Shown here: piece after piece, positions 1-64,000 of the stretch
Layout: every line of letters begins with the position of its first letter
Numbering within the stretch: position 1 is the first letter of the stretch
DNA from: Rhizomicrobium sp.
GTDB taxonomy: Bacteria; Pseudomonadota; Alphaproteobacteria; Micropepsales; Micropepsaceae
Assembly: GCA_035549455.1 (NCBI GenBank)
Contig: DASZQW010000032.1
Location: 46,960 to 110,959 of the forward strand
Length of the DNA stretch: 64,000 nt
Direction: 5' to 3'
Position numbers and translations under genes: made by a program
The notes under the pieces: generated by a model
What the model was told of the DNA's origin: nothing
The model's input: only the letters and a program-made list of their open reading frames with translations
Database searches by the model: none

Positions 1-750
1 GCGGGCAAGATCCGCTCGCTGCTGAGCGAAACCACGCGCGACGTGGAAAAGCATTTGATCCGCCTGCCGGGCCTGGCCCAGGAAGAAGCCCGCCGGGTGC
101 GCCAGATGATGGCGAGCGAGACCGAGCAGCTTCTCGATCTGTCGGCCCGCACCATGTCCACGCTGCATGCGCGCTCGACCCGGAAGATCACCGCGCCCGA
201 TGCCGGCGGCCCGATGAAGCCGCAAGCCGAACCGGAAGGCGACGGCCTCAAGGGCCTGGCGCGCAAGCTGACGGCGAGGAAGCCCGACACCAAGCCGCGC
301 AAGGATAGCGGGCAGGCCTGGGAAATGAAGACGCTGCTTGCGGCCGCCGAACTGGGCGACATGCGCAGCCTGCCCAAGTCGGGCGTCGACAATGCCGCGA
401 CGCTTGGCGCACTGGAACTGGCGCTGGCCGATATGGCGATCGACCTGTCGGCGCTGGACGATGCCCAGCCGGGCGACGAGGACTGGAAACGCTATCTGGC
501 GGGCGACCGCGCCGTCTTTGCGCGCCGCCTGTCGGGCGCCATCGATGGCGACGCCGTGGACCGCATCGCCACGCTGTATCGCGACGACAGCCGTTTCCAC
601 GATGCCGCCGATGCCTATCTGGCGGAATTCGAAACCCTGCTGACGCGGGCGAAGGAAGGCGATGGCGGCGGGCTTTTGACCTCGACCCTGCTGTCGGCGG
701 ACACCGGCAAGGTCTATCTCACGATTGCGTATGCGCTAGGCCGTCTCTGA
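1..750 (+). CDS. C-terminal part of a large polar coiled-coil protein (TipN / GPR-RgsE-like); 5' end outside the window
   Basis: Frame open from base 1. The C-terminus 'W.RY..G.R.VF.RRL...RF..A.D.YL..FE.LL...LLS.DTGKVY..IAYALGRL' resembles, from memory, the conserved end of alphaproteobacterial TipN/GPR proteins. Confidence 0.55.
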   Translation, partial: AGKIRSLLSETTRDVEKHLIRLPGLAQEEARRVRQMMASETEQLLDLSARTMSTLHARSTRKITAPDAGGPMKPQAEPEGDGLKGLARKLTARKPDTKPRKDSGQAWEMKTLLAAAELGDMRSLPKSGVDNAATLGALELALADMAIDLSALDDAQPGDEDWKRYLAGDRAVFARRLSGAIDGDAVDRIATLYRDDSRFHDAADAYLAEFETLLTRAKEGDGGGLLTSTLLSADTGKVYLTIAYALGRL

Positions 751-2113
751 AGTCCGTCTCTGATCTTTTCAGCCGCGCCGCATAAAATCCGTCCATCCCG
801 CCCGAAAGCATAAAGGGCAAGGTGCGCAGGTCGCCCTCCGGCGTGATCCATTCGGCATGGCCGAATACGTCTTCCGCCTTCAGCGGGATGCGCGCAAATT
901 CCGAATTGCGGTCCAGGAACAGCGCGATCTGCTCCTCGCCCTCTTCGCGCTCCAGCGAACAGACCGCGAAGACCAGCGTGCCGCCCGCTTCCACCATCCG
1001 CGCCCCCGCTTCCAGGATGTCGTAGGCTGTCGCCGCCATCGCCATCACATCGGCGGGCTGCTTGATCCAGGGCAGGTCGGGATGGCGGCGGATGGTGCCG
1101 GTGGCGGTGCAGGGCGCATCCACCAGCACGAAGGGCGCGGTGTTGCGGTAGTCCCGCACATCGGCCTCGACCACTTCGGCGGAAAGTTTGGTGCGCGCCA
1201 GATTCTCGCGGATGCGGTTGGCGCGTGTGGGATCAATCTCCACCGCGATCACATGCGCGCCTGCCGCCGCAAGCTGCAGGGTCTTGCCGCCCGGCGCGGC
1301 GCACAGATCAATCACCGTCTTGCCCGCGACATCGCCCAGCAGGGTGGCGGGCAGCGATGCGGCGGCATCCTGCACCCACCAACCCCCTTGCGCGAAGCCC
1401 GGCAGATCCTCGACCCGGCCTTCGCCTGTCAGCCGCCGCACCGCGCCGAACAGCGCGTCGCTTTGCGGATAGTCACCTTTCACCACGATATCGATGGGCG
1501 CGGCCTGCTGATGGGCGCGGGCGATCAGGCGCGCATCGCCGCCATACTGGGCCGACCAGCGCGCCCACAGCCAGTCGGGCGTGGACAGCCGCTCACGGTC
1601 CAGCCCCGACCACACGGCTTCGCCTTCCTTTGCGAGTTTGCGCAGCACGGCGTTGATCAGTGGCTTGAAATGCACTCCCTTGGCGTCCCTGGCCGCCAGG
1701 TCGTTGGCGGCATCGACGGCGGCATGGGCGGCGACTTTCAAAACCAGCAGTTCGCACGCCCCCAGCAGCAATATCTCGCTGGCGGCCCCGGCCTTGTGCG
1801 GCGACAGCGGCTTGGCCATGAATTTGCGCAACACCGCCTCCAGCGCCCCCAGGTGGCGCAGGGTCTGGCTGACCAGCGCGCGCGCGAAGCCGGCATCGCG
1901 CGGCGCAAGCGGGGTTTCCAGCTCGAAATGCAGGGCGCGGTTCTTGCGCAAGGTCGCGGACAGCATGTCCAGCGCCGCCTGCCTGGCGGGAAGTCCGGCG
2001 GCTTCTGTGATTTCCCCCTCCGTCACAGCTCGCATCGGCTTGCCGCCGATAGCTCGCTGCGACACCTCCCCCCGCCAAAGGCTTCGCCTTGCGGGGGGAG
2101 GAAGCCGGTGCAT
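719..2113 (-). CDS. rsmB: 16S rRNA m5C967 methyltransferase RsmB/Sun; start ambiguous (2113 or 2035)
   Basis: NusB-like N-terminus (HAAVDAA, LINAVLRK), VQDAAA, DLCAAPGGKT, DAPCTATGT.RRHPD and AVCSLEREEGE motifs. Confidence 0.9.
   Translation of the reverse strand: MHRLPPPARRSLWRGEVSQRAIGGKPMRAVTEGEITEAAGLPARQAALDMLSATLRKNRALHFELETPLAPRDAGFARALVSQTLRHLGALEAVLRKFMAKPLSPHKAGAASEILLLGACELLVLKVAAHAAVDAANDLAARDAKGVHFKPLINAVLRKLAKEGEAVWSGLDRERLSTPDWLWARWSAQYGGDARLIARAHQQAAPIDIVVKGDYPQSDALFGAVRRLTGEGRVEDLPGFAQGGWWVQDAAASLPATLLGDVAGKTVIDLCAAPGGKTLQLAAAGAHVIAVEIDPTRANRIRENLARTKLSAEVVEADVRDYRNTAPFVLVDAPCTATGTIRRHPDLPWIKQPADVMAMAATAYDILEAGARMVEAGGTLVFAVCSLEREEGEEQIALFLDRNSEFARIPLKAEDVFGHAEWITPEGDLRTLPFMLSGGMDGFYAARLKRSETDFRDGLAHTQS
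2013..2102. repeat. Bipartite palindromic element (family A), overlapping the rsmB 5' end
   Basis: CCCCCTCCGTCACAGCTCG...CTCGCTGCGACACCTCCCCCCGC...GCGGGGGGAGG; matches the copies at 37301 and 39672. Confidence 0.75.
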
Positions 2114-2134
2114 GCCACGATCATGGAATGGTGT

Positions 2135-3007
2135 TTAGCCCCAGGGACCGCGTTTGGCGACAGGTATGGCTTCGCCCGCCATCGCCTTCAGCCGCGCAAT
2201 GCGTTCCTCGGTGGAGGGATGGGTGGCGAACAGTCCGCCGATGCCGCCATGCAGCGGATTGACGATGAACATGTGCGCCGTGGCCGGATTGGCGTCGGCG
2301 GATTGGTTTTCGATGCCGCGCGCGGCGCGCTCGATCTGGCCCAGAGCGCTGGCCAGCCACAGCGGCCGCCCGGTGATCTCGGCCCCGGCACGGTCGGCCT
2401 CGAATTCGCGCGACCGCGAAATCGCCGCCTGCACCAGGACGGCGGCGATGGGCGCCAGCATGGTCACCAGCAGCATGCCCACCAGTCCCATCGGGTTGTT
2501 CCTGTCGCGGTTGCCACCCATGAAGAAGGCCATGTTCGCCAGCATGGAAATAGCGCCCGCGATCACCGCGGTAATGGTCATGGTGAGCGTGTCGCGATGC
2601 TTCACATGTCCCAGCTCATGCGCCAGGACGCCGGCCAGTTCTTCCGGACTGACCTGCGCCAGCAATCCGCTGGTGACGCACACTGCGGCATGGCCGGGAT
2701 CGCGCCCGGTGGCAAAGGCGTTGGGCTGAGGATTTTCGGTGATATAGACCTTGGGCATCGGCAGGGCCGCCTGCGCCGCCAGCCGCTCCACCAGATGGTA
2801 AAGGTCCGGCGCGGAGGCAGCATCGACTTGGCGCGCGCCATACATGGACAGCAGCAGCTTGTCGGAATTCCAATAGGCGAACAGGTTGGTCGCCAGCGCA
2901 AAAGCAAAGGCGATCATCACCCCGGTGCCGCCGCCCAAAAGCGCGCCAACCGCCAGGAACAGCCCGGTCAGGGCTGCCATCAGGATGCCGGTGCGCAGCG
3001 TGTTCAT
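2135..3007 (-). CDS. htpX: Zinc metalloprotease HtpX
   Basis: [13 protein letters not shown] (HExxH), SRSREFEAD and [11 protein letters not shown] motifs; start placed at MNTLRTG. Confidence 0.95.
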
Positions 3008-3029
3008 GGTTTTCTCTCCGTGAGCCCAG

Positions 3030-3057
3030 ATGTAAGATCGGGTCATGTCCGATCAAG
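3030..3057 (-). promoter_or_regulatory. Putative sigma32 (RpoH) promoter of htpX
   Basis: Minus strand CTTG-N17-CTTACAT, 22 nt upstream of the htpX ATG; htpX is a known heat-shock gene. Confidence 0.5.
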
Positions 3058-3242
3058 CCGCCATCGCCGCCCGCATCGCCCAGGCCGCCGCCCGTGCCAA
3101 TACTGAAGCCGAAGCCCGCCGCGCCCAAGAAGCGAAGAAAGAGGCTAAAAGGCAATTGCCGCCGGAATCGGGCGGACCCAAGGGTCTGGAACCGACCCGC
3201 TATGGCGACTGGGAACGCAAGGGGATTGCTTCCGACTTCTAA
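3045..3242 (+). CDS. DUF1674 protein (SDHAF4-like)
   Basis: C-terminal [23 protein letters not shown] signature. Confidence 0.85.
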
Positions 3243-3730
3243 AAGGCTTCGGCGGTCATCCGCTCAAGCTGGCGGCGCACATCCGCCGGCCAGCTTTCGA
3301 TATGGGCGGCGAACTCCTCCGCCTGCCCGGCATAGAGCGCGCGGATCGCTTCCTCATAACCCGGGGCATTGCCCACCAGCACGGTGGCCAGGCGATAGGC
3401 GGCGTCGCGCCGCGCCCGCTGCTGGGCGCGCGGATTGCGGCTGGCCTCCTCCACCAGGCGGCGCAGGGCAACGGAAGCCCCGCCCGGCTGGGTAGCCAGC
3501 CAGTCCCAATGTCGCGGCAGCAAGGTGACCTCGCGCGGCACCACCCCCAGCTTGGGGCGGCCGGGCCGAACCGCATCGGCGGTGGGGGGAAAGCGGGGGT
3601 CGATATCCACCACCCGCCCGGTTTCGGTGTCGAAGATCAGGGCGCCGTCATGGTCCCGGCAGGCGGCATAGACCTCGGCCAGGGAGCCGGAGGCGAGGTG
3701 GTCAAAGCCGGAAAAGGCGCTATGAGTCAT
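3239..3730 (-). CDS. DUF2239 family protein
   Basis: LIFD.ETGRVVDID, GRPKLGVVPREVTLLPRHWDWLA.QPGGAS.ALRRLVEEA and PGYEEAIRALYA motifs. Confidence 0.85.
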   Translation of the reverse strand: MTHSAFSGFDHLASGSLAEVYAACRDHDGALIFDTETGRVVDIDPRFPPTADAVRPGRPKLGVVPREVTLLPRHWDWLATQPGGASVALRRLVEEASRNPRAQQRARRDAAYRLATVLVGNAPGYEEAIRALYAGQAEEFAAHIESWPADVRRQLERMTAEAF

Positions 3731-3736
3731 TCCCGG

Positions 3737-3781
3737 TATCTATCCGGGTAAAATTATGAAGTCAATATAATCCGGGTAAAA
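3737..3781 (-). promoter_or_regulatory. sigma70-type leaderless promoter of the DUF2239 gene, overlapped by two 12-bp direct repeats
   Basis: Minus strand TTGACT-N17-TAGATA-N6-ATG; ATCCGGGTAAAA at 3742-3753 and 3770-3781. Confidence 0.55.
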
Positions 3782-3854
3782 GTAAATCCGCAGTTTCCCT
3801 TGATGCCGCCGGGGCAGAGGTTCATTTAAAGAAGGCATCCCGAAAGCCCTTCGC

Positions 3855-4412
3855 ATGTTCATCCAGACCGAATCCACACCCAATCCCGCCACCTTGAAAT
3901 TTCTCCCCGGCCGCGATGTCATGGGTGAAAGCGGGGTGGCTGATTTCCCCGAAAGCGCCTCCGCCTGGCGCTCGCCGCTGGCCCGGGCGCTGTTCGCCAT
4001 TCCCGAAGTCAGCCGGGTGTTCTTCGGCAGCGACTTCATCTCGGTCACCAAGCGCGATGGCGACTGGAAGCATCTCAAGCCCGCCATCCTGGGCGCGGTG
4101 ATGGAGCATTTTACCCAAGGTCACCCCCTGATCGAAGGCGGCGCCGAGGAAGCCGAAGAGGTTTCCGGCAGCGATGACAGCGAGATTGTCGCCCAGATCA
4201 AGGAGCTGATCGAAACCCGCGTGCGCCCGGCAGTGGCGCAGGATGGCGGCGACATCATCTTCAAGCGCTTTGACGAAGACAGCGGCATCGTCTCGCTGCA
4301 CCTGCAAGGTTCCTGCGCCGGCTGCCCGTCCTCGACCATGACCCTGAAGAACGGCATCGAGAACATGCTGCGCCATTACGTTCCTGAAGTGACTGCGGTC
4401 GAAGCGGTCTGA
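3855..4412 (+). CDS. nfuA: NifU/NfuA Fe-S cluster biogenesis protein
   Basis: MFIQTE.TPNP.TLKFLPG N-terminus; RVRPAVAQDGGD and GSCAGCPSST (CxxC) motifs. Confidence 0.93.
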   Translation: MFIQTESTPNPATLKFLPGRDVMGESGVADFPESASAWRSPLARALFAIPEVSRVFFGSDFISVTKRDGDWKHLKPAILGAVMEHFTQGHPLIEGGAEEAEEVSGSDDSEIVAQIKELIETRVRPAVAQDGGDIIFKRFDEDSGIVSLHLQGSCAGCPSSTMTLKNGIENMLRHYVPEVTAVEAV

Positions 4413-5032
4413 TGAGCGCGCAGGAAGCCTGGCTGTCCGAACCCAACCATGCCGTCAGCGACGCGGCGCTGGACACGCTGTTTCGGGAAGCCCACACAAC
4501 ACGCAAGTGGCAGGACCGCGCCGTCAGCCCGGCTTTGCTGATGGCGATCTACGACCTGATGCGCTGGGGACCGACGGCGGCCAACATCACCCCGGCGCGC
4601 ATCGTCTTTGTGGTGTCGCAGGCCGCGAAGGAACGGCTGAAGCCGCACCTCGACGCGGGCAATGTGCGCCAGACCATGGAAGCGCCGGTCACCGCCATAC
4701 TGGGCTATGATTTGGATTTCGCGCGCCACCTGCCGCGCCTCTACCGCGCCAGCCCCGATGCCCAAGGCTGGTTCACCAACGCCGAATCCAACAAGACCAT
4801 CGCCCTGCGCAATGCCAGCCTGCAGGGCGGCTATTTCATCCTCGCGGCCCGCGCTTTGGGGCTGGATTGCGGTCCCATGGGCGGCTTTCGCCATGACGGC
4901 ATCGACGCGGAATTCTTCGCCGGAACACAGATAAAATCGAATTTCCTCTGCAATCTCGGCTATGGCGCCGAAGGCGGCGCGCGCCCGCGCGACACGCGGC
5001 TGGGCTTCGACGAAGCCTGCCAGATCCTCTGA
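4412..5032 (+). CDS. Nitroreductase family, malonic semialdehyde reductase (RutE-like)
   Basis: GPTAAN.TPAR.VFV, RNASLQGGYFILAARALGLDCGPMGGF and SNFLCNLGYG motifs. Confidence 0.85.
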   Translation: MSAQEAWLSEPNHAVSDAALDTLFREAHTTRKWQDRAVSPALLMAIYDLMRWGPTAANITPARIVFVVSQAAKERLKPHLDAGNVRQTMEAPVTAILGYDLDFARHLPRLYRASPDAQGWFTNAESNKTIALRNASLQGGYFILAARALGLDCGPMGGFRHDGIDAEFFAGTQIKSNFLCNLGYGAEGGARPRDTRLGFDEACQIL

Positions 5033-5694
5033 TGAAGACGCTGGCCGTGGACACGGCTCTGGGTGGCTGCTCGGTGGCGCTGCTCGACGGCGAGCGGGTG
5101 GTGGCGCACCGCTTCGAGGCGATGGAACGCGGCCATGCCGAACGCCTGGCCCCGATGGTTCAGGACGCCATGCGCGGCGAGGAATTTTCAGCCCTGACGC
5201 ATCTGGCCGTCACCACCGGCCCCGGCACCTTCACCGGTCAGCGCGTCGGGCTGGCCTTCATGCGCGGTCTTCGCCTGGCGCTGAAGCTGCCCCTGACCGG
5301 CGTCACCACGCTTGAGTCCATGGCGCTGGCGGCGATGGCCGAAACCGGGCAGAGCCGCGCCGCCGCCATTCACGATGCGCGGCGGGGCGAAGCCTATCTG
5401 CTGCTGCGCGACGGCACTGAAGTGACCCTGCCGCCGGTGGTGATGCCGTTTGGCGACGCCATGGCGCGCATCCGCGCCTTCGGACCCTGCGTCCTGGCCG
5501 GGACGGGCGCGCCAGCCGCCAAAGCCGCGCTGGATGGCGATTTTCCGCTCTCCACCATTTGCCAACCCGATGCGGTGTGGGTGGCGCGGCTGGCGGCAAC
5601 GCTGCCCCCCTCGCTCGCCGCGCCGGGACCGCTCTATCTGCGTGCGCCCGACGCCAAGCTGCCGGGAGGCCGCAGCATCGGACTCTCGGCATGA
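5032..5694 (+). CDS. tsaB: t6A biosynthesis protein TsaB
   Basis: LAVDT, GHAERLAPMV, GPGTFTGQRVGLA, DARRGE and PLYLRAPDAK motifs. Confidence 0.92.
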   Translation: MKTLAVDTALGGCSVALLDGERVVAHRFEAMERGHAERLAPMVQDAMRGEEFSALTHLAVTTGPGTFTGQRVGLAFMRGLRLALKLPLTGVTTLESMALAAMAETGQSRAAAIHDARRGEAYLLLRDGTEVTLPPVVMPFGDAMARIRAFGPCVLAGTGAPAAKAALDGDFPLSTICQPDAVWVARLAATLPPSLAAPGPLYLRAPDAKLPGGRSIGLSA

Positions 5695-6119
5695 AGGTTG
5701 AGCCCATTGATCCCCTGGCCGACCCCGCCACCCTCGAGGCGCTGCATGCCACCTGCTTTCCCGATGCCTGGGACGCCAGGGCGATGCGCGAACTGTTTGC
5801 CGCCGGCGCCTTCGGCTTTTCCTGCGACGATGGTTTTGTGCTGGCCCGCAGCGCCGGGCGCGAGGCCGAAATCCTGACCCTGGCGGTGCGTCCCGCCGCA
5901 CGGGGCAAGGGCCTGGGCCGCACCCTGTTGCAAGCCGCTATCAAGAAGGCCTGTGAGACCGGCGCGGCCACCATGTTCCTGGAGGTCGGTGTCGATAACC
6001 CCGCCGCCCTGGCGCTCTATGTCAGGTTGGGGTTTGCCAAGGTCGGCGACCGCAAGGCCTATTATAACGGCAAGGACGCGCTGGTTCTCAGGCTTCCGCT
6101 GCCCGGCGATTTCGCCTAA
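5691..6119 (+). CDS. rimI: RimI-like GNAT acetyltransferase
   Basis: EAEILTLAV.P..RGKGLG, FLEV..DN.AA.ALY..LGF motifs; ATGA overlap with tsaB; usual position in this operon. Confidence 0.8.
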   Translation: MKVEPIDPLADPATLEALHATCFPDAWDARAMRELFAAGAFGFSCDDGFVLARSAGREAEILTLAVRPAARGKGLGRTLLQAAIKKACETGAATMFLEVGVDNPAALALYVRLGFAKVGDRKAYYNGKDALVLRLPLPGDFA

Positions 6120-6128
6120 CCTGACGCC

Positions 6129-6548
6129 ATGACCCGTATCGAAAAGCTGTGTGTCGACAAGGGCCTGCGCATGACAGACCAGCGCCGGGTGATTGCGCGC
6201 GTGCTGTCGGAAGCCGCCGACCATCCCGATGCGGAAGAGCTTTACCGCCGCGCCTCGGGCATCGACCCGCACATTTCCATCGCCACCGTCTATCGCACCG
6301 TCAAGCTGTTCGAGGATGCGGGCATCCTGGAGCGCCATGATTTCCGCGATGGCCGCTCGCGTTACGAGGAAGTGCCGGAATCCCACCACGATCATCTGAT
6401 CGATGTGGCGACCGGCAGCGTGATCGAATTCCGCAATGAGGATATCGAAAAGCTGCAGCGCCGGGTGGCCGAGGAGCTGGGCTTCGAACTGATCGATCAC
6501 CGGCTGGAACTGTATGGCGTGCCCAAAGGGCGAAAGCCCCTGCCATGA
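6129..6548 (+). CDS. fur: Fur/Mur family metal-responsive regulator
   Basis: GLRMT.QR, HPDAEELY, SIATVYRT and HHDHLID motifs. Confidence 0.9.
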   Translation: MTRIEKLCVDKGLRMTDQRRVIARVLSEAADHPDAEELYRRASGIDPHISIATVYRTVKLFEDAGILERHDFRDGRSRYEEVPESHHDHLIDVATGSVIEFRNEDIEKLQRRVAEELGFELIDHRLELYGVPKGRKPLP

Positions 6549-6570
6549 ATCGGCGTAAGCCGCAGAACTG

Positions 6571-7350
6571 ATGCCACGCCTGCGCGCCGTCGCGATTCTC
6601 GCGACCTTCCTGGCCTTCACGTTTTTGATGATGCCCGTTCAGTGGCTGCTGCTGAAGCTTGGCGCGCGCGCCGCGCGCAGCTTCCCGCATTGGTATCACT
6701 GCCGCGTGGCGCACATCTTCGGCATGCGCATCACCGTGCTGGGAAAGCCGGTCCAGGGCGAAGGCGTGCTGCTGGTCGCCAACCACACCAGCTGGGCCGA
6801 CATCGTGATCTTCTCGGCGGTGGCGCCGATCAGCTTTATCGCCAAGGCCGAGGTCGCCAAATGGCCCTTCTTCGGCACCCTGGCGCGGCTGCAGCGCACT
6901 GTGTTCGTCGAGCGCGCCCGGCGCAGCGCCACCGGCGATGTGCGCGACGCGATCCGCGCGCGGCTTTTGGCGGGCGACGCCCTGGTGCTGTTTCCCGAAG
7001 GCACCAGCCATGACGGCAACACGGTGCTGCCCTTCAAGAGCGCGCTCCTTGGCGCGGCCGAGGCGCGGCTGGACGGTGGCCGCCATGTCAAGGTGCAGCC
7101 GGTGTCGGCGGCCTTCACCGGCTTGTGGGGCATGCCGATGGGGCGCGAGCATCGCCCGCTGTTTGCCTGGTATGGCGATATGGAGATGCTGCCGCATTTG
7201 TGGGAGGCGCTTTTGGCTGGACCGCTGGATGTGGTGGTCCAGTTCCACGAACCCTTCAGCCTGGATCAGATGGACAGGAAGGAACTGGCCGCCCGGGCCG
7301 AGGATATTGTGCGACAGGGTCAGGCGCTGGCCCTGGCAGGCCGCACCTGA
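6571..7350 (+). CDS. Lysophospholipid acyltransferase (PlsC/OlsA-like)
   Basis: NHTSWAD (HxxxxD), FIAKAEV and LFPEGTS motifs. Confidence 0.88.
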   Translation: MPRLRAVAILATFLAFTFLMMPVQWLLLKLGARAARSFPHWYHCRVAHIFGMRITVLGKPVQGEGVLLVANHTSWADIVIFSAVAPISFIAKAEVAKWPFFGTLARLQRTVFVERARRSATGDVRDAIRARLLAGDALVLFPEGTSHDGNTVLPFKSALLGAAEARLDGGRHVKVQPVSAAFTGLWGMPMGREHRPLFAWYGDMEMLPHLWEALLAGPLDVVVQFHEPFSLDQMDRKELAARAEDIVRQGQALALAGRT

Positions 7351-7359
7351 CTTGATTTA

Positions 7360-7444
7360 GCCCCCACCGGCCTTCGCATCGCAAGCGCTGCTACGGCCAC
7401 CTCCCCCGCCGGCGCGCTGGCGCACGCGCAGGGGGAGGCGGGCC
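7360..7444. repeat. Bipartite palindromic element (family A)
   Basis: Reverse complement GCCTCCCCCTG...GGGGGAGGTGGCCG...GCGAAGGCCGGTGGGGGC closely matches the element inside hemD. Confidence 0.75.
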
Positions 7445-7500
7445 TGTGTTTTCGTGGGAGTATTGAATTTGTGGCCCGTGGACCCGATAACCCCCGTTAG

Positions 7501-7581
7501 ATGAAGAAGCTTTTCGTCAAGACCTATGGTTGCCAGATGAACGCCTCCGCGCGCCACAGGCGCGCATTGGAAAGGCCATGA
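7501..7581 (+). other. 26-codon upstream ORF carrying a duplicate of miaB codons 1-15, with its stop overlapping the miaB start
   Basis: Reads [26 protein letters not shown]; TGA 7579-7581 overlaps ATG 7578. Confidence 0.85.
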
Positions 7582-8891
7582 AAAAACTTTTTGTGAAGAC
7601 CTATGGCTGCCAGATGAACGCCTATGATTCCGCCAAGATGGCGGATCTGCTGGCGCCGCTGGGCTATGCCGCGACGGACGCACCCGAAGGCGCCGACATG
7701 GTGATCCTCAACACCTGCCACATCCGCGAAAAGGCGGCGGAAAAAGTCTATTCCGAGCTGGGGCGGCTGAAACGGCTCAAGCGCGGAAAGACCGGTATGC
7801 TGATCGCGGTGGCGGGCTGCGTCGCCCAGGCCGAGGGTGAGGAGATCATCGCCCGCGCCCCGGTGGTGGACATGGTGGTGGGGCCGCAATCCTTTCACCG
7901 CCTGCCCGAAATGATCGCCCGCGCCGCCCGCGCCGAAGGCCGCAGCATCGAAACCGATTTTCCCGCCCTGGAGAAATTCGATTCCCTTCCCGCGCCGCAA
8001 GGCAGCGCGGTATCCGCTTTCCTGACGGTGCAGGAAGGCTGCGACAAATTCTGTACTTTCTGCGTGGTGCCTTATACGCGCGGCGCCGAACATTCGCGCC
8101 CGCCCCAGGCGATCCTGCGCGAAGCGGCGCAGCTGGTCGAAAAAGGCGCGCGCGAGATCGTGCTGCTGGGCCAGAACGTCAACGCCTATGACGGTCCTTC
8201 TTCTGATGGCGACGGCTGGAGCCTGGCAAAATTGTGCGCGGCGCTGGCAAAGATCGATGGCCTGGAACGCATCCGCTACACCACCAGCCATCCGCGTGAC
8301 ATGGCGGACGACCTGATCGCCGCCCATCGCGACAATCCAAAACTGATGCCCTATCTGCATCTGCCGGTGCAGTCTGGATCGGACACGGTGCTGGAAGCGA
8401 TGAACCGCCAGCACAGGGCCGATGACTATCGCCGCCTGGTGGACCGCATCCGCGCCAGCCGCCCCGATATCGCCCTGACCTCGGACTTCATTGTCGGCTT
8501 CCCCGGCGAAAGCGATGCCGATTTCGAGGCGACGCTGGGGCTGGTGCGCGACATCGGCTACGCCACCGCCTTCAGCTTCAAATACTCCCGGCGCCCCGGC
8601 ACGCCCGCTTCCACCTTGCGCAAGCAGATTCCCGAAGATGTCAAGGCGGCGCGACTGGCGGCGCTGCAGACGCTGCTATGGTCGCAGCAATATGGCTTTG
8701 ACGACTCCCAGATCGGCAAGGTGCTCGCGGTGCTGTTCGAGAAGCCCGCCCGCGACGCCGGCCAGCTGATGGGCCGCACGCCCTATCTCCAGCCGGTGCA
8801 TGTGACGGCCGACGCGGCGCGGATCGGCAGCATCGCCAATGTGAGGATCGCGCGCCGCACCGCCAACAGTCTGCACGGAGTCCTGGTTTGA
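7578..8891 (+). CDS. miaB: tRNA-2-methylthio-N6-dimethylallyladenosine synthase
   Basis: [16 protein letters not shown], radical SAM motif [22 protein letters not shown]-terminus. Confidence 0.96.
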
Positions 8892-9829
8892 GCACCAGGA
8901 AGTCGCCGATCACCACCCTGGAGTTTGACGACAACCGGCTGCTGCGCGCCCTGGGCGGGCCCCATGCCAAGCACTTCGCGCGGCTGGAACAGAAGCTGAA
9001 TGTCGGCATCGACAGCCGCGGCAATCTTGTTTCGGTGGAGGGGGCGGGGCGCGAACGCGCCGCCGCGATCCTGCGCGCGCTCTATGCCCGGCTGGAAGCG
9101 GGCGAAAGCATCACCCTGGCCGAAGTCGATGCCGAGATCCGCTTCACTGACGATGCGCGCGTCCATGCGCCGGGTGCGCTCAGGACCGCATCGGGTCGCG
9201 CGGTCAGGCCGCGCTCGCCGGCCCAGTCCTCCTATATCGAGATGATGCGGCATTGCCCCCTCACCTTCGGTATCGGCCCGGCGGGCACGGGCAAGACCTA
9301 TCTGGCGGCGGCCTTCGCAGCCCATATGCTGCATGAAAAGCGGGTGGACCGCCTGATCCTGTCGCGGCCCGCGCTGGAAGCGGGGGAGCGGCTGGGCTTC
9401 CTGCCGGGCGACCTGAAAGAGAAGATCGATCCCTATCTGCGCCCGCTCTATGACGCGCTGTTCGACGTCCTGGGCGACAAGGCCGGAAGGCTGATGGAGC
9501 AGGGCGTGATCGAGGTGGCGCCGCTGGCCTTCATGCGCGGCCGCACCCTTGCCCGCGCTTTTGTCATTCTGGACGAGGCGCAGAACACCACCGGGGCGCA
9601 GATGATGATGGTGCTGACCCGGCTGGGCGAGGACAGCCAGATGGTGGTGACCGGCGATCCCAGCCAGTCCGACCTGCCCGGCGGGCGGGCCGAGGGGCTG
9701 AACGAGGCGCTGGCCTTTCTGGAAGGCGTGGAAGGGGTTGGGGTGACGCGCTTTACGGAAAAAGATGTCGTGCGCCATCCCCTCGTCGCGCGCATCGTCG
9801 CCGCCTATACTCGCCACGGCAGATCATGA
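8888..9829 (+). CDS. phoH: PhoH-like ATPase
   Basis: [37 protein letters not shown] and DEAQN motifs; TTG start. Confidence 0.93.
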
Positions 9830-10269
9830 GCGGGATCACCCTGGTGGTGGAAGACAAGGGCTGGCGCAAGCGGCGCGGCATCCAGAGCCGGTTGAAGCAG
9901 GCCGCCCAGGTGGCGGCGCGGGCCGCCAGGCTGAAGGGCGAAGTCACGCTCCTGTTGGCAGGCGACACCAGGCTGCGCGCCCTCAACCGCGCCTTTCGCG
10001 GCCAGGACAAGGCGACCAATGTCCTGTCCTTTCCGGGCGATGAAGGCGGCGACATCGCCATCGCCCTGGGTGTCACGGCCCGCGAAGCCAAAGCCCAGGG
10101 CAAGCCCTTTGCCGATCACGCCGTCCATCTGGCGGTCCATGGCGTGCTGCATCTGGCGGGCTACGACCATGTGCGGCCCCGCGACGCCAGGCTGATGGAA
10201 CCGCTGGAAGTGAAGATTCTCAAGCGGCTGGGCATCGCCGACCCCTATGTCCTGGGCGTGGCGAAATGA
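9826..10269 (+). CDS. ybeY: rRNA maturation RNase YbeY
   Basis: LN..FRG.DK.TNVLSFP, GDI and HGVLHLAGYDH motifs. Confidence 0.93.
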   Translation: MSGITLVVEDKGWRKRRGIQSRLKQAAQVAARAARLKGEVTLLLAGDTRLRALNRAFRGQDKATNVLSFPGDEGGDIAIALGVTAREAKAQGKPFADHAVHLAVHGVLHLAGYDHVRPRDARLMEPLEVKILKRLGIADPYVLGVAK

Positions 10270-11135
10270 GCGATCATCCGCTGAAACGCTTCTTGATGAA
10301 GCTCACCGGCAAGAATGCCGACGCCACCGCCATGCGCGAAAGCCTAGAGGAAGTGATCGAGGAAAGCGACCGCGAGTCCGCCGCTCTTTCAGACCAGGAG
10401 CGCATCATGCTCTCCAACCTGCTGGAGTTCGGGGAACTGAAGGTGAGTGACGTGATGGTGCCGCGCGCCGAGATCATCGCCGCCGACGAGACGTCGGGCC
10501 TGGCCGAGCTGCTGAAGATCTTCCGCGAGGCCCAGCATTCGCGCCTGCCGGTCTATCGCGAGACCCTCGACGATCCCACCGGCCTGATCCATGTGAAGGA
10601 CGTGCTGGGCCTTTTGGAAGTGACCGCCGAGGGCGCCTATTGCCTGTCACCCCAGGCGCAGATGGCCGGCCTGGTGCGGCCGATCCTGTTCGCCCCGCCC
10701 TCGATGCGCGCCCTCGACCTGCTGCTCAAAATGCAGGCCACCCATACACATCTGGCGCTGGTGATCGACGAATATGGCGGCACCGACGGGCTGGTCTCGA
10801 TCGAGGACATTATCGAAGAAATCGTGGGCGACATCGCCGACGAGCATGACGACGATCCCGCGACGCTGAAAGCCGATGGCGACGGGGTGATCGCCGATGC
10901 GCGCATGGACCTGGACGACTTCAAGGCCCAGACCGGCCATGACCTTCTGGTGGAAGAGGATGACGAGGGTGATATCGACAGCCTGGGCGGGCTGGTGACC
11001 TCGCTTCTGGGCCGGGTGCCGCAGCGCGGCGAGATTGTCACCCATCCCGACGGCAGCGAATTTTTGGTGCTGGACGCCGATCCCCGCCGGGTGCGCAAGC
11101 TGCGCGTCAAACTTCCCGCCCCGAAACCGGAATGA
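10266..11135 (+). CDS. corC: CBS/CorC-HlyC family (Mg2+/Co2+ transport) protein
   Basis: DVMVPR, HSRLPVY, VIDEYGGTDGLVSIEDIIEEIVG and a C-terminal CorC domain. Confidence 0.88.
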   Translation: MSDHPLKRFLMKLTGKNADATAMRESLEEVIEESDRESAALSDQERIMLSNLLEFGELKVSDVMVPRAEIIAADETSGLAELLKIFREAQHSRLPVYRETLDDPTGLIHVKDVLGLLEVTAEGAYCLSPQAQMAGLVRPILFAPPSMRALDLLLKMQATHTHLALVIDEYGGTDGLVSIEDIIEEIVGDIADEHDDDPATLKADGDGVIADARMDLDDFKAQTGHDLLVEEDDEGDIDSLGGLVTSLLGRVPQRGEIVTHPDGSEFLVLDADPRRVRKLRVKLPAPKPE

Positions 11136-12712
11136 ACCTCGCGGTCCGCATCGGCGCGCGCATCCGCGCTTTGTCCGGCTGGCGGCGGCTGGGCTTCGCC
11201 TTTGCCATGGGTGCGCTGTCGGCGCTGGCTTTTGCGCCGCTGGAAATTTTTCCGCTTCTGCTGCTCGGCTATGGCGCGCTGGTGCTGTTGATCGACGGCG
11301 CCGATGCCGGGCCGCGCCCCGTGCGCCGCGCCGCTGCGGCGGGATGGGCCTTCTGTTTCGGCCAGTTCCTGGTGGGCTTGCACTGGATCGGCTTCGCCTT
11401 CCTGGTCGATCCCTCCAACCATCTGTGGCAGATGCCGTTTGCCGTCACCGCATTGCCCGCCGGCCTGGCGCTCTATGGCGCGCTCGCCTGCGGCCTGGCG
11501 GCGTATTTCTGGCAGAACGGCCCGGCCCGGCTGTTTGTCTTTGCGGTGTTCATGGCGGGCGGCGAATGGCTGCGCGGCCATCTCTTCACGGGTTTTCCCT
11601 GGAACCTGTCGGCCTATGGCTGGGGCGCGTCGCTGGCGCTGCTGCAATCGGTCAGCCTGATGGGCAGTTACGGCCTGTCCTTCCTCACCATCCTGCTGGG
11701 TGCGTCGCTGGCAGAGCTGGCGGCGCGGCGCTGGAAGGCGACGACGGCTCTGGTGCTGGTTTTTGCCGGACTGTGGACGTTTGGCGTGTATCGCCTTGCA
11801 ACTACACCCTTGGCATCGGTTCGGGGTGTGGTGTTGCGGCTGGTACAACCCGATATTCCGCAGAAGGAGAAATTCGTCCGCAGCCTGATGCTGCGCAACT
11901 GGCGGCGGCTGGTGGAGCTCTCCATCCGCCCGCCGGACAAGGCTCTGGGCCCGCCCACGCATATCGTCTGGCCCGAAGCCGCTACCGGCTTCGCCGTCGC
12001 CCGCTCCGCCGGGGCGCTGGACCAGATCGCGCTCTTCACCATGCGCGGCCAGACCCTGTTGACCGGCTCGGTGCGGGTCGAAGCGACGCCTGAAGGCCGC
12101 GCCTGGTACAACAGCCTGTATCTGTTCGGCCCCCACGGGGCGCTGCCGCTGGTCTATGACAAGTTCCATCTGGTGCCGTTCGGCGAATATGTGCCTTATG
12201 CCCAGACCCTGGCGAAGATCGGCATTACCCAGGTAACCACCGGCGAAGGCGCCAGCGCCGGCGACCATCCCCATGTTCTGGCGGTGCCGGGCGCGCCCGA
12301 TGTCACGCCGCTGATCTGCTATGAAGTGATCTTTCCCCACGACGTCACCGATCCAGGCGCGCCGCGCCCCGGCTGGTTCGTCAATGTCACCGACGACAGC
12401 TGGTTCGGCCCCTGGGCCGGGCCGCGGCAGCATTTTCTCACCGCGCGGGTGCGCGCCATCGAGGAAGGCCTGCCCATCGCGCGCGCCGCCAACACCGGCA
12501 TCAGCGCCGTGATCGACGGCAACGGACGGGTGAGGGCCAGCTTGCCGCTTGGTGCGATGGGGGTGGTTGACGCCCGCCTGCCCCGGGCGCTGGCGCCCAC
12601 GCCATATGCCCGGTTTGGTGACCTTGTGTTTTTGCTGTTTTTGGCTATTGGCGCGCTGTGCGTCTTCGTCCTTGGCCGCAAACCGGGCGGCGCGCCCGCG
12701 CCCCGAAATTAA
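11132..12712 (+). CDS. lnt: Apolipoprotein N-acyltransferase
   Basis: TGFPWN, VWPEAA, YDKFHLVPFGEY, LICYE, NVTDDSWFG and RAANTGIS motifs. Confidence 0.95.
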   Translation: MNLAVRIGARIRALSGWRRLGFAFAMGALSALAFAPLEIFPLLLLGYGALVLLIDGADAGPRPVRRAAAAGWAFCFGQFLVGLHWIGFAFLVDPSNHLWQMPFAVTALPAGLALYGALACGLAAYFWQNGPARLFVFAVFMAGGEWLRGHLFTGFPWNLSAYGWGASLALLQSVSLMGSYGLSFLTILLGASLAELAARRWKATTALVLVFAGLWTFGVYRLATTPLASVRGVVLRLVQPDIPQKEKFVRSLMLRNWRRLVELSIRPPDKALGPPTHIVWPEAATGFAVARSAGALDQIALFTMRGQTLLTGSVRVEATPEGRAWYNSLYLFGPHGALPLVYDKFHLVPFGEYVPYAQTLAKIGITQVTTGEGASAGDHPHVLAVPGAPDVTPLICYEVIFPHDVTDPGAPRPGWFVNVTDDSWFGPWAGPRQHFLTARVRAIEEGLPIARAANTGISAVIDGNGRVRASLPLGAMGVVDARLPRALAPTPYARFGDLVFLLFLAIGALCVFVLGRKPGGAPAPRN

Positions 12713-12770
12713 TTGTTTGCGTGGGACGATAGATAAGGCAAGTTCCCGCCGTCTCTCATCTGAGTTCTGT

Positions 12771-13184
12771 GTGGCCAAGAAGCAAGCCAATCCCATTGAC
12801 GCGCAAGTCGGCAATCGCGTGCGGATCCGCCGCATGCTGATCGGCATGAGTCAGGAACGGCTGGGCGATCTGCTGGGCCTGACTTTCCAGCAGGTTCAGA
12901 AATACGAAAAGGGCGTCAACCGCATCGGCGCCGGCCGCCTGTTCGAGGTCTCGCGCATCCTCAATGTGCCGATCGACTTCTTCTACGAAGGCGTCAGCAG
13001 CCAGCTCGCCGGCCAGCCGGGCATGAATGAGCCACAGGGCGCGCCGCCGGTGATGGAGTTTGTTTCGTCCGGCGAAGGGCTCCAGCTCAGCCTCGCCTTC
13101 ATGAAGATCAAGGACGCCAAGGTCCGCAAGCGCGTGCTGGATCTGGTGAAGTCTTTGGCCGAAGAAGAAGAGCAGAAGCCCTAG
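12771..13184 (+). CDS. XRE/HTH-3 transcriptional regulator
   Basis: NPID..VG.RVR.RR...GMSQE.LG..LGLTFQQVQKYEKG.NRIGAGRL; GTG start inferred; typical neighbour of lnt. Confidence 0.88.
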   Translation: MAKKQANPIDAQVGNRVRIRRMLIGMSQERLGDLLGLTFQQVQKYEKGVNRIGAGRLFEVSRILNVPIDFFYEGVSSQLAGQPGMNEPQGAPPVMEFVSSGEGLQLSLAFMKIKDAKVRKRVLDLVKSLAEEEEQKP

Positions 13185-13287
13185 GCGCGGTTCTTTTGCG
13201 TCGTGGGTTCGTCGCGCCTTTGCTCATGTACTTTCATACACATCGCTCGGCGCTCCTGCCCACGCCACAAAACCCCTCGCGCCTTAA
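13182..13287. repeat. ~106-bp palindromic intergenic element (family B, CIR/ERIC-like)
   Basis: Near-identical to 15963-16069; termini TAGGCGCG...CGCGCCTTAA contain the stop codons of both flanking genes. Confidence 0.85.
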
Positions 13288-13604
13288 ACTTTCGGGCGAG
13301 ACGCTTTTTCTTCCAGGCCCGACCGGCCCTCGCGCGCCTTCAGCACCGCATAGACATCCTCGGGCGCAATGCCCGCCGCCGCCCACAGCACCAGCAGGTG
13401 ATACAGGACGTCGGCGGATTCCTTGGCCAGTTCGGCCTTGTCGTTCTGGGTGGCGGCAATCACCGCTTCCACCGCCTCCTCACCGAACTTCTTGGCGCAT
13501 TTCTCCACCCCCGCCGCCAGCAGCTTGGCGGTATAGGACTGGCCGGTGTCGCCACCCTTGCGGGCGGCGATGGTGGCGAACAGATGGTCGAGCGCGTTGG
13601 ACAT
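13284..13604 (-). CDS. hisE: Phosphoribosyl-ATP diphosphatase
   Basis: SYTAKLL..G, KKFGEEAVE and ESADVLYHLLVL motifs. Confidence 0.93.
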   Translation of the reverse strand: MSNALDHLFATIAARKGGDTGQSYTAKLLAAGVEKCAKKFGEEAVEAVIAATQNDKAELAKESADVLYHLLVLWAAAGIAPEDVYAVLKAREGRSGLEEKASRPKV

Positions 13605-13652
13605 TGCGGGGCTATAGCATGAACATGGTTGGGCCGCCTATATCGCAGCTCA

Positions 13653-13759
13653 GGCCCGTCTCCCCCTTCGCGGGCGCAAGCCCGCTCAAGGGGGAGGTGG
13701 TTTCAACGTGCGAAGGCGACCGGACGGGAGCCGAGCGAAAGTTGAAACCGGAGGGGGTC
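13653..13759. repeat. Bipartite palindromic element (family A)
   Basis: CTCCCCCTT...AAGGGGGAGGTGGTTTCAAC...GTTGAAACCGGAGGGGG; close to the reverse complement of 20023-20118. Confidence 0.8.
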
Positions 13760-13764
13760 ATCAA

Positions 13765-14610
13765 TCAAAGCCCGATTCGCGCCCGGATATCCGCCGGTGT
13801 CAGCCCCTGGGCGCGCAAGCTTTCCAGCGTCACCGCGCCATCGCGCTTGGAGAATTTCTTTCCCATCTCGTCCAGCACCAGCGCATGGTGCGCATAGGCC
13901 GGTTCCGGCAGGTGCAGTAGCGCCTGCAGCAGACGCTGGATATGGCTGGCCGCCAGCAGGTCTTCGCCGCGCGTCACCAGCGTCACTTGCTGGTAGGCGT
14001 CATCCACCACCACCGCCAGGTGATACGAGGTCGGCATGTCCTTGCGCGCAATCACGATGTCGCCGAAACGCAAGGGATCGACGGCAAAGCGATGGCCATG
14101 CTCCAGGAAGGTCAATGCGCCGGTCAGCGCCGCCGCGCGTGTCACATCCAGCCGCAGGGCAAAATTCTCCCCCGCCGCGATGCGGTCCGCGCCTTCGCCG
14201 CGCGACAAGGTGCGGCAGGTGCCGGGATAGAGGGGCCCCGGCGGCGGAGCCGCCAAATCAGAAGAGACAGGGCCATGTTGTGCTTCGTCGGCCCGGGCGA
14301 TCTCGGCGGCGATTTCGGCGCGGGTGCAGAAGCAGGGATAGACCAGGTCCTGCGCTTTCAGCACCGACAGCGCCTCGGCATAGGCCTGCATGCGGGTGGA
14401 TTGGCGCAAGGTCGGTTCGTCCCAGGACAGGCCCAGCCATTTCAGATCCTGGAAGATTGCCAGGATGAACGCATCGCGAGAGCGGCCTTTGTCGATATCC
14501 TCGATGCGCAGCAGGAAGTCGTCGCCCGACTCATGGGCGGTGATGGCGGCAAGGGCATGGCCCAGATGCAAGAGCCCGGTTGGACTGGGTGCGAACCTTG
14601 TGACAATCAT
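13765..14610 (-). CDS. gluQ: tRNA glutamyl-Q(34) synthetase (GluQRS)
   Basis: RFAPSPTGLLHLGH, LRIEDID, YPCFCTR, YHLAVVVDD and KFSKR motifs; no anticodon-binding domain. Confidence 0.88.
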   Translation of the reverse strand: MIVTRFAPSPTGLLHLGHALAAITAHESGDDFLLRIEDIDKGRSRDAFILAIFQDLKWLGLSWDEPTLRQSTRMQAYAEALSVLKAQDLVYPCFCTRAEIAAEIARADEAQHGPVSSDLAAPPPGPLYPGTCRTLSRGEGADRIAAGENFALRLDVTRAAALTGALTFLEHGHRFAVDPLRFGDIVIARKDMPTSYHLAVVVDDAYQQVTLVTRGEDLLAASHIQRLLQALLHLPEPAYAHHALVLDEMGKKFSKRDGAVTLESLRAQGLTPADIRARIGL

Positions 14611-14636
14611 GGCCCGGCATTAAAGCACGAACCGTC

Positions 14637-15314
14637 ATGACGCTCACCGGTCCCACATTGCCGCCCGCCCGGGGCCCCGCCACCCATTTGGTGGTGCTGG
14701 TGCATGGCTATGGCGCCGATGGCCAGGACCTGATCGGGCTGGCGGCCCACTGGCAGGGGCTGTTGCCGAGCGTGGCCTTTGCCGCGCCCAATGCGCCTAC
14801 CCGCGTGCCGGGCGCGCCGGGTTTCCAGTGGTTTGCCATCACGCGCATCGACCCGCACGAGATGCAAAAAGGCGTCGAGACCGCGGGTCCGATGCTGGAT
14901 GCCTATCTCGACGCCGAACTTTCCCGGCTGGGGGTGCCGCCCGAAAACCTGGCCCTGGCCGGATTCAGCCAGGGCACCATGCTGTCCCTTCATGTTGGCA
15001 TGCGTCGCAAGGTGAAGCCCGCCGCCATTGTCGGATTTTCCGGCATGCTGCCCGGCTCGCCGCCCGAGGGGGATTTTCCGCCCATCCTGTTGACGCATGG
15101 CGACAGCGATACCGTGATCCCGCCCCAGGCCCTGTTCCTGGCCGCGACCCAGCTGGGGCTGGCGGGCGCCTGTGTGCAGTGGCATCTTGCGCCGGGCATG
15201 GGCCATGGCATCGATCCCGAAGGCCTTGTCATTGCGGGAGGGTTTCTCGACCAGGCGTTTCGCGGCCTGTTGAAAACAGTGGGCGAGACCCGATGCGTCT
15301 ACAAAGTGTCATAG
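14637..15314 (+). CDS. Phospholipase/carboxylesterase (alpha/beta hydrolase)
   Basis: HGYGADG, GFSQG nucleophile elbow, HGDSD.V and GHGI motifs. Confidence 0.88.
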   Translation: MTLTGPTLPPARGPATHLVVLVHGYGADGQDLIGLAAHWQGLLPSVAFAAPNAPTRVPGAPGFQWFAITRIDPHEMQKGVETAGPMLDAYLDAELSRLGVPPENLALAGFSQGTMLSLHVGMRRKVKPAAIVGFSGMLPGSPPEGDFPPILLTHGDSDTVIPPQALFLAATQLGLAGACVQWHLAPGMGHGIDPEGLVIAGGFLDQAFRGLLKTVGETRCVYKVS

Positions 15315-15404
15315 CGAATCGGCTAGCCTGTTGAAGCTGTAAGGGGTTTTCCCCTAGGGTTGCTTGGTCGCGCAAAGGAGAACAGCCTTCAGGGAATTTC
15401 TTAC

Positions 15405-15965
15405 GTGCTAGCCGCCGCTGTCACATCCGGTAACTGTCCGGCGCTGGTGCTCAATGCCGATCATCGGCCGCTGAGCTATTACCCGCTGTCGCTATGGTCC
15501 TGGCAGGACACCATCAAGGCGGTGTTCCTGGAGCGCGTCACCATCCTTGAGGAATATGACCGGGTGGTGCATTCGGCGCGCTTTGCGATGAAGCTGCCCT
15601 CGGTGGTCTCGCTCAAGACCTATATCAGGCCGGCGCGCCGCCCCGCCTTCACCCGCTTCAACGTCTTCCTGCGCGACCAGTTCGAATGCCAGTATTGCGG
15701 CGACCCCAAGGACCTAACCTTCGATCATGTGGTGCCGCGCAGCAAAGGCGGGCGCACCACCTGGGAAAATGTCGTCACCGCCTGTTCGCCCTGCAACCTG
15801 ACCAAGGGGGGGCGCATGCCCGGCCAGGCCAGGATGCATCCGCGCATCCGTCCCCACCAGCCCACGGTGATCGAGCTGCGCGAACATGGCCGCAGGTTTC
15901 CGCCCAATTACCTGCATGACAGTTGGGCGGACTATCTCTACTGGGATTCGGTGCTGGAGCCGTAA
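15405..15965 (+). CDS. Conserved alphaproteobacterial HNH endonuclease
   Basis: ALVLNAD.RPLSYYPLS.W and RD.F.CQYCG...LTFDHV.PRS.GG.T.WENVV.AC..CN motifs; start uncertain. Confidence 0.88.
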   Translation: MLAAAVTSGNCPALVLNADHRPLSYYPLSLWSWQDTIKAVFLERVTILEEYDRVVHSARFAMKLPSVVSLKTYIRPARRPAFTRFNVFLRDQFECQYCGDPKDLTFDHVVPRSKGGRTTWENVVTACSPCNLTKGGRMPGQARMHPRIRPHQPTVIELREHGRRFPPNYLHDSWADYLYWDSVLEP

Positions 15966-16069
15966 GGCGCGGTCTTTTTGCGTCGTGGGTTCGTCGCGCC
16001 GTCGCTCATGCACGTCTTGTGCACATCGCTAGGCGCTCCTGCCCACGCCGCAAATATCCTCGCGCCTAG
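15963..16069. repeat. ~107-bp palindromic intergenic element (family B)
   Basis: Matches 13182-13287; termini TAAGGCGCG...CGCGCCTAG contain the HNH and coq7 stop codons. Confidence 0.85.
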
Positions 16070-16623
16070 ATTCTTTCGGACAGTTTGATGGCGATGCGGC
16101 AGCCCGCCTTGATCGTCTCGCTCAACAACTTGTAGCCCATAGCCTGCTCGGCGCCTTGCTTCAGCGCCGTGTCGCGGTGCTCGGCCTCGTCGGCGCGAAA
16201 ATCCTCCACCACCGCCTTCAAGGGCGGATCGCGGCCGTCTTCCAGCGCCGTGATCTGCGCCGCGTAATGCGCGTCAATCACTTCTTCCACCGCCGCCGTG
16301 CAGGCAAAGGCAGCCTTTTCGCCCAGCGCGGCGCTGGCCGCGCCCAGCGCAAAGCCGGCGATGCGCCAGACCGGCTCCAGCGCGGTGGGCCGCACCTTGC
16401 GTTCGTTCACCAGCGCATCAAAGGCTTTCAAGTGACGCTGTTCCTGTTCGGCCATGTGCGTGATGGTCTCCACCGCATGGTCCGAACCCTTGCGGCGCTT
16501 CAGCACCGCAAGCTGGCCCTGATAGATGCGCACCGCGCCATATTCGCCGGCATGATCGACGCGGATCATGGCTTCGATGTCGATATGGGAACCGGGGGCG
16601 GCGGGCTTGGCTTTGCGCGTCAT
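16066..16623 (-). CDS. coq7: Demethoxyubiquinone hydroxylase (COQ7/CLK-1 family)
   Basis: MIRVDHAGEYGA..IY.GQ, EQ.H, AVEEVI..HY and F..DEAEH di-iron motifs. Confidence 0.92.
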   Translation of the reverse strand: MTRKAKPAAPGSHIDIEAMIRVDHAGEYGAVRIYQGQLAVLKRRKGSDHAVETITHMAEQEQRHLKAFDALVNERKVRPTALEPVWRIAGFALGAASAALGEKAAFACTAAVEEVIDAHYAAQITALEDGRDPPLKAVVEDFRADEAEHRDTALKQGAEQAMGYKLLSETIKAGCRIAIKLSERI

Positions 16624-17078
16624 GACCGTCCCCGGACCAGCAGCAGGGTGCCGACCAGCGCCGCGCCTATAGAAAAGATCGCGTTATAAGCCGCCAGCGA
16701 CAGGCCCAGCAGTGACCAGGTCACCACATTGCAGCTCACTTCCGGCGGCGGCGCACCCGAGCCCATGACATAGGCATGCGCCACGGTGCAGGCGGTCGGG
16801 CCGGGCAGAACGCCCAGCTGCATGCCGGTCTGGTACAGGCCGATCAGGCCCGAAGCCAGCACCAGCAGCACGGTCAGCAGGGCCAGCGGCCGGGCCTGCC
16901 GCTTCCACACTGGCACAACCGCCAGCCCGATGATGGCGGCGGCGATATGCGGCCAGCGCTGCCAGTGGCACATCTCGCATGGCGCCAGATGGCGCAGATA
17001 CTGGAACCCCAGCGCGCCCAGGATCAGCGCCAGCGCAACCGCGCCCATCAGCCTTGCTATCTGGTCATCACGAAACAT
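16620..17078 (-). CDS. dsbB: Disulfide bond formation protein B
   Basis: LAPCEMCHWQRWPH (CxxC), a second Cys pair (C...C) and four hydrophobic segments. Confidence 0.85.
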   Translation of the reverse strand: MFRDDQIARLMGAVALALILGALGFQYLRHLAPCEMCHWQRWPHIAAAIIGLAVVPVWKRQARPLALLTVLLVLASGLIGLYQTGMQLGVLPGPTACTVAHAYVMGSGAPPPEVSCNVVTWSLLGLSLAAYNAIFSIGAALVGTLLLVRGRS

Positions 17079-17152
17079 TGCCGAGATTAATCTTCCTGTG
17101 CCGCCGCGAACCGCGCTAAGACTTAGCATAGTCGCGCGAGGCAATCAGCAGA

Positions 17153-17881
17153 GTGTTCTTCAACAGAAAGCCGCAGCCCGACCGGGCCGACCTGCTGATC
17201 GACGGTCGCATCCTGGAAGTGAAGGTGCGCCTCAATCCTCGCACCCGGCGCATGATCGTCAAGGTCAATCCCGCCACCGGCGAGGTCAGTGTCACCGCGC
17301 CGACGCGGCGCGGATTGGCGCATGCGCTGGATTTCGCCCGCGGCGAGAAAGACTGGATCGCCAGGCAGCTGGCCCGCGCGCCGGGCCCGGTGCCGCTTCA
17401 GCCCGGCGTCACTTTGCCGTTTCGCGGCCAGGACCATGAAATTCGCGCCGCCGGCAAGGCGGGTGCCGCGCCGGTCTGGCGCGACGCAGGCGTCATCTGG
17501 GTCAGGGGCGCCGCCGCCCATGCCCCGCGCCGCATTCTGGACTTTTTGAAACGTGAGGCCCGCGCCCGCTTTGAAGAACGCGCCCTGCACCATGCCGCGC
17601 GTCTGGGCGCCAAGCCATCGCGCATCACGGTGCGCGACACCGCCAGCCGCTGGGGCTCCTGCTCGTCGGGACGGGCGCTGTCCTTTTCCTGGCGGCTGAT
17701 CCTGGCCCCGGACTTCGTGCTGGATTATGTGGTCGCTCATGAGGTGGCGCATCTCAGAGAGATGAACCACAGCCCGCGCTTCTGGGCGCATGTCAGAAGC
17801 CTGGCCCCGGACATCGACACGGCGCAGGACTGGCTCAAGAAAAACGGCTGCGAGCTGCAACGCTACGGCGTCAAGGTCTAG
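17153..17881 (+). CDS. M48/SprT-like zinc-dependent hydrolase (YgjP family)
   Basis: SRWGSCS, FSWRLILAP..VLDYVVAHEVAHL.EMNHS..FW motifs. Confidence 0.87.
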   Translation: MFFNRKPQPDRADLLIDGRILEVKVRLNPRTRRMIVKVNPATGEVSVTAPTRRGLAHALDFARGEKDWIARQLARAPGPVPLQPGVTLPFRGQDHEIRAAGKAGAAPVWRDAGVIWVRGAAAHAPRRILDFLKREARARFEERALHHAARLGAKPSRITVRDTASRWGSCSSGRALSFSWRLILAPDFVLDYVVAHEVAHLREMNHSPRFWAHVRSLAPDIDTAQDWLKKNGCELQRYGVKV

Positions 17882-17942
17882 TCCGGCCTCATGTCGCGCT
17901 TGGGCGGGCGAAAGGTCCACCGGACCTTTCGCTGATCCGCCC

Positions 17943-19973
17943 TCACCCGCCAAACAAGCCGTTCAATATGCGCTGGAAAGCATCGGGCTTGGCCGCCGCT
18001 GCGCCTTCCGCCACCGCCGCATTTTGCGGTGTCAGGTCCGCGGGCGGCGGCTCGGCATTGGCGACCAGGGTCGCGCCCGCCAGCGGCCGCACCGGCAGGC
18101 CTTTTTCGGCTTCGGTCATGAAATCGTGGAAGATGCGCGCCGGAAGGCCGCCGCCGGTCGCCTTGATCATGGGGCGGTTGTCGTCATTGCCGATCCACAC
18201 GCCGCACACCAGGTCGGCGGTGAAGCCGACGAACCACGCGTCATGGTAATCCTGGGTGGTGCCGGTCTTGCCGGCGGCGGGCCGGGCCTCGAGCCGCGCC
18301 GCCTTGCCGGTGCCGGTGGCGACCGTCTCGCTCATCAGCCGGGTCATCTGGATATTGTCATTGGCGCTCATCACCGCATCGCCGCTGCCGGGCTTGCGCT
18401 GGTAGAGAATTTTTCCCGCCCGCGTCCTGATGCGCACAATGCCGAAGGGCCGCACCTGGATGCCGCCATTGGCGAAGGGCGCATAGGCCCCGGTCAGTTC
18501 CAGCGGCGTCACGCCGCTGGTGCCCAGCGCCAGGGACGACACTTCCACCAGCGGCGAGGCAATGCCCAGCCGCCGCGCGGTGTTGGCGACTTCGCGCGGG
18601 CCGACCTCGGCGGTCAGCTGCGCCGCCACCGAGTTCGAGGATTCGGCAAAGGCCTGGATCAGGGGAATCGCGCCCTGGAAATGGCCCTCGAAATCCTGCG
18701 GCTTCCAGCCATGAATATCGACCGGCCCGTCATTGACGATATCGTCGGGCGTGTGGCCATGCTCGAGCGCGGTCAGATAAACGAAGGGCTTGAAGGCCGA
18801 GCCGGGCTGGCGCTGCGCGTCGGCGGCGCGGTTGAAGCTGGATGCCGCATAGGCGCGCCCCCCCACCATGGCGCGGATGGCGCCATCCGGGGTCATGGCG
18901 ACCAGCGCCGCCTGGCCGGCATGCAACCTGTCGCCGTCGATGGCGAGGCCCTGCGCCACCGCATGTTCGGCCAGCGCCTGGGTGCCCAGGTCGAAGCTGG
19001 TCTCGACGATGATGGGATCGGCCGACGGCCCCAGCGTTTCATTCAGCCTGGCCACCACCCAGTCGGCAAACCAGCCCGAGCCGGGCGTGCCGTTGGCGCG
19101 CTGGATGCGGGGCCGGGTGGCGGCGGCCATGGCGCGGCTATCCTCGTCGATGATGCCGGCATCGCGCATCGCGCGCAGCACGATTTGGGCGCGGGCGATG
19201 CTGGCATCGATGTCGGCCAGTGGGTTCAGCTTGGCGGGCGCCTTGACGCTGCCCGCGATCATCGCCGCTTCGGTCAGCCCCAGTTCGCTGGCATGCTTGC
19301 CGAAGAATTTCTGCGCGGCGGCCTCGATGCCATAGACGCCCGCGCCGAAATAGACCCGGTTGAGATACAGGGTCAGGATCTGGTTCTTGGAGTAGCGCGA
19401 CTCCAGATACAGCGCCAGCATGGCTTCCTGGATCTTGCGGTCGAAAGTGCGGCTGGGCGACAGGAACAGGTTTTTCGCCAATTGCTGGGTGATGGTCGAT
19501 CCGCCCTGCACCACATGGCCGGCCGTCATGTTCTGGATCGCCGCGCGGCCCAGCCCGATGGGATCGATGCCCAAATGATGCCGGAAGCGCCGGTCCTCGA
19601 TGGCGATGAAGGCGCCGGGGACATAGTCGGGCAGGTCTTCGGCCCGCACCATGGTGCCCTGGGTCAGGCCGCGCCGCGCGATCTGTCGGCCGTGATCGTC
19701 CAGAATGGTGATGTCCTGCGACGGGCCGCTGACCATCAGATGGCTGACATCGGGCAGGCCGGACAGGAAGCGCGAGACGAACAGTCCGCCCAGGATCAGG
19801 CCCCAGGCCGCCAGCATCACCAGCACATAGGGCCAGGTGGCGCGGCGGCGCGCCGGGCGGGGGGCGTCCTGCTCAGGGGCTGGGCGCGAGTTGGGGTTGG
19901 GGCTGCGCTTGCGCGGCCCGCCGGGCGCAGGCGCGGATTTCGGACGGACGATTTTGGGCGGCGGCCTTGCCAT
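17943..19973 (-). CDS. Class A penicillin-binding protein (PBP1A family)
   Basis: GT51 motifs ([27 protein letters not shown]) and transpeptidase motifs (GSAFK, SSN, AGKTGT). Confidence 0.93.
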
Positions 19974-20022
19974 CCGCCAGTCTTAGAAGCGCAAGCGTTA
20001 ACGGCTGTTAAACATTGATTTC

Positions 20023-20118
20023 AACCTCTTTCGGTTTCCACTTTCGCCTGGCTCCCTGCGGTCGCCTTCGCCCGTTGAAACCACCTCCTTGCCATGCTTC
20101 GCATGAAGGGGGAGGCGC
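20023..20118. repeat. Bipartite palindromic element (family A)
   Basis: Reverse complement aligns with 13653-13759 (GGAGGTGGTTTCAAC..GCGAAGGCGACC..GGGAGCC..GCGAAAGT.GAAACCG). Confidence 0.8.
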
Positions 20119-20145
20119 ACGGGCATGGTGATGAACAGTGTTCGT

Positions 20146-20769
20146 TCAGGCGCTGAGGCGGTAGCCGCCGCCTTCGGTCAGCAGGATTTGCGCCTTGGCG
20201 GGATCCTGCTCGATCTTCTTGCGCAGGCGGTAGATGTGGGTTTCCAGCGTGTGGGTGGCGACCGCCGGGCCATAGCCCCATACCTCGTGCAGCAGGATAT
20301 CGCGCGGCACGGTTCCGGCATTGGCATGCAGGAACTTCAGGATGTTGGTTTCCTTTTCCGTCAGCCGAACCTTGCGGGCGCCTTCCTGCAGCAGCTTGGC
20401 GCTGGGATGGAAGGTATAGGGCCCGATCCTGACGGCGCTGTCGCCATTGGCGGCATGATGGTTGGAAAGCGCGTGCAGCTTGCCCAGCAGCGCGGAAAAG
20501 CGGAACGGCCTGGCCAGGCTTTCCTGACCGCTGGCTTCGCCCTCGGTCAACAGCACCATCGGCGCGATCAGCCCGGCGGCGCGCATGGCGGCGGCTGCGT
20601 CCTCGCCCAGCCCGATGATGGCGAAGAAAAAGGGGCCATTGCGCACGGCCAGGGCGGCCTCCTCGGCGGTGCGGGCAGCGATGACGTCATAGCCTTCCTG
20701 CTCAAGCTGTTCGGCGAGGCTGGCGCGCAGAACATTATCGGCTTCGGCCAACAGGATTCGATTGGGCAT
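20146..20769 (-). CDS. CenR-like OmpR-family response regulator with a degenerate receiver domain
   Basis: The wHTH 'IGPYTFHPSAK...RLTEKE..IL.FL...VWGY...V.THTLETHIYRLR.KIE.DP' matches CenR as I recall it; synteny with LDT-yggS-leuS. The receiver lacks the acidic residues. Confidence 0.8.
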   Translation of the reverse strand: MPNRILLAEADNVLRASLAEQLEQEGYDVIAARTAEEAALAVRNGPFFFAIIGLGEDAAAAMRAAGLIAPMVLLTEGEASGQESLARPFRFSALLGKLHALSNHHAANGDSAVRIGPYTFHPSAKLLQEGARKVRLTEKETNILKFLHANAGTVPRDILLHEVWGYGPAVATHTLETHIYRLRKKIEQDPAKAQILLTEGGGYRLSA

Positions 20770-20819
20770 GGCGGTTACAGACGGTTTGGGGTGGCGAAGA
20801 CTAGCGCGCCGGGACGCGA

Positions 20820-20904
20820 TGCGGCAAATCTTGCCGCTCGATGACGTCCCGCACCCGATGAAATCCCAGCAATGCCGCCGAAAATAGCTGGCGTGGCACT
20901 TGCT
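20820..20904 (+). promoter_or_regulatory. ftr-like dyad plus sigma54 -24/-12 promoter
   Basis: GCGGCAA-ATC-TTGCCGC (20821-20837) and TGGCGT-GGCAC-TTGCT (20889-20904). Confidence 0.65.
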
Positions 20905-20916
20905 TTGGGTAAAGGA

Positions 20917-21501
20917 ATGTTTGCATTCGACCCCTCGCAGAAGATGATGGGCCATATCCAGGTGGCCGGGAGCGGAGCCGCGGCGGTCCAGACCGCCGAT
21001 TCCGGCGGCGAAGACTTCTTTCACCGTCTGCTGGATGTGGTCAATCCGCTGCAGCATCTGCCGGTGGTCAGCACCATCTATCGCGCCATGACCGGCGAGC
21101 ATATCGGCCCGCTGGAAAAGCTGGCGGGTGACGCGCTGTATGGCGGCTTGTGGGGTGCGGTGTCGTCCGCCGCCGATCTCGCCTTTGAAGCCGCCACAGG
21201 CAAGAGCGCCGAAGACACGGTGCTGGGCTGGTTCCACCACGACGCTTCCGTGGGCGTCGCCGATGTCAAAGTGTCGGCGCCGCACATGGCGGTCAACGCG
21301 CCGCTGCCGTCCGCCGACATGCCGGCGCTGCCGATGGACACCGGCGGCCAGTTGCCCGACAGCCTGCAGATGGCGGCACTGACCAGCGCGCTGGCGGCCA
21401 AGGGCGTGGACACGGACACCGCCGGCCGCGCGCTCTACGCCTATCGCCGTTCGATGGATCTCAGCGCGCCGCGCATTCCCATCGTCGCCAGCCTCAACTG
21501 A
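20917..21501 (+). CDS. Conserved hypothetical protein (DxxNPLQHLPVVSTIYRxxTG family)
   Basis: AAGGA RBS before ATG 20917. The motif LLDVVNPLQHLPVVSTIYRAMTGE...GDALYGGLWG is one I recall from uncharacterised alphaproteobacterial proteins. Confidence 0.7.
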   Translation: MFAFDPSQKMMGHIQVAGSGAAAVQTADSGGEDFFHRLLDVVNPLQHLPVVSTIYRAMTGEHIGPLEKLAGDALYGGLWGAVSSAADLAFEAATGKSAEDTVLGWFHHDASVGVADVKVSAPHMAVNAPLPSADMPALPMDTGGQLPDSLQMAALTSALAAKGVDTDTAGRALYAYRRSMDLSAPRIPIVASLN

Positions 21502-21516
21502 GGCTATAAGTTCGCC

Positions 21517-22020
21517 ATGAACCTGATCGTCAAAGCGGACGCCGAAGGCGGCTGGCTGGACTGGGGCGCGGGCAAGCGCCGCGCCGCCATCGGTTCCGGC
21601 GGCATCGCGGTCAAGGGCGGCGAGGGCGACGGCATCACCCCGCGCGGCGCATGGCCGGTGCGCGAGGTCTTTTACCGCGCCGACCGCATGGCGCCGCCGC
21701 AGACGGCGCTGCCTCTGCGCGCCATCGAAAAGGATGATGGCTGGTGCGATGCGCCCGGCGATCCCCACTACAACCGGCTGGTCAAGCTGCCCTATCCCGC
21801 CAGCGCCGAGACGCTGTGGCGCGAGGATCATCTCTACGATCTGGTGCTGGTGCTGGGCTACAATGACGATCCAGTGGTGCCGGGCGAGGGCAGCGCCATC
21901 TTCCTGCATTTGGCGCGCCCCGATTATTCCGCCACCCATGGCTGTGTCGCGCTGGCGCAGGACGACGCGCTGGCGGCGCTGGCCCAGTTGCAGCCGGGCG
22001 ATCAGGTCGTAGTGGCGTAA
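21517..22020 (+). CDS. L,D-transpeptidase (YkuD-like) family protein
   Basis: K.EGDG.TP.G, WCDAP.DP.YN and GSAIFLH...Y.ATHGC motifs. Confidence 0.88.
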   Translation: MNLIVKADAEGGWLDWGAGKRRAAIGSGGIAVKGGEGDGITPRGAWPVREVFYRADRMAPPQTALPLRAIEKDDGWCDAPGDPHYNRLVKLPYPASAETLWREDHLYDLVLVLGYNDDPVVPGEGSAIFLHLARPDYSATHGCVALAQDDALAALAQLQPGDQVVVA

Positions 22021-22676
22021 GCGCGATCACCGAAGATCGCGGTACCAACCCGCACATGGGTCGCCCCGAACTTCACCGCCAGCTCGAAGTCGCCGCTCAT
22101 CCCCATGCTGAGATTGTCCAGCCCGTGATCGCGTGCCAGCTTGGCCAGCAGCGCGAAGTGCGGCGCGGCATCGTCATCGGCGGGCGGGATGCACATCAGT
22201 CCGGTCAGCGGCAGTTCCAGCTTGCGGGCATGGGCAATCAGCTCACCGGTCTCGCGCGGCGTCACACCCGCCTTTTGCGGCTCCTCGCCGGTATTGACCT
22301 GGATGAACAGGCGCGGGCACGTGCTCCCTTTGTCGCGCTCCGCCGCCAGGGCGTCGGCCAGCCTGGTGCGGTCCAGGGTCTGGATGCAATCGAACAGCGC
22401 CGCCGCGTCCTTGACCTTGTTGGTCTGGAGCGGCCCGATCAGATGCAGCTCCAGGTCAGGAAATTCCGCTTTCAGTTGCGGAAACTTGGCCTCGGCCTCC
22501 TGCACCCGGTTCTCGCCGAACAGGCGTTGTCCCGCCGCCAGCGCCTCGCGCACGCCTGCTTCGGCCACCGTCTTGGAGACGGCAACAAGATGCGTGGCGG
22601 CGGCGGGCCTGATCGCGGCCTTTCGCGCCGCGGCGATGCGCGCCAATATGCTGGCCAGATTGTCCGGGATGCTCAT
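22002..22676 (-). CDS. yggS: PLP homeostasis protein YggS
   Basis: LVAVSKT, FGENRVQEA..K, HLIGPLQTNK, GLMCIPP, LSMGMS.DFE.A and ATHVRVGTAIFG motifs. Confidence 0.95.
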   Translation of the reverse strand: MSIPDNLASILARIAAARKAAIRPAAATHLVAVSKTVAEAGVREALAAGQRLFGENRVQEAEAKFPQLKAEFPDLELHLIGPLQTNKVKDAAALFDCIQTLDRTRLADALAAERDKGSTCPRLFIQVNTGEEPQKAGVTPRETGELIAHARKLELPLTGLMCIPPADDDAAPHFALLAKLARDHGLDNLSMGMSGDFELAVKFGATHVRVGTAIFGDRAYATTT

Positions 22677-23226
22677 GGCCGCGAACCTAGTCCAGCACCA
22701 GCGCCGCCTCAACCGCGACATGCCGCTGGTGCTGATGACCGACGAGCGCAACGCAGACTGGGCGGCGGCGGCGGCGCGGCTGCCGCGCGGCAGCGTGGTG
22801 GTGGTGCGCGCCCGCGAAGCCACAAAGCGTGCGGCGCTGGCGCAGAGCCTGGCCGGATTCAGCCTGCTGATCGCCGGTGATCCTGCGCTGGCGGCTGATA
22901 CGGGCGCCGCGGGCCTGCATCTGCCGGAAGCGCGGATGCGCGAGGCGGCGCACTGGCGCGCCCGCTTTCCGCACTGGATCATCACGTCTTCGGCCCATTC
23001 GCTGCGCGCCCTGATGCAGGCCCATCCTCTCGACGCCGTCTTCCTGTCGCCGGTCTTCGCCACCACAAGCCATGCGGGCGCAGCTGCGCTGACGCCTGTG
23101 CGTGCCGCCTTCATCGCGGCGGCGGCGCCGGTACCCGTCTATGCGCTGGGGGGGGTCACGGGGCGCAACGCCGCATTGCTGGCACCCGCTTTCAGCGGCA
23201 TCGCCGCCATCTCGTCACTGGTCTGA
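22675..23226 (+). CDS. Thiamine-phosphate-synthase-like (ThiE/TenI) protein; start uncertain (22675 or 22720)
   Basis: AGLHLPE, TSSAHS, AVFLSPVF.T.SH and PVYALGGV motifs. Confidence 0.78.
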   Translation: MAANLVQHQRRLNRDMPLVLMTDERNADWAAAAARLPRGSVVVVRAREATKRAALAQSLAGFSLLIAGDPALAADTGAAGLHLPEARMREAAHWRARFPHWIITSSAHSLRALMQAHPLDAVFLSPVFATTSHAGAAALTPVRAAFIAAAAPVPVYALGGVTGRNAALLAPAFSGIAAISSLV

Positions 23227-24366
23227 CGTGGCCAGATGCAGATGCAGGAACACCGCATCCAGTTTCAGCCGCGGCAGGCCGTTGAAGAACGCACCACTGC
23301 TGCGGCTGTAATCCAGTCTCTGCCAGCCGGTGGTGACGCGCATACCGGCTGAAACGGTATAGCCCAGCGACGCCTCCCAGCCGGTCATTCCCAGCCGCGG
23401 CAGTGCCGCCACCGCATCGGCCGTGCCGGTGCCGTATTCCACGCCCGCGCGCCATGCGCCGTCGCTGACCATGGCCGAGACATGGCCGGTGCGGGTGGTG
23501 CCTGCTTGCCAGCTTTGGTTGATGTCAAAGCCGTAAGCATTGCTTTGCCGCAAGGCGCCGCCCGCCGACACGGTGATGTCGTCGGTGACCGGCCAGTCGG
23601 CGCGAAGGCCGGCGCCCAGGTCGCTGACGCCTTCCTGGCCCGGCAGCTTGTGCTCGGCGCGGCCCTCGGCCACCGCGCCATAGGCGGACAGCGACACCGG
23701 CCCCGCTTCGACTTCGTATTTCACCGCCGCTTCCCAGAAATCCGCCTGCCGCCCCGGCACCCGTGGCCCGGCATTCAGGAACGGCAGCTGCTTGCCTTCG
23801 CTGGGCGCGAAGGACAGGGCCAGGGTCGCGCCGAACAGGGTCGGGCTGACATAGGCGAATTTGGCATAGTTGCTGGATGCGCCCACTGCGCTGCGCAGCG
23901 CCAGCAGATTGGTCACGGCCCGGCCCGCCGGATCGGCAAAGAAGCCGGTGCGCGCATCGTCCAGCGCCACGCCGGGTTCGACCTTGGGCCCGGTGACCGC
24001 CAGCTGATAGCCGGCGCCATCGGTCAGGCCAACCTCGAACCGGCCCAGGCCGGTTCGGGCGGAAGCCGCCAGATATTCCAGCGCGTCGCCGTCATAGCGT
24101 CCGCGCGACAAAGGATCGGCGGCGACAATCCGGCTGCCCAGCGACAAGGACAGGCCGCTGTCATAGTCGCGGCGCAGCAGGGGAGAGACAGCCAGCAACC
24201 CGCTGGCGCGTCCCGCGCCGGACACCGCGCCTTCCGCCACGCCCGCCAGCCGCAGTTCGGCATTGCCGACCGGCCAGATCGGCTGCGGCACCGTCTGGGC
24301 CAGTGCGGCCTGTGCCGCCGGGAGCGTCGCCAGGGCCGCCAGCCAGAAGGGATTACCGAGCCGCAA
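23215..24366 (-). CDS. Outer-membrane porin
   Basis: Signal peptide, K..YVSP.LFG..L..S.AP motif and alternating beta-strand pattern; typical position upstream of DUF3576-leuS. TTG start inferred. Confidence 0.7.
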   Translation of the reverse strand: MRLGNPFWLAALATLPAAQAALAQTVPQPIWPVGNAELRLAGVAEGAVSGAGRASGLLAVSPLLRRDYDSGLSLSLGSRIVAADPLSRGRYDGDALEYLAASARTGLGRFEVGLTDGAGYQLAVTGPKVEPGVALDDARTGFFADPAGRAVTNLLALRSAVGASSNYAKFAYVSPTLFGATLALSFAPSEGKQLPFLNAGPRVPGRQADFWEAAVKYEVEAGPVSLSAYGAVAEGRAEHKLPGQEGVSDLGAGLRADWPVTDDITVSAGGALRQSNAYGFDINQSWQAGTTRTGHVSAMVSDGAWRAGVEYGTGTADAVAALPRLGMTGWEASLGYTVSAGMRVTTGWQRLDYSRSSGAFFNGLPRLKLDAVFLHLHLATSDQ

Positions 24367-24505
24367 TGGGAAAGCCTCTAAGCCATTACAGAATAAGCCA
24401 AACTTGCGCTCCCGCCGCAAGCCGCACGCCGTTGCGCCGGTCACGCCCCCCCGCTATAAGCCCTTGGACGCGCTGGTATGCGCGCAATCAAGGAAATGAC
24501 GCCCC

Positions 24506-24955
24506 ATGCGAGTTCTGCCCGCCTTGTTGTGTGCGCTGGTTTTGGCCGGCTGCGGCTCCTCCAATGACGGCACCCGCGAGATGGACACCGGCACCTCGGC
24601 CATCGCCTCGGGCTCAACCCGCATCACGCTGGGGGTCAATTCCTATCTCTGGCACGCCTCGCTGGACACGCTGTCCTTCCTGCCGCTGGTTTCGGCCGAT
24701 CCCTTCGGCGGCGTCATCATCTCGGAATGGTATGTCGCGCCCGCTGCCCCGGACGAGCGGCTGAAAGTCACCGTTTACATCATGGATCGCACCCTGCGTG
24801 CCGATGCGCTGAAGGTGGTGGTGTTCCGCCAGTTGCGCCAGGGCGGCGGCTGGGCCGATGCCGCGCCCAGCCCTGACACGGCGCACAAGCTGGAAGATTC
24901 CATCCTGACCCGCGCCCGCGAACTGCGTCTGGCCAGCATCGGCAACGGCGGCTGA
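24506..24955 (+). CDS. DUF3576 lipoprotein
   Basis: Lipobox LAGC; [30 protein letters not shown] and IL.RARELR motifs. Confidence 0.88.
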
Positions 24956-24966
24956 GGGCGCGCGCA

Positions 24967-27537
24967 ATGGCGCGGTACAACGCCAAGGAATCCGAAAAAT
25001 ACTGGCAGCAGGAATGGGACAAGCGCGCGCTGTTCGTCACGCCGGCGCTCGACTCGCCCCATCTGGCCGACAAGCCCAAGGCCTATGTGCTGGAGATGTT
25101 TCCCTATCCGTCGGGACGCATCCATATGGGCCATACCCGCAACTATACCATGGGCGATGTGATCGCCCGCTTCCGCCGCGCCCAGGGCTTTAACGTCCTG
25201 CATCCGATGGGCTGGGACGCCTTCGGCCTGCCGGCGGAAAATGCGGCGCGCGACAAGGGCGTTTCCCCGCGCGACTGGACCTATGAGAATATCGCGGCGA
25301 TGCGCGAGCAGCTCAAGATGATGGGGCTGTCAATCGATTGGAGCCGCGAGTTCGCCACCTGCGATCCGGAATATTATGTCCAGCAGCAGAAGCTGTTTTT
25401 GAAATTCTATGAAGCGGGCTTCGTCTATCGCAGCGAAGCCGATGTGAACTGGGACCCGGTCGACATGACCGTGCTGGCCAACGAACAGGTGATCGACGGA
25501 CGCGGCTGGCGCTCCGGTGCGCTGGTCGAGCGGCGCAAGCTGAGCCAGTGGTTCTTCAGGATCACCGCCTTTGCCGACGAGTTGCTGGCGGGGCTGGACA
25601 CCCTCGACCGCTGGCCGGAAAAAGTCCGGCTGATGCAGAAGAACTGGATCGGCAAGAGCGAGGGCCTGCGCTTCCAGTTTGATCTTTCAAATAATAGCAA
25701 GCTGGACGTCTTCACCACCCGCCCCGATACGCTGTTCGGCGCCGGCTTCGTGGCCCTGTCGCCCGATCACCCGTTGACCGAAAAGCTGGCGCTGAACAAT
25801 CCGAAATTGCAGGCCTTCATCGCCGAATGCCGCCAGACCGGCACGGCGGAAGCCGAAATCGAAAAGGCCGAAAAGCTGGGCTTCGACACTGGCCTGACCG
25901 CGGCGCATCCCTTTGACGAGAACTGGAAGCTGCCGGTGATGGTGGCCAACTTCGTGCTAATGGGCTATGGCACCGGCGCCATCTTCGGCTGCCCGGCGCA
26001 TGACCAGCGCGACCTGGATTTCGCCCGCAAATACGGCCTGACCGTGACCCCGGTGGTGATGCCGCCGGATGCGGATCCGAAAACCTTCAGCGTCGGCACC
26101 GAGGCCTATACCGGCCCCGGCCTGCTGGCCAATTCGCGCTTTCTGGACGGCATGACGGTGGATGCCGCCAAGGCCGAGGTCGCGGCGCGGCTGGAAAAGG
26201 CGGGCATCGGCGAGCGCACGGTGAATTACCGGCTGCGCGACTGGCTGGTGTCGCGCCAGCGGCCCTGGGGCTGCCCCATCCCCATGATCCATTGCCCGAC
26301 CTGCGGCGTCGTGCCGGTGCCGGAACAGGCGCTGCCGGTGCTGCTGCCGGAAAAAATCAATTTCAACGTCAAGGGCAATCCGCTCGACGCCGACCTGGCC
26401 TGGAAGACCGCGGTGTGTCCGTCCTGCGGCGAAGCGGCGGTGCGCGACACCGACACGCTGGATACTTTCGCGGACTCCTCCTGGTACTTCGCGCGCTTCA
26501 CCAATCCCCATGCCAGCGAGCCGGTGGACAAGGCGGCGGCGGATTACTGGCTGCCGGTCGACCAGTATATCGGCGGCATCGAACACGCCATTCTGCATCT
26601 GCTCTATGCGCGCTATTTCACCCGCGCCATGTGCAAGCTGGGCCTGGTCAGCGTCGCCGAACCTTTCGCCGGCCTGTTCACCCAGGGCATGGTCTGCCAC
26701 GAGACCTACAAGGACTCCGGCGGCAACTGGGTGACGCCGGACGAAATCGAAAAGCGCGACGGCAAGGCGTTCTTGCTTGGCACCGATACGCAGGTCGCCA
26801 TCGGGCCTTCCGAGAAAATGTCCAAGTCGAAAAAGAACGTGATTGCGCCCGAAACCATCATCGCGGAATACGGCGCCGACACGATTCGTTGGTTTATGCT
26901 TTCCGATACTCCGCCCGAACGCGACATCGAATGGACCGATACCGGCGCCGAAGGCTGCTGGCGCTTTGTCAACCGCATCTATCGCCTTTGCACCGAAAGC
27001 GAAGGCCTGGCTGCGCCCGGTACGGCGGTGACGGCGGCGGACGAAGCATCCAAGGCGCTGCGCCAGGCGGCTCACAAGGCCATTGCGGCGGTGACCGAGC
27101 ATCTGGAACATCTGCGCTTCAACAGCGCCGTGGCGCAACTCTACACTTTGTCCAATGCGGTCGCTGGCGCGATCGGGGGCGCCAACGCCATCGACGGCGC
27201 AGTGTTGCGCGAGGCGCTGGAGGCCATCGTCCTGCTGTCCGCCCCGATGATGCCGCATCTGGCCGAGGAATGCTGGAAGGCGCTGGGCCATACAAAGCTG
27301 GTGGCCGAGACGTCCTGGCCCAGGCATGATCCGGCGCTGACGGCCTCGAATTTGGTTACCTATCCGGTTCAGGTGAACGGAAAGCTGCGGGTTTCTTTCC
27401 AGATCGAGCGCGACACCGATCAAAAAACCGTCGAGGCGAAGGCGCTGAGTTTTGAAGAAGTGCAGCGCGCCCTCGATGGAAAAGCGCCGAAGAAGGTGAT
27501 AGTGGTTCTCAACAGGATCGTGAACGTGGTGGTATGA
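24967..27537 (+). CDS. leuS: Leucine--tRNA ligase
   Basis: [31 protein letters not shown]1 editing domain, YIGGIEHA and KMSKS motifs. Confidence 0.98.
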
Positions 27538-28013
27538 AAAAGATCGCAATCCTCGCTGCGTGTCTGCTGCTGGCCGGTTGCGGTTTTCATCCCCTATATT
27601 CCAGCGCGCTGGACCCGCAGCTTTCCGCCATCTATGTCGAGCCCATCGCCGAACGCGACGGTTACGAACTGCGCAACAGCCTGATAGACCGGCTGCATTC
27701 CGACGGCGAGAAGGGCGGCAAGCGCTATATCCTCAAGATCATGATGAGCGAATCCAGCCAGGGCATCGCGCTGCAGAACGACGCCACCATCACCCGCTAC
27801 AACACAAGGCTGGGCGCCAGCTATGTGCTGAGCGACACGCGCGGCAATATCCTGACCCAGGGCACGCAAAGCGAATTGTCGGCCTATAACGTGGTGCAAT
27901 CGCCCTATGCCACCTTGTCGGCGGAACAGGACGCCTCCAAGCGCGCTGCCCAGGACATGGCCGAGCGCATCCATCTCGAACTCGGCGCCTGGTTCCGGCG
28001 GCACGCCAAATGA
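27534..28013 (+). CDS. lptE: LPS assembly lipoprotein LptE
   Basis: Lipobox LAGCGF.PLY; lies between leuS and holA. Confidence 0.85.
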
Positions 28014-29050
28014 TCGTCAAGAGCCGCGAAGCCGACAAGTATGTCGTCAGCCCGCCCAAGGGCCTGACGGTGGCGCTGGTCTATGGTCCCGATGCCGGAC
28101 TGGTGCAGGAACGCGCCGAGAAGCTTTTGAAAACGGTGACGCCCGACCTTACCGATCCCTTCAACACCGTCGATCTCAGCGAAGCGGTGCTGCTGGCCGA
28201 CCCGGCGCGGCTGGCTGACGAAGCCGCTGCCATCTCGATGATGGGCGGGCGGCGCAGCGTGCGCGTGCGCGGCGCGGGCAACGACTTGGCGGAACTGTTC
28301 GAGGGATTTCTCGACGATCCTGTTCTTGGCAAAGATGGGGGCGATGCGCTGCTGGTGATCGAGGCGGGCGATCTGGCCAAGACCAGCGCCCTGCGAAAGC
28401 TGTTCGACGGCCACAAGAGGGCAGCGGCCATCCAGTGCTACCCCGATTCGGCGCGTGACCTGGGTGACGTGCTGCGCGGCGCGCTGCGGGCCGAAGGGCT
28501 GTCCATCGCCCCCGACGCGCTGGAAGAGGCGGTGACGCGGCTGGGCAACGACCGCGGCGTCACCCGGCGCGAGATTGAAAAACTGCTGCTCTACATGCAG
28601 GGCAAGAAACAGGTGACGCTGGAAGATGTGCGCGCGGTGATGGGCGACGAAGCGGACATCCGAATTGATAATACCTGCGACGCCGCAGCGGGCGGCGACA
28701 TGGCGAAGCTGGACCGCGAACTGGAACGGCTGTGGATTTCCGACACCCAGCCCGCCCAGGTGATCCGAAATGCGATGGGCCATTTCCAGCGGCTGCTGGA
28801 GGCCAAGGAACGCCTGGCGCGAGGCGAGCCCATGGAGGCTGTGCTGAAGCGCTCTCGCGTGCCGCCTCGCAGCCCGCGTGAGACGGTCTTCAAGGCCCAG
28901 GCCAATCGCTGGAGCAGCGACAGGCTGGGCGAGGCTCTGGACCTGCTGCTGGAAGCCGAAGTCCTGACCCGCACCACCGCCGTCCCCGCCGAAGCGGTGA
29001 CAGGCCGCGCCCTGATGAATATCGCCGCCATGGCCAGGGCGGCGCGCTGA
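28010..29050 (+). CDS. holA: DNA polymerase III delta subunit
   Basis: LVYGPD.GLV.ERA, SMMGGRR and REIEKL.LY motifs; synteny. Confidence 0.9.
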
Positions 29051-29066
29051 TGCTGCCAATCCTGCC

Positions 29067-29828
29067 ATGTTGAAAGTCCGCATCATCCCCTGCCTGGACG
29101 TCAAGGACGGCCGCGTCGTCAAGGGCGTGAATTTCGAAGGCCTGCGCGATGCCGGCGATCCGGTGGAGCAGGCGATCCTGTACGACAAGGAAGGCGCCGA
29201 CGAACTCTGCTTTCTGGACATCACCGCCTCTCACGAAAATCGCGGCACCTTGCTGGATGTGGTGCATCGCACCGCCGAAGTCTGCTTCATGCCGCTGACG
29301 GTGGGCGGCGGGGTGCGGACCCTTGATGATATCCGCGCGCTGCTGCTGGCGGGCGCCGACAAGGTCTCGATCAACACCGCCGCGGTGACGCGGCCCGAAT
29401 TCGTGAAGGAGGCGGCGGAGAAGTTCGGCAGCCAGTGCATCGTCGCGGCCATCGACGCCAAGGGGGTGGGCGGCGGGCGCTATGAGATTTTCACCCATGG
29501 CGGGCGCCAGGCCACCGGCATCGATGCCGTGGCCCACGCCCAAAAGCTGGTGGGGTTTGGCGCGGGCGAAATCCTGCTCACATCCATGGACCGCGACGGC
29601 GTCAAGTCGGGCTATGACCTGGACCTGACCCGCGCCGTGTCGGACGCGGTGACAGTGCCGGTGATCGCCTCGGGCGGCGTCGGCAACGTCCAGGACCTGG
29701 TCGATGGCGTGACCAAGGGCCATGCCAGCGCCGTGCTGGCGGCCTCGATCTTTCATTTCGGCGAAGTCTCCATCGCCCAGGCCAAGCAGGCGCTTTCGGG
29801 CGCCGGCTTGCCGGTGCGCCCCATCTGA
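29067..29828 (+). CDS. hisF: Imidazole glycerol phosphate synthase cyclase subunit
   Basis: [39 protein letters not shown] and VIASGGVG motifs. Confidence 0.97.
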
Positions 29829-29830
29829 CC

Positions 29831-29952
29831 GCTTTATTTGTCGCTCCGGCTTCGCCGACGCTTTAATTTGTCGCTCCGGCTTCGCCGACGCTTTTATTTG
29901 TCGCTCCGGCTTCGCCGACGCTTTAATTTGTCGCTCCGGCTTCGCCGACGCT
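29831..29952. repeat. Four tandem ~30-bp hairpin units (GCTTTAATTTGTCGCTCCGGCTTCGCCGAC)
   Basis: Period 30 at 29831/29860/29890/29920; no unique spacers; internal CGGC-TTC-GCCG stem. Confidence 0.95.
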
Positions 29953-29996
29953 CCCCCACGATTGATAGCTGCCGTGTTTTGCGCCTAGGCTGGCGC

Positions 29997-30977
29997 ATGG
30001 ATGATCCCCGTGTCGCCGTGCATTCCCTGACCCGCCGCAACCTGGGTACCGACAAGATCGTGTTCGGCAAGCCGGTCAAGGCGCTGCCCGCCCCTGTCTC
30101 GCGCGGCATGCGGCCCGAAGAGGGTTTCCGCGCCACCCTGTCGGACTGCCTGGCCCAGATCAACGCCAATGCCGCATCCTTGCGCGTCAGCCATTCGGCG
30201 GAAGGCCTGCATCAGTTGCGCGTGGCGTTCCGGCGGCTGGACGTGGCGCTGGGGGCTTTTGGCCGGGAGTTCAAGCAGGACTGGCTGGAGGAACTGCGCA
30301 GCCGCGCCAAGATACTGTCGGGGCGGCTGGCTCCGGCCCGCGACCTGGATGTGTTTGTCGAAAAGCTGCTGGCCGAACCACCGGACACCCAGGCCGAAGG
30401 CTTTGGCCAGTTGCGCGCCCGCGCCCAGGCCGCCCGCGACCAGGCCTGGACCGCCGCCATTGCCTGCATTGCCAGCCCCGATTTCGAACTTTTTGCCGAT
30501 GACGTGGCGGCGCTGGCCTCCTCGCACCTTCCCCTGACCCATCGCCGCCTGCCCAGGACCGCGGCCCGGATGCTGGACCGCCAGGTCCGGCGGGTGAAAA
30601 AGCGGGGCCGCACGGCGCGCTCGCGCGACGAGGGTGACCTGCACCGGCTGCGCATTGCCCTGAAGAAATTGCGCTACACGGCGGAATTCTTTGCGCCCCT
30701 CTATCCCAAGAAGGACGTGAAGAAATACCTGGAAGAGCTGCGCGGCCTGCAGAACCATCTGGGCGATCTCAATGACATCGCCAATGTGCGCGCGGTGGTG
30801 CATGACATCCTGCGCCCCGATGACGACCGCAAGGGCGGCAAGGCGCGCAATGAGTCCCAGATGTCCTTCGCCGCCGGATCGGTGGTGGGCTGGTTCGGCG
30901 CCAAGACGCCGGGCGCCATCAAGCAGTCGCTGAAGCGCTATCGCAAATTCCGCAGGCTCACGCCGTTCTGGCAATGA
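29997..30977 (+). CDS. CHAD domain protein (polyphosphate-binding)
   Basis: EGLHQLRVAFRRL, ARDLDVF, LHRLRIALKKLRY and LQNHLGDLND motifs. Confidence 0.88.
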   Translation: MDDPRVAVHSLTRRNLGTDKIVFGKPVKALPAPVSRGMRPEEGFRATLSDCLAQINANAASLRVSHSAEGLHQLRVAFRRLDVALGAFGREFKQDWLEELRSRAKILSGRLAPARDLDVFVEKLLAEPPDTQAEGFGQLRARAQAARDQAWTAAIACIASPDFELFADDVAALASSHLPLTHRRLPRTAARMLDRQVRRVKKRGRTARSRDEGDLHRLRIALKKLRYTAEFFAPLYPKKDVKKYLEELRGLQNHLGDLNDIANVRAVVHDILRPDDDRKGGKARNESQMSFAAGSVVGWFGAKTPGAIKQSLKRYRKFRRLTPFWQ

Positions 30978-31560
30978 AATTCATGTTCAGCGTGTCGATC
31001 ACGGGCGCGCCGTCCGCCGACAGCCGCAGCAGCAGGATTTTCGACACATCCAGGTCGGCGGGCATCGGCGCCCTCATGTCCCAGCCGGTGGCCAGCGTAT
31101 AGGCGGCGCGCAGCACGCCCAGATGCGCCACCGCCACGGCGTCGCCCCCGGCCAAGGCGCCTGATGCCATATCCTTGAAAAACGCCGCCACACGGTCCAG
31201 CACATCCTGGGTGGATTCGCCGCCCGGCGGGCGAAAGGCGCCGCCGCGATCGGCCCCGGCCCTGATGTAGCAATCCGCGCCATCGCGGGTGATGATCTCG
31301 CCCCGGGTATGGCCTTCCCAGCGGCCCCAATTCTGCTCCATCAGCCGCGCATCAAGCGCCACATCTGCAAGGCCCAGCGCCTGCGCGGTCTGGCGGGCGC
31401 GCAGCAGCGGGCTGGCAAAGGCGCGCGCCGGCATGAAAGGCAGGCGCAGCGCCTGCATCTGCGCAAGGCCCGCTTCGCTCAAGGGAATATCGGTATGGCC
31501 CTGCACCCGCCCGGCGGCGTTCCAGTCGGTGGCGCCGTGGCGCAGCAAGGCGAGTTTCAA
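30958..31560 (-). CDS. Histidine phosphatase family protein
   Basis: LRHGATDWN, SPL.RARQTA, PPGGES and AHLG motifs; TTG start overlaps the xth stop. Confidence 0.85.
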   Translation of the reverse strand: MKLALLRHGATDWNAAGRVQGHTDIPLSEAGLAQMQALRLPFMPARAFASPLLRARQTAQALGLADVALDARLMEQNWGRWEGHTRGEIITRDGADCYIRAGADRGGAFRPPGGESTQDVLDRVAAFFKDMASGALAGGDAVAVAHLGVLRAAYTLATGWDMRAPMPADLDVSKILLLRLSADGAPVIDTLNMNFIARTA

Positions 31561-32351
31561 ACGTCCAGCTCCACCACCACCGGCACATGATCGCTGGCCT
31601 TCTGCCAGCCGCGCATCTTGCGGGCGATCTTGTGGTTCTTCAGCGCGCCCTTCAGGCCGGGACTGGTCCAGACATGGTCCAGCCTGCGGCCGCGATCCGA
31701 GGCTTCCCAGTCGGCGGCGCGATAGCTCCACCAGCTGTAAATCTTCTGGTCGGGGGCAATGAAATGGCGCGTCGAATCCGTCCAGTCAAAGGCGGCCTGC
31801 ACCGCGCCCAGCAATTTCGTCTCCACCGGCGTGTGGCTGACAATGTCCAAAAGCTGCTTGTGCGACCAGACATCGTTCTCCAGCGGCGCCACGTTCAGGT
31901 CGCCCACCAGCACCAGCGGATCGTTCTTGCGGGCCTTGCGGGCGGCGAAGAATTTTTCCATGCCCTCCAGGAAGTGCAGCTTGTGGGCGAATTTCGGATT
32001 CTTCACCGGATCGGGAATGTCGCCGCCCGCCGGCACATAGAAATTGTGCAGCTCCACGCCGTTCGCCAGGGTCACCCCGATGTGGCGGGCATGGCCCTCG
32101 CGGCAGAAATCCTGCACGCCGGTCTCGCGGAAGGGGAGTTTCGAAAGGATCGCCACCCCGTGATAGGCCTTCTGGCCGTGGATCGCCTGGTGGACATAAC
32201 CCAACTTGTGGAAGGGCAGGGCCGGAAACAGCTCGTCCGCGACCTTGGTTTCCTGCAGGCACAGGACATCGGGGGCCTCCTCGCGCAAAAAGCGGGTCGC
32301 CAGAAGCCGGCGGAAACGCACCGAATTGATGTTCCAGGTGGCGATTTTCAC
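31557..32351 (-). CDS. xth: Exodeoxyribonuclease III
   Basis: ATWNINSV, LCLQETK, GDLNVAP, YSWWSYR, RLDH and SDHVPV motifs. Confidence 0.95.
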   Translation of the reverse strand: MKIATWNINSVRFRRLLATRFLREEAPDVLCLQETKVADELFPALPFHKLGYVHQAIHGQKAYHGVAILSKLPFRETGVQDFCREGHARHIGVTLANGVELHNFYVPAGGDIPDPVKNPKFAHKLHFLEGMEKFFAARKARKNDPLVLVGDLNVAPLENDVWSHKQLLDIVSHTPVETKLLGAVQAAFDWTDSTRHFIAPDQKIYSWWSYRAADWEASDRGRRLDHVWTSPGLKGALKNHKIARKMRGWQKASDHVPVVVELDV

Positions 32352-32568
32352 TTACCTCTGCCCTTCAATGCTGCACATGCACAGTTAATATGCGGAAAGT
32401 CGGCTTCCCGCTGCCTAAGATTTTGCCAAGTATTAACATGGTCATACCGTCGAAAAATACCTGGCTTACACGCATTGAAGTGCGAAATGGAGAGGTGTAT
32501 ATTGCATTGCAGCAATTGGTATCCCCGCCGGGCACCTCCCGCCGGGGGATGATTTCAAGGAGCGTCTC

Positions 32569-32697
32569 ATGACCAAATTCCGCGTCCCGACCGAACAGCC
32601 CTCCGCCGTGAATGCGTTCATCACCGAAGCCTTCAACGCTGCCACCATTGCCCTGGTCGGCGTGCTGGGCATCATCACCCTGGCCGCCACCATCTAA
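32569..32697 (+). CDS. Small (42 aa) predicted single-pass membrane protein
   Basis: AAGGAG RBS 7 nt before ATG, GC3-biased codons, hydrophobic C-terminus ([18 protein letters not shown]); fills the xth-tsaD gap. Confidence 0.65.
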
Positions 32698-33740
32698 CCG
32701 GCAAGCGGCCAGCGCGCTCTGGGGGATGTCCCCAAACCGTCCCCGGGCGCGCCGGTCGATAACTGCTCCACCCCGGCCCAGGCAATCATGGCCGCATTGT
32801 CGGTACAGAGCCTGGGGGGCGGGATGCGGATGACAAAGCCTTCGCCGCGCGCCAGCTTTTCCAGCGCCGCGCCGATCGCCTGATTGGCCGCCACGCCGCC
32901 CGCCACCACCAACAGCTTGCCGCCGGGAAAGTCCGCGCGGAACTGACCCATGGCGATGCGTGTGCGGTCGATCAATATGTCGATCACCGCCGCCTGGAAC
33001 GAGGCGCAGGCATCCGCGACATTCACATCTTCGCCCTCTGCCAGCTGGCGCAGCGCGGTCTTCAGGCCGCTGAAGGAAAAATCCGCGCTCTTGCGAACAT
33101 TATGTCCCGTCACCAAAGGCCGGGGCAGGGCATAGGCGCGCGGATTGCCGTTTCTGGCCGCCTGTTCGACTTGCGGCCCGCCGGGATAGGGCAGGCCCAG
33201 TATCTTGGCCGTCTTGTCGAAGGCCTCGCCCGCCGCATCGTCGATGGTGGCGCCGTAAAGGCGAAAATCGCCCGTCCCACCCACGCCCAGAAGCTGGCAA
33301 TGGCCGCCCGACACCAATAGCAGCAGGAACGGAAACGCCACGCCATGAGTCAGCCGCGCCGTCAAGGCATGGCCCATCAGGTGATTGACCGCGATCAACG
33401 GTTTGCCGCTGGCCAGCGCCAGCGCCTTGGCGGTGGTCAGTCCCACCATGACGCCGCCGATCAGGCCCGGACCCGCCGTGGCGGTGATACCGTCCAGTTC
33501 GGTCAGGGTGATCTTGGCCTCCTCCAGCGCCCGCTCGATCACGCCATCCAGGATTTCCAGATGGGCGCGGGATGCGATTTCCGGCACCACGCCGCCATAG
33601 GGGGCATGCGCCTCGCTCTGGCTGAACACAATGTCGGACAGGATCTCGCCGGGGCCGGGCGCGCGCCCGCGCACCACCGCGGCCGCGGTCTCGTCGCAGC
33701 TGGTTTCGATGCCCAGAATGGTGAAGGTCTTGCCGTTCAT
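32694..33740 (-). CDS. tsaD: t6A transferase TsaD
   Basis: [45 protein letters not shown] and [10 protein letters not shown] motifs. Confidence 0.96.
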
Positions 33741-33765
33741 AGGCCGCTCGTCTAACCCGTTGGGT

Positions 33766-34554
33766 ATGCGGATACTAGTGACACGGCCGCTGGAGGATGG
33801 GCGCGAAATTGCCGCCCGCCTGGCCGAAATGGGCCATCAGGCGCTGCTGGCGCCGCTGTTGGCGCCGGTCTGGCAGGACGGGCCGGAACCGGATTTTGCC
33901 GGTGTGCAGGCGATCCTCGCCACCAGCGCCAACGGCATCCGCGCCCTTGTCCGCAGGATACACAGGCCCACCTCCCCCTTTGCGCGAAGCGCCCAAAAGG
34001 GGGAGGTGGCCGAAGCGAGCGCGGCGGAGCCGCGCGGAAGCGAAGGCCGGAGGGGGTTCGACATATTCAACTTGCCCATCTTCGCGGTCGGTCCCCAGAC
34101 CATGGCCGAGGCGCGCGCCGCCGGATTCGCCGATATCCGCAATGGCGATGGCGACGCAAGCGACCTGGCCCAGGCCGTGACGCGCTGGACCATGCCGGAC
34201 AAGGGCGCGCTGCTGCATGTCTGCGGCGCCGAAGCGCCCGGCACCCTGGCCGAGGCACTGGAAGGGAACGGCTTTTCGCTGCGGCGGTCGGTGCTGTATC
34301 GCGTCGAGGCGGCCCATGCCCTGCCCCCCGAAACAGTGGCGGCGCTCCAGGAGGGCGCGCTGGACGCGGCACTGTTCTTTTCGCCCCGCAGCGCGCGGCT
34401 ATTCTGCGAACTGGCGGCGGGCCTGCCCACCCAGACCCTGGCGGGTTTGTGCATCAGTCCGGCTACCGCGGCAGCCCTGGCGCCGGGCGCCTTTGGCCGG
34501 GTGGCTGCTGCGGCGCGCCCCAACCAGGCCAGCCTGCTCGCCCTTCTGGCATAA
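33766..34554 (+). CDS. hemD: Uroporphyrinogen-III synthase carrying an in-frame ~33-aa repeat-derived insertion
   Basis: [26 protein letters not shown] and FFSPRSA motifs; extra segment between helix and strand. Confidence 0.9.
33964..34058. repeat. Family A palindromic element inside hemD
   Basis: Perfect 14-bp inverted repeat CCACCTCCCCCTTT (33968-33981) / AAAGGGGGAGGTGG (33996-34009), then GGCCGAAGC...GAAGGCCGGAGGGGG. Confidence 0.85.
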
Positions 34555-34819
34555 AAGTTGTGATTTTACCGAGCTGATGGCGGGGTCTTGCCTTTGTGCC
34601 CCTCAGGGTACAACCTGTGATTTTTGCGTGGAACGAAGTGGCCTGCCGGGCGCGCCCCCCCGGCGTCATGCGGTGGACCCGATTCGGGGCGGGCGGCGCG
34701 CGGCGGCAGATCGCGTTCCCCCGCCTCAATTTCCCGGCAAGCCTGCGCGCCGCCGCGCCCCTTCTTGTGGGATGAAACCAGCGCTTGCCGGATGGCTATT
34801 CTCCTGTGAGACTTCGCGG

Positions 34820-36340
34820 ATGCAGCATGAAGCTTTCGCGAACACCGAGGATTTTGGTGGTCCCGACATCGTGGCGGGGCCGGGCCGGGTTTCAAAGCCG
34901 GGGGTGGACGCGCCTTACGCCAATTACGAGCTGGGCAAGCCCTATGACGAGATGTTCGCCCGCGACGGCACGGCGCGCGCGCCCTATGCCGCGATGGATT
35001 CGCGCCTCTCCACCCTGCCGCTGGAAGAACTCAATCGCCGCCAGCAGGCGGTGGAGCAGAGCTTCCTGCACCAGGGCATCACCTTCACCGTCTATAGCGA
35101 CAACCAGGCGACCGAACGGATCATTCCCACCGACCTGATTCCGCGCATCGTCACCGCCCCGGAATGGGAACGCATCGAGCGCGGGCTGACCCAGCGCATC
35201 ACGGCGCTGAACCTGTTCCTGCGCGACATCTACAACGAAGGGCGGGTGCTGAAGGACGGCGTGGTGCCGCGCTCCATGATCTACGGCTCCAAGCACTACC
35301 GCCGCGAAATGCGCGGACTGCCGGTGCCGCACGGCGCTTACGTCAACATCTGCGGCAGCGACATGATCCGCAACGAGGCCGGCGACTTCGTGGTGCTGGA
35401 AGACAATCTGCGCGTGCCCTCGGGCGTCAGCTACATGCTGGCCAACCGCGATGTGGCGCGCCGCGCCTTCCCGGCGGTGTTCCGCTCCATGGGGGTGCGC
35501 CCGATCGAGCATTATCCGCTGGAGCTGCTGGCGACCCTCAGATCGCTGGTGCCGTTCCATGAGGATGTGTCGATCGCGGTCCTGACGCCGGGCGTCTTCA
35601 ACAGCGCCTATTTCGAGCACGCCTTCCTGGCCCGCCAGATGGGCGTGGAGCTGGTGGAAGGCCGCGATCTGCTGGTCAACGACAATGTCGTCTATACCCG
35701 CACCACTTCGGGCCTGAAGCGCATCGACGTCATCTATCGCCGCATCGATGACGACTTCATCGATCCCCTGATCTTCCGCGAGGATTCCGCGCTGGGCGTG
35801 CCCGGCCTGTTCAACGCCTATCGCGCCGGCAATGTGATGATCGCCAATGCGCTGGGCACCGGCGTCGCCGACGACAAGGCGATCTATGCCTATGTGCCGC
35901 GCCTGATCCGCTATTATCTGGCCGAAGAACCCATCCTGGAGAATGTCGAGACCTTCCTCTGCCGCGAGGAAAAGTCGCTTCACCATGTTCTGAACAATCT
36001 CGACAGACTGGTGGTCAAGGCGGTGGGTGAATCCGGCGGCTATGGCATGCTGATTGGCCCCCATGCCAGCATCCAGGAGCGCGCCGACTTCGCCGAAAAG
36101 ATCAAGGCCGATCCCGACAATTACATCGCCCAGCCCACTATCCAGCTTTCCACCGCCCCCACCTTTGTCGGCGATGGCGTCGAGGCGCGCCATGTCGATC
36201 TCAGGCCCTTCATCCTGCATGGCGCCGAGACCAAGATCGTGCCGGGGGCCTTGACCCGGGTGGCGCTGAAGCGCGGCAGCCTGGTGGTGAATTCCTCGCA
36301 GGGCGGCGGGTCGAAAGACACCTGGGTGCTTAGTCAATGA
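34820..36340 (+). CDS. Circularly permuted type-2 ATP-grasp protein
   Basis: [62 protein letters not shown] and [14 protein letters not shown] motifs. Confidence 0.93.
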
Positions 36341-36353
36341 AGTACGCCGGCAA

Positions 36354-37295
36354 ATGTTAAGCCGTGTCGCAGACTCGCTCTATTGGATGAGCCGCTATGT
36401 CGAGCGGGCCGAGCACACCGCCCGCCTGATCGCGGTCAAGCTGGAATCCATGGTCGAGCAGACGCCGGAAGATGCCGCGGCCAGCTGGGCGCGCGTCAGC
36501 CAGGCGCTGACCGGCGAAAAGCCGACCGGCCATCCCGACGCCTTCGCCACCACCAAGAAACTGGCGTTTGACCGCGACAATGACACCTCGCTGGTCAACT
36601 GCCTGGGGCTGGCGCGCGACAATGCCCGCCAGGTGCGCGAGGCGCTGTCCAACGAAGTGTGGGAAAATCTCAACCGCATGTATCTGCGGCTGGTGCCGGT
36701 GACGATGGAATCGATCTGGGTCCATACCCCCGCCCGCCTGTTCCGCGAAGCGCTGGAGGACATGCACGCCCTGGAAGGCGTGACCTATTCCACGCTCTCC
36801 CACGGCGAAGGCTGGTACTTCCTGGAACTGGGCCGTCATATCGAGCGAGTGCAGCAGATCGGCCGCCTGCTGGACATCCATTTTACCGCCGCCCAGAAAA
36901 GCGAGAACGGCCCCAAATATTTCGACTGGCTGGTGCTCTTGAAATTCTGTACCGCCTTCGAGCCCTATACCAAGGAATACACCGCCTCGATCCGGCCGCA
37001 GAAGATCGCCGAATTCCTGCTGTTCGATTCCGAATTTCCCCATTCCATCTGCTTCTCGGTCGACCGCATGTCCGAGGCCCTGGCGCGGGTGGCGCCGGGC
37101 GCGCCGCCGGCGCGGCGCGCGGCGGTGGAGCGGCAGGCCGGGCGGCTGAAGTCGGCGGTGGATTTCGGCCAGGTCGATGAACTGATGAGCGGCGGCGTGG
37201 CGGCCTTCATCGCCGACATCACCAGGCAGTCCGACCAGATCCACAAGGCGCTCTACTCGTCCTACATCACCTATGGCGCGGAGACGGTGCTTTGA
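36354..37295 (+). CDS. Alpha-E domain protein (DUF403)
   Basis: MLSRVADSLYWMSRYVERAE (ER motif), ARDNAR.VR..LS.EVWE.LN, GRHIER and FP.SI.F motifs. Confidence 0.92.
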   Translation: MLSRVADSLYWMSRYVERAEHTARLIAVKLESMVEQTPEDAAASWARVSQALTGEKPTGHPDAFATTKKLAFDRDNDTSLVNCLGLARDNARQVREALSNEVWENLNRMYLRLVPVTMESIWVHTPARLFREALEDMHALEGVTYSTLSHGEGWYFLELGRHIERVQQIGRLLDIHFTAAQKSENGPKYFDWLVLLKFCTAFEPYTKEYTASIRPQKIAEFLLFDSEFPHSICFSVDRMSEALARVAPGAPPARRAAVERQAGRLKSAVDFGQVDELMSGGVAAFIADITRQSDQIHKALYSSYITYGAETVL

Positions 37296-37300
37296 TGATG

Positions 37301-37425
37301 CCCCCCCTCTGTCACAACTCGGGTGCGCCAAGACGCGCACACCTCGTTGCGACATCTCCCCCCGCCGATGGCGTTCGGGCAGCGAAAGCTTCGCTTTCGC
37401 TTACGCCCTCACCCATGCGGGGGGC
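37301..37425. repeat. Family A palindromic element with an expanded inner hairpin
   Basis: CCCCCCCTCTGTCACAACTCG...CTCGTTGCGACATCTCCCCCCGC...GCGGGGGGC. Confidence 0.75.
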
Positions 37426-37453
37426 GAAAGCCTCCGCCCAGCGGGAACAATAA

Positions 37454-38419
37454 ATGTTTTACTCCATCCGTCATGTCACCCGCTTCCGCTACTCCGCGCC
37501 GGTGCGCGAATCGGTGATGGAGCTGCGCATGCAGCCGCGCTCCGAAGGGCCCCAGACCTTGCGCTCTTTCCAGATCGCCACCAACCCGCGCGCCCAGCTC
37601 TATGCCTATACCGATCACCTGGGCAACGCCGTCTATCACTTCAACATGCTGCGCGAGCATGAAGAGCTGCGCATCGAGGCCCAGGCCGTGGTGGAAGTGG
37701 GCCAGGCGCCGGTCTGGCCCGACAAGCTCGATGCCCTGGAATGGGGCCGCTACAACAGCTTCAACCTGAATGACGAGCAGTTCGACATGCTGGAGCCGTC
37801 CCGCTTCGCGCGCTCCTCGCCCGAACTGGAAGCCTTCATGAAGATCGCCGACCTGGAAAAACCTGTCGGCGATCCCCTGACGGCGCTGAAAACGCTCCAG
37901 CGCGGCATCTATGATTCCTTTGAATACCAGTCAGGCGTGACCGGCGTGGATTCGCCCATCGAGGTGGCGCTGGAACAGCGCCGCGGCGTCTGCCAGGACT
38001 TCGCCCATATCATGACCGCCATCGCGCGCGCATGGGGTATCCCCTGCCGCTATGTCTCCGGCTATCTCTATCACAAGGGCAGCCGCGACCGCTCTGCCGC
38101 CGACGCCACCCATGCCTGGGTGGAAGCCTATCTGCCGTCGCTGGGCTGGGTGGGTTTTGATCCCACCAACAATATCATGGCGGCCGAACGCCATATCCGC
38201 GCCGCCGTCGGGCGCGACTATGCCGACGTGCCGCCGACCCGCGGCACCTACAAGGGTGGCGCGGACAGCGAGTTGTCGATAGCGGTGTCTCTGGAACCGA
38301 CCCAGGCGCCGCTGCGCCATGAGGACTTCTTGAAAGTGGCGCGCCCCATGGCTTCGCCGACGCCGACGCCGTCCATGCCCGAGCGGCTTTATCACCAGCA
38401 GCAGCAACAACAGCAATAA
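37454..38419 (+). CDS. Bacterial transglutaminase-like protein with a C-terminal poly-Gln tail
   Basis: I.H.TRFRY..PV.ES, GVCQDFAH (Cys), RYVSGYL, HAWVE (His), GFDPTN (Asp) and GRDYADV.P.RG motifs; ends HQQQQQQQ. Confidence 0.92.
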   Translation: MFYSIRHVTRFRYSAPVRESVMELRMQPRSEGPQTLRSFQIATNPRAQLYAYTDHLGNAVYHFNMLREHEELRIEAQAVVEVGQAPVWPDKLDALEWGRYNSFNLNDEQFDMLEPSRFARSSPELEAFMKIADLEKPVGDPLTALKTLQRGIYDSFEYQSGVTGVDSPIEVALEQRRGVCQDFAHIMTAIARAWGIPCRYVSGYLYHKGSRDRSAADATHAWVEAYLPSLGWVGFDPTNNIMAAERHIRAAVGRDYADVPPTRGTYKGGADSELSIAVSLEPTQAPLRHEDFLKVARPMASPTPTPSMPERLYHQQQQQQQ

Positions 38420-38469
38420 GCGCGGTTATTTTGGCTCTCAACTGCGCCCCGCTGTGGTAATGCAGTCAA

Positions 38470-38781
38470 ATGACCAAGCGCAGACGACGCGAATTGACCG
38501 GCACGCTGGAGGTGGACGGCTTTCCCCTGCGCTGGAGCCTGAAAAGCGAGCAGGTATGGGACGCCGGCGGCGACCATGTCGGGCTTCGCCTGTCGGTGGA
38601 ACGCAGCGACCAGAAAAAGCGCGAGCTGGTGCTGGAATATCCCTTCCGCGAAATGCCGGGCGGCAAGACCGAACGCCCCGACATCGACACCGCCCGGCTG
38701 GAGGTTGACATCCGCACCGCCATCGAAATGGGCTGGAAGCCCAATTCCCGCGGCCGCCCCTTTATCCTGATGTGCGACTGA
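38470..38781 (+). CDS. Hypothetical protein (103 aa)
   Basis: GC3-biased ORF filling the gap before flbT; no motif recognised. Confidence 0.65.
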   Translation: MTKRRRRELTGTLEVDGFPLRWSLKSEQVWDAGGDHVGLRLSVERSDQKKRELVLEYPFREMPGGKTERPDIDTARLEVDIRTAIEMGWKPNSRGRPFILMCD

Positions 38782-38791
38782 GCCGCCTTCC

Positions 38792-38807
38792 TTAACGGAA
38801 GGTAAAC
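38792..38807 (+). promoter_or_regulatory. Imperfect CtrA box upstream of flbT
   Basis: TTAA-N7-TAAAC, plus a GTTAAC half-site near 38836. Confidence 0.45.
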
Positions 38808-38884
38808 GCAAAGCCTGCAAAACCGCAGGTCTTTGTTAACCCCCCTATGCCTATTGTGCCTTCTGATCGAGAAGGAAGGGCGCA

Positions 38885-39280
38885 ATGCCGCTGAAACTAT
38901 CGTTAAAGCCGGGTGAGAAGTTCGTGCTGAACGGCGCGGTTCTCGCCAATGGCGACAAGCGCACCAGCCTGGTGATCCAGAACAAGGCCTGCGTGCTGCG
39001 TGAAAAAGACATCATGCAGCCCAAGAACGCCAACACGCCGGCGCGACGCATCTACCTGGCCATCATGATGATGTATCTGGATGGCGAGGCCAGCGAAGAG
39101 CCCTACAACGAATTTGCCCTGCGCATGACCGAATTCATGGGCGCGGTCTCGACCCCCAACGTGCTGGCCAGCTGCGTCGAAATCAGCCGCGATGTATCCC
39201 AGGGCGCCTATTACAAGGCGCTGATCGCCTGCCGCAAGCTTTTCGATTTTGAACAGGAGCGCTTGAGCTATGAGCCTTAA
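38885..39280 (+). CDS. flbT: Flagellar biosynthesis repressor FlbT
   Basis: MPLKLSLKPGEKFVLNGAV, LRE.DI, TPARR.Y and YYKAL..CRKL..FE motifs. Confidence 0.93.
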   Translation: MPLKLSLKPGEKFVLNGAVLANGDKRTSLVIQNKACVLREKDIMQPKNANTPARRIYLAIMMMYLDGEASEEPYNEFALRMTEFMGAVSTPNVLASCVEISRDVSQGAYYKALIACRKLFDFEQERLSYEP

Positions 39281-39617
39281 CGCCTACAAGAACACACAGA
39301 TTGCAACCGAAGATCCCCGCGTCACCGAATACCGCCTGTTCGGCCAGGTCACCGGCGCGCTTCTGAACGCCAAGCAGAGCAACGCCAGCGGCACGCCGCT
39401 GGTCGAAGCGGTGGACTGGAACAGGAAGCTGTGGCGCACCCTGGCGGCCGACTGCATGGACGACCGCAACACCCTGACCCAGGAAGTGCGCGCCAAGATC
39501 ATCTCGCTGTCGCTGTGGGTGTCGAAATATTCCCGCAGCGTGACGCGCGAAAAGGCGCCGCTGGATCCGCTGATCGAGATCAACCGCAACATCATGCAGG
39601 GCCTGCAGGCCGGCTAA
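39270..39617 (+). CDS. flaF: Flagellar biosynthesis regulator FlaF
   Basis: E.PR..EYRLF.QVT, A.DWNRKLW, N.L..E.RA.IISL.LWV and PLI.INRNIMQGL motifs. Confidence 0.92.
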   Translation: MSLNAYKNTQIATEDPRVTEYRLFGQVTGALLNAKQSNASGTPLVEAVDWNRKLWRTLAADCMDDRNTLTQEVRAKIISLSLWVSKYSRSVTREKAPLDPLIEINRNIMQGLQAG

Positions 39618-39639
39618 TTCGGCGGACAGTTTGAATTGG

Positions 39640-39671
39640 AAAAGCCGGTGCCCTAGCGCCGGCTTTTTTTT
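39640..39671 (+). terminator. Intrinsic terminator after flaF
   Basis: AAAAGCCGG...CCGGCTTTT followed by a T run. Confidence 0.8.
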
Positions 39672-39780
39672 CCCCATCCGTCACAACTCGAGTCGGCTTA
39701 CGCCGACATCTCGTTGCGCCGTTTGGCTTGCTTGGCTGCAAGCCTCACTCCCCCGCCGCCACTCCGCTCGCGGGGGAAGG
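39672..39780. repeat. Family A palindromic element
   Basis: CCCCATCCGTCACAACTCG...CTCGTTGCG...CTCCCCCGC...GCGGGGGAAGG; matches 37301. Confidence 0.7.
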
Positions 39781-39825
39781 AAGCTGGTGGATGCTGCGGG
39801 TCGCGCTGCGGATGCGGCGCTCGAG

Positions 39826-39940
39826 CCCGGAAAAATTTGCCGCTGTGGCAGTTCATGCCTAACAAGGGCTGCGGGCTTAACGAAATTAATACAACAATAA
39901 CAATAACTTGACGGGTTAATGGGCTGGCACGGGCGTTGCA
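39826..39940 (+). promoter_or_regulatory. ftr-like site plus sigma54 promoter of flagellin 1
   Basis: CCCGGAAAAATTTGCCGCT (39826-39844); TGGCAC-GGGCG-TTGCA (39925-39940); AT-rich spacer between them. Confidence 0.8.
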
Positions 39941-40010
39941 AAAGTTCCGGCGGGCCATGCCCAAGGACCCGCAGAAGGCGCGGTCCACCACCAGTAGAAC
40001 GGAGAACGCC

Positions 40011-40838
40011 ATGTCTTTTAGCGTCAACACCAACAACGGCGCCGCGATGGCGCTGCAATACCTGAATCAGACCCAGGGTCAGCTTAATGCGACCCAGTCT
40101 GCCATCAACAGCGGTCTCAAGGTTGCGAATGCAAAGGATGATGGCGCGATCTACGCTATTGCCCAGAACCAGCGCGGCGCTGTGGCCGGTTATTCCTCGG
40201 TGATCAACAGCCTGAACAATGGCTCTTCTGCCATCGATGTCGCCCTGTCCGCGGGCCAGTCGATCTCGGACCTGTTGATCCAGTTGAAGCAGAAGGCGCT
40301 TTCCGCTGCTGACCCCTCGCTGGATACCGCGAGCCGCCAGGCACTGAACGCGAACTTCACGGCCCTGCGCGATCAGATCACCACGATCGTCAAGAACGCC
40401 GTCTTCAACAATTTCAACCTGGTTGACGGTTCGACGACTCAGGTTCAGGCGCTCGCGTCCGCTGACGGCACCCGCCGTATCACGGCCCAGGCCCAGAACA
40501 TGAAGCTGTCGGGTTCGATCGTGACGATCAAGACCACGTCCACGATTTCGACCCAGGCCAAGGCTTCGGCCTTGATCGCGACGATCCAGACCTCGCTGTC
40601 CAACGTCAACTCGGCCCTGGCCAAGCTGTCGTCCGGCGCCGCGAAGTTCTCGATCCAGGCGACCTTCACCCAGAAACTGTCGGATACCCTGACCGCCGGC
40701 ATCGGCAACCTGGTGGACGCCAACATGGCGACCGAAAGTGCCAGGCTGCAGTCGCTGCAGGTCAAGCAGCAGTTGGGCGTGCAGGCTCTGGCGATCGCCA
40801 ACCAGGCGCCCCAGACCATCCTGTCGCTGTTCAAGTAG
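40011..40838 (+). CDS. fliC: Flagellin 1 (short, Caulobacter-type, 275 aa)
   Basis: SVNTN..A..ALQ.L, SGLKVANAKDDGAIYAIA, GIGNLVDANMA.ESARLQSLQ.KQQLGVQAL.IANQAPQ.ILSLF. Confidence 0.95.
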   Translation: MSFSVNTNNGAAMALQYLNQTQGQLNATQSAINSGLKVANAKDDGAIYAIAQNQRGAVAGYSSVINSLNNGSSAIDVALSAGQSISDLLIQLKQKALSAADPSLDTASRQALNANFTALRDQITTIVKNAVFNNFNLVDGSTTQVQALASADGTRRITAQAQNMKLSGSIVTIKTTSTISTQAKASALIATIQTSLSNVNSALAKLSSGAAKFSIQATFTQKLSDTLTAGIGNLVDANMATESARLQSLQVKQQLGVQALAIANQAPQTILSLFK

Positions 40839-40873
40839 CCGATCCGACAGCCATCCCTTTCGAGGGGCAAGAG

Positions 40874-40904
40874 AAAGGGCGGTGCTTCGGCGCCGCCCTT
40901 TTTT
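40874..40904 (+). terminator. Intrinsic terminator after flagellin 1
   Basis: AAAGGGCGGTGC-TTCG-GCGCCGCCCTTT followed by Ts. Confidence 0.85.
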
Positions 40905-41046
40905 CTTGCCCGATCTTCACACGTGTTCACCATGGCGCTGTCTCGTCGTGAACCAGTATTTTCCGCAGTATTGCGGGCTTTCCATCATCGGCATTTGAGG
41001 CAAAGGGGAAGGAATTGCCGGGCTGACCCGGCAGAAATTTCCCCCT

Positions 41047-41164
41047 CCCGGCAATTTTTGCCGGGTCGGTCCGGTCCCCGGCAAAAGCCGCCGGAACCTG
41101 TTTGCCGACGCGGCGCAAATTCGATGTTTAACCAGACCTTACTCCAATCCGGCACGGCGCTTGC
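41047..41164 (+). promoter_or_regulatory. Tandem ftr-like sites plus sigma54 promoter of flagellin 2
   Basis: CCCGGCAA-TTT-TTGCCGGG (41047-41065), CCCGGCAAAAGCCGCCGGA (41077-41095), CGGCAC-GGCGC-TTGC (41150-41164). Confidence 0.8.
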
Positions 41165-41224
41165 CTTTGTTTCTGCGGGCAAAACGCCCAAGAGCAATGC
41201 TCGATACCAGAACGGAGAGACCCA

Positions 41225-42052
41225 ATGTCGTTTAGCGTCAACACCAACAATGCCTCCAATGTCGCCTTGCAGTATTTGTCGGCCACCCAGGGCCAGCTCG
41301 ACCAAACCCAGTCCCGCATCAACAGCGGCCTGAAAGTCGCCAACGCCCGTGATGACGGCGCGGTCTACGCGATCGCCCAGAACCAGCGCGGGGCGGTTGC
41401 CGGCTATACCTCGGTGATCAACTCCATCAACAACGGCACCTCGTCCATCGATGTTGCCTTGTCTGCCGGCCAGTCCATCTCGGACTTGCTGATCCAGCTG
41501 AAGCAGAAGGCCCTGTCGGCGGCTGACTCCTCGCTGGATACCGCCAGCCGTCAGGCCCTGAACGCCAACTTCACCGCCCTGCGCGATCAGATCACCACGA
41601 TCGTGAAGAATGCGGTGTTCAACGGCTTCAACCTGGTGGACGGTTCCACCAGCCAGGTGACTGCGCTGGCTTCGGCCGACGGCACCCGCCGCATCACGAC
41701 CTCTGCCCAGAACATGAAGCTGTCTGGCTCGATCGTGACCCTGAAGTCCACCGCCACGGTCTCGACCCAGGCCAAGGCCTCGGCCCTGGTCGCCACGATC
41801 CAGACCTCGCTGACCAACGTCAACGCGGCCCTGGCCAAGCTGTCGTCGGGCGCCGCGAAGTTCTCGATCCAGGCGACCTTCGCCCAGAAGCTGTCGGACA
41901 CGCTGACCGCGGGCATCGGCAACCTGGTCGACGCCAACATGGCGTCGGAAAGCGCCCGTCTGCAGAGCCTGCAGGTCAGGCAGCAGCTTGGCATCCAGGC
42001 GCTGTCGATCGCCAATCAGGCGCCGCAGACCATTCTGTCTCTGTTCCACTAA
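41225..42052 (+). CDS. fliC: Flagellin 2 (275 aa, tandem paralogue of flagellin 1)
   Basis: Same length and motifs as 40011-40838, with high visible identity. Confidence 0.95.
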   Translation: MSFSVNTNNASNVALQYLSATQGQLDQTQSRINSGLKVANARDDGAVYAIAQNQRGAVAGYTSVINSINNGTSSIDVALSAGQSISDLLIQLKQKALSAADSSLDTASRQALNANFTALRDQITTIVKNAVFNGFNLVDGSTSQVTALASADGTRRITTSAQNMKLSGSIVTLKSTATVSTQAKASALVATIQTSLTNVNAALAKLSSGAAKFSIQATFAQKLSDTLTAGIGNLVDANMASESARLQSLQVRQQLGIQALSIANQAPQTILSLFH

Positions 42053-42163
42053 GCCGTTGGCAGGGGCGATACGAAAGTATCGCCCCGCGCCAAACCGATG
42101 CCGGGGGACCGTAAGAATACGGCCTCCGCCCCGGGGCGAAGGGAATAACTTCTGGTGGGAAGT

Positions 42164-42204
42164 AAAAGCGAAGGACGGGCAGCCGGGGGGCGGCCCGTCC
42201 TTCG
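42164..42204 (-). terminator. Hairpin terminator for the convergent ATP-grasp-like gene
   Basis: 12-bp stem CGAAGGACGGGC/GCCCGTCCTTCG followed by CTTTT on the minus strand. Confidence 0.6.
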
Positions 42205-42208
42205 TGCT

Positions 42209-43003
42209 TTATGCGTCGGCGAGTGCCTGGCGAATGGCGGCGTCCAGCAGCTGGTCGCCCGCCAGCCGCGGCGACAATTCACTGACCTGCGCCACGCCCT
42301 GCTGCACGGCGATCCGGGCCACTACCGGGCCATCACTCAGGCCCACCGCGCTTGCGGCGCGGCCCAGCGCATCGCGCACTGCGTCATCGCCCAGCCAGGC
42401 GCCAGCCTGCATCAATCCCGCGACCAGCGCACCGCCCGCGTCTTCCTCGACCATCACCCGCTCGGTCGGCGATGCGGCGCGGGCCGCCAGGAAGGCGGCG
42501 GCGAAGTCCTCGACCTGCGCCAGCGCGGCCACCCCTTCAGGACCGCGATTCTCCACCGGCTTGACGATCAGGGCGCGGCCGCGCGCGATGACGGCGCGCT
42601 GCAATTCCTGGGGCGTGGAGATTTCCGCCGACCAGGGGCTGGCAATGCCGGCCGACTGGAAGCTGCGCTTGACTGCCAGCCGGTCGGCCAGCAATTCGGC
42701 GACATGCAGCGCGATGCCGGGCAGGCGCAGGCGCTGTGCCACCGTCGCCACGGTCAAGGGTGCGTCGGCCATCAGCACCACCCCGTCGATACGGCGGATC
42801 TTGCGGCTGTAGCGTTCGGCGGCGGCGGCGGTTTCGCTGGCGCCCTGAACATCGGCGATCAGACAGGAATCGGCGAAGGCGAAACCGGGCGCATGCGGAT
42901 CGGAATCGGAGACCACCACGGTCAGGCCCATCGCCTTGGCGGCTTGCGCGACGGCGGCGGCTTCCGGCCGCCCGGAAATGATCAGGAGGGTCTTGTCCGT
43001 CAC
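42209..43003 (-). CDS. Shortened, degenerate ATP-grasp fold protein
   Basis: AKAMGL.VVVSD.DP.APG...AD, LIVKPV.NRG.EGV, VMVEE and V.ELSPRLAG motifs; only 264 aa. Confidence 0.7.
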   Translation of the reverse strand: MTDKTLLIISGRPEAAAVAQAAKAMGLTVVVSDSDPHAPGFAFADSCLIADVQGASETAAAAERYSRKIRRIDGVVLMADAPLTVATVAQRLRLPGIALHVAELLADRLAVKRSFQSAGIASPWSAEISTPQELQRAVIARGRALIVKPVENRGPEGVAALAQVEDFAAAFLAARAASPTERVMVEEDAGGALVAGLMQAGAWLGDDAVRDALGRAASAVGLSDGPVVARIAVQQGVAQVSELSPRLAGDQLLDAAIRQALADA

Positions 43004-43059
43004 GGCGCGGGTGCGATCAGAGTGTTGGCGTCAGGACCGTGCATGCGAGTTCCATCCCA

Positions 43060-43075
43060 TTAACCGCTTCTTAGC
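43060..43075 (+). promoter_or_regulatory. Imperfect CtrA box in the divergent promoter of the glycosylation genes
   Basis: TTAA-N7-TTAGC with a further GGTTAA nearby in an AT-rich gap. Confidence 0.4.
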
Positions 43076-43098
43076 CATACCGACTTTAGATTTGGTTA

Positions 43099-44922
43099 AT
43101 GTTACAGGCCCATGCCGGCGAGACTATTCGCCCCGCGAGCGGACGCGAGCATATCAGGATCGTCGCCGTCATCCAGGCGCGCATGGGGTCCATGCGCCTG
43201 CCCGGCAAGGTGCTGCGGCCCATCGCGGGCCAGCCGCTGCTCTGGCACATCGTGCACCGGCTGAAGAAGTGCCGCCTGCTGGAGGATATCGCGGTGGCCA
43301 CCAGCACCAACCCCGCCGACGAGGCGATTGTGGAATGGTGCAACGCCAATGGCGTGATGGTGGTGCGCGGGCCGGAAGACGATGTCCTGGCGCGCTTCGC
43401 GACGGCGGCGGAAAAGCTGGACGCCGACATCATCCTGCGGGTCTCGTCCGATGCGCCCTTCATCGATCCGGGCTTTGTCGATCACCTGACCGCCACCCTG
43501 ATCGAGCAGGACGGTGACTATGTGGTCATGGAAGACGGCGCGGACTGCGCCCATGCGGGCGTCGATCCCTTCAGCCGCCGCGCCCTGGACCGGCTGATGA
43601 TGGATGCGCCGCACGACCGCTGCGCCCGCGAGCATGTCACCGGCTATTTCAAGCTGCATCCCGATTTCGTGAAAACCGTGCGGGCCGCCGCCTATCCGCC
43701 GCTGGCGGGCAAGGGGCCCAGCCTCACCATCGACACGCCGGGCGACCTGGCCCTGGCCGAGGCGCTGCATGCCCGGCTCGCGGCCCGTGCCGGCGAAGCC
43801 CAGCTTTCCGACCTGCTGCTGCTGGCGCGCGAGCCCGGCCTTGGCACGGGGCCAAAGACCTTGACCGGGTCGTCGGGGCGCCGCTCCGGCGGGTTGGCGC
43901 TGATCCGCTGCGACGGCGGCGGCAAATTCGGCTATGGCCATGTCAAGCGCATGGTGGGGCTGGCGCGCGCCCTGCGCGACCGCGAAGGCGTCGGCGCAAT
44001 GTTCGCGCTCAATGGCAGCGAGGACGCCGCCCAGCCGATCCGCCGCGCCGGCTTTGAATGCGTGATGTTGCATGGCGCCTCCGACCTCGAGACCCTGGTC
44101 GACGCCAACAGCCCCAACATGCTGCTGCTGGATGGCCGCGAAGGGCCGTCGCGGGCCGAACTGGAAAAACTCAAGCGCGGCGTCGCGGTGACGGCGGTGA
44201 TTGATGACGGCCATGACCGCCGCCTGGCGGCGGACTTCGCTTATTACCCGCCGGTACCGGGCGCGCAGGCGTTGGACTGGAGCGGCTCCAACACCCTGCC
44301 GCGGCTGGGCTGGGAATGGGCGTTGCTGGGACTGAACACCAATGCCGCGCCTTCGCGCGGTCTTGCTTCACGTCCCACCGTGCTGGTGGCGATGGGCGGC
44401 AGCGATCCCCATGGTCTGACCTTGCGCATGGCCAAGGCGCTGGGCGGCCTGGACCCGGCCTTCCGTATCCGCTTTGTCATCGGCACCGGCATGAAGAATG
44501 CCGCCGCCGTGGCGCGCGGGCTGGTGACGCTGAAGGCCAATTACGAAACCGTCGAAGGCGCCGCCGATCTTTCCACCGAATATGCCAGCGCCGATGTGGC
44601 GCTGTGCGCCTTTGGCGTCACCGCCTATGAGCTGGCGGCGTTTGGCGTGCCCGCCATCTATCTGGGATTGAGCCAAGACCATGCCGCCTCGGCTGCGGCC
44701 TTCGCCGATGCCGGGATGGGCATTTCCCTGGGCGTGGCCAGTGCAGCGCCGGATGCGCAGATCGCCGCCACCGTGCAATGGCTGCTGTCCCGGCCCGTGG
44801 CGCGGCGCGAGATGCGGGCCTGCGGCCTGTCGCTGATCGACGGCAATGGCGCGGCGCGCATCGCCGCCGACCTGGCCCATGCGCTGCAGCGGGCAGGAGC
44901 CCAGCGCAGCGCAGCCGGGTGA
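43099..44922 (+). CDS. SpsF/PseF-type cytidylyltransferase fused to a PseG/SpsG-type nucleotide-sugar hydrolase
   Basis: N-terminal IQARMGS.RLPGKVL, RGPEDDVL.RF and EHVT.Y; C-terminal RCDGG..FGYGHV.R, GGSDP and GVTAYELAAFGVP. Confidence 0.82.
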   Translation: MLQAHAGETIRPASGREHIRIVAVIQARMGSMRLPGKVLRPIAGQPLLWHIVHRLKKCRLLEDIAVATSTNPADEAIVEWCNANGVMVVRGPEDDVLARFATAAEKLDADIILRVSSDAPFIDPGFVDHLTATLIEQDGDYVVMEDGADCAHAGVDPFSRRALDRLMMDAPHDRCAREHVTGYFKLHPDFVKTVRAAAYPPLAGKGPSLTIDTPGDLALAEALHARLAARAGEAQLSDLLLLAREPGLGTGPKTLTGSSGRRSGGLALIRCDGGGKFGYGHVKRMVGLARALRDREGVGAMFALNGSEDAAQPIRRAGFECVMLHGASDLETLVDANSPNMLLLDGREGPSRAELEKLKRGVAVTAVIDDGHDRRLAADFAYYPPVPGAQALDWSGSNTLPRLGWEWALLGLNTNAAPSRGLASRPTVLVAMGGSDPHGLTLRMAKALGGLDPAFRIRFVIGTGMKNAAAVARGLVTLKANYETVEGAADLSTEYASADVALCAFGVTAYELAAFGVPAIYLGLSQDHAASAAAFADAGMGISLGVASAAPDAQIAATVQWLLSRPVARREMRACGLSLIDGNGAARIAADLAHALQRAGAQRSAAG

Positions 44923-44950
44923 TAAGCCGCGCGGCCTGAAGCAAGGCGAG

Positions 44951-46447
44951 CTAGAGCTTCGCCGTCACTTGTGCGAACACGGCGGCCCAATCTCCTCTTT
45001 GCAGCGGCATCACGCATGCGCAGGCCGGCGCGAAGGGTTCATATCTCTGGCCAAGCGCCGTCCAGCTTTCGCTGTACAGCACTTTGAACGTCGGCGTTCC
45101 GACGCCCGCCGCCAGCCAGGCCACAGCCGTGGGCGCGCTGACAACACCGTCCAGCGCCGCCATCAAAGCGGCCATGCGGTCCAGTTCATTCTTCTGGTCG
45201 ATGCCCGGCGGCACCAGGATCTTGCGGCCGCTCATCCTTTCCAGCGCCGCGATCTCTTCGGGTGCGGCGTCATACTGGAGGCTGACAAAATTGCGCGCCG
45301 TGTCGCGCAGGAAGGCGCCCCAGCTTTCCAGCGGTGCATATTGCAGGCTGCGATGTCCGCCGGACTTGCCGCTGCGCCAGCAGATGCCGACCGGCTTTTC
45401 GCCCAACAGGCTTTTCCACCGCGCCGCTTCGTCCGGCTCCGGCGTCAGGAAGCTGTGCGGCGCGGGAAACATGTCGAGGCTGGGGCGCAGATGGCGCGGC
45501 AGGCTGCCCATCAAGGTGACGGCATTGGCCCCGCCGCAGCCTTTCAGCCAGCCATAATCGCCCATGGCCACGCCGCCGATATCCTGGATCGCGGACGGCC
45601 TGACCGTGACGCCGGGAAAAGAGCGCGCAAACAGCGATACCAGCCGGGGTTCACACTCCAGCACCACGCTGCCGCCCTCGGCCCCGGCCCGTGCGGCGAG
45701 GTCGGGAATCAGTCCGGCAAACAGGATCTGGTCGCCCACGCCCTGTTCGGCCCGCACCAGCAGGCGGGTGCGCTTCAACGCGCCGCCGGTCCAGGGCGTC
45801 ATTTTTAAGGGCAGAAGGCGCCCGGCCATGGCGGGGACCTTGCCCGGCACATCGATGCGGGCGGCATAATCGCGCCAGCCGTCTTTCAGATCACCGTTCA
45901 GAAGATGCAGCACCGCCCGGTTCAGGCGGGCCTGGGCGTTGCGCGGCTCCGCCTTTAAGGCGGCATCGTACAGTGTTCGGGCCTGGGCGCGGTCACCCGC
46001 ATCGCACAGCATGTCGGCCAGGTTGGCCAGCGCCGGGGCGTAATCGGGACGCGCCTCCAGCGCGGCGCGGTAATGCGCCGCCGCCGCATCGTTATCGCCC
46101 TGCTCGCGCCGGGCGGAGCCCAGGGTCAGATGCAATTCGGGGCTTTGGGGATCGCGCGCCAGCGCCGGTTCCAAAAGGGCGATGGCGGCCTCGAACTGGC
46201 CTTGCGCCCGCAGCAGGTTGGCCAGGTTGACCAAGGCCTCAAGCCGGGCCGGTTCAAAGGCCAGAACCTTGCGGAAAAACTGCTCGGCGGCGCCCGACAG
46301 TCCCAGCGCCTGGGCAGTGTTGCCCAGCGCGAACAACACGCGCGTGTCGCCCGGCTGGTCCGCCAGCGCCACCTCGAACTGGGCGATGGCGTCGACATGC
46401 CGTCCGTGCGACGACAGCTTGATCCCCTGGGCATAGGCGGCGCTCAT
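44951..46447 (-). CDS. TPR + GT-B glycosyltransferase, FlmG-like flagellin glycosyltransferase
   Basis: About 6 TPR repeats, then EQGVGDQILFA, ECEPRL..LF.RSFP, GICWRSG, SLQY and AALMAALD.VVSAPTAV; sits in the flagellin locus with a CtrA box. Confidence 0.7.
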   Translation of the reverse strand: MSAAYAQGIKLSSHGRHVDAIAQFEVALADQPGDTRVLFALGNTAQALGLSGAAEQFFRKVLAFEPARLEALVNLANLLRAQGQFEAAIALLEPALARDPQSPELHLTLGSARREQGDNDAAAAHYRAALEARPDYAPALANLADMLCDAGDRAQARTLYDAALKAEPRNAQARLNRAVLHLLNGDLKDGWRDYAARIDVPGKVPAMAGRLLPLKMTPWTGGALKRTRLLVRAEQGVGDQILFAGLIPDLAARAGAEGGSVVLECEPRLVSLFARSFPGVTVRPSAIQDIGGVAMGDYGWLKGCGGANAVTLMGSLPRHLRPSLDMFPAPHSFLTPEPDEAARWKSLLGEKPVGICWRSGKSGGHRSLQYAPLESWGAFLRDTARNFVSLQYDAAPEEIAALERMSGRKILVPPGIDQKNELDRMAALMAALDGVVSAPTAVAWLAAGVGTPTFKVLYSESWTALGQRYEPFAPACACVMPLQRGDWAAVFAQVTAKL

Positions 46448-46470
46448 GCCCCAAGCATTGCGCACGCCCC

Positions 46471-46486
46471 GTTAAGGCGTCGTTAA
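46471..46486 (-). promoter_or_regulatory. CtrA box (TTAA-N7-TTAAC) between the FlmG-like and FlaEY-like genes
   Basis: Minus strand TTAA-CGACGCC-TTAAC, a perfect consensus match. Confidence 0.8.
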
Positions 46487-46543
46487 GCGTGTTTTTTGCT
46501 TCATTAGCGCGGCCTTAACGCCCGGAATGCGAAATTTCCGCCC

Positions 46544-49426
46544 ATGGCTATTGGCGGAATCGACTCCTCGGTGCTGCTGGGACTTTACCAGTCCCAGCTT
46601 GCCTCCAGCCCGTCGGCCATCGCTGCCGTCAACAGCCAGATCGCCCAGGCCCGCGCCGCCCAGAACAAGGGCGCGACGGCAGCCGACAATCCGCCCTGGA
46701 ACACGCCGATCAAGGCCAATGCGGCGCAGGACGCCAAGGTCCTTTCCACCACCAATTTCCTTGATACTTCCAATGTGCCGCTGACCGCGGGCGTCACCAC
46801 CGACGCCAAGATGGAGCAGGACAACCAGAAGCTCTTCTCGCTCTACAGCGCGGTGAACACGCTGGCCTATCTCGCCAAGATGGCGCAGAGCGGAACGGCG
46901 ACCAGCGGCCAGCTGGCGGGCCTCAACACCCGCTTCCAGACCGGCCTGGCCCAGGTGCAGAAATATCTCTCCTCCACCGCCTTCAACAATTTCAACCTGC
47001 AGGCGGCCAAGCCGTCGGACACCGCCACGGCCAGCGCCTCCATCGCTTTCAGCGGCTTCACCTATTCGACCAAGCAGCTTGTCACCAACGCCAATCTCGA
47101 CGCCGCCATGCCGGGCCTGTCGGCCAGCGACAGTTTCACCATCGCCGTCAAGAAGGGCGGCGTCACCACCAATGTGCCGATCGACCTTTCCCAGGTGCCG
47201 GGCACACTCAGCCTGGGCAACATTGTCAGCTACATCAACGGCCAGCTGGCGGCGGGCGGCTTTTCCACCCGCTTCCAGAAGACCCAGAGCGGCGGCACCA
47301 CCACCTCCGACGCCACCGCCACCTATGGGCTGCAGATCACGCCGGGCGGCACCGAACAAGTGTCGCTGTCGGCCAGCGCCACGCCGTCGCTCTACATGGT
47401 GGGCAATTCGGGCCTGGCCACCGAAACCAACACCATCACCAACGCCGCCACTTCGGCCACCACCACAACCGCAGCGGACCAGGCGGGCCGCCTGACCAAG
47501 CTGTCGGGTATCGACGGTTCGCCCAGCGCCAGCTTCAGCGTCAACCAGGCCTCCACCACCGGCACCACCACGGCCCAGGCGACCCAGGTGGATTCCTCGG
47601 GCAACATCTATGTGGTGGGCACCGCCACCGGCAATTTCGGCAACCAGCTCAACCAGGGCTCGCAGGACGTCTATCTCACCAAGTATGATTCCGCCGGCCA
47701 TGTGGTGTGGCAGAATCTGCTGGGCTCGGGCGGCAGCGCCAGCGGCTATGGCCTGGCGCTGGACCCGTCGGGCGGCGTGGTCGTCACGGGTGCCTCCACC
47801 GCCGACCTCACCACCAGCTCGGTCGCCGACGGCAATAATGATTCCTTCGTGGCGCGCTATGACGCCAATGGCGAGCAGAGCTGGATCAAGCAGATCCAGA
47901 CCCTGGCCACCAACCAGTCCAATGCCGTCAGTATCGATGCCGCAGGCAACATCTATATCGGCGGCAGCGTCTCGGGCGGGGTGATCGGCGCGGGCCAGAC
48001 CGCGCTGGGCAAGGGCGACGCCTTCCTCGCCAAGTTCGATTCCAAAGGCAAGCTGCTGGCCGAAAACCAGTTCGGCACCACCGGCAGCGACAGTGTCGCG
48101 GCCACCGCCACCGACGCCAGCGGCAACCTGTTCGTCGCCAGCGTGCAGAACGGCCATGCCACCATTTCCAAATATGCCGGCGGCGACATCACCGCCGCGC
48201 CCGTCTGGTCGCAGGATCTGGGCGACATGGCGGCGGGCGGCGCCATCGGCGGCCTGACGGTCGCGAACGGCAAGGTCTATGTCTCGGGCTCGACCAGCAA
48301 CGCCAATCTGACCGCCGGCGGCCAGGCCACCATTATGACGCCCGCCAGCGGCGGCATCGATGCCTTTGTCGCCACCCTCAGCGACAATGGCGCCAGCGCC
48401 AGCGCCAATACCACCAGCTATATCGGCACCGGCGGCAGCGACACGGCGGGCGGCGTTACGGTCGCGTCTGACGGCACCATCTATGTCACCGGCTCCACCA
48501 CCGGCAGCTTTGCCGGCGCCCAGCGCAGCGTGCAGAATGTCTCCAATGCCTTCGCCACGGCGCTGAACGCCGACGGCACCGTGAAATGGACCAAGCAGTT
48601 CGGCGGCGCCGACGGCGTCTCGACCGGCGCGGGCCTGGCCATCGACACCAGCGGCTCCAGCGTGCTGGACGCGCTGGGCCTGCCGCGCGGGACGATCCAG
48701 CTCAACCAGTCGGTCGACCTGACCAACCAGACCACCTTGCGCGCCGGCGACAGTTTCCAGCTCCAGATCCAGGGCGTGGCGGCGCGCACCGCCACCATCA
48801 CCATCGTCCAGGGCGAGACCAATGACTCGCTGGTGACCAAGATCAACGCCCAGCTGGGCGGCATCGGCAAGGCCAAGGTGAATTACACCGGCGGCGGCGA
48901 GAATATGCAGATCCAGGTCAATGCCGGCCAGACCGTCAATCTGGTGGCCGGCCCCAAGAATTTCGACGCTTTGGCGCGGCTGGGCATTTCCGCCGGTGTC
49001 TTGACCGCACCCGCCAAGGGCAGCGCCGGCACCACCAGCACCACCGGCAGCACCACCAGCAGCACCAAGGTGACGCCGACCTACGGCCTGGGCCTGACCG
49101 GCAGCGTCAACGGGCCATTGGACATCTCGACCAAGAGCGGCGCCAACCTGGCGCGCTCCACGCTTCTGGCCGTGCTGTCCAACATCCAGTCCACCTACCA
49201 AACCTCCAACGCGCCGCCGCCTGCCGCCGCCCGGCCGGGCATTACCGGCGGCACGGCAAGTGCGGCAACCCTGTCGCAGTTGTCCAATTACAGCCTGGCG
49301 CTGGGCCTGATGAACACCGATCCCAACAGCGCCGCCGCCAACATCCAGGCCATCGTCTCCAATGGCGGCAGCAGCAGCAATGGCGCCAGTGCCCTGCTGA
49401 GCGCGCTGCAAGGGCTGGGCGGATAA
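46544..49426 (+). CDS. flaEY: FlaEY-like 960-aa flagellum-associated protein with SBBP/beta-propeller repeats
   Basis: IDSS.LLG.YQ, PPW, KLF.LY and F..GLA.V..Y N-terminus; repeated 'D.SGN.YV.G...D.F..KYD..G...W' blades; size and location match Caulobacter FlaEY from memory. Confidence 0.65.
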   Translation: MAIGGIDSSVLLGLYQSQLASSPSAIAAVNSQIAQARAAQNKGATAADNPPWNTPIKANAAQDAKVLSTTNFLDTSNVPLTAGVTTDAKMEQDNQKLFSLYSAVNTLAYLAKMAQSGTATSGQLAGLNTRFQTGLAQVQKYLSSTAFNNFNLQAAKPSDTATASASIAFSGFTYSTKQLVTNANLDAAMPGLSASDSFTIAVKKGGVTTNVPIDLSQVPGTLSLGNIVSYINGQLAAGGFSTRFQKTQSGGTTTSDATATYGLQITPGGTEQVSLSASATPSLYMVGNSGLATETNTITNAATSATTTTAADQAGRLTKLSGIDGSPSASFSVNQASTTGTTTAQATQVDSSGNIYVVGTATGNFGNQLNQGSQDVYLTKYDSAGHVVWQNLLGSGGSASGYGLALDPSGGVVVTGASTADLTTSSVADGNNDSFVARYDANGEQSWIKQIQTLATNQSNAVSIDAAGNIYIGGSVSGGVIGAGQTALGKGDAFLAKFDSKGKLLAENQFGTTGSDSVAATATDASGNLFVASVQNGHATISKYAGGDITAAPVWSQDLGDMAAGGAIGGLTVANGKVYVSGSTSNANLTAGGQATIMTPASGGIDAFVATLSDNGASASANTTSYIGTGGSDTAGGVTVASDGTIYVTGSTTGSFAGAQRSVQNVSNAFATALNADGTVKWTKQFGGADGVSTGAGLAIDTSGSSVLDALGLPRGTIQLNQSVDLTNQTTLRAGDSFQLQIQGVAARTATITIVQGETNDSLVTKINAQLGGIGKAKVNYTGGGENMQIQVNAGQTVNLVAGPKNFDALARLGISAGVLTAPAKGSAGTTSTTGSTTSSTKVTPTYGLGLTGSVNGPLDISTKSGANLARSTLLAVLSNIQSTYQTSNAPPPAAARPGITGGTASAATLSQLSNYSLALGLMNTDPNSAAANIQAIVSNGGSSSNGASALLSALQGLGG

Positions 49427-49497
49427 GCCGAACGTCCAGTGGACGTTCGGCCCGCCCAGCGCCGCAGTGCCGCGCGGCAAGCGCGGCACGAGGCCGG
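49427..49497. repeat. Palindromic intergenic element between convergent genes (family C, one copy here)
   Basis: Perfect GCCGAACGTCC-AGT-GGACGTTCGGC and GTGCCGCGC-GGCAA-GCGCGGCAC hairpins. Confidence 0.6.
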
Positions 49498-49566
49498 GAC
49501 GAAGCCTGGCACCTCAGAATCAGTGGACCTTATTGTCCGCCCGAACGCGCGAAGCGCCGCGGATCG

Positions 49567-50001
49567 TCAAACGACTTTATTGAAAACCATGGCTCCGGCC
49601 GATTGCGGCGCATGGCCGGGACGCGGGCCATAGGTGCGGGCCGGGGCGTTGGCGCGTTCCACTTCGGCGGCGATGGCGCGAACCATGCCCTCGCTGGCAT
49701 TCTTGACCCGCGCGATCATGCGGGCATGAAGCTGCAAGACCTCGCGGAATTTCGCGGTGATGGCGACGAAGCGCTGGCGCAGGGTAGGGGGCGCGGCCTG
49801 GGCGATACGCGGGTCAAAGCCCTGGGCCTCGCGGCCATACAGCGCCGACAGCTTCTGGATCTCCGGATCATTGGTGCTGAGGGCGGCGGTCCTGCCGTCC
49901 TTCAGGCAGGCAATGTCGTTTTCCAGCGCGGCGATCAGCCTTTCGGCCAGCGAGATCAGGCGCTCGATGCGGGGCGCATCCTGCATTTTGCCATCCGTCA
50001 T
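49567..50001 (-). CDS. FlgN/FlbY-like flagellar chaperone
   Basis: Helical 144-aa protein, third gene after flgI-flgJ; L.E.L...L..E, K..L...Y and A.TYG patterns. Confidence 0.6.
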   Translation of the reverse strand: MTDGKMQDAPRIERLISLAERLIAALENDIACLKDGRTAALSTNDPEIQKLSALYGREAQGFDPRIAQAAPPTLRQRFVAITAKFREVLQLHARMIARVKNASEGMVRAIAAEVERANAPARTYGPRPGHAPQSAGAMVFNKVV

Positions 50002-50330
50002 TGGCTCGTCGCCTGTTGATACTTCATCAGTTCGGCCTGCATGTGGCTGGCCAGGCCGAAGCCGCCGCGCGCCGTCAGGCCCTTGGCATACTGGTCGATC
50101 ATCATGGAGCGGAACATTTCCTCACCCTCGCCGCCGCCGGTGATGCCGTCGGTCTTGATGCCGGAAAACATCGAACCCAGGAACTGGGAGATGAAGACGC
50201 TTTCATATTCCTTTGACACCGCCGCGGCCTTGGCGGCGTCGAGATTGGCGCCCGCCTTGGGCAGCACCGGCATCGCCGGCTGCTGGGCGGCGAACATGGC
50301 AGACTGGGCAGAAGAGGTCGCGTCCATCAT
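49998..50330 (-). CDS. flgJ: Single-domain FlgJ (rod-binding, no muramidase)
   Basis: EYESVFISQFL..MF, GGGEGEEMFRSMM.DQYAK...GGFGLA motifs. Confidence 0.88.
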   Translation of the reverse strand: MMDATSSAQSAMFAAQQPAMPVLPKAGANLDAAKAAAVSKEYESVFISQFLGSMFSGIKTDGITGGGEGEEMFRSMMIDQYAKGLTARGGFGLASHMQAELMKYQQATSQ

Positions 50331-50337
50331 GCCCCCC

Positions 50338-51468
50338 TTAACCAATGACCTGGATGTCGGCCTGCAGCGCGCCCGCCGCCTTGATGGCCTGCAGGATGGA
50401 GATGATGTCGCGCGGACCCACCCCCAGCGCGTTCAGGCCATCGACCAGATGCTGCAGCGATACGCCGTCATGGACGACGGTCATCTTGTTGCCCTTGCTG
50501 TCGTCGATCTGGATGTTGGTGCGCGGCACGAGCTGGGTGGTGCCGGTGTTGGAGAAGGGCGAGGGCTGCGACACCTGCGGCGTCTCCGTGACTTTGATCG
50601 TCAAGTTGCCCTGGGCGATGGCGATGGTGGAGATGCGCACATCCGCGCCCATCACGATCACGCCCGAATTCTCGTCGATCACCACCTTGGCGGGCTGGTC
50701 GGGATCGACCTTGACCTGCTCGATGTCGGTCAGCAGCGCCATGACGCCGCCCGGATAGTTGGCGGGCACGGACAGTTCGACATTGCTGGGATCGGTGGCC
50801 TGGGCGGTGTTGCCGCCCAGATAGGCGTTGACCGCCTTGGCGATGCGGCTGGCGGTGGTGAGGTCGGGATTGTGCAGCGACAGCTTCAGGCTGCTCATGC
50901 TGGCCAGCTTGAAGCCGGTGTCCTTTTCCACGATGGCGCCGTTGGAGATGCGCCCCGCCGTGGGTACGCCGCGCGTCACGCTGGAGGCGTCGCCCTGGGC
51001 GGAGAAGCCGCCGATCGCGACCGGGCCCTGGCCCAGCGCATAGATTTGGCCGTCGGCGCCGAACAAGGGCGTCACCAGAAGCGTGCCGCCCTGCAAATTC
51101 TTGGCGTCGCCCATCGCCGAAACCGAGATGTCGATCTTGGTGCCGGGCGCGGCAAAGCCGGGAAGCGAGGCGGTGACCATCACGGCAGCGACATTCTTGG
51201 TCTGCATCACCTGGCCGCGGGTGTTGACGCCCAGCCGCTCCAGCATGGTCTGGATCGACTGCTGGGTGAAGGGCGCGTTCTTCAGGCTGTCGCCGGTGCC
51301 GTTCAGGCCGACCACCAGGCCATAGCCGACCAGCATATTGTCGCGGATGCCCTGGACCTCGATCAGATCCTTGACGCGGCTGAAGGCCAGAACCGGCGCG
51401 GGCGCGGCCGCAATGGCGGCTCCCACGAACAAGGCGGCAAGACGAAGATAATAAGGTGCGCGGCGCAT
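50338..51468 (-). CDS. flgI: Flagellar P-ring protein
   Basis: RVKDL...GIRDN.LVGYGLVVGL.GTGD, KNVAAVMVTA.LP and ILQAIKAAGALQA motifs. Confidence 0.97.
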   Translation of the reverse strand: MRRAPYYLRLAALFVGAAIAAAPAPVLAFSRVKDLIEVQGIRDNMLVGYGLVVGLNGTGDSLKNAPFTQQSIQTMLERLGVNTRGQVMQTKNVAAVMVTASLPGFAAPGTKIDISVSAMGDAKNLQGGTLLVTPLFGADGQIYALGQGPVAIGGFSAQGDASSVTRGVPTAGRISNGAIVEKDTGFKLASMSSLKLSLHNPDLTTASRIAKAVNAYLGGNTAQATDPSNVELSVPANYPGGVMALLTDIEQVKVDPDQPAKVVIDENSGVIVMGADVRISTIAIAQGNLTIKVTETPQVSQPSPFSNTGTTQLVPRTNIQIDDSKGNKMTVVHDGVSLQHLVDGLNALGVGPRDIISILQAIKAAGALQADIQVIG

Positions 51469-51502
51469 TCGGGCTTCTGCCTTCTTGGGTCGCGTGCGTC
51501 CT

Positions 51503-51605
51503 TGCCAGAAATGTGCCGTAGGGCCTTGGAAATTATTCCAATTGAATCAATGCCTTGAACACTGTTCGGAACCCCGCTCGGGGCCTGTCGGCAAGCTTTG
51601 CCGGT
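51503..51605 (-). promoter_or_regulatory. sigma54 promoter and ftr-like site of the flgI operon
   Basis: Minus strand CGGCAC-ATTTC-TGGCA (51503-51518); dyad GTCGGCAAGCTTTGCCGGT (51587-51605). Confidence 0.7.
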
Positions 51606-51892
51606 CCCAAGCTGCCGCCGCCCGGGCCTTTCATGCCCAAGGCCGGAAAAGCGGCGAATACCGCCGTGAATCCGGCCACCATATATAAGGAGGCTGCCGG
51701 CCGCCCCGGGCGCCCGTCCGCGCAAGCTGTCGCTGCCACGCAGCGCAGCGCGGAACGATGGCGACGACCTGCAATTTCGGACCGGCACGGCGCCACACCC
51801 GGCGGCGCGCCGGTCGCTGGTGATCTGGGCCCGAGTTCCGATAGACAGGCGCAGGCCCGCTTCCTATTTTGCCTTTCACGGATTGGGATTTG

Positions 51893-52051
51893 ATGATGGC
51901 GCGTACCGCTTTGCTTTGCATCCTGGATGGTTGGGGCCCCGGCGGCGGATGCCGCCCATCGAACCCCGGCGGCGGATGCCGCCCATCGAACACCGGCGGC
52001 GGATGCCGCCCATTGATTAAGGCCAACCCCTGCAGCGAGGCGCCGGCATGA
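51893..52051 (+). other. Upstream ORF carrying a duplicate of gpmI codons 1-14 plus a repeat-encoded tail, with its stop overlapping the gpmI start
   Basis: Reads MMARTALLCILDGWG-(PGGGCRPSN)x~3-...APA*; TGA 52049-52051 overlaps ATG 52048. Confidence 0.85.
51937..52017. repeat. Three tandem 27-bp REP-like hairpin units (CCCCGGCGGCGGATGCCGCCCATCGAA)
   Basis: Units at 51937/51964/51991, each with a GGCGGC-GGAT-GCCGCC stem-loop. Confidence 0.95.
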
Positions 52052-53595
52052 CCCGTACGGCGCTTCTTTGCATCCTGGATGGTTGGGGTTGGCGTCCGGG
52101 TGATGATCCTGACAACGCCATCGCCGCCGCCACGACGCCCAACTACACGCGCCTGCTCGCGGACTGCCCCCATGCCCTGCTGGCGACCTCGGGCAATGCG
52201 GTCGGCCTGCCCAAGGGACAGATGGGCAATTCCGAAGTGGGGCACATGAATATCGGCGCCGGCCGGGTGGTGGCCCAGGACCTGCCGCGCATCGACATGG
52301 CAATCGAGGATGGCAGCCTGGCGCGCCGCCCGGTGCTGCTGGCGCTCATCGATAACGTGAAGACAAACAAGCGCGCCGTGCATGTGATGGGCCTGATGTC
52401 GCCCGGCGGGGTTCATTCCCACCAGGATCATATCGCCGCCCTGGTGAAAATCCTCAGCAGCGCCGGCGTGCCGGTGTTCGTCCATGCCTTCCTTGATGGC
52501 CGCGACACCCCACCCAAAAGCGCGCGCGGCTATGTCGAGAAATTCCTGTCCGACATTGCCGGGCTGGCCGGGGTGCGGCTCGCCACATGCTCGGGCCGCT
52601 ATTACGCCATGGACCGCGACAAGCGCTGGGACCGGGTGGAGAAGTGCTATGCCGCGATGGCCGAGGCCTCGGGTCGCCGCTTTGACGACGCCTTTGCCGC
52701 CCTCGAGTCCAGCTATGCCGAGGATGTCACCGACGAGTTCGTTGTGCCCTGCGCCCTGGGCGACTATGCGGGGATCGAGGATGGCGACGCGCTGCTGTTC
52801 GCCAATTTCCGCGCCGACCGGGCGCGCGAGATTTGCACCGCGCTTTTGGACAAGTCCTTTGCGGGCTTTGTGCGCCCGCGCGCCGTCACCTTCGGGGCGG
52901 CAGCGGGCCTGACGGAATATTCCGATGCGCTGAGGCCCTTGATGACGGCGATCTTCCCGCCGGAAGATGTGCGCGAGACCCTGGGCGAAGTGATCGCGCA
53001 GGCCCATAAAAAGCAGCTGCGCATCGCCGAGACCGAGAAATACGCCCATGTCACCTTCTTCCTGAATGGCGGACGCGAGCAGGTGTTCGAGGGCGAGGAC
53101 CGCATCCTGGTGCCAAGCCCCAAAGTGGCGACCTATGACCAGCAGCCGGAAATGAGCGCCTATCAGGTGACCGACAAACTGGAAGCGGCGATCCTGTCGG
53201 AAAAATACGACCTCATCGTCTGCAACTATGCCAATCCCGACATGGTGGGCCATACCGGGGTGATGGCGGCGGCGGTCAAGGCGGTCGACGTCATCGATGA
53301 ATGTCTGGGGCGGCTGGTGACGGCGCTGAAGAAAGTGGACGGCGTCATGCTGCTCACTGCCGATCACGGTAATATCGAGATGATGAAGGACCCCAAGACC
53401 CACGAGCCCTATACCGCCCACACCATGCTGGATGTGCCGATCATCGCCTATGGCGCGCCCAAGGGCGTGAGCCTGGAAAATGGCCGGCTGGCCGATGTCG
53501 CGCCCACGCTGCTGGCGCTGATGGGCCTGGCAAAGCCGGACCTGATGACCGGCCATTCGCTGCTGGCCCAGAGCCAAAAAAGACAGGGCGCGTGA
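52048..53595 (+). CDS. gpmI: 2,3-bisphosphoglycerate-independent phosphoglycerate mutase
   Basis: ILDGWG, GQMGNSEVGH.NIGAGR, GGVHSH, GRYYAMDRD.RW, AETEKYAHVTFF, NYANPDMVGHTG and TADHGN motifs. Confidence 0.97.
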   Translation: MTRTALLCILDGWGWRPGDDPDNAIAAATTPNYTRLLADCPHALLATSGNAVGLPKGQMGNSEVGHMNIGAGRVVAQDLPRIDMAIEDGSLARRPVLLALIDNVKTNKRAVHVMGLMSPGGVHSHQDHIAALVKILSSAGVPVFVHAFLDGRDTPPKSARGYVEKFLSDIAGLAGVRLATCSGRYYAMDRDKRWDRVEKCYAAMAEASGRRFDDAFAALESSYAEDVTDEFVVPCALGDYAGIEDGDALLFANFRADRAREICTALLDKSFAGFVRPRAVTFGAAAGLTEYSDALRPLMTAIFPPEDVRETLGEVIAQAHKKQLRIAETEKYAHVTFFLNGGREQVFEGEDRILVPSPKVATYDQQPEMSAYQVTDKLEAAILSEKYDLIVCNYANPDMVGHTGVMAAAVKAVDVIDECLGRLVTALKKVDGVMLLTADHGNIEMMKDPKTHEPYTAHTMLDVPIIAYGAPKGVSLENGRLADVAPTLLALMGLAKPDLMTGHSLLAQSQKRQGA

Positions 53596-54890
53596 AGCGG
53601 GCCGCATTTTTTCTTGCCGCATTGCTGGCCGCGCCGGCCTTGGCCAGGACGGCCGCCTATAAGCGCGTCGATGTCCTCCTCCCCACGCCCCGGCCGCAAA
53701 CAAAGACCGCCCAAGCGCCGGAACCGGCCATCGACCTCAGCCATGCTTTGCCGGGCAAGGCGATGGCCAAGATGCCTTCCAGCGCCCGGCAGCTGCAAAG
53801 CCTGTCGCGCGAACTGAAAAAAGCGACGCCGCAGCTTGCCAGCGCCAAGGAAAAAAGCGACGCCCTGGCAGCCCAGGCCGCCAGCCTGCGCAAAAAGCTG
53901 ATCGACACCGCGGCGCGGATCGAAAGTCTGGAGCGCGCCCGCATCGACGCCGACGCGCAGATCCAAGGATTGGAAGCGCAGAATGCGCGCCTCAGCGCCG
54001 GCTTCGCCAATGACCGGGTGGCGGTGACCAAGCTGCTGGCGGTCCTTGAAAGATTGCAGCATGACATGCCGCCCGCTTTGGCGATGCGGCCCGACGATGC
54101 CCTGGGCGCGGCGCGCGGCTCCATGCTGGTGGGGGCCTCGCTGCCGCCGGTCTATGCCCAGGCGGCACGCCTGTCGCGCCGGATCGATGCCCTCAAGCGC
54201 ACCCGCATGGCGCTGGAGCGCCAGCGCCGCGAAGCCGCCGACACCGGCGCGCGGCTCACCATCGCCCGCGCCGATCTCGACACCCTGCTGGCCGAGAAGG
54301 AGCGCGAAGCCGCCGGCGCGGCGCAAAGCTATGGCAGCCTGAAGACCCAGCTGGATCAGGTGGCGCGCCAGGCCGCCGACTTCCAGGCGCTGCTGGCCCG
54401 GGTGCGGCAGCTGCGCCAAAGCGGGGCGGGGGGCGAAGGGGTGGTCACCGTCACCGCCGGCAATGCCGGTTCCCTGAACGCCCTGGCCAGGAACTCGCTG
54501 CTGCAACCGGTGGTCGGGACGGTCGTGGCGGGGGCGGACAAGGGCAATCCGGGGATTTCCTATGCCACAAGGCCCCTGGCCCAGGTCATCACCCCCGCCG
54601 ACGGCAAGGTTCTTTACGCCGCTCCTTACCATAAGAGCGGACAAGTCTTGATCCTGGAGATAACCACTGGCTACGATGTGGTCCTGGCGGGTTTGGGCCG
54701 CGTGACGGTAAAGCCGAATGATCAGTTGCTGGCGGGCGAGCCGGTCGGTTCCATGCCCGCCGACGGACAGGATTCTCGGCTTTATTTTGAAATTCGTCAT
54801 GGCGGTCATGGTCAAAATCCCGCACCGTGGCTCAGGCTCAATTTGCGCCCCGCTTTTGGCCCCGGGTATGGAAAGGCGAACAGGACATGA
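53592..54890 (+). CDS. envC: Murein hydrolase activator EnvC family (coiled coil + degenerate M23)
   Basis: Signal peptide, long coiled coil, V.TPADG.V.YA and LYFEIR motifs; lies between gpmI and S41. Confidence 0.8.
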   Translation: MKRAAFFLAALLAAPALARTAAYKRVDVLLPTPRPQTKTAQAPEPAIDLSHALPGKAMAKMPSSARQLQSLSRELKKATPQLASAKEKSDALAAQAASLRKKLIDTAARIESLERARIDADAQIQGLEAQNARLSAGFANDRVAVTKLLAVLERLQHDMPPALAMRPDDALGAARGSMLVGASLPPVYAQAARLSRRIDALKRTRMALERQRREAADTGARLTIARADLDTLLAEKEREAAGAAQSYGSLKTQLDQVARQAADFQALLARVRQLRQSGAGGEGVVTVTAGNAGSLNALARNSLLQPVVGTVVAGADKGNPGISYATRPLAQVITPADGKVLYAAPYHKSGQVLILEITTGYDVVLAGLGRVTVKPNDQLLAGEPVGSMPADGQDSRLYFEIRHGGHGQNPAPWLRLNLRPAFGPGYGKANRT

Positions 54891-56212
54891 AGAAGTTTGC
54901 GTTGGTCGGCCTGGGGCTGGTGGGCGGGTTTGCCGCGGCGATGATCGCGCTGCCGGCGGCGCAAGGCGCCAATGACGCATCCGCCTATGGCCAGCTCGAT
55001 TTGTTCAGCGATGCGTTCGAGCGGGTGCGCGCCAATTATGTGCGCCCGGTCAAGGACAGCGAGCTGATTGACGCCGCCATTCAGGGCATGGTGTCCAACC
55101 TTGATCCCCATTCCAGTTACATGGACGCCAAGCAGTATGGCGACATGCAGGTCACGACCAAGGGCCAGTTCGGCGGCGTCGGCATCGAAGTCACCCAGGA
55201 AGACGGGCTGATCAAGGTGATCAGCCCCATCGACGGCACACCTGCGTCGCGCGCCGGCATCAAGTCAGGCGACCGCATCGCCGGCATCGACGGCTCCTCC
55301 ATCGCCGGCCTGGCGCTGAACGATGCCATCGACAAGATGCGCGGACCCGCCGGCAGCAAGATCACGCTGACCATCCTGCGCGAGGGCGAGAAAAAGCCCT
55401 TCGACGTCACGCTGGTCCGCGCCATCGTCTCGGTCGATGCCGCGACCTGGCGGCGCGAAGGCGATATCGGCTATATCCGCATGCCCGGCTTCAACGAACA
55501 GACCGCCGAGGGACTGGAGCGCGCGGTGCGCGACCTCAAGAAGCAGATCGGCCCCGGCCTCAAGGGCTATGTGCTCGATCTTCGCAACAATCCCGGCGGG
55601 CTGCTCGACCAGGCCATCCAGGTGTCGGATGATTTCCTGACCTCGGGCGAGATCGTTTCCACCCGCGGCCGTCACGCCGACGACACCCAGCGCTATGACG
55701 CCAAGTCGGGCGACATCACCGACGGCAAGCCGGTCGTGGTGCTGATCAATGCCGGCACCGCCAGCGCGTCCGAAATCGTCTCCGGTGCGCTGCAGGATCA
55801 CAAGCGCGCCACCATCATCGGCATGACCAGCTTCGGCAAGGGCTCGGTGCAGACCATCATCCCCCTGGGCGAGGGCCGCGGCGCGCTGCGCCTGACCACG
55901 GCGCGCTACTACACGCCCTCGGGTCACTCGATCCAGGCCCAGGGCATCATCCCCGACATCCAGGTGGCGCAGGGCGACGAAGCCAGCGTGCCCAAGCTGG
56001 CGCGTCCGTCGGAGGCCGATCTGCGCGGCCATCTGTTGGGCGAGCCGATTCCGGCCACGCGCGCCAATGCTCCGGTGATCAAGCCCGCCCCCGGCAGGAA
56101 GTATGACGACTTCCAGCTTTCCTATGCGGAAGACCTGCTGCACGGAAAGATGACGGTCGCCGCCGCCACCACTCCGGCGCCCGACCAGAAATCCGCCGCC
56201 ACGGCGCGTTAA
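54887..56212 (+). CDS. ctpA: S41 carboxyl-terminal processing protease
   Basis: LDPHS.Y, PDZ (FGGVGIEV), DLRNNPGG.L, TASASEI and SFGKGSVQ motifs. Confidence 0.93.
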   Translation: MKKFALVGLGLVGGFAAAMIALPAAQGANDASAYGQLDLFSDAFERVRANYVRPVKDSELIDAAIQGMVSNLDPHSSYMDAKQYGDMQVTTKGQFGGVGIEVTQEDGLIKVISPIDGTPASRAGIKSGDRIAGIDGSSIAGLALNDAIDKMRGPAGSKITLTILREGEKKPFDVTLVRAIVSVDAATWRREGDIGYIRMPGFNEQTAEGLERAVRDLKKQIGPGLKGYVLDLRNNPGGLLDQAIQVSDDFLTSGEIVSTRGRHADDTQRYDAKSGDITDGKPVVVLINAGTASASEIVSGALQDHKRATIIGMTSFGKGSVQTIIPLGEGRGALRLTTARYYTPSGHSIQAQGIIPDIQVAQGDEASVPKLARPSEADLRGHLLGEPIPATRANAPVIKPAPGRKYDDFQLSYAEDLLHGKMTVAAATTPAPDQKSAATAR

Positions 56213-56217
56213 TACCC

Positions 56218-56306
56218 AACCCCCTCCGGTTTCAGCTTTCTCTCGGCGCTGCGCGCCTCGATTGCTGAAACTGCCTCCCCCTTGCCGCGCTTCGCGCGAC
56301 GGGGCC
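56218..56306. repeat. Family A palindromic element
   Basis: Reverse complement AAGGGGGAGGCAGTTTCAGC...GCTGAAACCGGAGGGG matches the 13653 copy. Confidence 0.78.
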
Positions 56307-56365
56307 TGTGCTTGCCGTTAATACCTATTAACCGCCCCGTAACCATGTCCCGCGTAAAAGGGGGC

Positions 56366-57415
56366 ATGGCTGCCACCGCCGATTCGATGGAAGGACTGCT
56401 TGCGTCCCGGCCAGGGCGCGCGCTGGCTTTTGCCGGCTCCTTCATCGTCTGCCTGCTGGCGGCGGGATCGCTGGCCATCACCCTGTTCGGCCATCCCTAT
56501 GGCCCCGTTGCCAGCCTTGATCTGCCCGCGCCGCCGTCCGCCAAAAGTGCCGCGCCCTCCGCCGCGCCCTTGTCCGGCGCCGATGCCGTCACCGGGCCGG
56601 TGACCAAACCCATCTATGCCGGAGCTGCGCTGATTGCCGATCCGGCGCTGGTGGAAAACACCGCCGCCGGTCCTTTGCCGCGCATCGCCGATGACGGGCG
56701 CAAGCCCATGACCGCCTATGCCGCGCCGGCGCCCGCCAATGCCAAATTCAAGATCGCCATTGTCGTGGACGGGCTGGGCATTTCGGCCAGCGCGACCAAA
56801 GCCGCATTGGCCGCTCTGCCCGCCGCCGTCACTCTGGGCTTTGCGCCCTATGCCGGCGATGTCGGCCAGTGGGCCAGTCAGGCTCGCCGCAAGGGCCATG
56901 AAGTGCTGCTGGAAATTCCCATGGAGCCGTTCGATTTTCCCGACAGCGATCCGGGTCCACACACGCTGCGTGCCGGCGCCGACGAGGACGCCAATATCCA
57001 GCGCCTGGTCTGGGCGCTGACCCGCTTCACCGGCTATGCCGGCGTGACCAATCTTCTGGGCCAGCGTTTTCTGTCGGACAGCGACGCGCTGTCCCCGGCG
57101 CTGACCTATCTGGGCCGCCGCGGCCTGTATTTCTTCGACAATGGCGGCGCCAGCCAGTCGGTCGCGGCCGCGGTGGCGGGGCAGGTGGGGATTCCGGCGG
57201 CGCAGGGCGCCCCCATCGACACCATCCAGACCGCGCTGGAAATCGACCGCCGCCTGTCGGACCTGGAAACCCATGCCCGCGCGCATGGCAGCGCGGTGGG
57301 TTCGGCCTTCCTCTATCCCGTCTCGGTGGCGCGCATCACTGCCTGGGCAAAAGGTCTGCAATCACGAGGCTTTGTCTTGGTGCCCGTTTCGGCCATAGTC
57401 ACCCCGTCCAAATAA
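56366..57415 (+). CDS. Divergent polysaccharide deacetylase family (YibQ-like); start uncertain
   Basis: IAIVVDGLG, GHEVLLEIPMEP.D.P..DPGP, GVTNLLG..F and FFDNG motifs. Confidence 0.88.
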   Translation: MAATADSMEGLLASRPGRALAFAGSFIVCLLAAGSLAITLFGHPYGPVASLDLPAPPSAKSAAPSAAPLSGADAVTGPVTKPIYAGAALIADPALVENTAAGPLPRIADDGRKPMTAYAAPAPANAKFKIAIVVDGLGISASATKAALAALPAAVTLGFAPYAGDVGQWASQARRKGHEVLLEIPMEPFDFPDSDPGPHTLRAGADEDANIQRLVWALTRFTGYAGVTNLLGQRFLSDSDALSPALTYLGRRGLYFFDNGGASQSVAAAVAGQVGIPAAQGAPIDTIQTALEIDRRLSDLETHARAHGSAVGSAFLYPVSVARITAWAKGLQSRGFVLVPVSAIVTPSK

Positions 57416-57455
57416 CGGGCGCGGCTCCCTCGCGCCTCAAAAGAGTTCAGGGATT

Positions 57456-57920
57456 ATGACCTCCGATCTGCCTTACCGGCCCTGTATCGGCATCATGCTG
57501 TTCAATGCCCAGGGCAAGGTGTTTGTCGGCAAGCGCATCGACCAGACAGTGGAAGGCTGGCAGATGCCGCAGGGCGGCATCGATGACGGCGAGACCCCCA
57601 AACAGGCAGCCTTGCGCGAATTCAAGGAAGAAGTCGGCACCGACAAATGCGAAATTCTGGCCGAGATGGACGAGTGGGTGACCTATGACCTGCCCGAACA
57701 CCTGATCGGCGTGGCCTTTCACGGCAGATACAAGGGCCAGCGCCAGAAATGGTTTGCCCTGCGTTTCACCGGACGCGACAGCGACATCGACCTGACGGCG
57801 CATGAGCCGGAATTCTCCAGCTTCCGCTGGGTCAGCCTGGACGAACTGCCGTCGCTGATCGTGCCCTTCAAGCGCGAGACCTACAGGCAGGTGATCGCGG
57901 GCCTGGGCAAATACGCATGA
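57456..57920 (+). CDS. rppH: RNA pyrophosphohydrolase
   Basis: LPYRPCIG, WQMPQGGID.GE...AALRE..EEVG Nudix box, GQ.QKWF and PFKR.TY motifs. Confidence 0.93.
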   Translation: MTSDLPYRPCIGIMLFNAQGKVFVGKRIDQTVEGWQMPQGGIDDGETPKQAALREFKEEVGTDKCEILAEMDEWVTYDLPEHLIGVAFHGRYKGQRQKWFALRFTGRDSDIDLTAHEPEFSSFRWVSLDELPSLIVPFKRETYRQVIAGLGKYA

Positions 57921-58687
57921 GCAAATCCTCCAAACCAGACGTCCTGATGATTCATGGCGCCTTTTGCGGGCCCTGGGCGCTTCAGGGCCTGAAGGAGAAA
58001 TTCGAGGCGGCGGGCTATCGCGTCACCGCCCCCCACCTGCGCTTCCATGACGAAAATCCGCCTTCGCCGGCGCTGGCCACCACGGGCCTGGCCGATTACG
58101 CCGCCGATCTGGAAGACGAGATCGCCGCCCTGAAACCGCGGCCGATTCTGGTCGGCCATTCCATGGGCGGACTTCTTGCCCAGATGTTGGCCGCGAAGTG
58201 CGAGGTGGCGGCGGTCATCGGGCTGGCGCCGTCCGCGCCCTGGGGTGTGCCGCCCACCACTTTGTTCGAGATCGGCGCGGCCCAGGCCATGCACCTGCAG
58301 CCGGGCTACTGGAACCAGCTTCTGGAGCCCAACCGCGATGTGGCGCTGGCCCATTCGCTGGAGCAGCTTCCCAAAAACATGCGCGGCGCGGTCTATGACC
58401 GCTTTGTCGCGGAATCGGGCCGCGCCACGTTTGAAGTGATGAATTGGGGCCTGGACATGAACCGCGCCAGCGAGGTTGCGGCCAATGCCGTCACCTGCCC
58501 GCTGCTGTTCCTCACCGGCAGCGAGGACCGCATCAATCCGCCCAGCACTGTGGCGCGCATCGCCGCGCTCTACCCGAACGCCAGCGCCGAAGTGCTGGAT
58601 GGCATGGGCCATTGGCTGATCGGCGAACCGGGCTGGGAAAAACTCGCTGCCCGCGCCCTTGCCTGGCTGAAAGAGCGCAAGCTCTAG
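57917..58687 (+). CDS. Alpha/beta fold hydrolase
   Basis: IHGAFCG.W, GHSMGG nucleophile elbow, catalytic D (GSEDRI) and H (GHWL). Confidence 0.85.
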   Translation: MSKSSKPDVLMIHGAFCGPWALQGLKEKFEAAGYRVTAPHLRFHDENPPSPALATTGLADYAADLEDEIAALKPRPILVGHSMGGLLAQMLAAKCEVAAVIGLAPSAPWGVPPTTLFEIGAAQAMHLQPGYWNQLLEPNRDVALAHSLEQLPKNMRGAVYDRFVAESGRATFEVMNWGLDMNRASEVAANAVTCPLLFLTGSEDRINPPSTVARIAALYPNASAEVLDGMGHWLIGEPGWEKLAARALAWLKERKL

Positions 58688-61600
58688 GACTTGGCGCCCT
58701 TCTGTAATAGAGATCGGCGCGCCGCGAAATCCTTCATGAAGCTCTGCAGCGTGTCCACCGCGGCGATCTTGGCGGCGGCGTCGCGGAAGGCCAGGCCATG
58801 CTGGTCGATCGACGATGACAGCACGGCAAAGATGGTGCCGTCGGGTGTCGCCTTCATCTTGGCGGCGAAGCGGCTGCGCAGCCGCTCCAGGCTGGTCTCG
58901 TCATTGGCCAGGGAATAGGCGACGGCGGCGCGCAGCAATTGGGCGCGGTCGTCAGCGCTCAGGGTCGCGGCGTCATTGCTGCCCAGCAGTTCCTCGGCCT
59001 TCTGTCCCGCCACCGCCCAGTTGCCCGACTCCCAATAGATGTCGGCGCGCAGGCGCCTGGTATCCTCGGCCTGGTCGACCGCAATAAGATCGAGCGCATT
59101 GTCCCACTGCTTGAGCGCCGCGAAGGCGCGCGCCTCCAGCAGCATGCGGGCATGGATCTCGTCGTCGGGCAGCCCGGTGATGGTGGTGTCGCGGATCGCC
59201 GCCAGCGCCTTGTCGGGCTTGTGGTCCATCAGATAGACCGCCGCCAGTCTTGTGGCGACCTGGGCCTTGGCGACGCCGTCCAGCCTCTTGTCCACCTGAT
59301 AGGCCAGAAGATTCGCCGCTGGGCCCAGCAGGTCGACCGCTACCAGCCGGTCGGACATGCGCCGGATCATCTCGTCGCCGTCCGGCCCGATGGGGGTGAG
59401 GTCGATATTGTCATAGAACAGCGCCAGCGAATCCACCGGCTTCATCTTGTCGGCGCCGCCCTTGAGATACAGCTTGACGAAGGCGGTGCGCATATCGTCC
59501 TGGGCGATGCGCGCGGCATCGTCGCCGGTGAAATTCTGGGCGGCGATGCGCAGGGTCCTGAGGCCGTCGCGCCACTGGCCCCGTGCGAAATACAGCGATG
59601 CCAGCTTGCGCAGGGTCTTGATCTCCAGCGCGTCGCCGCGCCAGCGGAAGCGCAGTTTTTCCAGCTCCTCTATCGCCTGGGGCGCAGTGATGGCCCGCGC
59701 CGCCAGCGCGGCATTGGTCTGGTAGAAGATCGCCGCCGCCGCCAGCCTCTCGTCGCCACCATTGCGCACGGTCTGGAAAATCCCGGCGGCGCTGCGATAG
59801 CGGTTTTCCGCCGCCAGCAGGCGGGCGCGCGCCAACTCCGCTTCCAGGGCCTGGCGCGGCTCCAATTCCTTGGGCAGGTGGGTCAGCGCCGCATCGGCGA
59901 GATCGAGCCGCCCCAGCCCCAGCGCCGCCTCAGCGTCGGCCAGCCAGGCCGCGGCCTGCCAGTGAGGCTGGTAACGCGGCAGCACGGACGCGGCCTGTTC
60001 CAGATGGGCGCGGGCGTCCTTCCAGTCTTGCATTTTGGCTTCGATCAGTCCGCGCCACAAGGCGGCGTGGCGGTCGGCGTCAAAGCCCGGCCCGCCCAGT
60101 TCGTTATGGGCGTCGCGATAGCGGGCCATCATGTAATCGGCCGCCGCCCGCATGGTGACAAGCTGGGCGTCGCCGGTCAGCGCCGGATCGCCCGCCTGCA
60201 CCAGATTGATCAGGCCCAGCGCCTCGGCGGCAAATCCGTTGGCAAGATAGAAGCGCGCCAGCGCCATGCGCGCCTGGCCCGCCTTGGCGGGGGCCAGATG
60301 CGCGGCATTCCGGGTCAGCCGCCGCTCGGTGGCCAGGAAGCTGCCGCCGCGCGCCACACCCCAGTTTGCGAAATCCAGCCAGGAAGGCCCGTCGCCGAAA
60401 TGCGCCAGGGCGGACGGGCTTTGTGCCACCGGCATTTGCGGCGGCGTCAGCGACAGGCCGCCGGGCCGGGCGATGGTGATGCGCGACTGGGACACCGTCA
60501 CGGTAAGATCGTCGGCGTAAGGCGTGATCACCAAACCGCTGGCGGTGGCCAGCGCGGCAAAGTCAGCGAACTGGCGGGGATTGGACATGCCGCGACCGGC
60601 CGCCGCCGGGACGATGGTCAGGACATCGCCGCTGGCCGGATCAAGCTGTGTGAAGGCGTGGTCGGCGGCCGGCAGCAAGGTGGAGAGCGAGGCGCGGCGG
60701 GGATCGGACTGGTTGCGGGCAAAGCCGATGCCGGTCGCCGGCGGCGCCACATCCTTGGCGATCTCCACCTCCAGATTGGCGCCATTGGCGCGGGCGGCGA
60801 TTTCGGCGGGCGCCTTGAGGGTGATGCGCAGGATGCCCAGCCCGTCCGACGATACCGCTTCCACGCCGGCGGCAAAGTCGCCCAGCGCGGTCTTGAGGTT
60901 CTTGGAATCAAAGTTGGGCGCGTTCTCCAGCACCACCCAGGCGGTGAGGCCGCGCACAAAGACGGCGCTGGCAAGGCCGCCCGCGCCCTTGAAACGGATC
61001 ACCGCGCCGCTCTGGGTGCGCGCGGCGCTGGCGACAGGAACCGGCGGCGCGGTTTCGGCGGGCGCGGCCGGCTTGGCGTCGGCAAGCCTGATGTCCGCGG
61101 GCTTGATGTCCGCGGGCTTGGTCTCGGCGGGCTTTACGGCAGGCTGGAGCGGTTCGGGTTTCTTGGGCGAAAGCTGGGCGCTCGCCTGGGCGATGGCCTG
61201 GGCCTGGGCGTTGCTCACCCCGGGCGCGTTCCTGCCCGCATCCATTTTGGGGATGACAGGCTTTGCCGAGTCCATTTTCGTAATGCTCGGCTTCGCCGAG
61301 CCGGGCGGCGCATAGGCCGCGCCATCGGTCTTGGGGGCCAGGATATCCAGCACCACATGGGTGCCGTCCTTGAAATCGTGATAGCCGGAATCGCTGTCGG
61401 TATCGAACTCGATGATGGTGCTGCCGCCCTCGATGCGCCAGGCGGCGTTCTTCACCCAGGGCGGCGGCATCCGCGCGATGATGCCGACATCGGCGCGCGC
61501 CAGGGCATCGAACTTGATGGTCATTTTTCCCGCGCCCGGAAAAACGTGATAGCTGACATCTCGGGGCCAGTCGAACACCAGGCGGGTGAAGTTGGCATAA

Positions 61601-62079
61601 CTGCCGGCGCGCAGCTTGAGGACGGGCAGGGTACTGACGTCCAGCGGCTTGGCCACGGGCTTGGCGGGCGGCGGCAGGTCGGGCATGGCGCCGGTGAAAT
61701 TCACATCCGCCAGATCCACCACGGCCCGGCTGCCCTGCTGGCTGACATGCAGCTTGACCGGCTGGTTCAGCACAAAGCGCAAGGTCTTGCCGTCGGCATC
61801 GGCCCGTCCCGAGGCAATGGCGCGCGGCATGGCGGCGACAATGGCCGCGGGATCGATGTCGGTCCTGGCGCCAAAGCCGATGGTCAGCACCCCGCCGGTG
61901 GCGCTGGCGCTGATCTTGGAGGCGGTGGTGTCGGAAAGCGTAAACGTCAGTCGGCCATAGCCGTTCTGCAGCGATCCCGTCACGCTGTCGGCGAAGGCGG
62001 GCGCGGCGGTGCAAAGCGCCACCATCAGGCCCAGCAAACGCAAAACTCCGATCACGCAAGGCTCCCCTTCTGACTTCAT
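58684..62079 (-). CDS. Large periplasmic TPR-repeat protein of the fliLM region
   Basis: Signal peptide, two 'Y.RL.FDW/F' beta modules, Pro/Lys linker, helical repeats (RFRWRGD.LE, LTPIG..GD.MIRR...RLV.VDLL..A). Confidence 0.75.
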   Translation of the reverse strand: MKSEGEPCVIGVLRLLGLMVALCTAAPAFADSVTGSLQNGYGRLTFTLSDTTASKISASATGGVLTIGFGARTDIDPAAIVAAMPRAIASGRADADGKTLRFVLNQPVKLHVSQQGSRAVVDLADVNFTGAMPDLPPPAKPVAKPLDVSTLPVLKLRAGSYANFTRLVFDWPRDVSYHVFPGAGKMTIKFDALARADVGIIARMPPPWVKNAAWRIEGGSTIIEFDTDSDSGYHDFKDGTHVVLDILAPKTDGAAYAPPGSAKPSITKMDSAKPVIPKMDAGRNAPGVSNAQAQAIAQASAQLSPKKPEPLQPAVKPAETKPADIKPADIRLADAKPAAPAETAPPVPVASAARTQSGAVIRFKGAGGLASAVFVRGLTAWVVLENAPNFDSKNLKTALGDFAAGVEAVSSDGLGILRITLKAPAEIAARANGANLEVEIAKDVAPPATGIGFARNQSDPRRASLSTLLPAADHAFTQLDPASGDVLTIVPAAAGRGMSNPRQFADFAALATASGLVITPYADDLTVTVSQSRITIARPGGLSLTPPQMPVAQSPSALAHFGDGPSWLDFANWGVARGGSFLATERRLTRNAAHLAPAKAGQARMALARFYLANGFAAEALGLINLVQAGDPALTGDAQLVTMRAAADYMMARYRDAHNELGGPGFDADRHAALWRGLIEAKMQDWKDARAHLEQAASVLPRYQPHWQAAAWLADAEAALGLGRLDLADAALTHLPKELEPRQALEAELARARLLAAENRYRSAAGIFQTVRNGGDERLAAAAIFYQTNAALAARAITAPQAIEELEKLRFRWRGDALEIKTLRKLASLYFARGQWRDGLRTLRIAAQNFTGDDAARIAQDDMRTAFVKLYLKGGADKMKPVDSLALFYDNIDLTPIGPDGDEMIRRMSDRLVAVDLLGPAANLLAYQVDKRLDGVAKAQVATRLAAVYLMDHKPDKALAAIRDTTITGLPDDEIHARMLLEARAFAALKQWDNALDLIAVDQAEDTRRLRADIYWESGNWAVAGQKAEELLGSNDAATLSADDRAQLLRAAVAYSLANDETSLERLRSRFAAKMKATPDGTIFAVLSSSIDQHGLAFRDAAAKIAAVDTLQSFMKDFAARRSLLQKGAKS

Positions 62080-62095
62080 ATTGGCGAAGGGCCCG

Positions 62096-62110
62096 TTAAC
62101 CCGGGGTTAA
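62096..62110 (-). promoter_or_regulatory. CtrA box upstream of the TPR gene
   Basis: Minus strand TTAA-CCCCGGG-TTAAC (62110 to 62095). Confidence 0.75.
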
Positions 62111-62114
62111 ACAA

Positions 62115-62831
62115 CTAAGCCTTTGGTTTTGCTGCCGTATCCTGTGCGGGGGCGGGGGCTTTGCCCGCCGCCGTGTCCGGCGCGGCCGCAGCCTGGGGCG
62201 CGGGGGTGGCCACCGGGGCGGGCGCCACGGCATTGGCGGTTTCCGGCAGGGTCAGGCGGCTCGCCAGTTTTACGGTCAGCGCCTTGGCATTGTCGCTGGC
62301 CATGTTGGCCAGCACCAGCGCCAGCACATCGGGCTTCATGTCATGGGCCACCGCCAGCAGCACCTCGTCGGGGAGCTGGTTGAAAATGCGCGCCGCATCC
62401 TTGGCCTTCATGGTGGAATAGGTCTTCACCAGGGCGGCGATCTGCGCCTTCTGGGTATCGTCGCGCTGCACCAGCAGGGCGGCGATCTGGGACTGCAGCG
62501 ACTTCAGCTGCGCGATCTTGGCGTCGACGCGACTTTCGGTGGCGGCGATCATGTTGGCCTGCATGTCCAGCTGGTCCTGGCGCGCATCCAGTTCCTTGCG
62601 GCGCTTGGTCAGGCTGCCCAGCACATCGACTTCGCTGGCGCTGATGCCGGCCTCGTCCTCGCTGCCGGCATAGTCGGCATTGATCGGCTTGGGGTCCTGG
62701 CTCAGGGCGGCGACCTGTTGTTCGGCCTGGGCGTAGGCGTCATGCACCAGGCCGGTGGTCTTGGAGACCAGCAGCGCCGCGCCGACCAGCACGACCGACG
62801 GCAGCAGGCGCAGATAGCGGGGAAGCGTCAT
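62115..62831 (-). CDS. MotE/MgtE-N-like flagellar motor-associated protein
   Basis: N-terminal TM, coiled coil, LVKTYS.MK.KDAARIF..L...M....LA.M...A..LT motif. Confidence 0.75.
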   Translation of the reverse strand: MTLPRYLRLLPSVVLVGAALLVSKTTGLVHDAYAQAEQQVAALSQDPKPINADYAGSEDEAGISASEVDVLGSLTKRRKELDARQDQLDMQANMIAATESRVDAKIAQLKSLQSQIAALLVQRDDTQKAQIAALVKTYSTMKAKDAARIFNQLPDEVLLAVAHDMKPDVLALVLANMASDNAKALTVKLASRLTLPETANAVAPAPVATPAPQAAAAPDTAAGKAPAPAQDTAAKPKA

Positions 62832-63244
62832 CACTGCACCGCCCTTTCCGGGCGAGGGGTCAGGCGGCCGAGGATGGAGGTGGAGGGCAGCGGCATGTCG
62901 GGAATTTCGCGGGCGACACGGGGGCTGGCGGCAGCACTTTCCATGCGGGTGGCGATGCGGTCGCCGCTGGCGGTCAGGACCGACAATTCGTCGATATGCA
63001 GGCGGGCGCGCCTGAGGCGGTCATCCAATGTGGCGGCGGCCTCGCCGGCGGCGGATTTCAGCGCGCGCAGGCTGGCGCCCGCGCCGGAGATCGCCATGTT
63101 GAGTTCACCGATATGGGTCTTGAGGCCTTCCTGGCCCCTGCGCACCGCGGCCAGGCGGCGCTCCAGCACCACGCAATAGGCCAGTGTCAGGATCAGCAGG
63201 GCTTCCAGGCCCAGTTCCAGATAGAAGGTCAGGTTGGCGGTCAT
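62831..63244 (-). CDS. DUF6468 / PflI-like membrane coiled-coil protein
   Basis: TM (LLILTLAYCVVLERRL), coiled coil and Pro-rich tail; directly downstream of fliM. Confidence 0.65.
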   Translation of the reverse strand: MTANLTFYLELGLEALLILTLAYCVVLERRLAAVRRGQEGLKTHIGELNMAISGAGASLRALKSAAGEAAATLDDRLRRARLHIDELSVLTASGDRIATRMESAAASPRVAREIPDMPLPSTSILGRLTPRPERAVQ

Positions 63245-63295
63245 GACAGGTCTCTCGAAAAACGTTGATTTCAAAGGGCGGAACGCAGCACGGGC

Positions 63296-64000
63296 CTACA
63301 GGGCCCGCGAGGCGTCCGTGCGTTCAATGGCATCATCCACCCGCACCGCGACGGAAGAGCCGACCCGGCCCATCCGTCCTGTCAGCAGCGGCACGCCGCG
63401 GCAGCGCAGTTGGATCTTGGAATCGGGACCGGCGCCCAGCATCATGGTCTGGCCGACCTCCAGGTTCATCACCTGGTTCAGCGGCATGGTCTGCTCGTCC
63501 AGAATGGCCTCGATGTCCACCTTGGTGGACCAGAGTTCGGTGGCCAGATGGCTTTCCCAGATGGAGTCGCGGCCGAATTTCTCGCCCATGAACTGCTGCA
63601 GCAGCAGCTTGCGGATCGGCTCCAGCGTGGCATAGGGCAAGAGCAGCTCGGTGCGGCCGCCCCGGTCTTCCATGTCGATGCGCAGCTTGACCAGGATGGC
63701 GGCGTTGGCGGGGCGCGCGATGGCGGCGAAGCGCGGATTGGTTTCCAGCCGGTCCAGGCTGAAATTGACCGGCGCCAGCGGCTCGAAGGCGGCGCACATG
63801 TCCTGCATGATGACTTCGATCATGCGCTGCACCAGAGTGCGCTCGATGGTGGTATAGGGCCGGCCCTCGATGCGCATGGCGCTGGAGCCGCGCCGCCCGC
63901 CCAAAAGCACATCGACGATGGAATAGATCAGGTTGGAGTCGACGGTGAAGAGGCCGTAATTGTCCAGCTCCTCGGCATGGAACACGGCCAGGATCGCGGG
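63296..64000 (-). CDS. fliM: Flagellar motor switch protein FliM (3' part)
   Basis: VD.LLGG, EGR.YT.IE, ETNP.FA.I..P, PYAT.EPIR..L and SpoA C-terminus. Confidence 0.95.
   Translation of the reverse strand, partial: PAILAVFHAEELDNYGLFTVDSNLIYSIVDVLLGGRRGSSAMRIEGRPYTTIERTLVQRMIEVIMQDMCAAFEPLAPVNFSLDRLETNPRFAAIARPANAAILVKLRIDMEDRGGRTELLLPYATLEPIRKLLLQQFMGEKFGRDSIWESHLATELWSTKVDIEAILDEQTMPLNQVMNLEVGQTMMLGAGPDSKIQLRCRGVPLLTGRMGRVGSSVAVRVDDAIERTDASRAL

Follow-up and report, generated by a model that had tools for sequence, protein, structure and literature searches.

Prophage e14 and phage 21 integrate into icd of E. coli and bring with them a replacement 3' end for this gene. Homology-facilitated illegitimate recombination is found in natural transformation of Acinetobacter, Streptococcus pneumoniae and Pseudomonas stutzeri. 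To our knowledge its experimental products are mainly insertions with deletion, and a duplication at the edge of the homologous anchor has not been described. Insertion with long target duplication, described by Nobusato, Furuta and Kobayashi, places the insert between direct repeats that measure tens to hundreds of bp, and the empty allele has a single copy. It occurs mostly in naturally competent species and involves no transposase or integrase; the repeats sometimes overlap the 3' ends of genes (PMC2853133). The MIRU repeats of mycobacteria (Supply 1997, summarised in PMC3184786) are small intercistronic units with tandemly variable copy number, which are translated as short ORFs with ends that overlap the stop and start codons of flanking genes.

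The locus analysed here is the start of miaB in a window of 64,000 nt, the whole stretch of DNA under study, from the genome of an uncultured alphaproteobacterium (2.5 Mb, 98% complete, a draft of 44 contigs). All features are on the plus strand. The gene start is present twice, as a 46-nt direct repeat of 15 codons plus 1 nt (copy 1, positions 7501–7546; copy 2, positions 7578–7623) with a start-to-start distance of 77 nt. The copies are identical at 41 of 46 positions and encode the same 15 residues. The five differences are AAG/AAA twice, TTC/TTT, GTC/GTG and GGT/GGC, all synonymous third-position changes. Copy 1 opens a 26-codon upstream ORF (uORF, positions 7501–7581), which consists of the duplicated start and 11 residues encoded by the spacer, reads through a hairpin and ends at a TGA (7579–7581) that overlaps the miaB ATG (7578–7580). 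The spacer between the copies is 31 nt (positions 7547–7577). It carries the hairpin GCGCGCC-ACA-GGCGCGC, whose 7-bp stem (7549–7555 / 7559–7565) is perfect and closes a 3-nt loop. The hairpin is followed by ATTGGAAAGGCC with a Shine-Dalgarno (SD)-like GGAAAGG (7569–7575). The fold of the spacer has a delta G of -19.9 kcal/mol (z = -2.45), and part of the GGAAAGG is predicted to pair with CCUCC of uORF codons 16–17. Copy 2 is the functional start, with AAA AAA CTT TTT GTG as codons 2–6. The coding sequence that it opens (positions 7578–8891, 437 aa) is a full-length MiaB, with a match to the TIGR01574 equivalog of 498 bits against a cut-off of 355 over profile positions 1–437. A simple tandem duplication was rejected, as the spacer matches neither the sequence 5' of copy 1 nor that 3' of copy 2. 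The initial annotation, which had set slippage aside, had reported the double start with its synonymous differences, the hairpin and the stop-start overlap; this observation was correct.

A probable native promoter is located at positions 7463–7491, with TTGAAT (7463–7468), a 17-nt spacer and GATAAC (7486–7491). Nine nt separate this putative -10 element from the upstream ATG. In 11 aligned miaB upstream regions from the genus GATAA is invariant and TTGA nearly so, and it is this conservation and the spacing that suggest a promoter function; a consensus promoter scanner made no call at 7463–7491. A transcript from this putative promoter would be leaderless or near-leaderless at copy 1.

Comparison of the start regions of roughly 200 miaB loci reveals three alleles among the relatives: empty, hairpin only and duplicated. 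In the empty allele the ATG directly follows the native promoter. The sequence 5' of copy 1 aligns to the region directly 5' of the single miaB ATG in G009, G021 and G001. This alignment identifies the upstream copy (the orphan) as the original start of the gene, still on its native promoter and severed from the gene. The 77 bp missing in the empty relatives are the 31-nt hairpin spacer and a repeat of the opening 46 nt of the gene; this stretch is thus an insertion, as had been proposed. Hairpin-only alleles are common in related lineages. In these (G023 and six metagenome contigs) the -10 box and the ATG are separated by 1–3 units of 27 nt, and codon 6 is GTC. Among the approximately 200 loci, GTG at codon 6 is found in duplicated alleles only. 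The spacer is homologous to the spacer preceding miaB in G023, L168/L198/L225, L259, L260, L277 and L176, and the functional copy, which differs from the orphan, travels with the hairpin spacer. A donor allele that combines this exact spacer with the AAA AAA CTT TTT GTG start was not found among these loci.

The duplicated allele is also present in L176/L271, a distant congener recovered from two metagenomes, where the gene body belongs to the G015/G018 clade. The junction after AACGC is the same, the spacer is homologous and the ATGA overlap is kept. The copies are 80 nt apart in place of 77, both spacings being 2 mod 3, with CCATGA in each. The uORF/ATGA coupling is conserved and non-random, in agreement with the initial annotation: it is maintained at the different spacing in this second species and, at gpmI, with different numbers of units (see below). 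Between the two lineages the orphan has four silent and no replacement changes, compared with three replacements and one inserted codon in the spacer-encoded part of the uORF. Across alleles the stem of the hairpin is conserved and the loop varies. The conservation of the orphan at this one locus carries little information, however, because hardly any silent variation is found in miaB codons 7–15 of any allele. At the joint itself a possible CCT(A) microhomology is present and nothing further was seen.

The same layout had been noted at gpmI, and this holds. The repeats (positions 51896–51936 and 52048–52088) are identical at 35 of 41 positions and are separated by three 27-nt hairpin units (51937–52017) and a linker. 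The 52-codon uORF (51893–52051) runs from the orphan start through the units to a TGA that overlaps the ATG at 52048. The functional copy opens the gpmI coding sequence (52048–53595; TIGR01307, 670 bits). G015 has the same junction with one hairpin unit in place of three, and the frame is kept (spacings of 155 nt here and 101 nt in G015, each 2 mod 3). The site is empty in G009, G001, G018 and G041, and the sequences of G021/G023 look like a deletion derivative. At trx and kdsB the orphan is likewise in its native context and relatives are empty or carry other inserts. Thus miaB, gpmI, trx and kdsB each have an insert between direct repeats of more than 30 bp, a single copy in the empty allele of relatives, and no mobility gene.

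The genome-wide search that the initial annotation had proposed shows that the architecture recurs. Around short hairpin-bearing spacers, gene starts are duplicated at approximately 9 loci and gene ends at 14 or more (approximately 18 with weaker candidates), for a total of about 27 duplicated gene termini in the 2.5-Mb genome. C-terminal duplicates number 20 compared with 2 in a reverse-complement control (score ≥ 50), and N-terminal duplicates 21 compared with 1 (score ≥ 55). The flanking repeats are of variable length, 30–95 nt, and the inserts are 31–111 nt. The repeats have a start codon as their exact beginning or a stop codon as their exact end, also in young pairs. For the nine N-terminal candidates the spacing is never 0 mod 3, and where the uORF stop was inspected it either overlaps the true start or falls no more than 10 nt inside it. 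Predicted ORFs with a stop overlapping the next start are found at miaB (here and in L176), gpmI (here and in G015), kdsB, an mtaP-like gene and C33:5928. A target site of TGA/TNA or CTAG was considered and rejected, as it is not compatible with the starts ATGCGC, ATGCCT and ATGGGT. Because kdsB, dnaQ and gpmI have ordinary SD leaders, the idea that the exact ATG boundary comes from leaderless mRNA or cDNA was also rejected.

A comparison of copy with copy at 22 loci gives a pS of 0.37 and a pN of 0.064 (pN/pS 0.17). The nonsynonymous fraction is 0.34, whereas 0.60 is expected for a neutral orphan (p = 2e-10). At this ratio both copies look like sequences that have evolved as working gene ends. 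Gene conversion alone as a source of silent-only divergence was rejected on rate arguments, because it predicts equal per-site silent and replacement divergence of the orphan. GC3 shows no consistent difference between functional copy and orphan over the 14 C-terminal loci where it was measured, and A+T enrichment of the functional copy, suggested from miaB, was dropped as a general rule.

Every N-terminal spacer closes with an A-rich tract, then a G-rich SD-like tract, and a short spacer before the start codon; from this order of elements the spacers look like the 5' UTR of another allele. Seven of 21 spacers are single-copy in the genome. Many spacers are members of repeat families found dispersed across the genus (families A and B). 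GC-rich palindromic units in multiple copies are present: the miaB hairpin also occurs at C33:5928 and in the duplicated 3' end of ftsK, and 27-nt units are found in 1–3 copies at miaB of relatives and in three at gpmI. In the trx repeat family (family B) there are 23 copies, and long flanking repeats occur only at trx and in two tandem arrays. The short target-site duplication of fixed length that is typical of MITEs is not seen, as the repeats are 30–95 nt and most family B copies have no flanking repeat above background. A literature search for duplicated gene ends around REP-like units found no description of them, and the miaB leader has no Rfam match at E ≤ 1.

Compared with insertion with long target duplication, the inserts are hairpin- or UTR-like segments of 31–111 nt and not several-kb restriction-modification cargo between nearly identical repeats. 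Here one boundary of the repeat is also the coding boundary, the differences are mainly silent and expression would depend on a coupled uORF. Homology-facilitated illegitimate recombination, with its one-sided homologous anchor and illegitimate join, would account for a junction that is seamless towards the gene and arbitrary towards the hairpin. As in MIRUs, there are small units (27 nt or 9 codons, in 1–3 copies) in predicted ORFs with ATGA overlaps; MIRUs, however, are not known to lie between two copies of a duplicated gene end. REP/BIME, REPIN-RAYT and Rickettsia palindromic elements are similar in being short GC-rich palindromes, dispersed or in tandem, beside or inside genes and sometimes in frame. 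Unlike in REP/REPIN-RAYT systems, there is no Y1/RAYT gene here, the units are tied to duplicated gene ends and several spacers are single-copy. The topology of e14 in icd, where a functional gene end adjoins the insert and the native end persists, displaced, as a silently diverged relic, is also seen here. The differences are that integrase and prophage are lacking, that many loci are involved and that either end of a gene can be affected.

The miaB structure looks like a recombination scar made harmless by translational coupling and not like a purpose-built regulator. The best explanation, which we consider to have about an even chance of being correct, is that a join was made between two alleles of one gene whose flanks were non-homologous, and that expression was rescued by termination-reinitiation. 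One allele would have had the native flank and the other a non-homologous, hairpin-bearing flank. Incoming DNA would pair with the resident gene only up to the coding boundary, and its other end would enter an illegitimate join within the resident gene, 46 nt from the start. The event may be classed as homology-facilitated illegitimate recombination or as an insertion with long target duplication. Once formed, the allele could be inherited or spread by ordinary homologous recombination, and it could amplify, as may have occurred at dnaQ with its three copies, or collapse via recombination between the repeats. Such an origin would explain the repeat boundaries exactly at start and stop codons, the RBS-like spacer ends and the occurrence at both ends of approximately 27 genes. 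The copies would differ almost only silently because both were working gene ends in related lineages, and the dedicated recoding element of the initial annotation becomes unnecessary.

The anatomy of the locus suggests how the miaB leader may work. Transcription would begin a few bases 5' of the old ATG, where ribosomes would initiate and translate the 26-codon uORF. This translation would melt the -20 kcal/mol hairpin, which otherwise is predicted to pair with part of the GGAAAGG RBS. The ribosomes would then terminate at the UGA overlapping the real AUG (AUGA) and reinitiate. With the hairpin melted and reinitiation at AUGA, the insert would thus be harmless, in a manner similar to the ORFs within the MIRU repeats of mycobacteria.

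Outgroup polarisation gives four derived synonymous changes in the functional copy and one in the orphan at miaB, and the same numbers of derived silent changes at trx; this asymmetry is not predicted by a join of two alleles. The two copies within one genome share lineage-specific residues or codons at a PDZ-protein gene, gpmI and trx while differing silently. These shared codons require a close donor or later short patches of conversion. Also against a join are the lack of a matching donor allele among the miaB loci compared, the lack of a detectable foreign tract in miaB beyond codon 10, and the known experimental products of homology-facilitated illegitimate recombination, which are mainly insertions with deletion. 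The duplicated architecture at the 3' end of the PDZ-protein gene is also present in G009.

A possible but unlikely alternative is the in-situ insertion of a mobile hairpin of the REP or MITE type that duplicates a 30–90 bp target, where only insertions that leave an intact end survive and the copies then diverge in place. This would account for the identical or nearly identical pairs at C10:13580 (no differences in 91 nt), C12:8521 and dnaQ, which are amplified in tandem as local duplication would give, for the own-lineage codons common to both copies at trx and gpmI, and for the many spacers from dispersed genus-wide families. Insertion with long target duplication is known, although for other cargo (PMC2853133). 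Divergence in place, however, predicts about 60% nonsynonymous differences and not the 34% observed, and a staggered cut that is blind to codons would not produce exact start and stop boundaries, even in young pairs. The distribution of long flanking repeats among the 23 family B copies and the seven single-copy spacers are also against it. A search for a Y1/RAYT transposase gave no PF01797 match in the 98%-complete genome and matched 6 of 14 control genomes.

A selected regulatory leader, in which a MiaB-mimic uORF, with a peptide or codons under selection, and the hairpin tune how miaB is translated, perhaps in response to translation capacity or to the state of tRNA modification, is improbable. 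Several features would suit a regulator: two distant lineages retain the allele together with its frame and ATGA overlap, the orphan changes silently while the spacer-encoded part does not, and a conserved stem with a variable loop partly sequesters the SD-like site. Most congeners, however, have no miaB uORF at all, and several have the hairpin with no orphan. The near-invariance of codons 7–15 and the lack of an Rfam match also give no support to a regulator. The duplicated genes (gpmI, kdsB, dnaQ, trx and ftsK) are unrelated, with no common regulatory logic, and at least 14 of the duplications are at 3' ends, where the decoy leader suggested by the initial annotation would be senseless.

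The scar of an integrative element such as a phage, an island or a miniature derivative, which targets a gene end by site-specific recombination and brings a replacement end, is very improbable, although the topology is that of e14 in icd. Cargo, nuclease or integrase genes were not found in the approximately 200 miaB start regions compared, where the largest insert is three 27-nt units, and about 27 loci with unrelated spacers and variable repeats would need as many site specificities. The initial annotation had envisaged an element that enters gene 5' ends, carries cargo and supplies a foreign start. Recurrence at many loci agrees with this, but the process is not specific to 5' ends; inspection of relatives did find the empty alleles that it foresaw and no larger cargo between the copies. 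The start is not foreign either, as the trx and gpmI copies share codons specific to their own lineage and miaB shows no foreign mosaic: sliding identity against seven congeners gives no detectable foreign tract beyond codon 10 and no divergent 5' tract. An assembly or binning artefact joining two strains has a negligible probability in spite of the 44-contig draft, because L176 and L271, from two metagenomes, and the genomes G015 and G009 are independent assemblies with homologous junctions, which makes an assembly chimera very unlikely.

If the join of two alleles is the correct reading, it represents a route, free of any recombinase, for the entry of short structured segments into the ends of housekeeping genes that does not kill these genes. 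The route would leave "recoded" duplicates that are easily misread as leader peptides, pseudogene fragments or annotation errors. It would also provide natural examples of genes moved from a native, possibly leaderless start to uORF-coupled translation. As the 2.5-Mb genome has approximately 27 such loci and three allele states coexist in one genus, the frequency with which illegitimate joins accompany homologous recombination in nature could be measured well here, and the system could show why stranded copies stay protein-like. A broader proposal, which we regard as doubtful, is that gene termini in this genus acquire hairpin segments together with a spare, silently different gene end by a general and undescribed process in which the stranded copy is actively kept protein-like. 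These self-rescuing, recombination-borne insertions would then form their own class of enzyme-free mobile DNA. The stranded copy might be maintained by selection, through harmless loss of the insert or a uORF function, or by constant exchange with functional alleles.

An exact-protein look-up of MiaB found no record. A scan of genome contigs with MiaB is good for rough placement: the matches listed are distant relatives, and among them the best named was a Hyphomicrobiales MAG at 77%, followed by Rhizomicrobium/Micropepsaceae at 68–69%. Gene callers extend miaB to an upstream TTG.

The start of miaB is duplicated in the window, as the initial annotation had claimed. A 46-nt direct repeat is present at positions 7501–7546 (copy 1, the orphan start) and 7578–7623 (copy 2, the functional start). 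The copies are identical at 41 of 46 positions, and the five differences are all synonymous third-position changes, so that the same 15 residues are encoded. ATG 7578 reads full-length MiaB (TIGR01574, 498 bits, profile 1–437). The proposed layout of a coupled leader is also seen. The orphan start opens an upstream ORF (uORF) of 26 codons (7501–7581), which passes through a perfect hairpin with a 7-bp stem and a 3-nt loop in the spacer between the copies (7549–7565) and ends in a TGA (7579–7581) overlapping the ATG at 7578. In the predicted fold of the leader hairpin (-19.9 kcal/mol, z -2.45), part of GGAAAGG is base-paired. A comparison of the leader with Rfam gave no family match. The longest miaB ORF begins at TTG 7530 within the uORF region (7530–8891), and automatic annotation likely over-extends the gene by 16 codons.

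Congeners G009, G021 and G001 (MiaB 84–86% identical) have a single miaB start, and empty alleles have neither spacer nor copy 2, as expected of an insertion. The congeners display a conserved block, TTGAAT-N17-GATAAC/A, 9–10 nt and ATG, which aligns with the window's sequence around copy 1; copy 1 is thus the native start, left stranded beside its promoter. GATAA is invariant across 11 aligned miaB upstream regions, and a consensus promoter scan of the miaB upstream region called nothing. The spacing suggests a native transcript with no leader or almost none.

An additional 120 miaB loci from a metagenome scan were scored by pattern scans and alignment as empty (N), hairpin only (R) or duplicated (D). 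N is the majority state. R alleles are found in G023, L168/L198/L225, L259, L260 and L277; between their -10 box and ATG lie one, two or three copies of a 27-nt unit, CTAGCCGCGCCGnAGGCGCGCGTTGAA. D alleles are present in the window and in L176 and L271, from two metagenomes. The junction in L176/L271 is identical to that of the window (after ATGAACGC), and the spacer (CCCGCGCGCCAAAGGCGCGCATCGGAAAGACGGCC) is homologous, with the stem kept, a different loop and 3 additional nt. Here too the uORF stops at a TGA that overlaps the ATG; the spacing is 80 nt, versus 77 nt in the window, and each is 2 mod 3. The L176/L271 gene body belongs to the G015/G018 clade and is clearly further from the window than are the window's close congeners; the nearest relatives in that clade (L197, G015, G018) are N-type. 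Among about 200 miaB loci, codon-6 GTG is confined to copy 2 of D alleles, which indicates a single origin of the spacer and copy-2 block. The block would either date from deep in the genus and have been lost many times, or have spread by homologous recombination. The upstream gene is olsA. In G015, G018 and a metagenome relative (L006, L005, L197) the olsA-miaB intergenic region of about 170 nt (REP and promoter) is missing and miaB lies almost directly after olsA; L176/L271 belong to this clade too and have both the complete region and the duplicated start.

The same architecture was reported at gpmI, and it is present there. The orphan start (51896–51936) is directly followed by three 27-nt hairpin units (51937–52017), and the TGA of a 52-codon uORF overlaps the gpmI ATG at 52048. 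Both gpmI and miaB units are 27 nt (9 codons) in one to three copies, so that array changes preserve the uORF frame. The gpmI units are unrelated in sequence to the miaB leader units of L259 and L277. G015 shares the window's gpmI junction and has a single hairpin unit there, the overlap being GTGA; the site is empty in G009, G001, G018 and G041. The short gpmI leader of G021/G023 (TATTTTGC joined to CCGGCATG) is the exact remainder expected if a D allele lost the orphan and hairpins.

Each gene end was compared at the protein level with its 400-nt flank, with the reverse-complemented flank as control. There are 21 N-terminal matches versus 1 in the control at score ≥55 and 20 C-terminal matches versus 2 at score ≥50. 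Inspection leaves about nine duplicated starts (miaB, gpmI, kdsB, dnaQ, an MTA-phosphorylase-like gene and others), and miaB and gpmI are therefore not alone. Duplicated ends number at least 14, or about 18 with weaker candidates, and include trx, ftsK and a PDZ protein; the proposed restriction to 5' ends does not hold. The outer edge of the repeat is a start or stop codon, and this holds for identical (young) pairs too; the sole exception is a locus with two overlapping genes. N-terminal spacings mod 3 are 2 (six loci) and 1 (three loci); 0 does not occur. Wherever examined, the uORF has a stop that overlaps the true start (NTGA) or falls at most 10 nt inside the gene. In this genome the native Shine-Dalgarno (AAGGAAC) precedes the kdsB orphan, just as it precedes kdsB in relatives. 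G021 and G023 (L154 and L150) have a different small kdsB hairpin (CCCGGC...GCCGGG) plus AAAAAGG between the Shine-Dalgarno and the ATG, and in L154 8 nt of the start are also duplicated in tandem (ATGAATCCATGAATCC). The trx orphan has kept the native downstream flank; a convergent gene lies almost directly after trx in some relatives, and others have different inserts immediately after the stop. The PDZ-protein end is duplicated around one dispersed repeat of about 95 bp both here and in G009, where the orphan is frameshifted.

Some spacers belong to repeat families dispersed in the genus (family A, the PDZ spacer family and an approximately 88-bp family present dozens of times per genome), and 7 of 21 are single in this genome. 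At family A loci the GCCGACGCTCC end always adjoins the orphan and the TTTTGGTCGC end is toward the functional copy. Every N-terminal spacer ends in an A-rich tract and a G-rich Shine-Dalgarno-like tract, with a short gap before the start codon, and these ends look like ordinary 5' UTR. The miaB hairpin recurs in the ftsK locus and at position 5928 of contig C33. In the latter (C33:5900-5970) the hairpin (CCCCGCGCGCCACAGGCGCGCCAT) is within an 11-codon uORF, MDPARHRRAIK, in the same frame as in the miaB uORF (ARHRRA), and the TGA overlaps the ATG of the gene that follows (start MSILLVGCGRMG); a duplicated gene end is absent there. A 32-nt family A unit (TTTGGTCGCTCCGGCTCCCGCCGACGCTCCGG) is apparently in frame inside an RlmN-like gene (C11:15049-15080, ...NIVMMGMGEPL... 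region). At C12:22384 and C17:333, convergent genes have a family A unit exactly between their stop codons (TAA, TTTTATGGTCGC...GCCGACGCTC, TTA; and TAG...CTA), and the ends of the unit abut or supply both stops.

Nei-Gojobori counts over 22 loci (S = 255, N = 759) give 94.5 silent and 48.5 replacement differences between copies (pS = 0.37, pN = 0.064, pN/pS = 0.17). Replacements are 34% of the differences, versus 60% expected with neutral drift in the orphan and only silent changes in the functional copy (p = 2e-10), and many of them sit at the fraying inner boundary. In view of this deficit, both copies look as if shaped by selection on the protein. A foreign origin of the second copy is contradicted at trx, where the copies share the codons TCC, GTT and GCC specific to this genome, and at gpmI, where both have a 23-nt core and a Thr specific to this genome; no foreign tract was detected in miaB. 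PDZ-protein copies share lineage-specific residues (Ser8/Ala13 here, Asp3 in G009) yet differ at silent sites, as do the gpmI copies with their shared Thr. Outgroup-polarised derived silent changes number four in the functional copy versus one in the orphan, at miaB and at trx alike.

Most features would fit the joining of a native allele with an allele of the same gene that bears a non-homologous, hairpin-bearing flank. Homology between the alleles would end at the coding boundary and set the outer edge; the other end of the incoming piece would be joined illegitimately within the resident gene, giving an arbitrary inner edge beside the hairpin base. The topology is that of homology-facilitated illegitimate recombination, and the resulting footprint agrees with Kobayashi's 'insertion with long target duplication' (PMC2853133). 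Silent-only divergence (0 to about 30%) would reflect donor-recipient distance, with a possible further contribution from subsequent homologous exchange with functional alleles. This allele join predicts coexisting N, R and D alleles, as observed. It leaves unexplained the sharing of residues within genomes, the 4 versus 1 split and the missing donor; no R allele with the exact donor sequence is found among about 200 miaB loci. A mobile hairpin could instead have duplicated a long target in situ, which we consider possible but doubtful. Among 23 copies of the 88-bp family, long flanking repeats occur only at trx and two tandem arrays and are not its usual footprint. Unlike MITEs, the duplicated ends show no fixed short duplication, and unlike REP-RAYT systems, this genome has no detected Y1/RAYT transposase gene.

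In present function, a ribosome would start at the old miaB ATG, unwind the hairpin, terminate on AUGA and reinitiate. The duplicated-start inserts may work like MIRU-type translated intercistronic repeats (PMC3184786). At two loci, frame and overlap are retained in two species although the spacers differ in length, and in-frame N-terminal spacings are absent; both support selection for coupling of uORF and gene. That the duplicates are selected regulatory leaders is unlikely. A scar of an integrative element, one of the readings offered in the initial annotation, is very improbable; unlike in integrase-borne elements, neither recombinase nor cargo was found in the start regions of the roughly 200 miaB loci compared. 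An artefact is scarcely credible, given the junction shared with two metagenomes. Literature searches found no published description of duplicated gene ends around such repeats; the main interest lies in how common they are here and in the unexplained retention of protein-like sequence by the stranded copies.

Tandem amplification is frequent, with units of 60–220 bp that each consist of a hairpin repeat and adjacent sequence (C32:12071-12345, C12:8488-8673, C13:154616-154858 and C18:7050-7313). The first of these is dnaQ, where the first 19 or so codons are present in three copies with two spacers. At C12:8521 the last 10 codons of a gene are in three copies, the outermost of which has diverged.

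Follow-up and report, generated by a model that had tools for sequence, protein, structure and literature searches.

The window analysed here, the whole 64,000-nucleotide stretch of DNA from a Rhizomicrobium sp. draft genome, carries a gene for uroporphyrinogen-III synthase (hemD) that contains an in-frame copy of a dispersed repeat. The features of the locus are as follows.

32694-33740, minus strand: tsaD, the divergent neighbour of hemD, used as synteny anchor (open reading frame list, and TsaD Pfam annotation in orthologous loci)
33766-34554, plus strand: hemD (uroporphyrinogen-III synthase), 262 aa plus stop, with a Pfam HEM4 match
33960-34057, plus strand: core of the inserted repeat, 98 nt (nhmmer envelope 33957-34067; E 1e-17 to 7e-20 against the family model)
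33970-34007, plus strand: hairpin 1, with perfect 14-bp arms and an inner GCGC-GAA-GCGC stem-loop
34008-34048, plus strand: hairpin 2 (GGCC...GGCC), with an inner 7-bp stem, GCGCGGC/GCCGCGC
34049-34057, plus strand: 3' family signature CGGAGGGGGT, assigned from the family alignment and the fold

As the orthologues show, hemD starts at ATG 33766 (MRILVTRP...), within a longer open reading frame that spans 33631-34554, and its product matches Pfam HEM4 (PF02602) with E 2e-35 and 122.5 bits (cut-off 27.5), the alignment covering positions 2-230 of the 231-position profile. The reading frame is unbroken and the protein retains all columns that are invariant across 65 HemD sequences, so that the preserved frame and intact downstream motifs described in an initial annotation of this DNA were confirmed. 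The gene order tsaD / hemD / ATP-grasp gene, with hemD upstream of the ATP-grasp gene, is identical in four other loci (L033, L034, L039 and L179), and since hemD is divergent from tsaD in orthologous loci, the insert-bearing gene can be regarded as the housekeeping orthologue. Both hemC and hemE are present in the same genome, which provides the pathway context.

The extra segment in HemD

A six-frame search of 30 related genomes recovered hemD in 24 of them, and 20 orthologues were aligned. The insert is missing from HemD in all 20 of these relatives, where T(A/K)RRD stands instead, and the net gain in our sequence is 33 aa, at the lower end of the 33-37 extra residues first estimated. It had also been considered that orthologues lacking the repeat might be equally long at this point; they are in fact 33 aa shorter at the site. 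Matches of the relatives' HemD split at query residues 67 and ~102, yet they are contiguous in the relatives' own DNA, and the short form of the loop occurs in 112 of the 120 best database homologues. The extra stretch comprises residues I65-N102 (38 residues, encoded by 33958-34071), with the repeat core itself encoding about residues 65-98, and it replaces about four host codons (T-A-R-R) with the frame kept.

At the DNA level, the segment contains the perfect 14-bp inverted repeat that the initial annotation had reported, in which CCACCTCCCCCTTT (33968-33981) pairs with AAAGGGGGAGGTGG (33996-34009), and an 11-mer, CCACCTCCCCC, that occurs four times in the window against 0.05 occurrences expected by chance. 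Folding of the 98-nt repeat with RNAfold gave a minimum free energy of -57.9 kcal/mol (z = -3.6), and none of 200 shuffled sequences was equally stable. The last four bases of CGGAGGGGGT pair with 33966-33969 and thereby close a three-way junction, this terminal complementarity of the element amounting to 4-5 bp (GGCCC...GGGGG). No direct repeats were seen at the insert junction, though the insertion event appears to be old, and an Rfam scan of the whole 64-kb window returned no family at the gathering threshold. Judged from these alignments and from the family described below, the insert is an in-frame copy of a dispersed palindromic repeat.

Structural modelling

The AlphaFold model of HemD, computed with the 65-sequence alignment (mean pLDDT 88.3, pTM 0.78), predicts a confident two-domain alpha/beta UROS fold outside the insert, and a Foldseek search of the PDB with this model returned uroporphyrinogen-III synthases for all of the top 13 matches (best 4es6, E 1e-12). 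Residues 69-96 are the sole stretch with pLDDT <50 and are flanked by a helix (55-65) and a strand (105-107). The insert is thus modelled as a disordered loop between confident secondary-structure elements, which agrees with the loop insertion originally proposed. The P. aeruginosa HemD has a loop that is 5 residues longer at the site matching the insert position. Alpha/beta domains of this kind bind substrate through strand-to-helix loops on one face and have their helix-to-strand loops on the other; by this fold topology, the insert loop should face away from the inter-domain active-site cleft. The insert is probably transcribed and translated, and the enzyme that carries it is predicted, on the strength of the purifying selection described below, to be active in the cyclisation of hydroxymethylbilane.

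A second HEM4 gene

The genome contains a second HEM4 gene (C31:20875-21696, locus L002 1444-2265; 273 aa, E 1.7e-32), flanked by a nitrate-reductase-like gene (BFD-type domain) and by moaA, which could back up HemD activity in this genome. The initial annotation had allowed for a non-functional gene with a second hemD elsewhere. The second half of this proposal stands, while the first does not: the insert-bearing gene is linked to tsaD, and its dN/dS among insert-bearing lineages is 0.23-0.44 (Nei-Gojobori), which indicates a functional gene under purifying selection. If the insert had inactivated hemD and left the C31 gene to supply uroporphyrinogen-III synthase, neither these ratios nor the intact open reading frame with all of its family-invariant residues would fit easily. 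Furthermore, in the insert-bearing species G065 (genome 80% complete) the insert-bearing hemD is the only HEM4 gene found, and among ten relatives checked a second HEM4 gene was present in G192 only; one HEM4 gene is also the rule among insert-less relatives, and the paralogue is therefore not tied to the insert. The linkage to tsaD, the dN/dS values and the situation in G065 together identify the insert-bearing hemD as the housekeeping enzyme, and we give its inactivation very little credence.

The repeat family

Iterated nhmmer searches found 45 copies of the repeat in the 2.52-Mb, 64%-GC, 44-contig draft genome, eight of them in the window. Besides the hemD copy, the window contains the following.

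2005-2116, minus strand: copy of the GTCGCA..TGTGAC subtype, which overlaps the rsmB reading frame at its 5' end
7352-7453, minus strand: intergenic copy directly after the stop codon at 7349-7351
13647-13768, plus strand: intergenic copy of the TTTCA..TGAAA subtype (z = -4.9)
20014-20117, minus strand: intergenic copy, partly decayed (nhmmer; fold)
37291-37436, minus strand: intergenic copy between an Alpha-E-domain gene and a transglutaminase-like gene, with a diverged orthologous copy in L039
39664-39795, minus strand: intergenic copy (nhmmer)
56209-56314, minus strand: intergenic copy (nhmmer; fold)

The copy at 7352-7453 is identical to the hemD insert at 73 of 86 aligned bases (85%; 68% counting gap columns) and belongs to the same family, as the initial annotation had recognised from positions 7360-7444. 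Family members share a layout that runs from 5' (A)CACAGGCCCGCCTCCCCCTT through a variable self-complementary inner stem, AAGGGGGAGGTGG and hairpin 2, of which there are three subtypes, to 3' CCGGAGGGGGT; the conserved hairpin is formed by CCTCCCCC/GGGGGAGGTGG. The copies fold as a three-way junction, most intact ones with z = -3.4 to -4.9.

When genes were called by a crude GC3 criterion, the start of most free copies fell no more than ~10 nt from a stop codon, and those between tandem genes were antisense in 19 cases versus sense in 4 (same call); the hemD copy has the minority orientation among family copies. Read in the mRNA sense, the end of the element is TGA/TAA-CCCCCTCC, a sequence by which a family element can supply the stop codon of the adjoining gene. 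A pattern scan of GTDB species genomes located the family mainly in Rhizomicrobium sp. and in uncultured alphaproteobacterial MAGs from lakes and soils, among which it is widespread. A search for the Y1/RAYT transposase (PF01797) gave 0 hits in four family-carrying genomes (G000, which is the genome studied here, G065, G192 and G194), while control genomes responded.

Two of the copies in the window deserve separate mention. In the longest rsmB frame, ~37 codons at the 5' end overlap the copy at 2005-2116, and both candidate starts, M1 and M27, lie inside the element, so that RsmB may owe its start or N-terminus to the repeat. The copy at 37291-37436 and its counterpart in L039 (4561-4693) occupy the same intergenic site, and only their terminal motifs are conserved while the interior subtypes differ, a difference that reflects either decay or replacement in place.

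Other repeats were noted in the window as well. The gene that begins ATGAAGAAGCTTTTCGTCAAGACC has its initial 46 nt (7501-7546) repeated 77 nt downstream, at 7578-7623, with 89% identity, and this duplicated gene start (7501-7623) adjoins the family copy at 7352-7453. There are two tandem arrays, one of four to five 30-nt units (TTGTCGCTCCGGCTTCGCCGACGCTTTAAT) at 29808-29957 and one of three 27-nt units (CCCCGGCGGCGGATGCCGCCCATCGAA) at 51937-52017, and a separate ~100-nt repeat, unrelated to the hemD family, occurs at 13183-13284 and 15965-16067 (2.78 kb apart, ~90% identity).

In-frame copies in other genes

Family copies in frame were also found within two other genes of this genome, in both cases in the orientation opposite to that of the hemD copy. 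In a gene of the metallo-beta-lactamase fold (C16:77999-78931), a short copy at C16:78536-78598 adds IPPPAFAGPRASYSHLPRMAG, a net 18 aa, and this insert is absent from the orthologues in G001, G015 and G009. In a PP2C/SpoIIE-like gene (C10:11462-12370), a nearly intact copy at C10:11957-12049 contributes 31 aa (aa 108-138), and the orthologues in six relatives have ~4 aa at the insert site. Candidate in-gene copies that a crude open reading frame call had placed at tyrS (C12), a crotonase-family gene (C11) and a pntA-like gene (C23) were rejected, as they lie upstream of the true start, and one at a DUF448-like gene (C39) was not counted, as it possibly does too. Separately, the flgC frame runs ~110 codons past the usual C-terminus through a family copy at C29:28091-28186; this read-through may mean that the protein is extended at its C-terminus, that a stop was lost or that the assembly is wrong.

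Occurrence and age of the hemD insert

A homologous insert was found in eight database clusters (259-274 aa; P0001-P0004, P0006, P0009, P0014 and P0024) and, in addition, in the GTDB species G065. The hemD-type insert pattern occurs in two of 229 species representatives of the genus, i.e. this genome and G065, and the insert junction is common to at least eight other hemD lineages, the host proteins of which are 60-76% identical. Insert DNA could be obtained for seven of the other lineages (P0003, P0004, P0006, P0009, P0014, P0024 and G065). All seven, like our own, have the same junction, lack the TARR codons and carry the same short hairpin-2 variant, and the two-hairpin architecture is common to these seven genes as well. 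Across the insert-bearing lineages, the host hemD has a dS of 0.63-1.01 relative to the hemD of this genome (Nei-Gojobori).

The G065 insert is 90% identical to that of this genome, but at most 81% identical to the free copies of G065 and at most 77% to those of G000, which indicates that the hemD inserts share an origin and have not been homogenised against local copies. The same comparison (inserts of G000 and G065 90% alike, free copies <=81%) led us to reject local gene conversion as what keeps the insert conserved. From these data we infer a single origin of the hemD insert. Judging by the divergence of the host genes, the insertion is old, having happened before several species-level lineages within a Rhizomicrobium-like genus diverged, and the 'recent' insertion of the initial annotation does not hold in view of the junction shared with at least eight other hemD lineages at a host dS of 0.63-1.0.

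In a 44-contig draft with ~45 copies of a repeat, one copy might have been misplaced in hemD by the assembler. The likelihood of such an artefact is practically negligible, as independent assemblies from JGI, ENA and Logan data, and one further GTDB genome, also yielded hemD with the insert; 13 contigs carry the species cluster P0001, which is 99% identical and has the insert, and the frame is exactly kept.

Conservation of the insert

Conservation is higher in the insert than in the surrounding gene. Identity at codon positions 1, 2 and 3 is 0.83, 0.86 and 0.80 in the insert versus 0.75, 0.80 and 0.54 in the host hemD, and the insert dS is 0.08-0.41 versus 0.63-1.01 for the host (Nei-Gojobori), synonymous sites evolving 2-7 times slower than those of the host. 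The best stretch of 33 codons falls in the insert and reached 0.84 nucleotide and 0.82 third-position identity, compared to maxima of 0.75 and 0.63 among 182 such stretches elsewhere in the gene. The supposition that the insert is only 'tolerated' is therefore not supported, as it is the most conserved DNA in the gene, third codon positions included. The flanks abutting the insert diverged like the rest of hemD, and a recombination tract as the cause of the conservation was rejected since identity falls to the gene average just outside the element. The orthologous intergenic copy, on the other hand, has diverged almost beyond alignment, indicating that unconstrained copies decay over this time span.

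These observations bear on a simpler account, in which a recent, selectively neutral insertion in this lineage is merely tolerated. The modelled disorder of the loop and the occurrence of the pattern in only two of the 229 species representatives would suit this account. It is contradicted, however, by the eight or more other lineages that share insert and junction (host dS 0.63-1.0) and by the conservation of the insert above any other part of hemD, synonymous sites included; the other insert-bearing contigs belong to different species (host identity 60-72%), and the orthologous intergenic copy has decayed. We consider it highly improbable.

What the excess conservation acts on can be addressed in part. 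In the well-supported clade of P0006, P0009, P0014 and P0024, insert identity is 0.88-0.94 at positions 1+2 versus 0.73-0.79 at position 3, a pattern that suggests that the insert peptide is under constraint too. In the alignment of hemD inserts, 91% of pair cells are paired and one pair covaries, shuffled alignments giving one too; a covariation test on the seven inserts yielded no significant signal, most pairs never varying. It is their conservation that would point to selection on the insert hairpins. As a change in a stem would damage pairing, peptide or both, the excess conservation is probably due to joint constraint on peptide and RNA or DNA hairpins.

Constraint on nucleotides, together with the very stable RNA fold, might also be expected of a segment that is removed after transcription or translation in the manner of an intron or intein, leaving a normal loop in the mature protein. 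Self-splicing introns and inteins are, however, far larger than 98 nt or 33 aa, the size of the element considered here. The window shows no Rfam family at the gathering threshold and hence no group I/II intron; the higher identity of positions 1+2 over position 3 (0.88-0.94 against 0.73-0.79) within the P0006/P0009/P0014/P0024 clade is as if the segment were translated; and in-frame copies of the family occur in both orientations. Removal of the segment thus appears highly implausible.

Distribution of the insert on gene trees

The distribution of the insert is in conflict with the phylogeny of the neighbouring genes. For hemD alone (insert removed), a single insert-bearing clade was not rejected (AU p 0.25), and trees of HemD alone, with 84 and 77 proteins, have a weak backbone and neither support nor reject one origin. 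For tsaD, hemD (insert removed) and the ATP-grasp gene combined (1038 columns, 17 taxa), monophyly of the insert-bearers was rejected (AU p 0.006), and the three-gene bootstrap trees imply 3-4 changes of insert state, 0% of them being compatible with one change; for the flanking genes alone (tsaD and ATP-grasp), monophyly was marginally rejected (AU p 0.042). Both the three-gene and the flank trees have poorly resolved backbones and include many fragment rows.

Several further features go with this conflict. Judged by the neighbouring genes, this genome is closest to P0016, which lacks the insert (86-90% identity). The insert-less alleles retain an outgroup-like RRTARRD, which makes precise deletion of the insert unlikely. 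Insert identity does not follow host identity: our insert is 90% identical to those of P0006/P0024, with host proteins 61% identical, and 78% identical to that of P0004, with host proteins 70% identical. Finally, free copies 84-85% identical to the hemD insert are present in the insert-less genomes G192 and G194.

All of these features could be accommodated if the insert were younger than its host alleles, having spread laterally or recurrently by recombination of hemD segments or by homing-like placement through an enzyme acting in trans; this would explain both the patchy distribution and the high similarity of the inserts, and the RRTARRD of insert-less alleles speaks against the alternative of repeated precise loss. 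Several points disfavour such spread: (i) hemD alone does not reject one clade, and the trees that do reject it have the weak backbones and fragment rows mentioned above; (ii) there is no co-conversion tract, the sequence beside the insert being as diverged as the rest of the gene; (iii) an identical junction combining insertion and deletion is unlikely to recur; (iv) the 98-nt element encodes no enzyme, and PF01797 is absent in the four genomes searched. We regard this explanation as unlikely. Most likely, a single old insertion was followed by exchange of hemD alleles, or the phylogeny lacks resolution, with homing-like spread of the insert as a live alternative.

Discussion

We favour, with a probability of roughly 0.75, an old, single, in-frame insertion of a repeat into the housekeeping hemD, which is translated as a loop and kept by selection. 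In mechanistic terms, a copy of a strongly folding repeat of ~100 nt would have inserted once into hemD, in the loop between the helix that follows the TSANG motif and the beta-strand after it. It would have kept the frame, replaced the T-A-R-R codons and been translated as a disordered loop that adds a net ~33 residues; lying opposite the active-site cleft, this loop would let the enzyme keep working, and purifying selection would since have maintained the insert, more strongly than it has the remainder of hemD.

More tentatively, and with less than even odds, the hemD copy may have been domesticated, i.e. selected as an RNA or DNA three-way junction, or have spread between the alleles of different species in a homing-like manner by an enzyme in trans, or both, which would explain why no other stretch of the gene is as well conserved and why the distribution of the insert disagrees with the trees of neighbouring genes. 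If domesticated, the insert might be a binding site, or a structure within the gene that has a regulatory or pausing role.

What is unusual about the old insertion favoured here is that the insert evolves slower than the essential enzyme around it, synonymous sites included, and that its presence and absence conflict with the local gene tree. The insert-less orthologues serve as natural controls for an in-frame repeat insertion, so that the locus offers a tractable system for asking whether loops born from selfish DNA become selected, at the level of peptide, RNA or DNA, and whether such inserts move between alleles.

Comparison with known systems

The preference for sites just downstream of genes, the orientation bias, the high GC content and the pronounced structure recall the extragenic palindromes of the REP/BIME type (PMC3733652). 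REPs, however, measure 20-40 bp, whereas hemD family elements have ~100 nt, two hairpins and a closing helix, and REPs are extragenic by definition (PMC3733652); the hemD family also comes without a RAYT (PF01797) in the four genomes searched. Closer in their relation to genes are QMITE1 and QMITE2 of Coxiella burnetii, small non-autonomous repeats that are sometimes fused in frame with open reading frames (PMC5896051), and intragenic ERIC elements, for which in-frame fusions to open reading frames have been described (Delihas, 2007, cited in PMC10969869). Akin to the present family, both are small non-autonomous repeats that occur in frame with open reading frames and supply stops or C-terminal residues (PMC5896051; PMC10969869). 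Those cases mostly concern terminal fusions or hypothetical proteins, whereas the inserts described here are internal, lie in enzymes of known fold and can be compared with insert-less orthologues.

In-frame palindromic repeats have been treated as a Rickettsia curiosity, and they are found here in free-living, GC-rich alphaproteobacteria. Nearly half of the Rickettsia palindromic elements (RPEs; Ogata et al., 2000, Science 290:347; Ogata et al., 2002) lie in open reading frames, according to the review PMC10969869. RPEs resemble the hemD family in being dispersed, hairpin-forming repeats of ~100-150 bp that sit in frame in unrelated housekeeping genes of an alphaproteobacterial host, and in being translated as extra loops that fit the host fold, as is modelled here for HemD. 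They differ in that Rickettsia is an obligate intracellular parasite, whereas the hosts of the hemD family are free-living in freshwater and soil, with 64% GC in the genome studied; in that ~3 of 45 copies are inside genes here, compared to the nearly half given for RPEs in PMC10969869; in that most copies here directly follow stop codons and show a strong orientation bias; and in that the hemD copy shows higher conservation than the gene that carries it. In light of the 64% GC composition and of the motifs, homology to the RPE families is unlikely, and we liken the hemD family to RPEs by behaviour and not by sequence, as what would be a separate family of RPE-like elements.

Follow-up and report, generated by a model that had tools for sequence, protein, structure and literature searches.

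Why does a conserved housekeeping gene begin twice? The gene gpmI (2,3-bisphosphoglycerate-independent phosphoglycerate mutase, 515 aa, intact) is found at 52048..53595 of the window, i.e., the whole stretch of 64,000 nt that was analysed; all the features located below are on its + strand. This gene is preceded by a second copy of its own first codons, and an array of hairpins lies between the two copies. The reading slightly favoured as a whole is that of an "insert plus spare gene end" made by recombination or repair and rendered harmless through translational coupling. A prior description of such a module was looked for in the searchable literature and none was found; general background only was obtained, i.e., homology-facilitated illegitimate recombination (HFIR), gene displacement, MITE plus start codon and MIRU coupling.

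Anatomy of the duplicated gpmI start

A promoter scan locates a native promoter-like box (TAGACA-17-TATTTT) at 51842..51870. The box GATAGACAGG..CTTCCTATTTTGCC upstream of gpmI is kept in relatives, insert-bearing and insert-free alike, thus copy 1 is at the native position. This copy is an orphan gpmI start (codons 1-14, MARTALLCILDGWG, 51896..51936), cut after TGGGG. The second, functional copy (52048..52088) is continuous with gpmI. The two copies form a 41-nt direct repeat, 85% identical (35/41) and with a spacing of 152 nt. The sequence-only reading had claimed a duplicated start with an identical core of 23 nt and upstream differences that are synonymous except in codon 2, which is what is found: the six differences are all in the first 18 nt, four are synonymous and two fall in codon 2 (GCG -> ACC, Ala -> Thr), while the final 23 nt, i.e., the break side, are identical. 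The base changes are G/A, G/C, C/G, T/G, T/C and G/T.

The orphan is followed by three tandem units of 27 nt (51937..52017; 9 codons per unit), each containing the hairpin GGCGGC-GGAT-GCCGCC. The units at 51937-51963, 51964-51990 and 51991-52017 score 100%, 100% and 89%, respectively. A tail of 30 nt separates the array from the second start copy. The spacer is 111 nt in length and has no ORF of its own. The segment of 152 nt lying between gpmI codons 14 and 15 is made of the hairpin array, the 30-nt tail and the copy of codons 1-14. Upstream of this segment remain the native promoter, the native ribosome site and the first 14 gpmI codons, i.e., the stub. The reading frame of the stub (uORF, 51896..52051, 51 codons) runs through the orphan, the array and the tail. 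It is open from ATG 51896 (or ATG 51893) to TGA 52049-52051, which overlaps ATG 52048 (ATGA). The three-unit array, the open stub and the overlapping stop are as first described.

The tail contains the stretch a' (GCCAACCCC, 52022..52030), the reverse complement of the gene sequence spanning the break. In the minimum-energy fold it pairs with the stretch a (GGGGTTGGC, 52085..52093), which lies across the break-equivalent position TGGGG|TTGGC and is the 3' arm of a long-range stem. On the basis of sequence and fold, a Shine-Dalgarno-like GAGG (52037..52040), 8 nt 5' of the functional start, is located within the predicted long-range stem-loop. A simple tandem duplication was rejected, since the spacer shows no relation to the sequence natively found upstream of the gene.

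The gpmI module in relatives

A comparison of gpmI loci in relatives had been proposed. Among about 105 gpmI loci examined, it reveals a homologous module at the same gpmI codon in six other species or metagenome contigs, as well as empty sites. All 7 homologous modules have the same break, and only 3 of the ca. 105 genome loci are carriers. The gpmI module is old and is present in 7 species or metagenome contigs. The carriers are not monophyletic and the sister of each is an empty-site genome. The stub frame has no interruption in 7/7 carriers, and its stop forms (A/G)TGA with the new start. The number of hairpin units is 1 or 3; the stem is invariant and the loop is variable.

In 7/7 carriers 9-13 nt of the tail form pairs with the gene sequence spanning the break: GCCAACCCC pairs with GGGGTTGGC in 4 carriers and GCCAGCCCC with GGGGCTGGC in 3, i.e., an A:T to G:C covariation. 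The long-range stem is part of the minimum-energy fold in 7/7. These pairings were read directly and each of the seven module sequences was folded singly. The predicted stem has one covarying pair, with perhaps two or three independent switches.

Other modules of the genome

The genome is a MAG of 44 contigs (98% complete, 2.6% contamination). A scan for close direct repeats, akin to the self-similarity scan that had been suggested, leads to at least 17 gene ends with the same architecture, i.e., an insert plus a spare gene end. They comprise 5' ends, 3' ends (about half) and one tRNA (tRNA-His); gpmI, miaB, dnaQ, kdsB, cca, trxA, ftsK and gyrB are among them. The sequence-only reading had proposed a class of two gene starts. 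Such a class is real and recurrent, but it is confined neither to starts nor to two loci. Gene callers will choose wrong starts or spurious small ORFs at these modules, which also account for gene-like fragments that stand beside intact genes without decay of the pseudogene type.

The parallel drawn with miaB holds. This sister module (7501..7622) is made of an orphan (7501-7545), a spacer of 32 nt and a functional start at 7578. Between the copies 7501-7545 and 7578-7622 there are 5 differences, none of which changes an amino acid, and the stub ends in ATGA. The spacer contains the hairpin GCGCGCC-ACA-GGCGCGC and GGAAAGG. A complementary tail was looked for at the miaB module and was not found. 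This module is private to the genome (0/28 relatives). The dnaQ, cca and zapA modules are also private, and their copies are 98-100% identical; the homology begins exactly at the ATG, with flanks that are unrelated right up to it. Given these nearly identical copies, the "recoded restart" that had been postulated needs no foreign origin.

The duplicated gene end measures 13 to 98 nt, the cargo 31 to 111 nt. The spacers are mostly locus-specific, unique sequences. When the differences between copies are pooled over the modules, 42 synonymous and 10 non-synonymous codons are counted on the explicit in-frame sequences of the copies (p = 3e-7). The orphans thus do not seem to decay neutrally. In the modules compared with relatives, they occupy the native context. 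The breaks adjoin highly conserved motifs (LDGWG, GCQMN, DTETTG, PGKP, GGxVR), and the hairpin foot is located 0-4 nt from the break of the orphan in nearly all modules. Beside the spare end, the break site recurs as an inverted copy at gpmI, dnaQ, cca, C32:148407 (15-18 nt), C32:120208, ftsK and C13:89859, even in modules private to the genome. At dnaQ and cca this inverted stretch is outside the predicted minimum-energy fold; a role as RNA thus does not hold for all modules, and the stretch could be a mere footprint.

Repeat families and enzyme genes

The 27-mer hairpin of gpmI is found elsewhere in the 2.52-Mb genome at C21:7907 and C24:13843 only. The former is another duplicated gene end with the same geometry as gpmI and the latter lies inside a gene. 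The array had been called REP-like: its units are indeed hairpin palindromes, but with three loci genome-wide the hypothesis of a high-copy, dispersed REP was rejected.

A separate family of repeats, GGAGCGTCGGC..GCGACCAAAA, has 24 copies in the genome. It occurs in the spacers of kdsB, zapA, cca, C32:148407, gyrB, C32:120208, C22:539 and C13:89859. The orientation of the element relative to the gene body is constant (6/6). In these spacers the left copy abuts one end of the element and the right copy begins 17-26 nt beyond the other, conserved end. The tail of 17-26 nt that follows the element contains 7-18 nt complementary to the break site. Flank duplications are present at 4-5 of the 24 copies and absent at 19-20.

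It had been suggested that the 27-mer be searched for near a RAYT/HUH or other nuclease gene; the genome contains no RAYT/HUH gene. A Y1/RAYT gene (PF01797) gave no match in this 98%-complete genome, while control genomes matched. A search of the genome for a reverse transcriptase (PF00078) gave no match, and one for an IS110 DEDD recombinase gave only a fragment of 23.7 bits, below threshold. Six tyrosine recombinase genes (PF00589) are present in the genome, none of them near any module. A Ku gene is present.

Three further candidates were rejected: (i) SINE-like retrotransposition, considered for the A-rich element end and the variable duplications, as there is no reverse transcriptase in the genome and the flanks of other family members are not the source of the unique tails; (ii) hairpin opening of the P-nucleotide type, as the inverted stretch copies the inner and not the outer end of the duplicated segment; (iii) a diversity-generating retroelement, as PF00078 is missing from the genome and the differences, mostly synonymous, are not confined to template adenines.

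Probable translational coupling

The stub is open through the spacer in 6/6 independent 5' modules (joint chance 0.08). Of the three frames, all six use the one with a stop at +1 to +10 from the new start, with a chance of (1/3)^6; in the alternative, out-of-frame option the stop would come 26-175 nt later. Models of coupling by RNA unfolding and by reinitiation are established (PMC12548453). In the sequences and the predicted folds, the upstream ORF ends on the start and the start is within a structure.

These features are consistent with the following course. Transcription would proceed from the native promoter, and ribosomes would initiate at the native ATG and read the stub, hairpins and tail included. 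They would halt at the TGA of the ATGA, so that gpmI proper would be made by termination-reinitiation. The new Shine-Dalgarno site and the start codon would be held within the long-range stem (52022-52030/52085-52093). This stem would have to be melted by the ribosome of the stub, tying the output of gpmI to the native initiation signals.

The conserved open frame and the stop on the start codon argue for coupling rather than sensing, and we infer that the gpmI module is a neutralised insertion and not a sensor. Taken together, the anatomy of the module and the coupling are considered probable from sequence and fold. Conserved housekeeping genes would then tolerate small insertions in their coding ends, each with a spare end and, at 5' ends, with a hand-over of the ribosome. 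The modules also provide a natural set of stub-gene pairs, with putative coupling and a conserved predicted stem, on which RNA unfolding can be tested against reinitiation.

Origin of the modules and alternative explanations

Taken separately, an origin by replication or repair is proposed tentatively. An accident at hairpin-forming repeats would be favoured over a target duplication made by a transposase. Indeed, the variable length of the duplications (13-98 nt), the few flank duplications of the repeat family and the lack of Y1/RAYT, reverse transcriptase and IS110 genes, with Ku present, suggest that the origin is not transposase-like. Two versions may be considered: (i) template switching; (ii) a one-sided recombination with a donor allele in which a repeat occupies the gene boundary, involving either end joining or the ligation of a 5' flap left uncut. 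The event would have left its footprint beside the spare end, in the form of the short inverted copy of the break site. The module would then spread by ordinary homologous recombination, the conserved orphan and the gene body serving as arms, and might be lost without a scar through recombination or slippage between the two copies. The orphan would be kept gene-like by exchange with empty alleles and by conversion between the copies, which would explain both the synonymous-only differences and the identical core. Nevertheless, two observations fit less well. A homology that starts exactly at the ATG (dnaQ, cca, zapA) is not predicted by a random repair accident; it would follow from a dedicated mechanism or from a boundary-repeat allele such as that of G018 (see below). 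Moreover, the constant orientation of the element and the 17-26-nt offset fit a mechanism encoded by the element better than an accident.

The modules could alternatively be due to a non-autonomous mobile element, i.e., a hairpin scaffold with a target-complementary tail, mobilized by an enzyme acting in trans which also copies the gene end, so that the insertion rescues itself. Several facts point to such an element: one family (GGAGCGTCGGC..GCGACCAAAA) fills many spacers in constant orientation; the left copy abuts the element and the right copy is 17-26 nt past its other end; the tail has 7-18 nt complementary to the break site; the gpmI hairpin recurs with the same geometry at the C21 module; the homology starts exactly at the ATG or the stop codon in nearly identical modules; and the breaks are beside highly conserved motifs. 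However, no candidate enzyme (Y1/RAYT, reverse transcriptase, IS110) was found in the genome and the six tyrosine recombinase genes are not adjacent to the modules. In addition, most spacers are unique, 19-20 of the 24 family copies have no flank duplication, the duplications are of unequal length (13-98 nt) and a complementary tail is missing at miaB. This explanation is regarded as unlikely. The sequence-only reading had spoken of an undescribed class of start-replacing insertion elements. The searchable literature agrees with "undescribed", but a mobile element that replaces starts is left unproven by locus-specific spacers, variable duplications and the lack of an enzyme. It is rather doubtful that there exists an undescribed, retargetable mechanism in which a hairpin scaffold that carries or acquires a 7-18-nt target-complementary tail lands inside conserved gene or tRNA ends, the spare copy of the gene end being made in the same event and permitting the occupation of essential genes. 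If a dedicated mechanism were true, it would be a new route for tiny elements into essential genes, and the complementary tail would suggest that the target is chosen by base pairing.

The module could also be the scar of a one-sided (homology-facilitated illegitimate) recombination, the functional end and the spacer coming from a related species and the orphan being the resident end. Experiments document this type of recombination, which has also been put forward to explain small variable segments (PMC2884548). It would agree with differences between copies that are almost all synonymous, with a homology that stops at the coding boundary, where orthologous flanks cease to align, and with orphans in their native context. 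Moreover, the orphan core of G015 is closer to the gene of a sister species (G018) than to its own functional copy. In G018 itself, a family element sits precisely in the gap that separates the coaE stop from the dnaQ ATG, and nothing is duplicated; a donor allele of this kind is what the scar model needs. On the contrary, the gpmI copies of G000 and L032 share lineage-specific states (RTA for RPA; ATC, GGT; TGT ATT), thus the two copies are each other's closest relatives. At dnaQ, cca and zapA, copies that are 98-100% identical stand between flanks without any relation up to the ATG. The model gives no reason for an inverted copy of the break site, and a donor allele for miaB, dnaQ or cca was looked for in 27-29 relatives and was not found. 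A foreign origin of the functional end is judged improbable.

A leader-peptide control had been offered as another possibility; it would be a leader peptide or attenuator purpose-built for the control of gpmI and miaB and mimicking the protein N-terminus. The stub is putatively translated from the native start, its frame and the position of its stop are kept in the 7 gpmI carriers, and the predicted stem encloses the real start. However, there is no Rfam match (E <= 1), the region 51893-52048 has no terminator-like site, and there is no T-tract after the gpmI hairpins. Beyond the break, the stub peptide is the hairpin read in frame, with a variable number of units (1 or 3). Untranslated 3' ends and a tRNA show this architecture as well, and most close relatives have no module. 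Such a control is very unlikely, and the module is best read as a neutralised insertion.

That two strain alleles were joined in tandem by the assembly is scarcely credible, although the source is a 44-contig MAG with 2.6% contamination: independent assemblies from other studies and species have the same break, a homologous spacer and diverged sequence, the separate contigs L141 and L147 carry an independent three-unit array at gpmI, and the objection that the case is an artefact or limited to two loci is contradicted by the six other carriers and the at least 17 modules.

Comparison with known systems

In MIRUs (mycobacterial interspersed repetitive units), as described in PMC12548453, a short ORF runs through the repeat, there is a 4-nt overlap of its stop with the start downstream, and expression is barely disturbed. 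The gpmI module is similar in having small tandem units at a gene start and an ORF that ends on the downstream start (ATGA, 52048-52051). To our knowledge, MIRUs are located between the genes of operons and neither cut a gene nor bring a second copy of its first codons. On the contrary, the gpmI array lies beside a duplicated gene start of 41 nt, the two kinds of repeat are unrelated in sequence and 3' ends are also hit.

REP/BIME and REPIN-RAYT sequences are likewise short palindromes, rich in GC, that lie at gene ends and may be arrayed in tandem; the 24-copy family is of this type. Nevertheless, there is no RAYT in this genome, the gpmI hairpin is at three loci only and REPs are extragenic, without flanking gene-end duplications of 13-98 nt.

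Integrative elements with an att site in the end of a tRNA or protein gene, and their remnants devoid of integrase (CIMEs), share with the modules the direct repeats made from a gene end, a core that is identical where it meets the junction (23 nt at gpmI), a replacement end that restores the gene intact, as is the case for gpmI, and an orphan by the native flank. They differ by their cargo (31-111 nt here), by the integrase, which is not found near the modules, by the many targets per genome seen here and by the nearly identical copies of the private modules. A transposon that duplicates its target site would show one set length of flank duplication at all its copies, unlike the modules.

HFIR and flap ligation resemble the modules by one homologous side and an illegitimate joint at GC-rich hairpin DNA. 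Flap-ligation duplications (FEN1/rad27-type) are duplications of tens of bases. We know of no case in which either process yields a recurrent, ordered module (hairpin, inverted footprint and coupled restart) or strikes many gene ends in one genome.

The palindromic elements of Rickettsia, like other intragenic repeats read in frame, are small palindromic repeats tolerated within coding regions. The gpmI insert differs from them: it is not part of the protein, and the gene restarts behind it with a duplicated start. Some of the repeats described here are, like the Rickettsia elements, in frame inside genes, i.e., the copies at C11:80072, C13:89859 and C24:13843.

Duplicated gene start at gpmI and miaB

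The gpmI gene (52048-53595, + strand, ORF of 515 aa) has its first 41 nt repeated 152 nt upstream, at 51896-51936, with 85% identity. The 6 differences between this first copy and the functional start (52048-52088) all lie within the first 18 nt, the 23 nt adjoining the break being identical; four of them are synonymous and the other two alter codon 2 (Ala -> Thr). Three 27-nt units (51937-52017, + strand), each with GGCGGC-GGAT-GCCGCC, are located between the copies and are followed by a 30-nt tail containing a GAGG ribosome site. From the ATG at 51896, the frame of the cut-off first copy (orphan or stub) has 51 open codons and ends at a TGA (52049-52051) within ATGA. The duplicated start, the 3 x 27-bp hairpin array, the open stub and the ATGA overlap announced by the sequence-only reading are thus all found in the sequence. 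The same layout, also claimed for miaB, is confirmed there: a 32-nt spacer with a hairpin separates two copies (7501-7545 vs. 7578-7622) that differ at five positions, each of them synonymous, and ATGA again closes the stub.

A promoter-like box (TAGACA-17-TATTTT, 51842-51870, + strand) is found directly upstream of copy 1 and is kept 5' of gpmI in relatives, insert-bearing or not. Because of this conservation, copy 1 is taken as retaining its native context; the added segment is 51937-52088. The box GATAGACAGG..CTTCCTATTTT is conserved genus-wide even with a different upstream neighbour gene, flgI being this neighbour in the genome studied here and, in most relatives, a gene for a PKHD-type hydroxylase. 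The leader-peptide control proposed as an alternative gains no support, the module region having neither an Rfam match nor a terminator.

Distribution of the gpmI module

The genome containing the window is metagenome-assembled (44 contigs, 2.52 Mb, 64% GC; the window lies on contig C32) and its closest named relatives are uncultured Alphaproteobacteria near Micropepsaceae. Comparison of the gpmI loci in relatives yielded both empty sites and homologous modules. An assembly artefact is rejected, since independent assemblies (genome G015 and the MAG behind locus L032) hold a homologous module at the same codon. Four further metagenome sequence types carry it (L141/L147, L142, L146 and L149). 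The module is old and patchily spread: only 3 of ~105 alphaproteobacterial gpmI loci from genomes contain it, and in the GpmI tree these three carriers form no clade, each being sister, with strong support, to an empty-site genome. The module has thus been lost several times or transferred between species; loss needs only slippage or recombination between the copies and leaves the gene intact. In another relative (G012:C1:405791-407312, loci L028-L030), gpmI is matched by seven pieces that differ in frame and contain internal stops; the gene has decayed or its assembly is poor (the genome is 52% complete).

Both gpmI copies share lineage-specific states: RTA (in place of RPA), ATC and GGT in the present genome, TGT and ATT in L032. 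At present, the gpmI module would be a neutralised insertion that leaves the native initiation signals in control of gpmI. The orphan would be kept gene-like by conversion between copies and by homologous exchange with empty alleles, processes that would also yield the identical core and the states common to both copies.

Conserved features and probable translational coupling

In the seven gpmI modules, the break always follows TGGGG, the hairpin stem GGCGGC/GCCGCC is invariant and the loop is variable (GGAT, GACA, GAGA, GGAC). The modules have 1 or 3 hairpin units, the three-unit arrays of the present genome and of L141 being of separate origin. The stub frame is open in all seven and its stop always overlaps the new start, as ATGA or GTGA. 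The tail contains GCCARCCCC, i.e., the reverse complement of the GGGGYTGGC that crosses the break-equivalent position within the uninterrupted copy. These two stretches covary (A with T in four carriers, G with C in three), the variable gene position being a third codon position (glycine). When the sequences are folded singly, a 9-13-bp helix between tail and gene belongs to the minimum-energy structure of all seven (pair probability 0.46-1.0). The new ribosome site and start codon, together with the first 12-14 codons, lie within the region closed by this predicted helix, whose 5' arm is traversed by the stub frame.

The stub is open through the spacer in each of the six independent 5' modules of the genome (joint chance of 0.08 with shuffled spacers). 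Moreover, of the three possible frames, all six use the only one in which the first stop falls at +1 to +10 relative to the new start; the second out-of-frame option would stop 26-175 nt downstream and the in-frame option would lead to a fusion protein. The chance of this pattern is (1/3)^6, and it points to selected translational coupling at 5' modules. The working model, supported by the frame pattern and by the conserved features of the seven gpmI modules, is that: (i) the native start would drive translation of the stub; (ii) the stub ribosome would open the structure around the new start, then stop on it; (iii) the gene would be translated via reinitiation or unmasking. Both are established forms of coupling (PMC12548453). 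MIRUs have been proposed to use the same trick at start codons (PMC12548453).

Modules in the whole genome

A scan of the genome for close direct repeats, followed by inspection, gave at least 17 modules, this count being a lower bound; gpmI and miaB are thus far from being the only cases. The architecture, an insert plus a spare gene end, recurs at both kinds of gene end. At 5' ends are found gpmI, miaB, dnaQ (three tandem copies), kdsB, cca, a zapA-like gene and the gene at C3:49655. At 3' ends are found trxA (93 nt), ftsK, gyrB (three copies) and the genes at C32:148407, C19:29282, C21:7825, C41:126958, C32:120208 and C22:539. A 13-nt in-frame case (C13:89859) and the 5' part of the tRNA-His gene (C44:19719) complete the list.

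In every module the orphan retains its native flank, and in nearly all of them a stable hairpin starts 0-4 nt from its broken end. The duplicated length ranges from 13 to 98 nt. In protein-gene modules, the start or stop codon usually marks the precise limit of copy homology; homology extends 42-51 nt into the non-coding flank in three modules with nearly identical copies (tRNA-His, C3:49655 and C32:120208). Copy differences comprise 42 synonymous vs. 10 non-synonymous codons (p = 3e-7 against a generous 46% null), thus orphans do not decay as free pseudogene fragments would, and this holds for untranslated 3' ends as well. Those at miaB, dnaQ and cca are private modules of this genome, none of 28, 29 and 27 relatives, respectively, carrying them.

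The tRNA-His module (C44:19719-19907) has a 45-nt double-hairpin spacer between two 72-nt copies (71/72 identical), each made up of the first 21 nt of the gene and the 51 nt preceding it; this layout thus also affects an RNA gene and takes in non-coding flank. The threefold dnaQ start (C32:12071-12350, outside the window) includes a 109-nt unit of start and spacer present twice in tandem; the two units differ at 4 of 12 nt beside the break and at only 2 of ~97 nt elsewhere, i.e., a local hypervariable patch adjoins the hairpin.

Spacers and inverted footprint

Most spacers are unique sequences. The gpmI hairpin is also found at C21:7907, in a 3' module and again adjoining the broken end of the orphan, and within a gene at C24:13843. 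Eight other modules contain members of one family, GGAGCGTCGGC..hairpin..GCGACCAAAA, of which 24 copies have both ends.

Module tails often hold the reverse complement of the gene sequence across the break: 15-18 nt at C32:148407, 9 nt at dnaQ and cca, 9-13 nt at gpmI, 12 of 13 nt at C13:89859, 7 nt at C32:120208 and in the C21 module, and 6 nt at ftsK. The best inverted match crosses the break in 8 of 16 modules vs. ~3 expected from uniform position. This stretch occurs even in private, nearly identical modules, thus it was made at or near their birth. As it lies outside the predicted RNA fold at dnaQ and cca, its general meaning is more likely that of a DNA footprint; at gpmI, the folds suggest that its pairing with the gene has been retained in addition.

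Origin of the modules

The tentatively favoured origin is an event of replication or repair at repeats that form hairpins, because duplicated lengths are variable, spacers are mostly unique, no candidate enzyme is found in the genome and most family copies are without duplications (no flank duplication at 19-20 of 24). It could proceed by template switching or, where recombination involves an allele bearing a repeat at the gene boundary, by end joining or ligation of an uncut flap. Such an element exists in a relative (G018, L161 1470-1500), where a 27-nt minimal family element, without duplication, occupies precisely the interval from the coaE stop to the dnaQ ATG; both genes abut directly in other relatives. 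A Ku gene is clearly present in the genome.

That a dedicated mechanism, guided by base pairing, made the modules is considered unlikely, although several regularities speak for it and against the repair reading: in modules the orientation of the family is fixed (the GGAGCG end always adjoins the orphan), the right-hand gene copy always begins at a set offset of 17-26 nt past the AAAA end, through a tail not conserved within the family, the tail is complementary to the break site and junctions fall exactly at the coding boundary. As to enzymes, the genome has no Y1/RAYT gene, one of the nuclease genes near which the sequence-only reading proposed to look for the 27-mer; there is no reverse transcriptase either, IS110 is represented only by a sub-threshold fragment, and none of the six tyrosine recombinases is near a module. 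The «undescribed class» of the sequence-only reading is partly supported: the architecture is recurrent and a full-text literature search found no published description of it, but it is not confined to starts, since 3' ends and a tRNA gene are also affected, and the genome has no candidate enzyme for an insertion element.

Other occurrences of the repeats

In the window, four tandem 30-nt units (CGCTTTAATTTGTCGCTCCGGCTTCGCCGA, 29830-29952) represent the dispersed family in minimal form and on the opposite strand; comparable 36-nt arrays are found at C39:107799, C29:17053 and C31:56327. In-frame copies of the family or of the gpmI hairpin occur inside a DDGW-repeat protein (C13:89859-89909, minus-strand view), a rlmN-like gene (C11:80072) and a flavin-reductase-like gene (C24:13843), the first being flanked by a 13-nt duplication and an inverted copy of it. 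At C13:29551-29800, a family element plus ~71 nt of unique sequence is tandemly repeated at least twice, which may result from unequal exchange between modules.
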